Program-made: the position numbers and the translations under genes
From: Macrostomum lignano
Lineage: Eukaryota
Direction of reading: 5' to 3'
DNA length: 51,914 bases
Assembly: GCA_002269645.1 (NCBI GenBank)
Contig: NIVC01003508.1
Coordinates: 1 to 51,914, forward strand
Shown here: positions 1 to 51,914 of the stretch, in pieces
Layout of the letters: each line of letters starts with the position of its first letter
How positions within the stretch are numbered: position 1 is the first letter of the stretch
Notes under the pieces: model-generated
What the model was told of the DNA's origin: nothing
Database searches by the model: none
The model's input: the letters and a program-made list of their open reading frames with translations, nothing else

Positions 1-3000
1 CAAAATTGTGTTAATTTGCTTTAGAGTTTCTTTTACAGGTAAGTTGCATTTTTGGTCAAAAAGTAAGTTGCATGGCCAGTGTAAATCAGGGGGTTGCAGA
101 TGTATGGTATATGTAATGACTGTGCATTACTCCTAGGTTTATTAACTAATTGACTAACTTTAAGACTAAAATTTGCATGAATGTTCAATTACCTTATATG
201 CATTGTGCATTCAATTATGGTATCATTTGTTTTGATTATGTAGCACTGTTGTCAATGTGCACATGAGTATAAATATATTGAGCAAGACCCAAATGTCTCC
301 AACTGACTGAATTGAATTCAATTAAATAAAAACACAACAGTATACAAAAAGCATTGAATTATGTGACATCATTGCATAAATTCTGCTAAACAATCCTTTG
401 CTATAATAAAGTAAATATAAAAATTATGCAATAAATTAGGTTTTCAAATTATATACTAAATTTTTCAATTGTTGCTACTTGCTAGTAAATGATATACTTT
501 AATCAATAGATTTATTTTACTATTTAGTTTTACTAATTATTTTCATTTTAAATGAGGTTTCATTTTTTGCAGTTATTTGCTATATCTATTGCTAGTTGCA
601 TTATTTCTGTGCTTGTTAATCAGACAATTTTTATTGGCATACAATTTACTAAAACGCTTAATTGGTATACTTTACTGGCATACACTTTTCTAGATAGCAA
701 AATACTTTTTAGCATAAATTTAACACTATCCACATTATGGGTCAGTGTAAATTATAAGGTATATAACAAATGGTATGAAGAGGCACACATCTTTTGCCAC
801 TAGTAAACAAGCTTCTTTTTAGATGCAGGTTTTCATACTACTTGACAAACCTAGTTTTGTATGAATGAAAAGGAACTTTAATAATCTCTGAAAATGATCT
901 TAGAATCATAGAAAATGTAAATCTCTACTTCTCCCATTTTCTCTATTAGCATATTTTCTCTTCATGTCTATAATTTTCCTTTGTCTTTTTCTATTTCTCT
1001 CCAATCTCTTCTTTCTTCTCTTGCTTCTTTCTCTCTTTCTCACTTTCTCTAGCATTAATACCCAGCTTGTTAATAATACAAGAATACTCAGTATTTAGCA
1101 TTAATACTCAGCTTGGTTTATATTCAAGAACAGTTTTAAACTAAATTTGTTAATTTGATAGTGTAATTGTTCAAATTGCTCTTTCTTTAGAGTTTATATG
1201 TTTACTAGGTACGTCCAGAAGGATATTTAATTAATGTGTAAAACATTTGAAAGTCTAGAGTCATTAGAAAGTAGAAAACCATCTTTCATTTTAGTATTAA
1301 ATTTTGTATATAACAGAGTGTATACCTCAGAGGATCCATAACAATACTAACTACTAACTACTTGCAGTAAGAACGCAAGTGCACATAGCAGTTGAATTAC
1401 ACGGGCTATAAAATCTGTTCAGCTTCCCGATAGACCGTTGCCTGCTTTAGTTTAGACGCGAGAAAGCCGCGCCTTGTCATTTTCAATGGATAAAGTGCTT
1501 GTAAAAGTGTAACCAATCCACGCTTTTGACTGGGGCTACAACGCAGAAGGGAAGCCACTTTGCCACTATAGTTCAGGCCTATTTGCTCAGGCAGAGGATG
1601 CGGAAGGAACTGTTCTCTTTCTTCCGCTGTGAGAACCCTTAGCTGGCAGTTCTCTCTATTTTAGTACCTGAGTTCTGTCTGGCTGCCAGGTACTTAAAAA
1701 CTGTGTCGCCACATGACGCTGCATAGTCCCCTCGGCCAGGGACATGCTTTTTCTCCCCTAGCTGCTCTAGCCCTCAACTCCCCCCCCATTATTCTCTTTT
1801 TTCCAGCCTCACAGCTGCATCCATTATCGCTGCTGGGAGGGAAGGCTGGGACTCTGGCATTAATCTGCTGCTCTGTCCCAAACTCCCGGCTCCATTCTTC
1901 TCGGACTCAGAATAGCCGCCTCAAGCCCCCCAGAGCGTCAGCAGCCAGCGGCCATGCTCTGCAATTTGCTATCGGCCGGCCAGCCAATGTCTGCGGAGGC
2001 TTCGGCCCCCGCCGTTCGCCGCACTACAAAATGCTTCTACCGCCAGCCCAGCCTCCTAATTCACCGCCTCCTTCATCTTGACTATTCCAACCGGCTGCAG
2101 CTGTTCAAGTTTCCCAGTTCAACTCAGCCTGACTGTCTAATTGTCTGTCTCCAATGCGCCTGTCCCGAGTTGGCACCTGTCAGCAGCAGCAGCGAATTCC
2201 CATTGTTTGCGGCTAGGGAATTCAAATAGCAGGTGAGTATCGCCATAAATATTTAGTTATTTAGTCACAGTTGTACTCAGACTCATCTTTCAGCTAGCCT
2301 GCTGACAATTGTCCGTTAGCAATGCTTACGGCAGTGCCAGTCTCCATGCGGCTTCCTTAGAATCCTAAAAAAGTTTATCCCATCTAGGGAAATCTTCCAT
2401 CCAGCTGTCTCTGTGTGTGCGCGCGCGCAGTTTATTTTTCTACAGCTTTCAAATGCCAAGCCTCTTAGCGGGATGGGGATTCCGACTTGCATTTTTTGGA
2501 CTTTTTATTTGCCGCTCCCCCCCCCCACACCCACCGTCTATCGTGGCCGCAGATCTCGGCTGCGGCGATTGAAGGCTTGAAACTTTGACCGCTGTTGGCG
2601 GATATTTGTTGTCATTATTCCTGTGGCCCGCTGGAATAAATTCTTCAAGCAGTGGGAAGGGGAGATACGGAGGAGGGAATTCGGAGAATTCGCTGCGGCC
2701 CCGGCCCGGCTCTCTCATTAAAGGTGCGCAGCAAGCCAGGCGGGCCCTGATTGTTGATTAGGGAGGCCCCGGCTCTGGGGGCTTCGGTTGGAATCGCATT
2801 ATTGGAGCCCAGTCCAGCCCGCTGCCTCTCCGGCCTTCTTAGCCGTTCAATTGGATTCATCAGGCCGGCCTGTCCTGATCTCATCGCGTGAGGCAGCGCG
2901 GATGAGGCAGCCCGATGATGATGTTGCTTTTAAGATGCAGCGGGGTTTGCAGTCACACTTGAGCTGCGCTATCGAGAGTGAGTCAGCCAAATCAGCCAAG

Positions 3001-6000
3001 TCATTCCTTGTTAGTTCCCAATTTGAGTTCAGCAAAACACGCATCAGTCATTCCCGAGCTCAAGCCGTCCTTGTAAACAAAAACAGGAGATTTTCTCGGC
3101 TTTTTTTATTGCGTGACGTCATTTCAGGTGAAGTGTTGATGATGATGGGGCCGGGATGCTCAGCTTCTCAGCTGGTACGAGTATGGGGATCCGCTGCTCA
3201 TCTCATCAACTTTCCATTCCGGGAGTTGGGGGGGGGCAAGCGACCGCTTGATGCCGCTGCCCGATCCGCTTGCAATCAATGAATGCGGGGAGCTGCCGCT
3301 TGTCCTCATCGGTAATCGGAGAGCCCGGCCCCGGGTCTGCATATTTCAAGAGATTCCATTCTGTTGCTAAGTGCCCCTCCTGGCCAGCCTCGCCTCCTGT
3401 TACTCGGCTGCTCTCAACGCACACTCTAAGAAGCTACCTGCGTCTTGGCGCTGGATGTATAACTGAGCTGAGATGAACTGGCCTAGAAGCTCTCGTCTTC
3501 TCTCCTAGCTGGCCAATCGATGACCATCGAGGTCCTGATGCTTCTGCCGAGCTGTAGGTGCCGCTTCGGGGATCTGCACTCGTATAGACCAGATTCCCCC
3601 GAGCTGGTTCGGTGCTCCGTCAGAGCAGAAGTCTGGCCGCTGCCTGCTGCGCTTTTAATTGAAAGCACCCGACCTTGGCTTGCTTATCGATCGAGGCTGT
3701 TCTCGGAGCCTGTTCTCCTCTGACCGGCTGGGGAGTTCCTCAGCGCTGTTTTGCTACTTTTTATTTATTTTGACTCCCATAGTGCGCTGGATCGGATACT
3801 GTAATGCCCTGTCACGCTGTCTGTTTACAGGCACAACGGTTGGCTTGTCGCAGAATCGAAGGTGACACAGCAGGCCCCGTCCCTAATTTATTCATCGGCT
3901 CCGCTAGTTGGCTGTTGCTGTGCAGTTTCGCTGCCAGACGAGAAACGAGGCTTGAAGGAAATGAAGACGAAGCATCGGGGAGGGGGAGATGAGGAAGGGC
4001 GGGCGAGTTCGAGGAGGGGAGATTCGCTTCAGCCGATCTAGTTCATCATCTTGTCTTGTATGTCAGGAAATTTTATGAAGGTTGAAGATGTTTTAGCCAT
4101 GGGAATTCACTTTCCTGGCTTAGGCCGGGCCCCGCCTCCTCCCTGGCTGTTTTACTCGGCCGGGACCAAACCTCAGGAAGGAAAGAATTTTTAATCATTT
4201 CCAAGTAGCTTCCACTTTCCCTTTTGCCTGGCTTCGCTCCGTGTATATATTGTGTGCGCAGGGCCTCGGGGCCGGGATGGCGAGGATGGCCCTCCTTCTC
4301 TCTTCTCTAACTCTCTTTTTTCTCTTCACTCGTTTCTCATTCCTGTGTGATAGAAGGATGCGGCTGAGACGGGCGGAGGATTCCAGGATGAGCGGCGGCA
4401 ATGCAACTTTGCTACGCGTCCTGTTGGACTGGGACGCCGCCTCCCCCCATTTTCTAACTTTTCGCACTACGGCGGGCGCCATTGCCTTGGCTTATTAGCA
4501 AATCCCCTGCCTGTCTGGGCGATCTTGTTTCAGCCAGTAGTTCGCTTCTTTTCCTCTCCCCTTGCTTCGTCACTATCTCTCTCTCTCTTGAGTCCTCGGC
4601 CACCAGCGCCTGGTCACTCGGTCTTATCGCTGCTGCCCATCTCATCCCTATGCTTGCTCGGACTTGGGAGCGCACTGTTACTTTTACTGCCTGCTGCGGC
4701 CCGCTTCCCAGCCTCCTTTGCTCCATCTGCCATCCCGGGCTCCTTATTCCCATCAGCTTTCGAGTCATTAACTTGCTAGCAGTTGGCTGTTGTTGAGCTC
4801 ATTCTCTATACTGCCCTGGTGCTCAGTCACTCTCTTAATCCTAACCCAGTGCTTCTGAGCTGAGTGACCTCTGGCATGTGTCTGTGCGACTGTTGCAACT
4901 GTAATCACTTTTCACTTTATAGAGGCTGCTACAAAGTGGCAAATGCCAAAAATCATTTGCCCTGTTAACTGCAGCCATCTCGTGTCCTGCAGCTGCAGCT
5001 GGGACTGCTCCGCTCCCCCCACCCACCCCCAGCGGAAACCAATTTCTACCCCGGAAGCTGTCAATCAAGGCCAATGCTGATTGCAGATCCGCAGCCGGCT
5101 CTGCCCGGACTATCCAGTTTTTTGGGTTTTTTATGAAGCATCAGCCGTGCTATTCAATATTGACATCAAAATTTGGCTGCTATTTCGGTCACACAGCCTC
5201 GCCCCCTGACTACTTAGTGTCTTATAAGTGTCACTGTTTTGTTTAGCGGTAAAAGTGCACGATTGTTTTCCCTAGAGAAGCCCCCCCCCCTATCTGTTCG
5301 GCTTCACCGTGTACGTATCCCACGACTGGGCCTGGCCTGCGGCCTGTGGGATTCGCGGCTTGCCCCGATCCCTGCAGATTAACTAATTGTACCGGACAGA
5401 CTGGCCGACTGCCTGAAAATCAGTGAAGAAGAATTGGTCCAGAGCCTTGTGAAAAGGAAAATTTCCCGATGGGTTTCTTTCCCCTTCCCTGCCGCGACAG
5501 AATATCCTTGTCACGCGTACAGCCTCTGTTGTTATCCCATTGCTGGCGATTCGCTAGCTCTGAGGATTAGTAAACAGTGGGCTCGAATTTCTTAGCATAA
5601 CTGTTTGTCCCTCGGAGACCAGTGTGTTTACTAGCCGCTGGGTCACCTGTCCGCACCTGGGCTGCGATTTCAACCAGATTTATTTATCTGCCTGTGCCCT
5701 TCGATACTACTCAGTTCGGGACACTGCGCCAGCAGCCGCTTGTTCAACAGTCTGCTATTCTCTCGAGGGTTGGGGGGTATGCTGTGCTCTTAGACTATTT
5801 ACATGCTTCGAAGCCCCCTGGATTCCAATGCCTCTCTGTCTGACCTGTGGCTGGCTGGAGATCAAGTGCCGAATCAGTGGAGCTGCGCAGTTCAGGCGCG
5901 CCTCTCCGCCTCTATGGCTTTGGAAAGCCAATAAAGCGCTCCTTATGAGCCACTTCCTTCCTCTTCAGACGCCGCCGCCGTCACATGTCCCCATGCTGCC

Positions 6001-6221
6001 CTACCCGAGCTTCCTCGTCCCTCCAGCTTCCTGTCCTTAGTTGATGTCGCCTGCGTTCGTCGGGGGCAAGAAATAATTCTAATGGCTCGGATATGGGCTT
6101 GGCTTTTTAAGGGGAAATTTTCCCCATTAACGGTAGAGGCGGGCTGAGGGCCAGGTGAAGTTTACCTGATTTGCACCTGACTGACCGGATCCGCGATGCT
6201 CTCCGCCGCCTGCTATTCCAG

Positions 6222-8495
6222 GATGACCGACTACGATATCGTCAGCGAAAACGCGCGGACTCCAGCCGGTTCCCCGTGCACTCAGAGGAGGCGTTCCAGC
6301 GGGGCATCCAGTACAAGGCCAAGTTCATCGGCAGCCTGGACGTGCCGCGGCCGCAGAGTCGCGTGGAGATTGTTGCCGCCATGCGGCGAATCCGCTTCGA
6401 GTTCAAGGCTAAGGCTATCAAGAAGCGCAAGGTCACCATATCTATCTCCGTTGACGGGGTCAGCGTCATCTGCCGGCGCGCCCGCAGGCGAGCCCTGTGG
6501 CTGGACTCGACCTCGCAGCTGCTCATGCACCACCCCATCTACAGAATATTCTACGTGTCGCACGACTCGCAGGACCTGAAGATATTCAGCTACATAGCCA
6601 GGGACAGCCAGAGGAACGCATTCAAGTGCAGCGTGTTCAAGGCCTACAAGAAGGCTCAGGCCATGCGCATCGTGCGCACCATAGGCCAGGCATTCGAGGT
6701 CTGCCACCAGCTGTCCCTGGGCTCCAAGGAGGGCCGCAGCGCCGCCGCCTCCAATGCCACCACCAGCCCCGTGCAGTCGCCCGGCGAGTCGGCACCAGCC
6801 AAGGTCAAATCGGGTCAGGGCGGTTCGGCCGGCACCGCTGAGTCATCTTCGCCGGCCAAGTCTGCCGCCGCCGCCGCTGCCGAAACCCCCGCTGCAGCAG
6901 ACAAGAAATCGGCGGCGGACAAGACGACACCGCCTCTCATTAAGGAGGCCGCCGGCTGCGAGGTCAAAAAGCCGCCACTGACGGCGCAATCCTCCGCTGC
7001 GACGCCTCTGCCGCCGCCTCCGTCGCTTCAGCTAAGCTCGTCCACCTCCGAGCCGGTGGGCGTTGGCCGGCCCCGTCACACGGTCGGCACCATCACCTCG
7101 CCGCTGGCGCCGCTGCCACCCAGCTGGGACAGCATCAATCTGGATGCCGACGGCCTTGGCGGCATGGTGGCATCGGGCAGCGATCCGGAGGGCGGGCCGC
7201 TGTGGCTGCGGCACCGCCAGCAGCTGATCAGGCAGCGGCTGGAGCAGCAGTCGCAGCAGGCCCAGGTGGCCATGGCGCAGGCCCGGCTGCTCAGGGACCA
7301 GCTGGCCGCCGAGGCTGCTGCCAGGGTTGAAGCTCAGGCCAGAGCTCACCAGCTGCTCGTGCAGAATAGGGACCTGCTGGATCATCTCAACCAGCTGGTG
7401 CACCGCCTGCGTTTGCTGGAGCTCCGGTATCATCAGCGGCCTCCAGAGCTGGACGCCAGATTAGCATCTTCATCGTCTGCAGCTTCGACACTGACAAAGG
7501 CACCGTCCGGAGTGTCCGGCCTGCCGGACAAGAGCACCCCGCTCTGTCCGCCAGTTGCACCGCTGGATTTGCCGGAGCTCAAGGCGGCCGAGGACTGCGG
7601 GCTGACGCCGCTGGGCGAGGCGGCTCCAGTTCTGTTTGACAGCCTCCTTATGATCTCCGCGGCCTCCACCGCTGCTGCAGTTGCCGCCGCCGCCTCCGCA
7701 TCTGCAGTTACCACCGCCGCTACCGTCACAGTGGCTGGGGCGCCGGCTTCAGCGGCGTCCCCCGGCGCGCAGAGCGGCTCTCCGGACTCCGGGCACAAGG
7801 AGATGAGCGCCGACAGCCTGTCGCAGGCGCTCACCTTCTTAGACGCTTATCCGGGCGGCCAGGCCTTCCGCCTGTCTCACCATCACCATCAGCAGCACCA
7901 CCAGCACCTGCGGCACCGGCTCAGCCAGCAGCACGGCGGCCAGGACGGCGTTCGCCGATCAACTCAAGTGCCGACTTCGCTGAGCTGCGGCGCTGCTGGG
8001 GTAGTCGGAGCCGTCCCCAACGGCGGCGCCTCGGTTCACGGGGCTGCCAATGGCAGTTGCGACAGCGGCGGCGGCCAGTCGGTTGCCAAGGAGACGCCGG
8101 TGTCGCTGCCGTCCGGCCAGGGCTTCGCGCCCTCCCTGTCCTGGCCGGTGTCGTTCGCCGACTCGCCGAAGCTGGCGCCAAAATGCAGCGTAGTCGCCGC
8201 GGTGTCAGCAGCAGCCTCGTCTGCTTTCCGCCCATCAACAGCTTCGTCGACGTCGGCGTCGGCCTCCTCGTCGTCCTACGCTCTGTCGGCCGTCAGAGTC
8301 AAGCCGGCGGCGTCAGGCGGAGACAGCCAGCAGCAGCCGCTGAAGCCGCCGCAGGCAGCTGTGGAGCACGCCAAGTCCAAGTCGCTCTGCTCCGCCCCGG
8401 CCTCGCTGTCGCCAGCGCATCTCAACTACTCGTTCGAGTGGCACGGCGAAGTGGCTCTGGCCGCCATGGACGAGGGTCTGGACGAGGACTGCTGA
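6222..8495 (+). CDS. NOS1AP: NOS1AP/CAPON (DYC-1)-like PTB/PID-domain adaptor protein; one long coding exon, translation start unresolved
   Basis: The 774-aa ORF contains AKFIGSLDVPRPQSRVEIVAAMRRIRFEFKAKAIKKRKV, HPIYRIFYVSHDSQDLKIFSYIARD and QAMRIVRTIGQAFEVCH, nearly identical to the NOS1AP PTB domain as recalled. It also has the NOS1AP coiled coil QVAMAQARLLRDQLAAEAAARVEAQARAHQLLVQNRDLL and an acidic tail DEGLDEDC*. A splice acceptor ctattccag ends at 6221. The first in-frame ATG (6381) lies inside the PTB domain. Confidence 0.93.
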   Translation, partial: DDRLRYRQRKRADSSRFPVHSEEAFQRGIQYKAKFIGSLDVPRPQSRVEIVAAMRRIRFEFKAKAIKKRKVTISISVDGVSVICRRARRRALWLDSTSQLLMHHPIYRIFYVSHDSQDLKIFSYIARDSQRNAFKCSVFKAYKKAQAMRIVRTIGQAFEVCHQLSLGSKEGRSAAASNATTSPVQSPGESAPAKVKSGQGGSAGTAESSSPAKSAAAAAAETPAAADKKSAADKTTPPLIKEAAGCEVKKPPLTAQSSAATPLPPPPSLQLSSSTSEPVGVGRPRHTVGTITSPLAPLPPSWDSINLDADGLGGMVASGSDPEGGPLWLRHRQQLIRQRLEQQSQQAQVAMAQARLLRDQLAAEAAARVEAQARAHQLLVQNRDLLDHLNQLVHRLRLLELRYHQRPPELDARLASSSSAASTLTKAPSGVSGLPDKSTPLCPPVAPLDLPELKAAEDCGLTPLGEAAPVLFDSLLMISAASTAAAVAAAASASAVTTAATVTVAGAPASAASPGAQSGSPDSGHKEMSADSLSQALTFLDAYPGGQAFRLSHHHHQQHHQHLRHRLSQQHGGQDGVRRSTQVPTSLSCGAAGVVGAVPNGGASVHGAANGSCDSGGGQSVAKETPVSLPSGQGFAPSLSWPVSFADSPKLAPKCSVVAAVSAAASSAFRPSTASSTSASASSSSYALSAVRVKPAASGGDSQQQPLKPPQAAVEHAKSKSLCSAPASLSPAHLNYSFEWHGEVALAAMDEGLDEDC

Positions 8496-9204
8496 GCCGG
8501 AATAGAATCGGCTGGGGCTGTCACGTGACTTGGGATTTGCGCAACTTTCTACCTCTGAGCATGCTGTTAGAGTAATCGCATATTAACACATTTATACTCA
8601 TTGGACCCACTCTATAACTTAAAGATACCATCTGTTACTTGCGGACCATCGCTGCTGCTCTGAAAAATGCTCTGTCACCGACTGCTGACTTCTGCCTGAC
8701 CCCTTGTGTGATTTCTTGCATAACTGTGCGCAATGTACAATGCTTATAGTTACATTGTAATTGAATTTTGCCTATTTTATGAATTGAGTGGCGTCCCATT
8801 ATTTTTTATCCCTCATTAATAGCATTATAAAACCGTTGGTTTCTCCGCTCTGCTAAGCTGGACTCGCTGGCGGCGCGTGGTAATTCATTCGCACCTTTTC
8901 CCTAATCCGATAGATCGATTGTATTATAGTCTCAGGCCTGCCGGCATAGGGACACTTATTATTATCTTTCCGGATAATCTCTGTCGTTAGGAGTTCTCCG
9001 ATAATCTAATTGTTGTCAAGCAAGAAACTCTTTAGAAGAAGCTTCCCAGTGTAAAACCCAATTTACTTTGCTGCTGCAACTGCTGTATTCATTTAATTCG
9101 TGTTTTCATCTGCCTCGTTGCACCAATCTCGCCTCCTTCGTACATCGGGCTAATTTTGATGTAGACGGATTGCAGAACGATGGGATTATGGTATAAAATC
9201 TGCT

Positions 9205-10508
9205 ACAGAAAATCTCCCCTTAAGCCACAGAAAATCTCCCCTTAAACCACAGAGAATCTCCCATTAAGCCACAGAGAATCTCCCCTTAAACCACAGAGAA
9301 TCTCCCATTAAGCCTCAGAGAATCTCCCCTTAAACCACAGAGAATCTCCCATTAAGCCTCAGAGAATCTCCCCTTAAACCACAGAGAATCTCCCATTAAG
9401 CCACAGAGAATCTCCCCTTAAGCCTAAGCCACAGAGAATCGCCCCCTTAAGCTACAGAGAATCTCCCAGTAAGCCACGGAGAATCTCCCATTAAATCACA
9501 GAGAATCTCCCATTAAGCCTCAGAGAATCTCCCATTAAGCCACAGATAATCTCCCATTAAGCCTCAGAGAATCTCCCATTAAGCCACAGAGAATCTCCCA
9601 TTAAGCCACAGAGAATCTCCCATTAAGCCACAGAGAATCTCCCATTAAGCCACAGAGAATCTCCCCTTAAGCCTGAGCCACAGAGAATCGCCCCCTTAAG
9701 CTACAGAGAATCTCCCATTAAGCCACAGAGAATCGCCCCTTAAGCCACAGAGAATCTCCCCTTAAGCCACAGAGAATCGCCCCCTTAAGCTACAGAGAAT
9801 CTCCCATTAAGCCACAGAGAATCGCCCCTTAAGCCACAGAGAATCTCCCCTTAAGCCACAGAGAATCGCCCCATTAGGCAACAGAGAATCTCCCATTAAG
9901 CCTCAGAGAATCTCCCCTTAAGCCACAGAGAATCTCCCCTTAAGCCTAAGCCACAGAGAATCGCCCCCTTAAGCTACAGAGAATCTCCCAGTAAGCCACG
10001 GAGAATCTCCCATTAAATCACAGAGAATCTCCCATTAAGCCTCAGAGAATCTCCCATTAAGCCACAGAGAATCTCCCCTTAAGCCACAGAGAATCTCCCC
10101 TTAAGCCACAGAGAATCTCCCATTAAGCCACAGAGAATCTCCCCTTAAGCCACAGAGAATCTCCCCTTAAGCCTGAGCCACAGAGAATCGCCCCCTTAAG
10201 CTACAGAGAATCTCCCATTAAGCCACAGAGAATCTCCCATTAAGCCACAGAGAATCTCCCCTTAAGCCACAGAGAATCTCCCCTTAAGCCACAGAGAATC
10301 TCCCATTAAGCCACAGAGAATCTCCCCTTAAGCCTGAGCCACAGAGAATCGCCCCCTTAAGCTACAGAGAATCTCCCATTAAGCCACAGAGAATCGCCCC
10401 ATTAGGCAACAGAGAATCTCCCATTAAGCCACAGAGAATCGCCCCCTTAAGCCACAGAGAATCTCCCAGTAAGCCACGGAGAATCTCCCAGTAAGCCACG
10501 GAGAATCT
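9205..10508. repeat. 22-bp minisatellite, consensus AGAGAATCTCCC(A/C)TTAAGCCAC, ~59 copies
   Basis: Periodicity read directly (TTAAGCC at 9601 and 9623). Occasional 6-nt GCCTRA insertions and CGCCC variants recur in blocks. Confidence 0.97.
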
Positions 10509-12612
10509 ATTATAGGCTAAACAGACAGTTCAATTATCTTTCGCAAAGAAGACTCACAGGCCACCCCTTCCACTGTACATACATTGCTCATGTACATGCC
10601 CTCTGCTCTCATTGAGTGTGCAGATGTCCATTTTATATTTTCTAGCTACCAGTTTGTTGTGCATCGGTAATTTACACAGACTAACCCTGGCTTCCCTGAG
10701 CCCCTTTGTTGCAAGTTGCTTATTGTGTAAACTGCTGTCAGGTGAGGGAGATTGTGCTTCTCTGGCCGGTTGTCGCAGAGCCCCGCAGTTTATCGTGTCG
10801 GGACGCGATAATAAATGAAGCAGCTGTACTGAGCACACGAGCAGGCCGCACTGGGCCTAAACCCAGGCCCCTATTGCTCATGCTCTTATTGTTTGAAGTG
10901 TTTTCTCTCACCTTGCTTCTTTTTTCACACCGACTTTATAGCTGTGTAAAGTTAAGCCTGCTGTATGGGCTGCTGTGAGCTGAGCTTGGCGAGAATTTGA
11001 GCCTCTAACCTCTTCATCAGTTGAGTATTATAGACTGTCCATTGCCGCTGTCCAACACTCCAACACTGTGATCAAACACTGCATCCTATCTCTGTGTGAG
11101 CGTGATGAGTTTTCTAAACTGGCCTGAGCTGTTTAATCTTTCATCCTCATTAGTTATGCCCTCGCCTGCCTACCCCCGGGGTCATTTTATTTAGTTTAGC
11201 GCTGCTGATCATGCCACAGGGTTGCCGGCTCTGGCATGGGTGGCCCGCTACCAAACTTAATGTATGCTAATTAAGTTGCTTGAGTCTTCGTCATATTGAT
11301 TAATCCTCTCTATCCCCTATCCGTTTGTATCGGTTCCCCGTCCGCCCGGCATGAATTCATCCCACCGCCATGGGGACTTTTGTCTTTGGCAATTCCGCTG
11401 CTTCTTTTCCTACTAAAGGGAAGAGATTAGAGATAGGGGAGAATTCTCCCCGCTGTCTTTCTGTGTGCCAGTCAGTCAACCAGCGGGGGGGGGCTGTCGG
11501 GGTTCCCGTGCTGCTATGGGGATTCCGCCTGCTGAGCAGAGGGGGTGGGCGAACGCAGCCTCTTAATCCCCTCAGAGCGCCCACTCAATCGCCCTTTCCC
11601 TGCCTCCCACTTTGCCTTCTCCACCTCTTCTTTTCTCTTTCACTCTCACTCAGCTTGTCCCAGTTGAGAGGCTCAAGCGGGCTGGGGAGTAAAATCCCCC
11701 CCCCCCCAATTGCTGATTAACCGCCAGTCAGTCGGGAAGCTGGGACGCGCGGGCTTCATCGCTTTGCTACTGCTGCCTCTTCTCTCGACCTGGGCGCCTG
11801 CCTATTCGAATGGCAAAGTCTCTCTCAGCTGGAAAAGTTTAGCGCACCCCTGCCTGCCTATCCCATTTTCTCCCCCGGTCTCATTTCGTCAGCTCCGGGG
11901 GCCGCCGCCTCTCCGGTCTTTCCTCCATCGCAAAGTGTAAAATTAGTTGAGCAACCGCCGCTGCCCGGGCGCCCTCATGCGCCGCGTAATTCGATAAAAT
12001 GAAGGAAAAAGTGGCGGCCCGGACAGGAGGGCGGAGTGGACACCGCTGGGGGGGAGAGTCTTCTGGGAGCCCCGGTAGTCATGAAAATGATGGCGGCGGG
12101 CCAGAGAGGAGCGCCGGAATATCTAATCGGGAAAAATTGAGGCCCGGGCCTCCCCTGCGGCGCCGCCTCGCCGACTTTCGTCTGCTGGTCGGAGATGCCC
12201 GGGAGCCAGCGGGGGGGGGGCGGCGCCGGTCGCAAATCGCATTTCGCTGCGTCTTCGAAGTGAATTTTTGTGCGAGCCGCCGCTCTTCTGCGTCCCACTT
12301 TCCATTAACTGCCCATTATCAGCATGGGGCAAGACAGGATATGATGCGAAAGTTTTTCCTACTGCAGCCCTAACCTGGACTCTTGCCCCAAGGCGGAGGA
12401 CTCTTGTATGTCTAAATAATTAGGAAATTTAACACCGCACCATGATGCACTCTCTTTTAGTGATCTTTACAATTTCCTCTGTAACAGTTTTTCCTACAGA
12501 GTCTTTTATTGTAGAGAATTCCCTATGAAAATCCCCGCAGCAGTCTTTATGCTAGGATGTGATTCCCCCAGACAGTTCCCCGGTATTTATGCCAGGTGAA
12601 AATTATCCCAGA

Positions 12613-13447
12613 CACCCGTCTTTTTGCCAGCAGAGAATTCCCTCTGACATCGTCTTTTTTGCCAGCATAGAATTCCCCCCCTGACACCCCGTCTTTTTGC
12701 CAGCATAGAATCCCCCCCTGACACCCCGTCTTTTTGCCAGCATAGAATTCCCCCTGACACCGTCTTTTTGCCAGCATAGAATTCCCCCCCCCTGACACCC
12801 CGTCTTTTTGCAAGCATAGAATTCCCCCTGACACCGTCTTTTTGCCAGCATAGAATTCCCCCCTGACACCCCGTCTTTTTGCCAGCATAGAATCTCCCCC
12901 TGACACCCCGTCTTTTTGCCAGCATAGAATTTCCCCTGACACCGTCTTTTTGCCAGCATAGAATTCCCCCCCCTGACACCCCGTCTTTTTGCCAGCATAG
13001 AATTCCCCCTGACACCGTCTTTTTGCCAGCATAGAATTCCCCCCCCCTGACACCCCGTCTTTTTGCAAGCATAGAATTCCCCCTGACACCGTCTTTTTGC
13101 CAGCATAGAATTCCCCCCTGACACCCCGTCTTTTTGCCAGCATAGAATCTCCCCCTGACACCCCGTCTTTTTGCCAGCATAGAATTTCCCCTGACACCGT
13201 CTTTTTGCCAGCATAGAATTCCCCCCCCTGACACCCCGTCTTTTTGCCAGCATAGAATTCCCCCTGACACCGTCTTTTTGCCAGCATAGAATTCCCCCCC
13301 CTGACACCCCGTCTTTTTGCCAGCATAGAATTCCCCCCTGACACCCCGTCTTTTGCCAGCAGAAAATTCCCCCCTGACACCGTCTTGTTTCCAGCAGAAA
13401 ATTCCCCCTGACACCCCGTCTTTTTTGCCAGCAGAAAATTCCCCCTG
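12613..13447. repeat. ~36-bp minisatellite GACACC(CC)GTCTTTTTGCCAGCATAGAATTCCCCCT with variable C-tracts
   Basis: Direct periodicity. The minus-strand ORFs at 12547-13694 are translations of this repeat. Confidence 0.96.
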
Positions 13448-14443
13448 GCAACGCCCCGGTCCTTTTGTCAAGAGAATATTCCCCATGGGCCATGGCAATA
13501 CCCCAGTCTTTACTGTAGCACAGGATTCCCCCTGACACATCTGTATGGCATTGATAGGATTCCCTATTTGGCAATAGCCCGTGTTTATGTCCAGGGGGAA
13601 GATTCCCTCTGATAATTCTCCTCCTGTTTCTATTCCCACCAGGCAATTCTGCCTGACACTTGCAATACCGTGGCGGACCTTCAGCCAAAAGCATAATTTT
13701 ATATTTTTAACTAGGCCTAGTTGAAAGTAGGCAGAGAATTATCGTCACGGGGTTCGACTCCTCTCAGTGGTTCAACTGTGAATTAATCTTCTTATTAGGC
13801 AGAGCAAAGCGAAGCGCCTTTCCAAGTAAGCATAGACCCGGCTGCTCATTAAGATTTCTGTCTAGATTAAGCCAAAGCTTCGCTATAAAAACTTGACGCC
13901 ATGCCATGCTAATCCCTGTTCCGATGGCATTAAAAGACCGCCTGAGAGGCAGGCTCTCATACGAGCGTATTATAACTAAGTTCTAAATTCCCCTGTGGCG
14001 CATTAGCGATAAGCCTGCTGTGTCGGGCCGGCCCCAGTAGCCAAAAATCCTCGCTCGAATTTCGCGTTTCCTGCTGGCTGTTTTTCTTAAATAATAAACT
14101 GCCAGTTATGAAATGAATTCTGCTATGGCTGGGCGGGGGATCTGCGCGATCGTAATTGCTCATCCCGCTTCAGCCGGGTGACGGGCGGAGGGTGGGGAGG
14201 AGACGGCAGAGTTTAATTTAAGATCGCTTTTTGAGGAATTTTATTTTTTATGCGTGATTGGAGACCGGTCTTGAGTCTGGAGAGGGCGGCCGAGGCCAAT
14301 TAGGTAAATAAGGAAGGCTTTTTGTTGTGTCCCGCTGTGCATCCGGCCTCTTCTGAAGTGCTTCAGAAGCATGGCAGCTTCTCGAATCTGGTTTAGGCGC
14401 GGCTTATTAAAAGATTATTGTATTCTGCATGTATTCAGTCATT

Positions 14444-17400
14444 GAATGGATTGCTAATCTAGCCTATCATGGATGCAGGAATAGAATGGATTGCTAATCT
14501 AGCCTACATGGATGCAGGAATAGAATGGATTGCTAATCTAGCCTACATGGATGCAGGAATAGAATGGATTGCTAATCTAGCCTATCATGGATGCAGGAAT
14601 AGAATGGATTGCTAATCTAGCCTATCATGGGTGCAGGAATATAATGGATTGCTAATCTAGCCTATCATGGGTGCAGGAATAGAATGGATTGCTAATCTAG
14701 CCCATCATGGATGCAGGAATAGAATGGATTGCTAATCTAGCCTATCATGGGTGCAGGAATAGAATGGATTGCTAATCTAGCCTATCATGGTTGCAGGAAT
14801 AGAATGGATTGCTAATCTAGCCCATCATGGGTGCTGGAATAGAATGGATTGCTAATCTAGCCTATCATGGTTGCAGGAATAGAATGGATTGCTAATCTAG
14901 CCTATCATGGGTGCAGGAATAGAATGGATTGCTAATCTAGCCTATCATGGTGCAGGAATAGAATGGATTGCTAATCTAGCCTATCATGGGTGCAGGAATA
15001 GAATGGATTGCTAATCTAGCCTATCATGGGTGCAGGAATAGAATGGATTGCTAATCTAGCCTATCATGGGTGCAGGAATAGAATGGATTGCTAATCTAGC
15101 CTATCATGGGTGCAGGAATAGAATGGATTGCTAATCTAGCCTATCATGGATGCAGGAATAGAATGGATTGCTAATCTAGCCTATCATGGATGCAGGAATA
15201 GAATGGATTGCTAATCTAGCCTATCATGGATGCAGGAATAGAATGGATTGCTAATCTAGCCTATCATGGATGCAGGAATAGAATGGATTGCTAATCTAGC
15301 CTATCATGGATGCAGGAATAGAATGGATTGCTAATCTAGCCTATCATGGATGCAGGAATAGAATGGATTGCTAATCTAGCCTATCATGGATGCAGGAATA
15401 GAATGGATTGCTAATCTAGCCTATCATGGATGCAGGAATAGAATGGATTGCTAATCTAGCCTATCATGGATGCAGGAATAGAATGGATTGCTAATCTAGC
15501 CTATCATGGATGCAGGAATAGAATGGATTGCTAATCTAGCCTATCATGGATGCAGGAATAGAATGGATTGCTAATCTAGCCTATCATGGATGCAGGAATA
15601 GAATGGATTGCTAATCTAGCCTATCATGGATGCAGGAATAGAATGGATTGCTAATCTAGCCTATCATGGATGCAGGAATAGAATGGATTGCTAATCTAGC
15701 CTATCATGGGTGCAGGAATAGAATGGATTGCTAATCTAGCCTATCATGGATGCAGGAATAGAATGGATTGCTAATCTAGCCTATCATGGATGCAGGAATA
15801 GAATGGATTGCTAATCTAGCCTATCATGGATGCAGGAATAGAATGGATTGCTAATCTAGCCTATCATGGGTGCAGGAATAGAATGGATTGCTAATCTAGC
15901 CTATCATGGATGCAGGAATAGAATGGATTGCTAATCTAGCCTATCATGGATGCAGGAATAGAATGGATTGCTAATCTAGCCTATCATGGTGCAGGAATAG
16001 AATGGATTGCTAATCTAGCCTATCATGGATGCAGGAATAGAATGGATTGCTAATCTAGCCTATCATGGGTGCAGGAATAGAATGGATTGCTAATCTAGCC
16101 TATCATGGGTGCAGGAATAGAATGGATTGCTAATCTAGCCCATCATGGATGCAGGAATAGAATGGATTGCTAATCTAGCCTATCATGGATGCAGGAATAG
16201 AATGGATTGCTAATCTAGCCTATCATGGTGCAGGAATAGAATGGATTGCTAATCTAGCCTATCATGGATGCAGGAATAGAATGGATTGCTAATCTAGCCT
16301 ATCATGGATGCAGGAATAGAATGGATTGCTAATCTAGCCTATCATGGATGCAGGAATAGAATGGATTGCTAATCTAGCCTATCATGGGTGCAGGAATAGA
16401 ATGGATTGCTAATCTAGCCTATCATGGTGCAGGAATAGAATGGATTGCTAATCTAGCCTATCATGGATGCAGGAATAGAATGGATTGCTAATCTAGCCTA
16501 TCATGGGCAGGAATAGAATGGATTGCTAATCTAGCCTATCATGGATGCAGGAATAGAATGGATTGCTAATCTAGCCTATCATGGATGCAGGAATAGAATG
16601 GATTGCTAATCTAGCCTATCATGGATGCAGGAATAGAATGGATTGCTAATCTAGCCTATCATGGATGCAGGAATAGAATGGATTGCTAATCTAGCCTATC
16701 ATGGATGCAGGAATAGAATGGATTGCTAATCTAGCCTATCATGGATGCAGGAATAGAATGGATTGCTAATCTAGCCTATCATGGATGCAGGAATAGAATG
16801 GATTGCTAATCTAGCCTATCATGGATGCAGGAATAGAATGGATTGCTAATCTAGCCTATCATGATGCAGGAATAGAATGGATTGCTAATCTAGCCTATCA
16901 TGGATGCAGGAATAGAATGGATTGCTAATCTAGCCTATCATGGATGCAGGAATAGAATGGATTGCTAATCTAGCCTATCATGGATGCAGGAATAGAATGG
17001 ATTGCTAATCTAGCCTATCATGGATGCAGGAATAGAATGGATTGCTAATCTAGCCTATCATGGATGCAGGAATAGAATGGATTGCTAATCTAGCCTATCA
17101 TGGATGCAGGAATAGAATGGATTGCTAATCTAGCCTATCATGGATGCAGGAATAGAATGGATTGCTAATCTAGCCTATCATGGATGCAGGAATAGAATGG
17201 ATTGCTAATCTAGCCTATCATGGATGCAGGAATAGAATGGATTGCTAATCTAGCCTATCATGGGTGCAGGAATAGAATGGATTGCTAATCTAGCCTATCA
17301 TGGGTGCAGGAATAGAATGGATTGCTAATCTAGCCTATCATGGGTGCAGGAATAGAATGGATTGCTAATCTAGCCTATCATGGGTGCAGGAATAGAATGG

Positions 17401-20400
17401 ATTGCTAATCTAGCCTATCATGGTGCAGGAATAGAATGGATTGCTAATCTAGCCTATCATGGGTGCAGGAATAGAATGGATTGCTAATCTAGCCTATCAT
17501 GGATGCAGGAATAGAATGGATTGCTAATCTAGCCTATCATGGATGCAGGAATAGAATGGATTGCTAATCTAGCCTATCATGGATGCAGGAATAGAATGGA
17601 TTGCTAATCTAGCCTATCATGGATGCAGGAATAGAATGGATTGCTAATCTAGCCTATCATGGATGCAGGAATAGAATGGATTGCTAATCTAGCCTATCAT
17701 GGATGCAGGAATAGAATGGATTGCTAATCTAGCCTATCATGGATGCAGGAATAGAATGGATTGCTAATCTAGCCTATCATGGATGCAGGAATAGAATGGA
17801 TTGCTAATCTAGCCTATCATGGATGCAGGAATAGAATGGATTGCTAATCTAGCCTATCATGGTGCAGGAATAGAATGGATTGCTAATCTAGCCTATCATG
17901 GTGCAGGAATAGAATGGATTGCTAATCTAGCCTATCATGGGTGCAGGAATAGAATGGATTGCTAATCTAGCCTATCATGGGTGCAGGAATAGAATGGATT
18001 GCTAATCTAGCCTATCATGGATGCAGGAATAGAATGGATTGCTAATCTAGCCTATCATGGGCAGGAATAGAATGGATTGCTAATCTAGCCTATCATGGAT
18101 GCAGGAATAGAATGGATTGCTAATCTAGCCTATCATGGATGCAGGAATAGAATGGATTGCTAATCTAGCCTATCATGGATGCAGGAATAGAATGGATTGC
18201 TAATCTAGCCTATCATGGTGCAGGAATAGAATGGATTGCTAATCTAGCCTATCATGGATGCAGGAATAGAATGGATTGCTAATCTAGCCTATCATGGATG
18301 CAGGAATAGAATGGATTGCTAATCTAGCCTATCATGGATGCAGGAATAGAATGGATTGCTAATCTAGCCTATCATGGATGCAGGAATAGAATGGATTGCT
18401 AATCTAGCCTATCATGGGTGCAGGAATAGAATGGATTGCTAATCTAGCCTATCATGGGTGCAGGAATAGAATGGATTGCTAATCTAGCCTATCATGGGTG
18501 CAGGAATAGAATGGATTGCTAATCTAGCCTATCATGGGTGCAGGAATAGAATGGATTGCTAATCTAGCCTATCATGGGTGCAGGAATAGAATGGATTGCT
18601 AATCTAGCCTATCATGGATGCAGGAATAGAATGGATTGCTAATCTAGCCTATCATGGATGCAGGAATAGAATGGATTGCTAATCTAGCCTATCATGGTGC
18701 AGGAATAGAATGGATTGCTAATCTAGCCTATCATGGATGCAGGAATAGAATGGATTGCTAATCTAGCCTATCATGGATGCAGGAATAGAATGGATTGCTA
18801 ATCTAGCCTATCATGGATGCAGGAATAGAATGGATTGCTAATCTAGCCTATCATGGTGCAGGAATAGAATGGATTGCTAATCTAGCCTATCATGGTGCAG
18901 GAATAGAATGGATTGCTAATCTAGCCTATCATGGATGCAGGAATAGAATGGATTGCTAATCTAGCCTATCATGGTGCAGGAATAGAATGGATTGCTAATC
19001 TAGCCTATCATGGATGCAGGAATAGAATGGATTGCTAATCTAGCCTATCATGGATGCAGGAATAGAATGGATTGCTAATCTAGCCTATCATGGTGCAGGA
19101 ATAGAATGGATTGCTAATCTAGCCTATCATGGATGCAGGAATAGAATGGATTGCTAATCTAGCCTATCATGGATGCAGGAATAGAATGGATTGCTAATCT
19201 AGCCTATCATGGTGCAGGAATAGAATGGATTGCTAATCTAGCCTATCATGGATGCAGGAATAGAATGGATTGCTAATCTAGCCTATCATGGATGCAGGAA
19301 TAGAATGGATTGCTAATCTAGCCTATCATGGATGCAGGAATAGAATGGATTGCTAATCTAGCCTATCATGGTGCAGGAATAGAATGGATTGCTAATCTAG
19401 CCTATCATGGGTGCAGGAATAGAATGGATTGCTAATCTAGCCTATCATGGGTGCAGGAATAGAATGGATTGCTAATCTAGCCTATCATGGGTGCAGGAAT
19501 AGAATGGATTGCTAATCTAGCCTATCATGGATGCAGGAATAGAATGGATTGCTAATCTAGCCTATCATGGGTGCAGGAATAGAATGGATTGCTAATCTAG
19601 CCTATCATGGATGCAGGAATAGAATGGATTGCTAATCTAGCCTATCATGGATGCAGGAATAGAATGGATTGCTAATCTAGCCTATCATGGATGCAGGAAT
19701 AGAATGGATTGCTAATCTAGCCTATCATGGATGCAGGAATAGAATGGATTGCTAATCTAGCCTATCATGGGCAGGAATAGAATGGATTGCTAATCTAGCC
19801 TATCATGGATGCAGGAATAGAATGGATTGCTAATCTAGCCTATCATGGATGCAGGAATAGAATGGATTGCTAATCTAGCCTATCATGGATGCAGGAATAG
19901 AATGGATTGCTAATCTAGCCTATCATGGGTGCAGGAATAGAATGGATTGCTAATCTAGCCTATCATGGGTGCAGGAATAGAATGGATTGCTAATCTAGCC
20001 TATCATGGGTGCAGGAATAGAATGGATTGCTAATCTAGCCTATCATGGATGCAGGAATAGAATGGATTGCTAATCTAGCCTATCATGGGTGCAGGAATAG
20101 AATGGATTGCTAATCTAGCCTATCATGGGTGCAGGAATAGAATGGATTGCTAATCTAGCCTATCATGGATGCAGGAATAGAATGGATTGCTAATCTAGCC
20201 TATCATGGATGCAGGAATAGAATGGATTGCTAATCTAGCCTATCATGGATGCAGGAATAGAATGGATTGCTAATCTAGCCTATCATGGGTGCAGGAATAG
20301 AATGGATTGCTAATCTAGCCTATCATGAGCAGGAATAGAATGGATTGCTAATCTAGCCTATCATGGATGCAGGAATAGAATGGATTGCTAATCTAGCCTA

Positions 20401-21737
20401 TCATGGATGCAGGAATAGAATGGATTGCTAATCTAGCCTATCATGGTGCAGGAATAGAATGGATTGCTAATCTAGCCTATCATGGTGCAGGAATAGAATG
20501 GATTGCTAATCTAGCCTATCATGGGTGCAGGAATAGAATGGATTGCTAATCTAGCCTATCATGGTGCAGGAATAGAATGGATTGCTAATCTAGCCTATCA
20601 TGGATGCAGGAATAGAATGGATTGCTAATCTAGCCTATCATGGGTGCAGGAATAGAATGGATTGCTAATCTAGCCTATCATGGTGCAGGAATAGAATGGA
20701 TTGCTAATCTAGCCTATCATGGGTGCAGGAATAGAATGGATTGCTAATCTAGCCTATCATGGATGCAGGAATAGAATGGATTGCTAATCTAGCCTATCAT
20801 GGGTGCAGGAATAGAATGGATTGCTAATCTAGCCTATCATGGGTGCAGGAATAGAATGGATTGCTAATCTAGCCTATCATGGATGCAGGAATAGAATGGA
20901 TTGCTAATCTAGCCTATCATGGATGCAGGAATAGAATGGATTGCTAATCTAGCCTATCATGGGTGCAGGAATAGAATGGATTGCTAATCTAGCCTATCAT
21001 GGTGCAGGAATAGAATGGATTGCTAATCTAGCCTATCATGGATGCAGGAATAGAATGGATTGCTAATCTAGCCTATCATGGGTGCAGGAATAGAATGGAT
21101 TGCTAATCTAGCCTATCATGGGTGCAGGAATAGAATGGATTGCTAATCTAGCCTATCATGGATGCAGGAATAGAATGGATTGCTAATCTAGCCTATCATG
21201 GATGCAGGAATAGAATGGATTGCTAATCTAGCCTATCGTGGGTCCAGGATTAGAATGGATTGCTAATCTAGCCTATCGTGAGTGCAGGAATAGAATGGAT
21301 TGCTAATCTAGCCTATCGTGAGTGCAGGAATAGAATGGATTGCTAATCTAGCCTATCGTGAGTGCAGGAATAGAATGGATTGCTAATCTAGCCTATCGTG
21401 AGTGCAGGAATAGAATGGATTGCTAATCTAGCCTATCGTGAGTGCAGGAATAGAATGGATTGCTAATCTAGCCTATCGTGAGTGCAGGAATAGAATGGAT
21501 TGCTAATCTAGCCTATCATGGGTGCAGGAATAGAATGGATTGCTAATCTAGCCTATCATGGGTGCAGGAATAGAATGGATTGCTAATCTAGCCTATCATG
21601 GATGCAGGAATAGAATGGATTGCTAATCTAGCCTATCGTGAGTGCAGGAATAGAATGGATTGCTAATCTAGCCTATCATGGGTGCAGGATTAGAATGGAT
21701 TGCTAATCTAGCCTATCGTGAGTGCAGGAATAGAATG
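14444..21737. repeat. 40-bp satellite ATAGAATGGATTGCTAATCTAGCCTATCATGG(A/G)TGCAGGA, ~180 copies, 7.3 kb
   Basis: Near-perfect 40-bp periodicity; the supplied track lists no ORF here. Confidence 0.99.
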
Positions 21738-22722
21738 CAAATCTCACTCTTATATAATCGCATTTAACTCAACCGCTTTTTGCATTTGGTGTCGTCAAAG
21801 TAATCTAACTTCTATTTGAAGCCAGTGGAATTTGTAGTGGATTCAACTCTTAAATTTGATAGCAGTTTTGGGTTACAGCGAGCATTGAAGTACTCTTAAG
21901 TGCACTTGTATAGAAGACATTCTCATCCTATTTTTCCTTCATTCAGTGGGCATCACTTCAGTGTCGGGTGGCTTTACTGCAGTTTAGATGGGGTCTGCCT
22001 CTGACACCGCATTTTTATTGCCATAAAATGAAAGCTCTGATGGCCAAATATTGAAATGGGAAACACTGGCTTCTTCTTTCCGGCAATGCCTAATGCGGTC
22101 TGGCCGCATCCAGTCGGCCTTTCATTCGCCAGTTCAACTTCCTTTGTCAGGCCTGTGTAGGGGTTGAATGCAGATTTTCTCTGCCTGCTATGCCGCTCGT
22201 ATTTCTGCACTAGAGCTGTTCCCCATTGTGCGCCATTGGGATTTTTGCGATTTCTAATGGGATATCAATCGAATCTGGATGCCCTACTATTTCTCCGCTT
22301 GTCTGCTCCCGGCCAGGTGCACTTTGGCCAGATTTTTCTTGTTTCTTGTGTAATTTTGCCTGACGGACAGGTCTGGGGGTTGGAGGTAGTTAGATCTGCT
22401 GTTTGCATCTGCTTGGATTCCCGGGGCTCGCCTTGTTATTAGCGCTCGCACTTGCAGCTGCGGGCTCTTCAGGGTGGGGCGTGTAGCTTTTGCTGCTGCT
22501 TTAATTGTTTGCATCTTCTGTGATCTTGCTAGTTGAGAGGCCGGCTGGCTTTCTTTTTGTAATTCCAAATGCAGTTAAAGCTTAGCTATATTCGCTACTT
22601 GGAGCCCCTGTTCCCAGCGAACGGCTCCTCGCCTGGAATCCCATTGCCAGTGTCTCGTTCCTTAAATCCCGATTGTTAGCTTGTTCACTCGAGTTCTTCA
22701 GTCCAATTAAGTAACAGCTCGT

Positions 22723-23658
22723 GGCTTTGACTCTTCTTGTCAGGATGTCCGCTCCAGGCTTTGACTCTTCTTGTCAGGATGTCCGCTCCAGGCTTTGACT
22801 CTTCTTGTCAGGATGTCCGCTCCAGGCTTTGACTCTTCTTGTCAGGATGTCCGCTCCAGGCTTTGACTCTTCTTGTCAGGATGTCCGCTCAGGCTTTGAC
22901 TCTTCTTGTCAGGATGTCCGCTCCAGGCTTTGACTCTTCTTGTCAGGATGTCCGCTCCAGGCTTTGACTCTTCTTGTCAGGATGTCCGCTCCAGGCTTTG
23001 ACTCTTCTTGTCAGGATGTCCGCTTCAGGCTTTGACTCTTCTTGTAGGATGTCCGCTCAGGCTTTGATTCTTCTTGTAGGATGTCCGCTCCAGGCTTTGA
23101 CTCTTCTTGTCAGGATGTCCGCTCCAGGCTTTGACTCTCTTGTCAGGATGTCCGCTTCAGGCTTTGACTCTTCTTGTAGGATGTCCGCTTCAGGCTTTGA
23201 CTCTTCTTGTAGGATGTCCGCTCCAGGCTTTGACTCTTCTTGTCAGGATGTCCGCTCCAGGCTTTGACTCTTCTTGTCAGGATGTCCGCTCCAGGCTTTG
23301 ACTCTTCTTGTCAGGATGTCCGCTTCAGGCTTTGACTCTTCTTGTAGGATGTCCGCTTCAGGCTTTGAGTAGGATGTCCGCTCCAGGCTTTGACTCTTCT
23401 TGTCAGGATGTCCGCTCCAGGCTTTGACTCCTCTTGTCAGGATGTCCGCTTCAGGCTTTGACTCTTCTTGTAGGATGTCCGCTTCAGGCTTTGACTCTTC
23501 TTGTAGGATGTCCGCTCCAGGCTTTGACTCTTCTTGTCAGGATGTCCGCTCCAGGCTTTGACTCTTCTTGTCAGGATGTCCGCTCCAGGCTTTGACTCCT
23601 ATTTTCAGGATGTCCGCTCCAGGCTTTGACTCCTATTGTCAGGATGTCCGCTCTTGAC
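22723..23658. repeat. 34-bp minisatellite TCAGGATGTCCGCTCCAGGCTTTGACTCTTCTTG, ~27 copies
   Basis: CAGGAT recurs at 22741 and 22775. Confidence 0.97.
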
Positions 23659-23781
23659 TTATTCTTAAGTACCCTGAGTACATTGATTACCAGGGTGTCT
23701 TGACTAGCTCCAATCCTGGATGGCTGCTTCGTTAAATCCCAATTGTCCAAATATACTCGGATCCCGATAATCAGGTTGTGT

Positions 23782-24050
23782 TCAGATCCCAATTACCGGG
23801 ATGTACTCAGATCCCAATTACCGGGATGTACTCAGATCCCAATTACCAAGACGTACTCAAATCCCAATTACCGGGATGCACTCAGATCCCAATTACCAAG
23901 ACGTACTCAAATCCCAATTACCGGGATGTACTCAGATCCCAATTACCGGGATGCACTCAGATCGCAATTACCGGGATGTACTCAGATCCCAATTACCGGG
24001 ATGCACTCAGGTCGCAATTATCATAATTTACTCAAATCCCAATTATCAAG
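23782..24050. repeat. 25-bp minisatellite CTCAGATCCCAATTACCGGGATGTA, ~10 copies, immediately upstream of the DNAJC22 start
   Basis: Direct periodicity; each unit contains ATCCC-N7-GGGAT. Confidence 0.93.
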
Positions 24051-24110
24051 ATGCCCACTTCCACCAAACTTGCAGCAGGCAGTTGCCCAAAGCAGAGAAG
24101 CCAATCAGCC

Positions 24111-27100
24111 ATGGCGTCCCGCACAATTGCCTACATTCTGCTGTTCACCCTCGGCCTGCTCGGCGCGCACCAGTTTTATCTCGGCCGCAGTCTGCACGGC
24201 TTCGTGATGCTGTGCAGCCTTGGCGGCTTCTTCGCCGGCTGGCTGCACGACCTGTTCAACCTGGAGCGCTACATCCGGGAGTCTGAGGACCAGTTTCTGA
24301 CCGAGGAGTACCAGGCCGACCTGAGCAGGTTCACCTCGGTGCAGCAGATCCTGCAGTCAGCGCCTGCGCCCGGCCAACCGGAGACGCAGGACCGCGGCCG
24401 GCTGCGCGACGACTACGAAGCCTTGAAGCGGCGCCTGGCCGGGTCCATATTTTTCCGGGACAAGCTGCGAGACAAGGCGCCCAGGTGCAGCTGGTCCAGG
24501 TATTTCGGTGAGCTGCTCTGCCGCTGATGGACTTGCGCCACATGCGTCTATTGCCACTAGGATGCACATCCGCCCCTGCCGCCCCCCTACAATCCGCCCC
24601 TGCCGCCCCCTACCATCCGCCTCTCCATCCCCTACCATCCGCCCCTTCCATCCCCTACCATCCGCCCCTGCCATCCCCTACAATCCGCCCTGCCATCCCC
24701 TACCATCCGCCCCTGCCATCCCCTAGCATCTGTCCCTGCCATCCCCTACCATCCGCCCCTGCCGCCCCCTACAAATCGCCCCTGCCATCCCCTACCATCC
24801 GCCCCTGCCATCCCCTACCATCCGCCCCTGCCATCCCCTACCATCCGCCCCTGCCATCCCCTACCATCCGCCCCTGCCATCCCCTAGCATCTGCCCCTGC
24901 CATCCCCTACCATCCGCCCCTGCCATCCCCTAGCATCCGCCCCTGCCATCCCCTACCATCCGCCCCTGCCATCCCCTACCATCCGCCCCTGCCATCCCCT
25001 ACCATCCGCCCCTGCCATCCCCTAGCATCTGCCCCTGCCGCCCCCTACAATCCGCCCCTGCCATCCCCTAGCATCTGCCCCTGCCATCCCCTACCATCCG
25101 CCCCTGCCATCCCCTAGCATCCGCCCCTGCCATCCCCTAGCATCCGCCCCTGCCATCCCTTAGCATCTGCCCCTGCCATCCCCTACCATCCGCCCCTGCC
25201 ATCCCCTAGCATCCGCCCCTGCCATCCCCTAGCATCCGCCCCTGCCATCCCCTAGCATCTGCCCCTGCCATCCCCTACTTCCCCCTACCATCCGCCCATA
25301 CTTCCCCCTACCATCCGCCCCTACTGCCCCCTACCATCCGCCCCTATCACCCTTTATCGCCCCAGCCATCCTCTACCGTCCCTCTTCCTCTACATATGTA
25401 ATCTTCTACTATCCACCCACCACCTTACAAATCTGCTATCCGCTCCCTACTATTCTGTCTTTCCCAGAACCATCAGACTGTCCACTGAACTTCCCTAAAA
25501 ACCCGTAGAGGATATTCCACAGCGCAAATGGCTTATCTGCAGGTAATAAATCTATATTTTAGTGTGATGAGAATCAGAGCTTCAGGCGCTGGCCATTGCA
25601 GATCACAGTTCGCTGTGTGGCAACCCAATCCCCCTGTGCCTTCCCTGTATCCCGGTTTTCCATGCGCAGTTCGTATTTTTGTCTTTAATAGCGTTTATTC
25701 TCTCTTGTCCCGCGCCACGCAATACATTGCTTGCTTTCTGCTTTGCGAAAAACTTGCCCACTGCAGTTTTGCTGCGCTAAATTGCTTTATGGATATTCAG
25801 TATATTAACCAGTATATCGTTCAGATTATCCTTGAAGGCCAATCTCACCCCTGGGATTCACACCCTTGAAACCAGTCTCACCCCTGGGATTCACACCCTT
25901 GAAACCAGTCTCACCCCTGAGATTCATCCCCTTGAAACCAGTCTCACCCCTGAGATTCATCCCCTTGAAACCAGTCTCACCCCTGAGATTCATCCCCTTG
26001 AAACCAGTCTCACCCCTGAGATTCATCCCCTTGAAACCAGTCTCACCCCTGAGATTCATCCCCTTGAAACCAGTCTCACCCCTGAGATTCATCTCCTTGA
26101 AACCAGTCTCACCCCTGAGATTCATTACATTGAAACCAATTTCACCCCTGGGATTCACTACATTGAAACCAGTCTCACCCCTGGGATTCACTACATTGAA
26201 ACCAGTCTCACCCCTGAAATTCATTACATTGAAACCAGTCTCACCCCTGAGATTCATTACATTGAAACCAGTCTCACCCCTGGGATTCACTACATTGAAA
26301 CCAGTCTCACCCCTGGGATTCATTACATTGAAACCAGTCTCACCCCTGGGATTCACTACATTGAAACCAGTCTCACCCCTGGGATTCACTACATTGAAAC
26401 CAGTCTCACCCCTGGGATTCACTACATTGAAACCAGTCTCACCCCTGAGATTCACTACATTGAAACCAGTCTCACCCCTGAGATTCATTACATTGAAACC
26501 AGTCTCACCCCTGGGATTCACTACATTGAAACCAGTCTCACCCCTGGGATTCACTACATTGAAAACAGTCTCACCCCTGAGATTCATTACATTGAAACCA
26601 GTCTCACCCCTGGGATTCACTACATTAAAACCAGTCTCACCCCTGAGATTCACTACATTGAAACCAATTTCACCCCTGGGATTCACTACATTGAAACCAG
26701 TCTCACCCCTGAGATTCACTACATTGAAACCAATTTCACCCCTGGGATTCACTACATTGAAACCAGTCTCACCCCTGAAATTCATTACATTGAAACCAGT
26801 CTCACCCCTGGGATTCACTACATTGAAACCAGTCTCACCCCTGGGATTCACTACATTGAAACCAGTCTCACCCCTGAAATTCACTACATTGAAACCAGTC
26901 TCACCCCTGGGATTTATTACATTGAAACCAGTCTCACCCCTGGGATTTATTACATTGAAACCAGTCTCACCCCTGGGATTCACTACATTGAAACCAGTCT
27001 CACCCCTGGGATTCACTACATTAAAACCAGTCTCACCCCTGGGATTCACTACATTGAAACCAGTCTCACCCCTGAGATTCACCCTCAGAAAGCCAGTCTG

Positions 27101-30100
27101 GAGCTCGCCGCTGTTCCCAGCCAGCAGGCAAACCTGTTTTCTTCATCCAAGTGGCAGATCTCCCAGTTTCCAGTTGCTCCCATCATCGCCCACTCCCATC
27201 CGTGTACCTTTCCCGTTGATAATGTATTAAAAGTTTTTAAGTGGTCTGTAAACAATAAAACGAATGCGAGAAACCAGCTGCTGTTGAATATTAAGATTTA
27301 CAAGTGAAAATCATAAGCTGATGAGGAGGGAGGCTGGCTTTAATCACAGGCAGCAGTCAATCAGAAGTTTCCATATGCACAGATTCCCGCCCCATCATCT
27401 CAGGTGAGATCCTGTTCGGCCTGACCTGCGCCATGCTGTGGCTCGGCGCCTTCCCAACCGAATGGTTCGATGACGACAATCGCAAACAGCTGATCCGCCT
27501 CACCTGGCCGCTGCCCATTGCTCTGGGTGAGTCAGCTTTGAGTTCTGTTTGGCACTTGCGGCTCTCCATCATCCAGTAGGCTGGCATGTACTTTTGAACT
27601 GCATACAAAAAATTGATCTATTCGATTCCGAACTGCCGGATCGTTTGATCTTTTCAAGTCCGAATTGCACTTTCGGTCCCATTTAGGCCGCGACTTCCCA
27701 GCTGATTTCCCACGCAGAGATTGCGGGCCGCATCCTGTAACTGGCTTTGCCCGGATAATTTATTGCTCTGTATTTATTTATGGCCGCAACTTTCGCCCGC
27801 ACGCGCTGGTCTTGGCCTGCGCGCACTTTTACCGCCGACAGCTGCAAGGCTGCGGCCTGGCGATCCTTTGGGGTTCCTCAGCGGCCCGGAGCGATTTTCT
27901 TGCTATTTTCTTAAGCTGCGGAGCTTATCCTGCCCGCAATGGGAGGCTGGGGAAGGCAAATCTCATTGGGGAAAATAGGTAACCTATTGATGCTCGTCTG
28001 CTTGGGCGAACTTGGAAACCAATCAAATTCTGTTGCTGTTTGCTGGAATCCAGTTATATATGTCAGATAGGAATCCGAGTGGTGTCAGATGGGAATCCGA
28101 GTGGTGTCAGATGGGAATCCGAGTGGTGTCAGATGGGAATCCGAGTGGTGTCAGATGGGAATCCGAGTGGTGTCAGATGGGAATCCGATGGGTGTCAGAT
28201 GGGAATCCGAGTGGTGTCAGATGGGAATCCGAGTGGTGTCAGATGGGAATCCGAGTGGTGTCAGATGGGAATCCGAGTGGTGTCAGATGGGAATCCGATG
28301 GGTGTCAGATAGGAATCCGAGTGGTGTCAGATGGGAATCCGATGGGTGTCAGATGGGAATCCGATGGGTGTCAGATGGGAATCCGATGGGTGTCAGATAG
28401 GAATCCGAGTGGTGTCAGATGGGAATCCGATGGGTGTCAGATGGGAATCCGATGGGTGTCAGATGGGAATCCGATGGGTGTCAGATGGGAATCCGATGGG
28501 TGTCAGATGGGAATCCGATGGGTGTCAGATGGGACTCCGATGGGTGTCAGATAGGAATCCGAGTGGTGTCAGATGGGAATCCGATGGGTGTCAGATGGGA
28601 ATCCGAGTGGTGTCAGATGGGAATCCGAGTGGTGTCAGATGGGAATCCGATGGGCGTCAGATGGGAGTCAGAGTGGTGTCAGATGTGAATCCGAGTGGTG
28701 TCAGATGGGAATCCGATTGTTGTCAGATGGGAATCCGAGTGGTGTCAGATGGGAATCCGATGGGCATCAGATGGGAGTCAGAGTGGTGTCAGATGGGAAT
28801 CCGAGTGGTGTCAGATGGGAATCCGAGTGGTGTCAGATGGGAATCCGATTGGTGTCAGATGGGAATCCGATGGGTGTCAGATGGGAATCCGATGGCTGTC
28901 AGATGGGAATCCGATGGGTGTCATGGGAATCCGAGTGGTGTCAGATGGGAATCCGAGTGGTGTCAGATGGGAATCCGATGGGTGTCAGATGGGAATCCGA
29001 GTGGTGTCAGATGGGAATCCGATGGGCGTCAGATGGGAGTCAGAGTGGTGTCAGATGTGAATCCGAGTGGTGTCAGATGGGAATCCGAGTGGTGTCAGAT
29101 GGGAATCCGAGTGGTGTCAGATGGGAATCCGAGTGGTGTCAGATGGTAATCAAATTTGTGTCAGATGGGAATCCGATGGCTGTCAGATGGGAATCCGATG
29201 GTGTCAGATGGGAATCCGAGTGGTGTCAGATGGGAATCCGATGGCTGTCAGATGGGAATCCGATGGTGTCAGATGGGAATCCGAGTGGTGTCAGATGGGA
29301 ATCCGATGGCTGTCAGATGGGAATCCGATGGGTGTCAGATGGGAATCCGATGGGTGTCAGATGGGAATCCGATGGCTGTCAGATGGGAATCCGATGGGTG
29401 TCAGATGGGAATCCGAGTGGTGTCAGATGGGAATCCGATGGCTGTCAGATGGGAATCCGATGGGTGTCAGATGGGAATCCGAGTGGTGTCAGATGGGAAT
29501 CCGAGTGGTGTCAGATGGGAATCCGATTGGTGTCAGATGGGAATCCGATGGGTGTCAGATGGGAATCCGATGGCTGTCAGATGGGAATCCGATGGGTGTC
29601 AGATGGGAATCCGAGTGGTGTCAGATGGGAATCCGATGGCTGTCAGATGGGAATCCGATGGGTGTCAGATGGGAATCCGAGTGGTGTCAGATGGGAATCC
29701 GATGGCTGTCAGATGGGAATCCGATGGTGTCAGATGGGAATCCGAGTGGTGTCAGATGGGAATCCGATGGCTGTCAGATGGGAATCCGATGGTGTCAGAT
29801 GGGAATCCGAGTGGTGTCAGATGGGAATCCGATGGCTGTCAGATGGGAATCCGATGGGTGTCAGATGGGAATCCGAGTGGTGTCAGATGGGAATCCGATG
29901 GCTGTCAGATGGGAATCCGATGGGTGTCAGATGGGAATCCGAGTGGTGTCAGATGGGAATCCGATGGCTGTCAGATGGGAATCCGAGTGGTGTCAGATAG
30001 GAATCCGAGTGGTGTCAGATGGGAATCCGATGGCTGTCAGATGGGAATCCGATGGGTGTCAGATGGGAATCCGATTGGTGTCAGATGGGAATCCAATTGG

Positions 30101-33100
30101 TGTCAGATGGGAATCCGATTGGTGTCAGATGGGAATCCGATTGGTGTCAGATGGGAATGCGGGGATCTGTTTAATATAGCTTGTATTTTTACTTTCGTGA
30201 TTAATCGGAAATTTTGCGTGATGTGCAGCTCAAATATCGGCAACTGTCCATGATTTAACCTCTCGTGATTGACAATTTACTTTTAGAATCGGATGAGTTG
30301 GCATTGACGGTCGAGGAGGTTCGCTTCGTGATTGAATTATTGTCACCTTTGGCAATGGCTATTGGTATGCGGTAAACAGTTTGCTTTTGTGTAAATTTAT
30401 TGTTTTTTCGCCTAAAGCAGAGCCCATCACCTTGCTACATGTGCACTCACAATGTGTCTGGCTCAGTAATTCCCCACACCTGTCGCTCGGGCTTGTTTGA
30501 CTGTTTTCATTTGCGCCTTGTACCTGGCAATCTGCTCGCTTCTTCTAACTTCCGGAGACTGACGCTCTTGTAGTGCTTTTATTTTTATAACCTGCACTTA
30601 ATGGCCTTCTTGTGTTAATTTCCTGACCACAGGGTTATTCATTTGTTGCACTGCTTTGATGGCTTTCTACTTTCTTGACGAGATAAAAGCAATTCAGGAT
30701 GTAGAAATCTCCCCCCCCCCCCTAGCAACAGAAAGTGCGCTGACCAAGTCTGATATAATATCATCCAGTTTCACCTATTTGTTCTTTGCCACAAGTTCTA
30801 TGTGTACTTTCCGCCCCATCATCTTCTACTCCCGCCCTTTACCATACCTACTATCCGCCCCTACCATACCTACTATCCGCCCCTACCATACCTACTATCC
30901 GCCCCTACCATACCTACTATTCGCCCCCTACCATACCTATAGATACTATCCGCCTTTGCTATACCAACTATCCGCCCCTAAGATACCTACTATCTTCACC
31001 TACCATACCTATTATCCGCCCCCTGCAATATCTTCTATCCGCCCCCTGCCATACCCTCTATCCGCCCCCGCCATACCCTCTATCCGCCCTCTACCATACC
31101 CACTATCCACCCACTACCCAGGCGTGTACCTAGTTGGCAACATCGGTGTTCATCAAATGTCCTTCACGAAGCTGGCCATCTGCTCGTACTGCTCATTCGT
31201 TGTCTACTCAACTGACTTCAACAACATCCTTTACGGCTCACTGCTCACTGTCTCCCTGGCCAACTGGTTCTGCCGCGACTGGCGCAGCCGGCCAGCCAAG
31301 CCGAAGTCGCGCTGCGGCCGCGCCTGCGCGGTGAGCCTCGGCGCCTGTCTGTTCTACTCGCTGCTGGCCTTCAGCCTGCTCAACAACGCCCGCGTCACCT
31401 ACGAAGGCGAGTCCGTGCCGCTGCGCGAGGCCGTCAGGAATTTCTTTAAATCGCCGCTCTGGCGGGAGATGCGCGACACGGTGGGCAAGCTGTACGAGTA
31501 TTACAAGATTCACGGCTTCAAGGAGATTCTCAAGCAGCTGTGGGACGCCCTGGATCCGCAGGGATTAAAAGATGCCGCCAGTGTAAGAGCATATACTGGC
31601 TCTAGAAACTTAGCCACTGTAGAGTCGCCCCGAATCCCATCGATAATCTCCCCGTGACAATCGCCCTGAAATCCCCATCGATAATCTCCCCATGACAGAA
31701 TCGCACTGAATTCCCCATCGATTATCTCCCCGTGACAATCGCCCTGAAATCCCCTTTGATAAACTATCCATGACAGAATCGTTCTGAAATCCCATCGATT
31801 ATCTCCCCGTGACAATCGCCCTGAAATCCCCTTTGATAAACTATCCGTGACAGAATCGTTCTGAAATCCCATCGATTATCTCCCCGTGACAATCGCCCTG
31901 AAATCCCCTTTGATAAACTATCCATGACAGAATCGTTCTGAAATCCCATCGATTATCTCCCCGTGACAATCGCCCTGAAATCCCCTTTGATAAACTATCC
32001 GTGACAGAATCGTTCTGAAATCCCATCGATAATCTCCCCGTGACAATCGCCCTGAAATCCCCTTTGATAAACTATCCGTGACAGAATCGTTCTGAAATCC
32101 CATCGATTATCTCCCCGTGACAATCGCCCTGAAATCCCTTTGATAAACTATCCGTGACAGAATCGTTCTGAAATCCCATCGATTATCTCCCCGTGACAAT
32201 CGCCCTGAAATCCCCTTTGATAAACTATCCGTGACAGAATCGTTCTGAAATCCATCGATTATCTCCCCGTGACAATCGCCCTGAAATCCCCTTTGATAAA
32301 CTATCCGTGACAGAATCGTTCTGAAATCCCATCGATAATCTCCCCGTGACAATCGCCCTGAAATCCCCTTTGATAAACTATCCGTGACAGAATCGTTCTG
32401 AAATCCCATCGATTATCTCCCCGTGACAATCGCCCTGAAATCCCCTTTGATAAACTATCCGTGACAGAATCGTTCTGAAATCCCATCGATAATCTCCCCG
32501 TGACAATCGCCCTGAAATCCCCTTTGATAAACTATCCGTGACAGAATCGTTCTGAAATCCCATCGATTATCTCCCCGTGACAATCGCCCTGAAATCCCCT
32601 TTGATAAACTATCCGTGACAGAATCGTTCTGAAATCCCATCGATTATCTCCCCGTGACAATCGCCCTGAAATCCCCTTTGATAAACTATCCGTGACAGAA
32701 TCGTTCTGAAATCCCATCGATAATCTCCCCGTGACAATCGCCCTGAAATCCCCTTTGATAAACTATCCGTGACAGAATCGTTCTGAAATCCATCGATTAT
32801 CTCCCCGTGACAATCGCCCTGAAATCCCCTTTGATAAACTATCCGTGACAGAATCGTTCTGAAATCCCATCGATTATCTCCCCGTGACAATCGCCCTGAA
32901 ATCCCCTTTGATAAACTATCCGTGACAGAATCGTTCTGAAATCCCATCGATTATCTCCCCGTGACAATCGCCCTGAAATCCCCTTTGATAAACTATCCGT
33001 GACAGAATCGTTCTGAAATCCCATCGATTATCTCCCCGTGACAATCGCCCTGGATTCACATGATAATCGCCCTGAAATCCCATCGATAATCTCCTCATGA

Positions 33101-33512
33101 CAGAATCGCCCTGAAATCCCCGTCGATAATCTCCCCATGACAGAATCGCCCTGAAATCCCCATTGATAATCTCCACGTGAGAAAACCGCCCTGAATCCCA
33201 CCTGACTTTCAATCGCTCCATGAACCGCATAGAAAATTGAAATAAAATTCATGCTCCATACTTCTACTTGCAGTAGTTTGTTGGCATCAGCATATCTTAT
33301 GAACAATAAAATTCCCGCAGATAATTGGCATCAAAGAGGGCGCCGGCCCGGACGAGATTCGGTCCCGCTGCCGCAAGCTGAAGGTGGAGCTGCACCCGGA
33401 CCGGCAACAGGACCCGGACAAAAAAGCGGAATTCCAGGCCAAGTTCCAGGATGTCAGCGCCGCCTGCGACATCCTGCTGGGTCGGAAGCGGGCCAGCCGG
33501 AAGGAGACGTGA
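24111..33512 (+). CDS. DNAJC22: DNAJC22/wurst (N-terminal TM2 domain, multiple TM segments, C-terminal J domain); join(24111..24507,27404..27526,31122..31582,33321..33512), 390 aa
   Basis: Exon 1 has the TM2 motif AYILLFTLGLLGAHQFYLGRSLHGFVMLCSLGGFFAGWLHDLF. Exons 2-3 give LPIALG|VYLVGNIG and PLREAVRNFFKSPLW...LWDALDPQG, typical of wurst. Exon 4 is a J domain with an intact HPD (KLKVELHPDRQQD...KFQDVSAACDIL). All three introns are GT-AG with matching phases (1,1,0), and the joined length of 1173 nt is divisible by 3. Confidence 0.9.
24560..25345. repeat. C-rich 23-bp minisatellite CCATCCGCCCCTGCCATCCCCTA (DNAJC22 intron 1)
   Basis: CGCCCCTG recurs at 24961 and 24984. The unit is a dimer of ~11-12-bp subunits. 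Confidence 0.95.
25833..27082. repeat. 33-bp minisatellite TGAAACCAGTCTCACCCCTGGGATTCACTACAT, ~38 copies (DNAJC22 intron 1)
   Basis: Direct periodicity; the overlying ORFs repeat every 11 aa. Confidence 0.97.
28061..30158. repeat. 22-bp minisatellite GATGGGAATCCGA(GTG/TGG)GTGTCA, ~95 copies (DNAJC22 intron 2)
   Basis: GGTGTC recurs at 28081 and 28103. Confidence 0.97.
30843..31110. repeat. Degenerate ~22-bp C-rich repeat CCATACCTACTATCCGCCCCTA running up to the exon 3 acceptor
   Basis: Direct periodicity; resembles the 23-bp array in intron 1. Confidence 0.85.
31625..33190. repeat. 77-bp minisatellite (dimer of two ~38-39-bp subunits), DNAJC22 intron 3
   Basis: Identical 61-aa minus-strand ORFs recur every 77 nt. 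Both array edges consist of the monomeric ~39-bp unit. Confidence 0.97.
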
Positions 33513-33674
33513 TGCGCCTGTCTGGCTTTGTGACTGTGTCAGCCAGGGCAGTCAAATTGTATGGAAATTGAAACTGCTGCGGCTCCTGACCACCTGTCTG
33601 GGCCATAATCCACCGTGTAGAAGTAAGATTTCGGATTAGAGATTTTAGGATTAGGGGCCAGATTTCGGGTTTGA

Positions 33675-34280
33675 GATGTCAGATCTAGGAGAGACTAGAG
33701 GTGTCAGATCTAGGGGTGAGATTAGAGGTGTCAGATCTAGGGGTGAGATTAGGTGTCAGATCTAGGGGTGAGATTGGAGGTGTCAGATCTAGGGGTGAGG
33801 TTAGATGTATCAGATCTAGGGGTGACATTAGAGGTGTCAGATCTAGGGGTGAGATTAGAGGTGTCAGATCTAGGGGTGAGATTAGGTGTCAGATCTAGGG
33901 GTGAGATTAGAGGTGTCAGATCTAGGGGTGAGATTGGAGGTGTCAGATCTAGGGGTGAGGTTAGATGTATCAGATCTAGGGGTGACATTAGAGGTGTCAG
34001 ATCTAGGGGTGAGATTAGATGTGTCAGATCTAGGGGTGAGATTAGAGGTGTCAGATCTAGGGGTGAGATTGGAGGTGTCAGATCTAGGGGTGAGATTAGA
34101 GGTGTCAGATCTAGGGGTGAGGTTAGAGGTGTCAGATCTAGGGGTGACATTAGAGGTGTCAGATCTAGGGGTGAGATTGGAGGTGTCAGATCTAGGGGTG
34201 AGATTAGAGGTGTCAGATCTAGGGGTGAGATTAGGTGTCAGATCTAGGGGTGAGATTAGAGGTGTCAGATCTAGGGGTGA
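33675..34280. repeat. 27-bp minisatellite GGGTGAGATTAGAGGTGTCAGATCTAG downstream of DNAJC22
   Basis: GATCTAG recurs at 34081 and 34108. Confidence 0.96.
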
Positions 34281-34869
34281 TAGGGGTAGATTTAAAATCT
34301 AACGTGAGATTTCTTATTAGAGTTGTTTGAACCTAGCGATCAGAGTTCGGGTTAAAGATCTTATTAATTTATCTACTAGTAAGATTTCGCGGTGAGATTT
34401 GGTCCACCAGGCGATTGGCAGCCAAAAACTTTTATATCATCTAATTATTTATTATTAAAATTAGATGACTCGCTGATTTCGGTGCAGGTGACAGCAGAGT
34501 GGCTGGCTGTCTGTTTGCAGTGCTGCTTGCCGTGCTTTGGCCCACCCTCCGCCCCCTCATCCTACGTTTCACTCCTAAGTCACAAGCTTTTTGAGGAACA
34601 GCTTTCTTGTTGCTATGCAGTCTGTAACACGTTGGCTCACCTTGCCAGTTGCATACTTCGGACAGTTTTTATTTTACTTTTTTCCATCAACTTTTCGCCT
34701 TAGTCTTAATCTAGTTTTATTCATAATTGTGAGCAGCTCTGAGACAGGCGGATGGCAACATTTTACTTAATTATTGGCTGGGTGACAAGAAACTGGGGCT
34801 TCAGGTTGTCTGAGAATTGTTCTCTTGAGCTGCTGCCGTCATTCCCAGCTCTGGACTACTTTTGGCCTT

Positions 34870-36050
34870 CCGCCCTCCGATTCCTGAAGAATCGCCCTCC
34901 GATTCCAGAAGAATCGCCCTCCAATCCCTCAAGAATCGCCCTCCGATTCCTGAAGAATCTCCCTCCGATTCCAGAAGAATCGCCCTCCAATCCCTCAAGA
35001 ATCGCCCTCCGATTCCTGAAGAATCTCCCTCCAATTCCTGAAGAATCGCCCTCCGATTCCTGAAGAATCTCCCTCCAATTCCTGAAGAATCGCCCTCCGA
35101 TTCCTGAAGAATCTCCCTCCAATTCCTGAAGAATCGCCCTCCAATTCCTGAAGAATCGCCCTCCAATTCCTGAAGAATCGCTCTCCAATTCCTGAAGAAT
35201 CTCCCTCCAATTCCTGAAAAATCGCCCTCCAATTCCTGAAGAATCGCCCTCCCATTCCTGTAGAATCTCCCTTCAATTCCTGAAAAATCGCCCTCCGATT
35301 CCTGAAGAATCGCCATCCGATTCCTGAAAAATCGCCCTCTAATTCCTGAAGAATCGCCCTCCGATTCCTGAAGAATCGCTCTCCAATTCCTGAAGAATCG
35401 CCCTCCGATTCCTGAAAAATCGCCCTCCAATTCCTGAAGAATCGCTCTCCAATTCCTGAAGAATCTCCCTCCAATTCCTGAAGAATCGCCCTCCGATTCC
35501 TGAAGAATCGCCCTCCGATTCCTGAAAAATCGCCCTCCAATTCCTGAAAAATCGCCATCCGATTCCTGAAGAATCGCCCTCCAATTCCTGAAGAATCGCC
35601 CTCCGATTCCTGAAAAATCGCCCTCTAATTCCTGAAGAATCGCCCTCCGATTCCTGAAGAATCGCCCTCCCATTCCTGTAGAATCTCCCTTCAATTCCTG
35701 AAGAATCGCTCTCCAATTCCTGAAGAATCGCCCTCCGATTCCTGAAAAATCGCCCTCCAATTCCTGAAGAATCGCCCTCCGATTCCTGAAAAATCGCCCT
35801 CCAATTCCTGAAGAATCGCTCTCCAATTCCTGAAGAATCTCCCTCCAATTCCTGAAAAATCGCCCTCCAATTCCTGAAGAATCGCCCTCCCATTCCTGTA
35901 GAATCTCCCTTCAATTCCTGAAGAATCGCCCTCCGATTCCTGAAGAATCGCCATCCGATTCCTGAAAAATCGCCCTCTAATTCCTGAAGAATCGCCCTCC
36001 AATTCCTGAAGAATCGCCCTCCAATTCCTGAAGAATCGCCCTCCAATTCC
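34870..36050. repeat. 22-bp minisatellite TTCCTGAAGAATCGCCCTCC(G/A)A, ~54 copies
   Basis: Direct periodicity. Confidence 0.97.
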
Positions 36051-36609
36051 CAAATGATGGCGCTCCTCACCTGTCGCATTAGCCAGTAGCAGCTCATTGT
36101 GATTGGCCCTCTGGTACAGCTGCTGCACTCACAGGTTGCTATATAAGGCACATGTAGTTATTTATTTATCCAGTCACATAGCGCTTGTTAACGAGAAACT
36201 GACTTGCATTTTTGGTTGTTTTATTTGCCCAAAAATGAATATATGCCTATTTGTGTCTTAGAAAATTTATTATCTAGCCATATAATTAAAACTGTGCCTT
36301 GTGTTCTGTTTGCAGTTTTTGTGCGTCAGTTAGCGTGCTGCATCTTTTTATTGTTTTCTTTGTTTAATTTTCACTCATTTTCCAGCATTCCTTTGAAGTC
36401 AGTAGTTAATATTTTTGCCAAATTACGCTCGTAATAAAATATACGTACTGTAGTTTGCCAGTCTTAGTCGGCTTCGTTTTGCGATATTGGTGCGTTATGT
36501 ACTTTTATTATTACTGGATAGAGCCTTTTTTATTAGATTGGCTATCTAGGTGTCAATGGCATGTGTCCTTAGACATTGTAAGAATGATTTCGTTTTTAGA
36601 CATCTCGCT

Positions 36610-36855
36610 AGAATCTGAGTCTCTAGACATCTGGCTAGGATCTGAGTCTCTAGACATCTGGCTAGGATCTGAGTCTCTAGACATCTGGCTAGGATCTGAG
36701 TCTCTAGACATCTGGCTAGGATCTGAGTCTCTAGACATCTGGCTAGGATCCGAGTCTCTAGACATCTGGCTAGGATCTGAGTCTCTAGACATCTGGCTAG
36801 AATCAGTCCCTAGACATCTGGCTAGTAGGATCAGAGTCTCTAGACATCTGGCTAG
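36610..36855. repeat. 27-bp minisatellite GATCTGAGTCTCTAGACATCTGGCTAG
   Basis: The overlying ORF repeats SESLDIWLG (9 aa). Decayed copies occur near 37030-37090. Confidence 0.93.
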
Positions 36856-37164
36856 GATCATGCTTGGGCGCAACCTAGGGATTCACCCGGCCGTTTCTAT
36901 TGGCAACACACACATGGAAGTCGCTATTGGACGGAATAGTAGTCACGTGACTGCTCTCAGCCAATAGCGACTTACATGTGCGTGTTGCCATTAGAAACGG
37001 CCGGGTGATTCCCAAGGTTGCGCATGTAGGATCAGTCCCTAGACATCTCCCTAGGATTGGTCTCTAGACATTTGATTAGGATTGGTCTCTAGTCACATTG
37101 TAGTTCTGGTATCGCTCGCAAATACCAATGCGAGAGCATGTACTGCATGCCCACAGCCACCCAG

Positions 37165-40100
37165 ATGCGCAGCTCCCTCATCGGCCTACTTCGCGGCCTG
37201 CGGCCACCAGCCGCGCAGACTCGAACCCCGGCCCGCACAATATTCATGATGGGGCCGTACGACCCGCGCACTCCGGAGGACGAGGAACCCGGCGTGAAAG
37301 TCCGCGTCAAGCAGGAGGTGCCGGAGGAGGCCAAGCTCAGCTTCCGGCAGCGCATGGCCGAGTGGCGCGCCCGCCACCACCCGGAGCCGCCCGCCTGCAA
37401 CATCGGCCTGCCGCGGTCGCTGCTCACCGCCTCCCGGCCGGAGCCGCCCGATGAGGTGCGAGCGAAATTATTGTGGCTTCTGTTCTACCAGTGATGGACT
37501 GGAGTTCTCCCTAATAGTGTAGGGCGCCGCAAAAGAATAATAAGGTGCTCAAAGCACTTTAATGAAGGCATCAGAAGCACATTAAACAGGCCGCCAGAAG
37601 CACATTAAACAGGCCGCCAGAAGCACATTAAACAGGCCGCCTGAAGCACATTAAACAGGCCGCCAGAAGCACATTAAACAGGCCGCCAGAAGCACATTAA
37701 ACAGGCCGCCAGAAGCACAACTAAACATGTGATGCTTGGAAGCACACGCGCTAGAAAGGCATTGGAACCGCACTAAGTGCGCGAGTTTAAAGCATTTTAT
37801 ACAGCACGTGCACTACAAATATGGGGTTCAATGCCACTGACCGATATGTGTTGAAAATAACTATATTTTCTATTCCGCCACAGAAGCGCCAGCAGGAGCT
37901 GGAGCGCCTGGCCCGCAATCAGCAGCTGCGCGTCGACCTCGACGCGGTGGAGCTCGCCTGGGAGTCGGAGCGGCGGCCCGAGCACGCCCTGTCTGCCGCC
38001 AGGCACTACTCCATCATGGAGCACCTGTTCGGGACCGGCTGCTTCTTCTACCCGGTGGTGCCGCTGAGGGCTCACTTTGCCGATCCGGATCTGCCCGGCC
38101 GAGTTCGTCCCATTGCCCTTGGCAACGTAATGACGCCGAGACAGGTGAGATTTCCCCATACTGTCTCATTTTTATAGAGCAGTCCAACTGATGACGTAAT
38201 TTGCGCCTTAGCCAGCTTCCTTATAACTGGAGCTGATCGATGCTGAGTAAAATCTGTCTGATGGCTGCTCTGTCGTGTCATTTTCTGGTAGAATGGCAAG
38301 ATCCTGTTGGGATAAGATCTGGTCTTTGTTGGGATCTTGCATTGAGATCTAGTCTTTGTCGGGATCTTGCATTCAGATCTGGTCTTTGTCGCGATCTTAC
38401 AATTCAGATCTGGTCGTTGTCGGGATGTTACAATTCAGATCTGGTCTTTGTCGGGATGTTACAATTCAGATCTGGTCTTTGTCGCGATCTTACAATTCAG
38501 ATCTGGTCTTTGTCGGGATGTTACAATTCAGATCTGGTCTTTGTCGGGATGTTACAATTCAGATCTGGTCTTTGTCGCGATCTTACAATTCAGATCTGGT
38601 CTTTGTCGGGATGTTACAATTCAGATCAGGTCTTTGTCGGGATGTTACAATTCAGATCTGGTCTTTGTCGGGATGTTACAATTCAGATCTGGTCTTTGTT
38701 GGGATCTTGCATTGAGATCTGGTCTTTGTCGGGATGTTACAATTCAGATCTGGTCTTTGTCGGGATGTTACAATTCAGATCTGGTCTTTGTCGGGATGTT
38801 ACAATTCAGATCTGGTCTTTGTCGGGATCTTGCATTCAAATCTGCAAATCTTGAATGCAAGATCGCGTACGATAGTCTTCTTCGCCAGCCTCTGCGCGTG
38901 ATGACGTAATTTGCGCCTTAGCCTCGCGTGACGGACGAGCGCCTAACTCGTTTTAAAAAACGTGCGCGAGTGACTGCTGACAGAATCTGTCTGACCGCAG
39001 TGCCTGGCTTATATATCACCTATTATCTATTTTATAGTACTCTCAGTAGTCAATCAGTTGGGATATTATCACACTGTAGCTAGATAGTGCTGTTTCGCTG
39101 CTCGTGATGACGTAATTTGCGCCTTAGCCTTGCGCGACGGACGAGCGCCTAACTCGTCGTAAAAACGTGCGCAAGTGACTGCTGATTCAGTCTGTCTGAT
39201 GCAGTATCCAGCACTCATTGTTCTATAAGAACTCGGTCACGTGATGATGTAATTTGCGCCTTAGCGATTGCAGCTTCTTGACTATTTGTTTTTAGTTGCT
39301 AGGCTGCAGTTGACTGCTGAGCACATTCAATCTGATGACTGCCTTCGGTTATGGCGCCTCCTTATCCCCTCTTCGACTTAGAGAATCTAACTCAGATCTC
39401 AGACTGGGGTAGCAACCCTCCCAGATCCCCAACTGGGATAGCAACCCTCCCAGATCCCAAACTGGGATAGCAACCCTCCCAGATCCCAAACTGGGATAGC
39501 AACCCTCCCAGATCCCCAACTGGGATAGCAACCCTCCCAGATTCCCTTACTGGGATAGCAACCCTCCCAGATTCCCTTACTGGGATAGCAACCCTCCCAG
39601 ATTCCCTTACTGGGATAGCAACCCTCCCAGATTCCCTTACTGGGATAGCAACCCTCCCAGATTCCCTTACTGGGATAGCAACCCTCCCAGATCCCAAACT
39701 GGGATAGCAACCCTCCCAGATCCCCAACTGGGATAGCAACCCTCCCAGATTCCCTTACTGGGATAGCAACCCTCCCAGATTCCCTTACTGGGATAGCAAC
39801 CCTCCCAGATTCCCTTACTGGGATAGCAACCCTCCCAGATCCCAAACTGGGATAGCAACCCTCCAGATCCCCAACTGGGATAGCAACCCTCCCAGATTCC
39901 CTTACTGGGATAGCAACCCTCCCAGATTCCCTTACTGGGATAGCAACCCTCCCAGATTCCCTTACTGGGATAGCAACCCTCCCAGATCCCAAACTGGGAT
40001 AGCAACCCTCCCAGATCCCCAACTGGGATAGCAACCCTCCCAGATTCCCTTACTGGGATAGCAACCCTCCCAGATTCCCTTACTGGGATAGCAACCCTCC

Positions 40101-42827
40101 CAGATTCCCTTACTGGGATAGCAACCCTCCCAGATTCCCTTACTGGGATAGCAACCCTCCCAGATTCCCTTACTGGGATAGCAACCCTCCCAGATTCCCT
40201 TACTGGGATAGCAACCCTCCCAGATCCCAAACTGGAATAGCAGCCCTCCCAGATCCCAACTGGGATAGCAACCCTCCCAGATCCCAAACTGGGATAGCAG
40301 CCCTCCCAGATCCCAGCCAAAATCTCCGCTGTCCCGCAATTCCAGTGTTCCGAGGCCCCAGACCTGCGCTGGCAGGAGCCGCAGGATTTCAACAGCAGCA
40401 GCTCTGGTCAGCAGCAGCAGCTGAAGTGGGCGGTGCTGCTCACCTGTCCCGATGAGCACCTGCAGTCGGCGGAGCGCGAGTACGCGCACTGGCTGGTCAC
40501 CGACATCCCCGGCAGCGGCCGCGTGGCGGAGGGCCGCGTCCGCCTCCCCTACCTGCAGCCAATCCCGCCGCTGGGCACCGGCCTGCACCGCTACGCGCTG
40601 GTGCTCTTCGTGCAGTCCGCGCCTCTGGAGGACCAGCAGGAGAACCAACAGCTGGCCGGAGACCGACTGGCTGAGCGCGACTTCAGCACCGCTGAGTTCT
40701 ACCGGCGCCACCAGGACCGGCTGACCCCGGCCGGCCTCTGCTTCTTCCAGGCCGCCTGGGACCCGTCGGTGCGGACCGTCTACCGGCATCGGCTGACCGA
40801 CATGGGCGCCGAGCCCGTCTTCGAGTTCCGCTGGCCGGCGCCCTACAGACCGAAGATGCAGCAGTTCGCCTTTTCCGAGCCCTTCAATCTGTGAGCACCC
40901 TGGGGATTGAGAGATCTCGTCTCATTTGATCCACCTCATGTCTCATTTGATCCACCTCATGTCTCATTTGATCCACCTCATGTCTCATTTGATCCACCTC
41001 ATGTCTCATTTGATCCACCTCATGTCTCATTTGATCCACCTCATGTCTCATTTGATCCACCTCATGTCTCATTTGATCCACCTCATGTCTCATTTGATCC
41101 ACCTCATGTCTCATTTGATCCACCTCATGTCTCATTAGATTCACCTCATGTATCATTTGATCCAACTCATGTCTCATTAGATTCACCTCATGTCTCATTT
41201 GATCCAACTCATGTCTCATTAGATTCACCTCATGTCTCATTTGATCCAACTCATGTCTCATTTGATCCAACTCATGTCTCATTTGATCCAACTCATGTCT
41301 CATTAGATTCACCTCATGTCTCATTAGATTCACCTCATGTCTCATTAGATTCACCTCATGTCTCATTGGATGGATCTCATATCTCTTTGGATGCACCTCA
41401 TGTCTCATTAGATTCACCTCATGTCTCATTGGATGCATCTCATGTCTTGTTGGATGCATCTCATGTGTGGTGACACGGGGGGGATCCGGGTCGTTTCTCC
41501 CGGAGTTCGGGCTCGTGTTCTGACCCTCACTGCGGTCGCCCACCCACTCGCGTACGACGCGGAGTCGGGAGGGAAAAGCAGGCGGTTTGAGCAGCCCAAT
41601 TGCCCCAGCACGCGTACGACGCTCCAATCCCGCCTAGAGCCTAAGCAGCTAACCCCAAAGAACAACACGGCAAAAGGTCTCACGGTTTCGGTGGTGCGCA
41701 GTCTATTTCAGCGCAGTTTGAAACGCAGGCAGAAGCGCAGAGAACGAATGCTCGGGGTCGCACAGGAAAAGAGCGCAGGGTCGCAGAGAACAGGGGCTCG
41801 TACACGAACAGAGCACAGCACAGAAATAGGTTGTCGCTATTGGAAACGTAGCGCAAATTCAGTAGCAAAAGCCGGTGGGGCCGCAAGTCGAGACGGGCCA
41901 CAACACTTAACTAAAAACAACTCAGCAGGGGGCTCACCTAAATAGACCGGCGGAGCGGGGTGGGGCAGAGGGTAGCCACACATGCAGCTAAGAGAGGCCA
42001 ACCCCCCAACCAGCGCAAAGGAGGGGTGGGCTCAGCCAATCAGCCGGCGCCACGGCCCAAACAAACAGCGCGACTCCCCCAGCTAAGCCCAAAAACTGAC
42101 TGCACCCAGGCTCACCCAAACCCCAACGATAGCAGAGATAGACATATTGGTGGGCCGGTTTTCACCGGTACGCGCGAGAAAGTACACGTAAATAAACAAC
42201 ACGGGAAGGACCATGCGTCCTTTAAACGGCTGGGAGAGGAATACTCACTACACATGTCTCATTGGATGCATCTCATATCTCTTTGGATGCACCTCATGTC
42301 TCATTAGATTCACCTCATGTCTCATTGGATGCATCTCATATCTCTTTGGATGCACCTCATGTCTCATTTGATCCACCTCATGTCTCATTGGATGCATCTC
42401 ATATCTCTTTGGATGCACCTCATGTCTCATTAGATTCACCTCATGTCTCATTGGATGCATCTCATATCTCTTTGGATGCACCTCATGTCTCATTAGATCC
42501 ACCTCATGTCTCATTAGATGCATCTCATGTCTCATTTGATCCACCTCATTTCTCATTGAATCTCACTAGATGTACATTATTTCCTAGCTATACCTGGTCA
42601 TCCCACTCCACCCGCCCAGCTACCTGGACAAGTACCGGGACACCAAGGACATCGCCGAGGAGACCCTGAAGGAGAAGCTGAAGTCAGTGCACCCGTTCCT
42701 GGGCCGCCGCAGGCCGGAGTCCAAGTATCCCCTGGCGGTGCCGGCCGAGGGCTACCAGCCCAGCTGGCTGAAGGAGCGAGAGGCTCAGAAGATTCTGCGC
42801 CAAGGGCAGTGGCGCGACCTCGATTAG
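37165..42827 (+). CDS. MRPL38: Mitochondrial ribosomal protein mL38 (PEBP domain); join(37165..37455,37884..38144,40346..40890,42620..42827), 434 aa
   Basis: The N-terminus resembles a mitochondrial presequence (Arg/Leu/Ser-rich, no acidic residues: MRSSLIGLLRGLRPPAAQTRTPART). Conserved blocks include NIGLP, VDLDAVELAWE, GNVMTP, EHL..EREYAHWLVTDIPG, YLQPIPPLGTGLHRYALVLFVQ, TPAGLCFFQAAWD, EPVFEF and PFNL|YLDKYRD. Introns are GT-AG with phases 0,0,2, and the joined length of 1305 nt is divisible by 3. The start could instead be the ATG at 37138. Confidence 0.92.
37572..37718. repeat. 23-bp repeat CAGAAGCACATTAAACAGGCCGC, ~6 copies (mL38 intron 1)
   Basis: AAGCAC recurs at 37621 and 37644. Confidence 0.93.
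38176..38271 (+). ncRNA. SNORD16: C/D box snoRNA, U16/SNORD16-like, copy 1
   Basis: Box C TGATGA at 38189, guide CGTAATTTGCGC plus D' CTTA, C'-like TGCTGA, box D CTGA at 38258-38261, and a 9-bp terminal stem AGAGCAGTC/GGCTGCTCT. The guide is antisense to conserved 18S rRNA GCGCAAAUUAC. Confidence 0.8.
38315..38840. repeat. 31-bp minisatellite CAGATCTGGTCTTTGTCGGGATGTTACAATT (mL38 intron 2)
   Basis: ACAATT recurs at 38461 and 38492. Confidence 0.96.
38892..39000 (+). ncRNA. SNORD16: C/D box snoRNA, U16/SNORD16-like, copy 2
   Basis: GTGATGA-CGTAATTTGCGC-CTTA...TGCTGA...CTGA (38991-38994), with terminal stem CTGCG/CGCAG. Confidence 0.82.
39097..39205 (+). ncRNA. SNORD16: C/D box snoRNA, U16/SNORD16-like, copy 3
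   Basis: GTGATGA-CGTAATTTGCGC-CTTA...TGCTGA...CTGA (39196-39199), with terminal stem GCTGC/GCAGT. A recent paralog of copy 2. Confidence 0.82.
39235..39340 (+). ncRNA. SNORD16: C/D box snoRNA, U16/SNORD16-like, copy 4
   Basis: GTGATGA-TGTAATTTGCGC-CTTA, internal hairpin TGCAGC...GCTGCA, TGCTGA, CTGA (39332-39335), and terminal stem GGTCA/TGACT. Confidence 0.8.
39403..40313. repeat. 30-bp minisatellite CTGGGATAGCAACCCTCCCAGATTCCCTTA (mL38 intron 2)
   Basis: Direct periodicity; ends ~30 nt before the exon 3 acceptor. Confidence 0.97.
40917..41465. repeat. 21-bp minisatellite TCATTTGATCCACCTCATGTC, left part (mL38 intron 3)
   Basis: The overlying ORF repeats HVSFDPP (7 aa). Confidence 0.96.
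41466..42252 (+). mobile_element. 787-bp solo LTR (Ty3/Gypsy-like) inserted in the 21-bp minisatellite
   Basis: Termini TGTGGTGA...TCACTACA (TG..CA, imperfect 8-bp inverted repeat) are flanked by a 4-bp TSD, CATG (41462-41465 and 42253-42256). Removing the element restores the repeat unit. AATAAA at 42191 near the 3' end suggests plus orientation. Confidence 0.8.
42253..42560. repeat. 21-bp minisatellite, right part (mL38 intron 3)
   Basis: The same unit resumes after the LTR. Confidence 0.94.
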
Positions 42828-43189
42828 CAAAATTCTTTATAAAAATCCTTTGCTGACTACTCATTGCTTTGTCCAGCAGTATAAGTTGCGATGCAGCGTA
42901 GAAGATGGCATTTTGTCCAGTGTTTTAGCCACATGCATACCAGCAATTCACTGTGCTGTAGAGTTTCAAATACTAAAAATATTCGCTTCCATTGTCATGA
43001 ACTCAACCTGAGGCTCATTGACTGGAAATACACGTGTGCTCACCTGCAGCTTTGCTGTTGAGCCTTTAACTGCTTGTCGTCTCTGCTTGTCGTTTCATTT
43101 CAAAGTACATCTCTGTCCGATAAATAGCTGGCTGGAGTATTCGGTTAGTTAAGTAATTAGAGATTGATCAAACAAACCAGGATACCGTC

Positions 43190-43427
43190 ATTTGACTGTC
43201 AGTAACACTTGACTGTCAGTGACATTTGACTGTCAGTAACACTTGAATGTCAGTGACATTTGACTGTCAGTGACATTTGACTGTCAGTGACATTTGACTG
43301 TCAGTAACACTTGACTGTCAGTGACATTTGACTGTCAGTAACACTTGAATGTCAGTGACATTTGACTGTCAGTGACATTTGACTATCGGTGACACTTGAC
43401 TGTCGGTGACACTTGACTGTCAGTGAC
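43190..43427. repeat. 17-bp repeat GTGACATTTGACTGTCA, ~13 copies, between mL38 and eIF3j
   Basis: TGACTG recurs at 43261 and 43278. Confidence 0.93.
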
Positions 43428-43588
43428 TTTTTACGAGAGTTGGCATTTCAAGCCCTGCTTTAAGATCTCTTTTGTTTAGTATCCCTAAATTATCTATAGG
43501 AAAGTCATAGAGGCTGCCGGTAACTCCCAAAGCAGGTAGACAAATTATGCCTCCCCCCGACCCCGCAGCCGCACCAGCTGCAGTTCGC

Positions 43589-44359
43589 ATGGCCGACACC
43601 TGGGAGGACGAAGCCGAAACCCTGGAGGCCGGCGGGCCCTCGCTGATTCCGCTGTCGGTGCCGCCGAAGACGGACAAGTGGGAGGGCGAAGACGAGGACG
43701 AGGTGCCCGACGCCTGGGACGCCGAGCCGGCCGCGCCCGCGGCTGCCTCCGCCGCCTCAGCCGACAAGAAGCCGGCCGCCGCCGCGACCTCCACGAAGCC
43801 GAAGAAGGGCAAAAAAGCGCTGGCCGAGGCGCTGGAGAAGAAGAAAACCGAAGTCGAAGAGCGAAAAAAGCAGAGCGCTCCGGACTCAGCGGAGGCGGGC
43901 GGAGCCGCCGCCAAGAACCTGACAGCGGAGGAGCTGCGCAAGCTGCAGGAGGAGTCCGACCTGCTCATCACCAAGGACACCTTCGGGGTCAACGAAGCAG
44001 CTGCGGCTGCTGGCATCATCCCGGAGAAGTCAATCGACCTGCTGCAGCCGAGCGGCAAGGAGGACTTCGACAAGCTGGCCCGGCTGCTCTCCCAGAAGCT
44101 GCGCAGCCTGGAGACCTCGCCGCACTACCCGGGATTCATTGAAGGCGTCTACAGGGAGTGCGCGCTCGAGCTGGACCCCGAGTGCCTGCGCCGCCTCTCC
44201 ACTTCTTTTGGCGCGCTGGCGACTGAGAAACAAAAAATGCAAAAGACGGCTAAGGGCAAGCCGAAGAAGGCCAAGGGCACTGTGAAGGTCGAGCGGGACC
44301 CGGCGGCTCTCGACGGCGAGGGCTACGACGATTATGACGACTTTGACGACTTTATGTGA
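43589..44359 (+). CDS. EIF3J: Eukaryotic translation initiation factor 3 subunit J, single exon, 256 aa
   Basis: MADTWEDE start, DKWEGEDEDEVPDAWD, EELRKLQEESDL, KEDFDKL, and acidic C-terminus GYDDYDDFDDFM*. The ATG at 43589 is preceded by pyrimidine-rich AG acceptors (ccccgcag ends at 43568). Confidence 0.95.
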   Translation: MADTWEDEAETLEAGGPSLIPLSVPPKTDKWEGEDEDEVPDAWDAEPAAPAAASAASADKKPAAAATSTKPKKGKKALAEALEKKKTEVEERKKQSAPDSAEAGGAAAKNLTAEELRKLQEESDLLITKDTFGVNEAAAAAGIIPEKSIDLLQPSGKEDFDKLARLLSQKLRSLETSPHYPGFIEGVYRECALELDPECLRRLSTSFGALATEKQKMQKTAKGKPKKAKGTVKVERDPAALDGEGYDDYDDFDDFM

Positions 44360-44399
44360 CCCCCTGATCTCTCCGCTTGTGCCGAGTCCCTTTTGCATA

Positions 44400-44930
44400 G
44401 CAACTGGGGATTTCCTTTGTCGACTGAGGATTTCGCGCCAGCACTGGGGTTTTTTAGTCAAACACTCAAGAATCAATTTCCTTGGAAATTCCCTTGCTGA
44501 CTTGAGATTTCCCTTAGCAACTGTGGATTTTCCTTGCCAAATTGGGTTTCCCCTTGCCGACAGAGATTTCCCTTGACAACTGAGGAGGGATTTCCCTTGG
44601 AAACTGGGGAATGCCCTTTCCAACTAGGGATTCCCCTGTCCGAAAAGGATTTCCCGTGGCAACTGAAGGTTTTCCTTGGCAGCTGGGTTTTCCCTTGATA
44701 TCTGGGGATTCCTCTTTCCGTCAGGAATTTCCTTTGACAACTGGGGATTTTCCTTGCCGAAAATGATTTCCCTTGGAAACAGGGGGATTCCCTTTGCCGA
44801 AAGGGATTTCCTGTGACAACTGAGGGTTTACCTTGGCAACTGGGGATTCCTCTTTCCGTCAGGAATTTCCCTTGTCAACTGGGGATTCCTCTTTCTGTTG
44901 AGAATTTCCCTTGTCAACTGGGGATTTCCT
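44400..44930. repeat. Degenerate repeat built on CAACTGGGGATTTCCCTTG, downstream of eIF3j
   Basis: Recurrent CAACTGGGGATT(T)CC motifs with diverged spacers. Confidence 0.75.
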
Positions 44931-45764
44931 ACGAACCCGAAGATTTTCAGATCTGCAGTTTGAGATTTAGGGAAGCCTGAAGTAGTTGACTATATTTTTG
45001 CAGAATTTTTATTCTTGTCAAGTTTTGCAGTTTTTTCTCCTACTTAATTCGCGCCTGAGAAGTTCGGAATCCTGAGTCCCTGTATTTGATGAGATCCAGT
45101 TTAAACATCAGCTCATTCTAATTAGCATATGATAATGCATCTATCCAGAAGCTGTTATCAAGCCCTTTATTAGCTGAATTCTTATTTCGCGATTTGCCCC
45201 TTTGAACTGCCCAGTAGCCACCCTGTAATTGCTATTTTGTGCTATTTTGCGGCTTAAACATTGCTTATCAGTTCATTGTTATATGGAGCTGTCGGCTTTG
45301 CATCTTCCAATTCCGTGAGCAGGTTAAGTGTCCGCTTAATTGCCCAGGTGTGCATTCGGAGTCAGAGTTTCGGCTGGCTTAGAAATGCGCGCGCGCCCTT
45401 CTCCCATTCTCCGGTTTTGGCATCTAATGAGTTCTGCTTACCTTTGTTATTCTGACGATCTTATTTAAGTACATTTATTGTCGATCTTGGCCTCCGCCAG
45501 CCTGTCTGTGACCTGTGTTAGTTTATTTTTTTGTTTGATAATAAATCTTTGCTGTTGGCCTGCTATATTTTGTGTTCCGTCTGTTGTGTCCATGAGGCTA
45601 AAACAAGGCGCGCATCTCAGCCTCTCCTTGTTTGCGTCCGCGCCTTCCGTGTGCTCGCGCCGGGAATTCTGCCGTTTTTGCTGCCGATTAAAGAAAATAA
45701 AATGGTCCTCTCCCGGGCCGACTGGACTTCTGGTGTCTGCGCTTGTTTATTTATTAGCCAACCC

Positions 45765-46265
45765 AATATACACTCCCTGGCCACCGGCCCCGCCAACTCA
45801 ATATACACTCTCCCTGGCTATTCCACCAACCCCAATGTACACCCTCCCTTTCCATCCCCGTTAACCCAATGTGCACTCTCCCTGGCTATCCCCGCCAATC
45901 CAATGTACACTCTCTATGGCCAACCCCGCCAACCCAATGTACAGTCTCCCTTGCCATCCCGCCAACCCAATGTACAGTCTCCCTTGCCATATCCGCGAAC
46001 CCAATGTACAGTCTCCCTGGCCATCCTCGCCAGCCCAATATACACTCCCTGGAAACCGGCCCCGCCAACCCTAATGTACACTCTCTTTTACCACCCCGTA
46101 CCTAATGTACACTCTTCCTGGCTATCCTCATCAACCCCCATGTACACTCTCCATGGCCAACCCCAAGTACATCTTCACCACCCCCATAAACCAGATTGTA
46201 CACTCTCCATCACTACCCCCATAAACCCAATTTACTCTCCCTGGTCATCCCCGCCAACCCCAATT
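45765..46265. repeat. Degenerate ~36-bp C-rich repeat (CCAACCCAATGTACACTCTCCCTGG...) upstream of Tim13
   Basis: Recurrent AATGTACA(C/G)TCTCC cores. Confidence 0.78.
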
Positions 46266-46347
46266 TACTTGCTACTTCGGCATTCGCTCCGAAAGTCTCA
46301 ATTCCCCAGCTCAAATTGCAACGGACCCCCGCAGCTCCCCAGCCAGC

Positions 46348-46665
46348 ATGGACAGCCTCAGCTCCAGCGGTGTCGGCGGTGGCGGCGGGTCGGACTCCGA
46401 TAAGCGCCAAATCCTTGAACAGCTTCAGCAGCAGACGGCGCTGAACCTCATCCAGTCGCTGGTGAACACCTCCACGGAGAAGTGCTTCGAGAAGTGCGTG
46501 CCCAGCCCCGGCGGGGAGCTGGCCACCTCCGAGCAGAAGTGCGTGAGCATGTGCCTGGACAGGTACGTGGAGACCTGGAACATCGTCAGCAAAGTGTACG
46601 GCAGCCGCATCGCCAGGGAGAGCGGCGGCGGCGGCGGCGGCAGCAGCGGCATCTCCTTCCAGTGA
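46348..46665 (+). CDS. TIMM13: Mitochondrial intermembrane-space small Tim chaperone Tim13, 105 aa
   Basis: Twin CX3C motif CFEKC...CVSMC; TEKCFEKCVPSPGGELATSEQKCVSMCLDRYVETWNIVSKVYGSRI matches the Tim13 rather than the Tim8 pattern. Acceptor cccccgcag ends at 46334. Confidence 0.9.
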   Translation: MDSLSSSGVGGGGGSDSDKRQILEQLQQQTALNLIQSLVNTSTEKCFEKCVPSPGGELATSEQKCVSMCLDRYVETWNIVSKVYGSRIARESGGGGGGSSGISFQ

Positions 46666-46832
46666 AGGCACAGCAGTGCTTGCTGATGCTGGCTTCAGCA
46701 CTATTCAACACCTGTCTGTAGCTGCAGTCCTGTTTGTTGCACTTTTAGCTAGCTAAATTATGATTTTTACACTAATCCAATCAGTCTATTTTCGCATACC
46801 TGAAGATTGAGCGCTTCAGCGTGTAAAATATT

Positions 46833-46838
46833 AATAAA
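46833..46838 (+). terminator. Candidate polyadenylation signal AATAAA for Tim13
   Basis: AATAAA ~170 nt after the Tim13 stop codon. Confidence 0.45.
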
Positions 46839-48229
46839 TTTGATGCAGTCCAGGCTGTCCTGCGAAGCGAATTAAAAAAATCATGGCGCATTTGTTTCAA
46901 ATCTTTTCTCTTTATTAACTTCTGACTCGATTTAAGCCTTGGACAGCTGAACGCTGGCTACACTCGCTTAGAGCTGGAGGCCGGTAGGGAACTTGTCGCC
47001 AGTGCATTTAGCATGCTCTCGAGAAATTGGATTCTTCTTGCAAAACAAATCGATGACGCAGTGAACAAGTCATAATAAAGGATTATGGCAGATGCATGAG
47101 CATTCCATCTGCTTCCGATGACAAATCTAATCTAATGGTATCATTTGCCGGGCTACCCCAATGTAGCTTTTCCAAGGCAATGGTTGCTTGAACTGGCTTC
47201 CGACTGTAGCGGAAAACAGTTGAATGGATTCGGTGCCTGCCTATTCTGCTTGGCTGGGGCGAAGCTAGCTGATAAATATCGATTGTCGTTCTTGCTCTGC
47301 TCATAGTCAATTGTATTGTCAGCTTCCCGAGCTGCAGCTCAGTGGCGCGGAATAAAAATTGCTGCGATTCTGTTTAAGCTGAGGCAGAAATATTGCACTC
47401 TGGGCCGCGAATACCTGATACCACCGTAGCAGTAGCAGCTGCCTGAATTTTTTGTATTACAGCTCAGTGACTCGGAGTAATGTAAATAGCCGCGACTCTG
47501 TTTAAGCCAGAGCTGCGCGTTGCTTTGCTGCTCTGCATCAAGTCTCCGGGAGCTTGGCACTAAATCCCACGGGTCCTAACTGGTCTCAAGCCAAAGCTGC
47601 CAGAATGCTGCACGCCCTGCTTCTTCTTCTTCTTCTTCTTCGGGTCACGGACATTGTAGCTAGACGTAGCTAATGGGACCGGGTGCGTAGCACCATGCAG
47701 CCGGGGCGCTGACTCTGCGCGGGTGGGCACTGGCGGTAGACGGCGGAATCCAATTTGCGGCCTGCGGCGGGTGGCCAGAGAGCGTGGGGACCCGAGTCCC
47801 GGTGCGCAGGGCTCCTCCGCAGACCGACTTACGCTGTAAAAACCGCCATCCACCGCCAACCCAACAGTGGGGGACAGCTCCCCCAGGCTGCATACCCGGG
47901 GTGAGACCAATTCGTCACCCCGTCGATGGCAGGGACGCACGGAGCTCCTGGCCACATTGTCGGGGTGTCCAGGTGCGCGACGTGGACGCTGGTCTCATGC
48001 CACCCGCACGCCCTGCTGCTGCTGCTGCTGTGGGCGGCGCCTCCGCAGCTGCTGTCCGAGTCCTGCAGCTCCCCCAGAGCCGCTTTCCACCCAACCACTG
48101 GGCTGGACTGCGTGAGCTCCGACTTCTCGGACACTGTCCGGTCTGTGCTCACCGCTCGAGTGCAGCCACGCCTGCGCCTTGACTGCGGATGCGGGTCTAT
48201 TTGGCTATGACTATTTGAATTTCTCTATT

Positions 48230-48992
48230 TGATTTGCCATGATTCTCATTTTGATGCCATGATTCTCATTTTGATGCCATAATTCTCATTTTGATACCAT
48301 GATTCTCATTTTGATGCAGCTGACTTCTTCCCCACCGCCGGTGAGGAGGACCGCGCTGCAGGCGAGACCGACGGGTCCCCCTGAGCGACATCACTTCAAC
48401 GGAAGTCATTGGTCGCCAGGGGCTAGCGAAATGGGCGGTCTCCTCCGCCTCCTCGCTACATCCGCCGGACGCCCCCTGCAGCTAAGTCAAGTCTCATTTT
48501 GATGCCATGATTCTCATTATGATGCAATGATTCTCATTTTGGAGCCATGATTCTCATTTTGATGCCATGATTCTCATTTTGATGCCATGGTTCTCATTTT
48601 GATGCCATGATTCTCATTATGATGCCATGATTCTCATTATGATGCAATGATTCTCATTATGATGCAATGATTCTCATTTTGATGCCATGACTCTCATTTT
48701 GATGCCATGATTCTCATTTTGATGCCATGATTCTCATTTTGATGCCATGACTCTCATTTTGATGCCATGATTCTCATTATGATGCAATGATTCTCATTTT
48801 GATGCCATGACTCTCATTTTGATGCAATGACTCTCATTTTGATGCAATGATTCTCATATTGATGCCATGACTCTCATTTTGATGCCATGACTCTCATTTT
48901 GATGCAATGACTCTCATTTTGATGCAATGATTCTCATATTGATGCCATGATTCTCATTTTGATGCCATGGTTCTCATTTTGATGCCATGACT
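48230..48992. repeat. 20-bp minisatellite GATGCCATGATTCTCATTTT, split by a ~170-bp GC-rich unique segment (48319-48491)
   Basis: Direct periodicity on both sides of the unique segment. Confidence 0.94.
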
Positions 48993-49651
48993 CTACATAA
49001 ACATCCACTGAGAGCATCTAAACTGCATTACTATTTTATAAGTAGACGAATAATATTCTGTCGGCTGCTGAACTAAAGAAGCCAGCCCGATTTGCTCAAG
49101 AATGAAGCTAAGCCTCCGATATTTGCCACACCCCTTCCACTTGAGTTCCTCTGTATCTTTTAGTATCATCTTAATCTTCGAATTCCTCTCCCATGTCTTC
49201 TAGACGACCAAAGGCAGTTGCCATGGAAGCGCAGTGTCGAACAGCGGCTGGCTTTGACGACAGGATATGCATTAGCAAAGCTAGTTGACAGTGCGTCCTT
49301 CAAGCACCTTTTCGACTTTTGTCAGCTCCTTCGTGCAAAAGTTCTTCGAACGGCGAAAATTGCTGTCGGAATGTTCCTCGATGAAGTCACTGCGCACAAA
49401 GTGCAGGGAGGACATTCTCGAGTGCTTGGAAGGAAGGAACTATGTCCTTTCTTGAGTTGGCTTTCACCCACAAAGCTTCAAGAGCTCCATCTTTCGGAAA
49501 AGAATGAAATGTCAAAGAAATAAGAGTGAGATAAGAAGAAGGGGCATGCTAGGGTTGAGTTGAGTAAGTTGAGTCACACGAAGCCCAGGCTGTACACTGA
49601 AATCCCTAGAAGCCTTGCATGCGCAATCCAAGGATCTCTACAATTAGCAAT

Positions 49652-50068
49652 CTGGAGCGGAAGCGAGTTTTACCTCATGTCATGAGGCCACGCCAATTGT
49701 AAACATAAGGAGCCAGCACAGAATGTCTATGGCTCTGTCTATGCTAGTCTGGCCCATGGATGAATAATATAACTGGATCGCCAGAAGCTCGATTTTTTTG
49801 GTTCTAGCCATAGACAAGCACCATCATCACAAGAAGCTCAGAATGCCGTACTTTCACACATAGACAAATAGCCGCTGCAGAAGCTGCAAACCTTTATTTA
49901 TAAGTATACTTAGTAGGATAAGTGAAAATGTGTGAAAGTACGGCATTCTGAGCTTCTTGTGATGCTGGTGCTTGTCTATGGCTAGGACAAAAAAATCGAG
50001 CTTCTGGCGATCCAGTTATATTATTCATCCATGGTCTCGCCTCATGAGGTAACTCGCTTCCACTCCAG
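49652..50068. mobile_element. Foldback/MITE-like long inverted repeat
   Basis: Inner arms 49754-49861 and 49928-50034 (~108 bp, few mismatches) flank a 66-nt loop. Outer arms 49652-49688 and 50039-50068 also match. Confidence 0.7.
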
Positions 50069-50237
50069 GCTGCTACTTATAGAACTCCTTGGCGCAATCG
50101 CTTCCCTTACTTTTTAACCACAGACAATGAAATTCTTATGGTCTCTGCTTTTAACTCAGACTTGGTTCCGAAGCGCAAAAAATAAAGCTGAAGCACTGAG
50201 CTAACGAGCTTGTGCTTCGTCTATCCCCCTACTCATA

Positions 50238-50430
50238 GGGCCGTATGCAGAAAGCCAAGTCCAGACTAGCTAGTCCGGACTTGTGTAGTTCAGTCTATAG
50301 TCTATGGTCTAGCTAGCCTAGTTCTGCTATAGTAGACTGGTCTAACTTTGCGTTTCTGCATACCAAATCCAAGTCCAGACTAGCTTTTCAAGACCGGACT
50401 ACCCTAGACAGAGCTTTCTGCATACGGCCC
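50238..50430. mobile_element. 193-bp MITE, PIF/Harbinger (Tourist)-like
   Basis: Perfect 18-bp TIR GGGCCGTATGCAGAAAGC/GCTTTCTGCATACGGCCC, flanked by a 3-bp direct repeat ATA on both sides; no ORF. Confidence 0.72.
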
Positions 50431-51552
50431 ATAGAGATCTAGAACTAGAACTAGCCACAGAACTTCTAGCACCAGTTCCACGTCGGTGACATTAATACTG
50501 GAGTACTTCAATAGGGAAACAGCTCTGAGTTTCCTATCGCTCTCAGATTACTGACGAATAGAGATGATGTAGCTGCCGCAGCTGAGCTGACTGAACATAT
50601 TTAGTCGGCTAAATCTGACATGGCCCGGCAGGTGTGTCCGCATGGCATTCGGAAAAGTGCATTTTACCTGTCCTTAGTATGAGTAAAGTCAAAGACAAAG
50701 AGCTAAGAAAAAGCAGGGAACTTGAAATCATGAAAAATGCATGCGACTCACCGCCTCAGCTCTGCCTTTGTGTGCACACACAGCTTTAGACTCAGAATTA
50801 CGATGACTAACTGGAAATTCAACGCACATTTGTACCCGTATGTTTTTGTATGATAAAAGACAATGTATAATAGTATGTGATTTTCATCCCTATATTCTCT
50901 CTCATCTCTTCCCCATTTTTTCTCACTTGCTCGCTCATACTAGGGTCCGGGTCCGAGCATCTTCACTCAAGAATTGGTATTCCAGCTGGTAGATCTAGAT
51001 TTCCTTGCCCTTAACCCACCCACATAGAGACCAAAAGGTCCCTAGATGGAGCAGTCTCAAAATAGAGAGTGAGGGAGAGAGGACCTCTGGGTTTCGCGCC
51101 AAAGGAGAAAATGTGGACCCACTCATTCGCTTTGGGCCTTGGCCTTCTGTCGTACGCTAAATAAACATTTTCCTTTTCTGTTTCCTGTCTAGACCTTCTT
51201 CTACTATTCAGGTGTCAATGAGTCATCCCATGCAAAGCAGAAGGACCAATTTCAAGCCCTCTCCCCTTATCTTCTGTGCTTTCTGCCCTACACCCTACAT
51301 GTAAAAGAGGAATTGAAAAGTGTGGGGTTGGAGTCACGCGCACATGCAAACTTGGTCAACAGGCGGAACACAAACCCCAAGCCCCCTGAGAAGAGGGGGT
51401 CCGCCTTCACTTCCAGTTAGATTAGAATTCTAGAATCTTTTGAGTCTGACTCACACATTGGGCAGGAAATTTAGAGCAAACACAGCAGTCTTGCAGGCAA
51501 GCGCTTTCACAATCCAGAATGAAGCCTTGGACCTGTACAGAAAACTATAAGC

Positions 51553-51592
51553 CTCTCTCTCCCTCTCTCTCCCTCTCTCTCCCTCTCCCTCT
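51553..51592. repeat. CT-rich microsatellite
   Basis: ctctctctccctctctctccctctctctccctctccctct. Confidence 0.85.
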
Positions 51593-51914
51593 CGGCCAAT
51601 CTGGATTGCCCACATATGCCCCGGAGTCCAGCAACCCCTGTGCATGCACAAGCGGCCTTTCTATACACTATATCAGCACACGCGCTGCTCGGCAGTCGTG
51701 GTCGTCTCTCCCTCACCATGGCTTTTAGACGGCTGAAATTCTTTAAATTCTATACGAACGGTTCTGTTTTGGTGAGTTTAAACGCACAGCTTGTTATTGT
51801 TGATGCTTCGGCATTGACAGCAACTAGCGGAGTAAGTTAAAAACTTAATTTGAACCGGTATGTACTATGTATTATTTTAATGTAATGCCATTAGTTTCAT
51901 AGATTTTATGGATT

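Follow-up and report, generated by a model that had tools for sequence, protein, structure and literature searches.

Four probable U16/SNORD16-family box C/D snoRNA genes in tandem within a single mL38 intron of Macrostomum lignano

The 51,914-nt contig NIVC01003508.1 of Macrostomum lignano (assembly GCA_002269645.1, forward strand; analysed over its full length and referred to below as the window) is likely to carry four box C/D snoRNA genes of the U16/SNORD16 family, duplicated in tandem and lying in the sense orientation within a single 2.2-kb intron of the gene for mitochondrial ribosomal protein mL38. The annotation is new and sound, the RNA family and the type of gene arrangement are both known already, and current understanding is not overturned by the locus. 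Annotation of guide snoRNAs in flatworms is very poor (only U3 was recognised when schistosome genomes were surveyed by homology), and the locus supplies a sequence-defined, probable U16 orthologue for M. lignano, which is a model for regeneration and stem cells, together with the prediction of a specific 2′-O-methylation in M. lignano 18S rRNA.

The host gene was identified by its match to a chain of the human mitoribosome (6nu2_6, E=1e-52). The mL38 (MRPL38) exon that precedes the snoRNA intron (37884–38144, + strand) ends ...GNVMTPRQ and matches the annotated protein P0001/PAA51076.1, while the downstream exon (40346–40890, +; CSEAPDLRW...EPFNL) carries the PEBP domain. Between them is a phase 0, GT..AG intron of 2201 nt (38145–40345, +), and the junction that it leaves (...TPRQ/CSEAPDLRW...) coincides exactly with the one in annotated protein PAA51076.1. 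All four snoRNA copies are within this one intron and on the same strand as mL38, accompanied by two minisatellites, one with a 31-bp unit (38315–38844, 17.2 units) between copies 1 and 2 and the other with a 30-bp unit (39393–40314, about 31 units) downstream of copy 4 and ahead of the 3′ splice site. The 5′ splice site is followed by 29 nt of intron before copy 1 begins, and 1004 nt remain between copy 4 and the 3′ splice site; the spacers separating copies 1 and 2, 2 and 3, and 3 and 4 are 618, 96 and 28 nt respectively. The first-pass annotation of this DNA had named mL38 as the host, had placed the 31-bp minisatellite between copy 1 and copies 2–4 and had put no copy nearer than about 1 kb to the 3′ splice site, and all three statements hold, with the annotated protein also confirming the intron. 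A strong hairpin (38823–38867, +) also lies at the 3′ edge of the 31-bp minisatellite, 25 nt ahead of copy 2, with 17-nt arms that are 94% complementary and an 11-nt loop (−30.4 kcal/mol, z=−4.6).

An exact search of the whole window found the 24-mer TGATGAYGTAATTTGCGCCTTAGC at 38189, 38899, 39105 and 39242, in every case on the + strand and with no mismatches, as against an expectation of zero from 100 shuffles of the window; further sites with three or fewer mismatches are absent from the window. The four occurrences had been reported in the first-pass annotation, as had a C/D box architecture for each, and boxes C, D′, C′ and D could indeed be located in all four copies. Box C is followed in every copy by a guide of 12 nt, the D′ box CUUA, an internal helix that on folding links D′ and C′, the C′ box UGCUGA and the D box CUGA, and every copy is closed by a terminal stem of its own. 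Copy 1 (38174–38273, +, 100 nt including its 11-bp terminal stem) has box C at 38189–94, the guide at 38195–206, D′ at 38207–10, C′ at 38241–46 and D at 38258–61. The corresponding positions in copy 2 (38892–39000, +, 109 nt, 5-bp terminal stem CUGCG/CGCAG) are C 38899–904, D′ 38917–20, C′ 38975–80 and D 38991–94, those in copy 3 (39097–39205, +, 109 nt, 5-bp terminal stem GCUGC/GCAGU) are C 39105–10, D′ 39123–26, C′ 39180–85 and D 39196–99, and those in copy 4 (39234–39341, +, 108 nt, 6-bp terminal stem) are C 39242–47, D′ 39260–63, C′ 39315–20 and D 39332–35. The spacing from UGAUGA to CUGA is 73–96 nt in all four, as expected for a box C/D snoRNA. The D′ (CUUA) and C′ (UGCUGA) boxes each have one mismatch from consensus but do not vary across the four copies, and the purine that precedes UGAUGA in the box C consensus (RUGAUGA) is present in copies 2–4 and replaced by C in copy 1. 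A crude de novo C/D scan, in which the window was compared with conserved rRNA 10-mers, recovered copies 2–4 only and no other snoRNA in the window, copy 1 being missed because it failed the purine filter. A SNORD125-like match at 2815–2904 on the − strand was rejected, being without a D box, and sub-threshold Rfam matches to MIR6459, MIR2933, mir-249 and Afu_191 fall within minisatellites and were treated as artefacts.

The contiguous terminal stems (allowing G-U pairs) measure 11, 5, 5 and 6 bp in copies 1–4 and differ in sequence from copy to copy, so that the first-pass annotation was right to give each copy its own stem but not in the lengths assigned to them (9, 5, 5 and 5 bp). As the stems lie at differing offsets and the spacers are unalignable, support for them was assessed by per-copy statistics in place of formal column-wise covariation. 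When flanks of matching geometry are paired at random within this window, stems form of at least 5 bp with P=0.13, of at least 6 bp with P=0.068 and of at least 9 bp with P=0.0037, and the probability of all four terminal stems arising jointly by chance is below about 5e-6. Minimum free energy folds recover the terminal stem in copies 1, 3 and 4, and the fold of copy 1 contains both the terminal and the internal stem (z=−2.8).

The search with the Rfam SNORD16 model that the first-pass annotation had proposed made this family (RF00138) the best Rfam match of all four copies, with scores of 33.9 bits for copy 1 (E=2.6e-4), 26.9 for copy 2, 30.4 for copy 3 and 23.7 for copy 4, the most divergent, and with alignments that run the full length of the model (1–100). 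All of these are, however, below the RF00138 gathering score (33.9 bits at best against 45 bits), so that the lack of any Rfam C/D match, which the first-pass annotation would have taken as refutation, is avoided only through sub-threshold matches, recovered in E-value mode only. At gathering thresholds Rfam gave zero matches in the whole window, and standard annotation of this kind misses all four M. lignano genes. As a positive control, vertebrate U16 hosted by RPL4 scores 82 and 97 bits with the same model. It should be noted that the SNORD16 hits of the four copies are not independent of each other, the shared 24-mer supplying most of the score.

The 5′ module UGAUGA-N-GUAAUUUGCG-N-CUUA is common to the M. 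lignano copies, the Rfam consensus and vertebrate RPL4-hosted U16, and only the two N positions differ. In M. lignano and in vertebrates box C is followed by one nucleotide, by GUAAUUUGCG(U/C) and then by the non-consensus D′ box CUUA, with the guide in the same register and, under the D′+5 rule, the same 18S nucleotide as target; the D′–C′ internal helix, the short C′–D segment of 10–11 nt and the overall length of ~100 nt are also alike. There are several differences: the M. lignano copies score 24–34 bits and vertebrate U16 82–97 bits, C′ reads UGCUGA in place of UGACGA, the host gene is mL38 instead of RPL4, and the four copies share an intron at 1–2 kb from its 3′ splice site, whereas the vertebrate genes occur one per intron at ~70 nt from it. 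In vertebrate U16 (contig L004) a conserved loop, UGCCUGCUGUC, pairs with 18S GGCAGCAGGCG over 11 bp; this loop and its accessory pairing are missing in M. lignano, where no copy has an accessory pairing to 18S of 9 bp or more. The top match to RF00138 in all four copies and the shared 5′ module support the earlier reading of these sequences as U16/SNORD16-like C/D snoRNA genes, and they are probably divergent members, and orthologues, of that family. A metagenome scan with the U16 module matched a single contig, which is a vertebrate RPL4 fragment and not from a flatworm, and the mL38 genes of Amphibalanus (a barnacle, in which the gene is intronless), Trichuris (whipworm) and Lampris (a fish) are without a U16 guide or snoRNA hit.

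The guide forms an 11-bp duplex (GUAAUUUGCGC:GCGCAAAUUAC) whose target is in a near-invariant stretch of 18S rRNA, the pairing being with GCAGCAGGCGCGcAAAUUaCCCAAU of the Rfam SSU_rRNA_eukarya consensus, also over 11 bp. The D′+5 position is the first A of GCGCAAAUUAC, as in vertebrate U16, in agreement with the earlier proposal that the fifth nucleotide upstream of D′ pairs with the U16 target A. Human SNORD16 guides methylation of 18S A484 (PMC5612246). The M. lignano D′ guide very probably directs 2′-O-methylation at the equivalent nucleotide, this first A. The target was evaluated on the eukaryotic SSU model and on eukaryotic rDNA contigs; its presence in 120 of 120 of these contigs is a positive control and not independent evidence, as the 23-nt probe used to retrieve them includes the target itself. 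Yeast snR52 and plant U16 guide the equivalent 18S adenosine. Their target site is presumed to be the same one in the conserved GCGCAAAUUAC stretch, and their genes are independently transcribed or polycistronic whereas the M. lignano copies are intronic. A scan of viral contigs for the 18S motif returned nothing. On the D side, copy 3 pairs over 9–10 bp with the conserved 18S stretch ACAGA(U/C)UGA, copies 1 and 2 over only 7 bp and copy 4 with nothing consistent in 18S; a second target was dropped, random 9-bp matches being about equally frequent.

Comparison between the copies separates the functional elements from the rest of the sequence. The module of box C, guide and D′ is 96–100% identical from copy to copy and C′ and D are 100% identical, whereas identity is 44–57% in the flanks and 35–48% in the spacers, which is the random level; copies 2 and 3, at 88%, are the exception. 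Four of the six spacer differences between copies 2 and 3 are in helices and pairing is kept in all four, with one C-G to U-A double change among them. Conserved boxes and guide amid randomised flanks and spacers imply purifying selection, a conclusion that the first-pass annotation had reached and that these figures bear out. They also bear on whether the copies might be repeats without function, belonging to a transposable element or a satellite, that resemble C/D snoRNAs by chance. The window is extremely repeat-rich (about 43% minisatellite) and the Rfam scores are sub-threshold, but functionless repeats would not preserve precisely the boxes and the rRNA guide as the sequence around and between them drifts to the random level, nor would they carry compensating terminal stems that differ in all four copies or share with vertebrate U16 a 22-nt module that includes the odd CUUA D′, so that we regard this explanation as extremely improbable.

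The four copies are kept in three further M. lignano loci, which are near-identical paralogues or alleles and therefore add little evolutionary depth. Copies 1–3 are invariant across these loci and copy 4 alone varies. Minisatellite copy number changes from locus to locus, with strong variation in the length of the 30-bp array. In paralogue L001 the 31-bp array is shorter by 154 nt (about 5 units), and the unique part of the intron, about 720 nt, differs from the window by three substitutions, all of them in copy 4, where they include a change of the D box from CUGA to CUGG, which breaks it, and a stem-breaking change that leaves the stem weakened. Taken with the SNORD16 score of copy 4 (23.7 bits, the lowest) and its different D-side guide, this could mean that only some of the copies work, copy 4 and conceivably others being in decay so that the locus comprises one or two functional U16 genes and relics. 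We consider this possible but would not favour it, as copy 4 of the window keeps intact C, D′, C′ and D boxes, the guide, a 6-bp stem and a strong internal helix, and its spacer is at the random level yet its boxes are intact, which requires past selection. In our preferred reading copies 1–3 are probably redundant working genes and copy 4 is probably under weaker constraint than they are.

With four sense genes in one intron the locus falls within the definition of an intronic snoRNA gene cluster. The mL38 host, the four copies per intron and the minisatellite, which the first-pass annotation had listed as unusual, are all confirmed, but their unusualness was overstated since there are precedents. 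Intronic snoRNA clusters are a recognised category: the top-2 intron of C. elegans holds three C/D snoRNAs, and intronic snoRNA gene clusters are described in rice and in Drosophila (where they are mostly H/ACA); C/D clusters within introns are documented in all three organisms. Nor is a host other than RPL4 surprising, as snoRNAs do not keep a stable association with their hosts throughout the eukaryotes and host switching between phyla is to be expected; a move from RPL4 to mL38 would be a further switch, consistent with the ‘constrained drift’ view of how snoRNAs move. Minisatellites, for their part, occupy about 43% of the window. The M. lignano cluster resembles those of rice, Drosophila and C. 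elegans in having several snoRNA genes in one spliceosomal intron, sense to a protein-coding host, but differs in that its members are all paralogues with the same guide rather than different snoRNAs, in being interrupted and then trailed by long minisatellites, and in belonging to a flatworm, a phylum in which homology searches have yielded almost no guide snoRNAs. Clustering is also typical of independently transcribed units, and no copy is spaced from the 3′ splice site by the ~70 nt that is typical of vertebrates (the U16 of L004 ends about 70 nt before the acceptor), as might be the case if the cluster were a polycistronic unit with its own promoter inside the mL38 intron, like plant and yeast snoRNA clusters. 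Such a unit is nevertheless very unlikely given that the copies share the host strand, that the 29 nt between the 5′ splice site and copy 1 could hardly accommodate a promoter and that invertebrate animals favour mostly intronic snoRNAs.

In our preferred reading the four RNAs would be transcribed within the mL38 pre-mRNA, and Snu13, Nop56, Nop58 and fibrillarin would be expected to assemble on each C/D kink-turn. With four snoRNPs in a single intron, exonucleases working inwards from its ends would release no more than the outer 5′ terminus of copy 1 and the outer 3′ terminus of copy 4, and at least three endonucleolytic cuts would therefore be needed. Cuts in the 618-, 96- and 28-nt spacers would give four separate snoRNAs of about 100–110 nt, in a manner resembling XendoU-type release in Xenopus and the way in which clusters are processed in plants and Drosophila. 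In Xenopus the cleavage that releases U16 competes with splicing. XendoU was identified in that organism as an enzyme releasing intronic snoRNAs, by a route independent of splicing, and its first report concerned U16 processing. The two cases involve the same snoRNA family, and in both exonucleolytic trimming of the debranched intron alone cannot suffice, but Xenopus has one U16 per RPL4 intron and M. lignano four in an mL38 intron, and in M. lignano the need for an endonuclease follows from geometry only. With the Xenopus precedent, endonucleolytic release may reasonably be proposed for M. lignano.

A different fate, which we think unlikely, is release of the cluster, wholly or partly, as snoRNA-capped long RNAs (sno-lncRNAs), for example one spanning copies 1–4 (38174–39341, about 1.17 kb) that would carry the 17-unit minisatellite, exonucleases halting at the outermost snoRNPs after splicing and debranching. 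At least two snoRNAs in one intron is the configuration that gives mammalian sno-lncRNAs (PMC11028025), and this genomic prerequisite is present here, as judged from sequence. The short distance of 29 nt between the 5′ splice site and copy 1, and the 618 nt of repeat between copies 1 and 2, would suit such an RNA, but the number of units in the intervening minisatellite differs from paralogue to paralogue, which is a difference from the mammalian case and argues against constraint on the intervening RNA. Plant and Drosophila intronic clusters are moreover processed to individual snoRNAs, and to our knowledge there are no sno-lncRNAs outside mammals. The plant and Drosophila intronic clusters are described as snoRNA gene clusters. 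Release as individual snoRNAs is the reading that we retain, and the locus offers a compact natural test case for how several C/D snoRNPs are resolved from one animal intron, by endonuclease-dependent release or by sno-lncRNA formation. There is a small chance that the resolution is non-standard, through either a stable U16-capped sno-lncRNA displaying the 17-unit 31-nt repeat or a dedicated endonucleolytic pathway competing with mL38 splicing, for which cleavage at the hairpin at 38823–38867 or an EndoU-type enzyme are possible candidates. The former would be the first sno-lncRNA outside mammals as far as is known, and competing cleavage would couple 18S methylation output, and so the cytosolic ribosome, inversely to the expression of a mitochondrial-ribosome protein. 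The hairpin itself may be an endonuclease entry site or simply an inverted repeat unit.

Motif location by script and direct reading of the sequence gave the same box layout for the four snoRNA copies (copies 1–4, at 38174..38273, 38892..39000, 39097..39205 and 39234..39341). The 24-nt module of box C, guide and D′ (TGATGAYGTAATTTGCGCCTTAGC) was found at every position named in the first-pass annotation (38189, 38899, 39105 and 39242), always on the + strand and with 0 mismatches, and the 51.9-kb window holds no further site with three or fewer mismatches (chance expectation none). All four copies consist of UGAUGA (C), one variable nucleotide (C, C, C and U in copies 1–4), GUAAUUUGCGC and CUUA (D′), then a spacer of about 30–54 nt that folds into a helix in every copy, UGCUGA (C′), 10–11 nt and CUGA (D); this C/D architecture with its guide is a direct observation and agrees with the variable stem, TGCTGA C′-like box and CTGA box D described earlier. 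Each copy also has a private terminal stem as claimed, but the lengths are 11 (copy 1, with two G-U pairs), 5, 5 and 6 bp rather than 9, 5, 5 and 5 bp. As random pairs of flanks with this geometry reach at least 5, 6 and 9 bp in the window with probabilities of 0.13, 0.068 and 0.0037, the joint chance of the four stems is below about 5e-6. Minimum free energy folds recovered the internal helix in all four copies and the terminal stem in all but copy 2. In copy 1 only, a consensus CUGA lies at 38232–38235, 5 nt 5′ of C′ (GAGCUGAUCGAUGCUGA), as an alternative D′-like motif.

With Rfam curated thresholds no match was reported for the whole window. With E-value reporting over 38100–39450 the best family for all four copies was RF00138 (SNORD16), in full-length alignments (33.9, 30.4, 26.9 and 23.7 bits; E = 2.6e-4 to 0.13), so the proposed check against this model favoured the assignment by rank, although every copy missed the gathering score of 45 bits. 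The positive control was the sole metagenome contig with the U16 module (Ga0065711_1015246, 954–4145), a piece of a vertebrate RPL4 gene that probably stems from host or contaminating DNA. It carries three SNORD18 and two SNORD16 (82 and 97 bits), each in an intron of its own, with U16 ending about 70 nt before the acceptor. The whole 5′ module, including the non-consensus D′ CUUA and the guide register, is common to the flatworm copies, this vertebrate U16 and the Rfam consensus, which favours shared ancestry over convergence on one target. Unlike vertebrate U16, the flatworm copies lack the loop UGCCUGCUGUC, whose 11-bp accessory pairing to 18S is a vertebrate feature (for the concept of accessory pairing of C/D snoRNAs to rRNA see PMC5612246), and their C′ box differs; these two differences explain the low scores. 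Judged by sequence, the four copies are new U16-like members of a known family that fall below the Rfam operational threshold, and the original naming as U16/SNORD16-like C/D snoRNAs is supported both by the best Rfam family and by the shared 5′ module. Elsewhere in the window, a SNORD125-like match (2815–2904, − strand, 27.7 bits, E = 0.37) has a C-like box and no D box and was not convincing.

GCGCAAAUUAC is the exact complement of the guide GUAAUUUGCGC, and the target stretch in the Rfam eukaryotic SSU model is GCAGCAGGCGCGcAAAUUaCCCAAU, nearly all at the top conservation level. Against this model target, the fifth guide nucleotide 5′ of CUUA forms a pair with the first A of AAAUUAC, in agreement with the predicted pairing with the A484 equivalent and in the register of vertebrate U16 (human SNORD16 is reported as the guide for 18S A484 methylation; PMC5612246). 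The 11-bp guide pairing was present in 120/120 eukaryotic rDNA contigs from contaminated prokaryotic assemblies, although it should be noted that these were fetched with a 23-nt probe containing the target and therefore serve as a positive control rather than as independent evidence. The eukaryotic 18S motif GCAGCAGGCGCGCAAATTACCCA occurs in at least 120 contigs filed as bacterial or archaeal assemblies, and the one checked (L005) reached 349 bits with the eukaryotic SSU model, which points to contamination of these assemblies by eukaryotic rDNA. On its D side, copy 3 has a segment (GAUUCAGUCUGU, 39186–39195) that can form 9–10 bp with conserved 18S ACAGA(U/C)UGA, which follows the U16 site at a distance of about 800 nt. 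Copies 1 and 2 share only 7 bp of this pairing, and even in copy 3 the match is weak, hits of this kind being about as common by chance.

The flanking exons encode a PEBP-fold protein whose closest solved structures belong to mitoribosomal mL38 of human and pig (6nu2_6, E = 1e-52), and a protein search found the annotated M. lignano protein PAA51076.1 (BOX15_Mlig010225g7) to be 100% identical to the host product, in keeping with the mL38 host first proposed. Because PAA51076.1 contains both predicted junctions (...PPDE|KRQQ... and ...TPRQ|CSEAPDLRW...), the snoRNA intron is placed at 38145–40345 (GT..AG, phase 0), on the same strand as all the copies. From the 5′ splice site the successive gaps are 29 nt to copy 1, 618 nt to copy 2, 96 nt to copy 3, 28 nt to copy 4 and 1004 nt to the 3′ splice site, the last matching the claimed distance of about 1 kb.

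Between copies the C–guide–D′ module is 96–100% identical and the C′ and D boxes 100%, against 44–57% (random level) for the 30-nt flanks and 35–48% for the spacers, copies 2 and 3 (88%) excepted, a contrast that bears out the selection proposed earlier. The spacers of copies 2 and 3 show six differences, four of them in the two internal helices, and pairing is kept in all four: a double change turns one C-G into U-A, and two others switch between G-U and G-C. The same four copies occur in three further paralogous loci of the assembly (L001–L003), two of them essentially identical to the window. The remaining one, L001, differs in its minisatellites (the first array 154 nt shorter, the second with about 890 alignment columns of indels) and by only three substitutions over about 720 nt of unique sequence in the intron. 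All three fall within copy 4 (L001 7875–7980): T>C after box C, CTGA>CTGG in the D box and T>A in the 3′ stem. Copies 1–3 are invariant across the four loci and so appear constrained, copy 4 less so, its L001 version being probably dead.

The claimed 31-bp minisatellite between copy 1 and copies 2–4 is real (38315–38844, 17.2 units) but not unusual, since about 43% of the window (about 22.5 kb) consists of minisatellites, in at least 22 distinct arrays (periods 17–77 bp; one of 7.3 kb at 14444–21737), so that such arrays are the local norm. Sub-threshold Rfam miRNA matches in several of them (e.g. MIR2933 at 34921–36028) were spurious. A near-perfect hairpin (38823–38867; arms of 17 nt, loop of 11 nt, −30.4 kcal/mol, z = −4.6) sits at the 3′ end of the 31-bp array, 25 nt upstream of copy 2; it might be an endonuclease entry site or processing signal, or may simply be an inverted minisatellite unit.

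Any function of the copies is read from sequence logic only: they would be transcribed within the mL38 pre-mRNA, bind the core C/D proteins and direct methylation of the 18S adenosine. Exonucleases entering the debranched intron from its ends would halt at copy 1 on the 5′ side and copy 4 on the 3′ side, and from this geometry separation of four RNAs would need endonucleolytic cuts in the three spacers. Default processing could instead leave a sno-lncRNA bounded by two snoRNPs, an outcome known from mammals and compatible with four U16-like guides, but we consider it unlikely here. Precedents exist for release by endonucleolytic cuts: XendoU was discovered as an enzyme freeing snoRNAs from introns, U16 processing being the subject of the first report, and in frog oocytes a splicing-independent route makes some intronic snoRNAs.

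One snoRNA per intron is a norm with documented exceptions. The arrangement had been called unusual, and the norm does hold for vertebrate SNORD16, mono-intronic in rpl4, but not the rarity: intronic snoRNA clusters are a recognised category, with a C. elegans top-2 intron that holds three C/D snoRNAs (Supplementary Table S1, PMC11028025) and mainly H/ACA clusters in Drosophila. Nor is a host other than RPL4 remarkable, as ancient snoRNAs have not kept the same host genes over the eukaryote tree (PMC3511168). The mL38 genes of barnacle (intronless), Trichuris and fish gave no U16 guide and no snoRNA match, so the U16–mL38 association is lineage-specific. The four-copy cluster and its overall interpretation were thus upheld, as an arrangement of known type; its mild novelty is that a guide-snoRNA orthologue can be recognised securely in a flatworm, here as an intronic cluster of four C/D paralogues. 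In schistosomes, homology had identified only U3.

Only about 600–760 nt downstream of mL38, and on its strand, lies an eIF3-subunit gene (PF08597; L001 11939–12718, L002 12445–13092, L003 8679–9323). M. lignano is a trans-splicing flatworm. The two genes are fused in one UniProt model (P0002), which together with their closeness suggests a read-through or operon-like arrangement.
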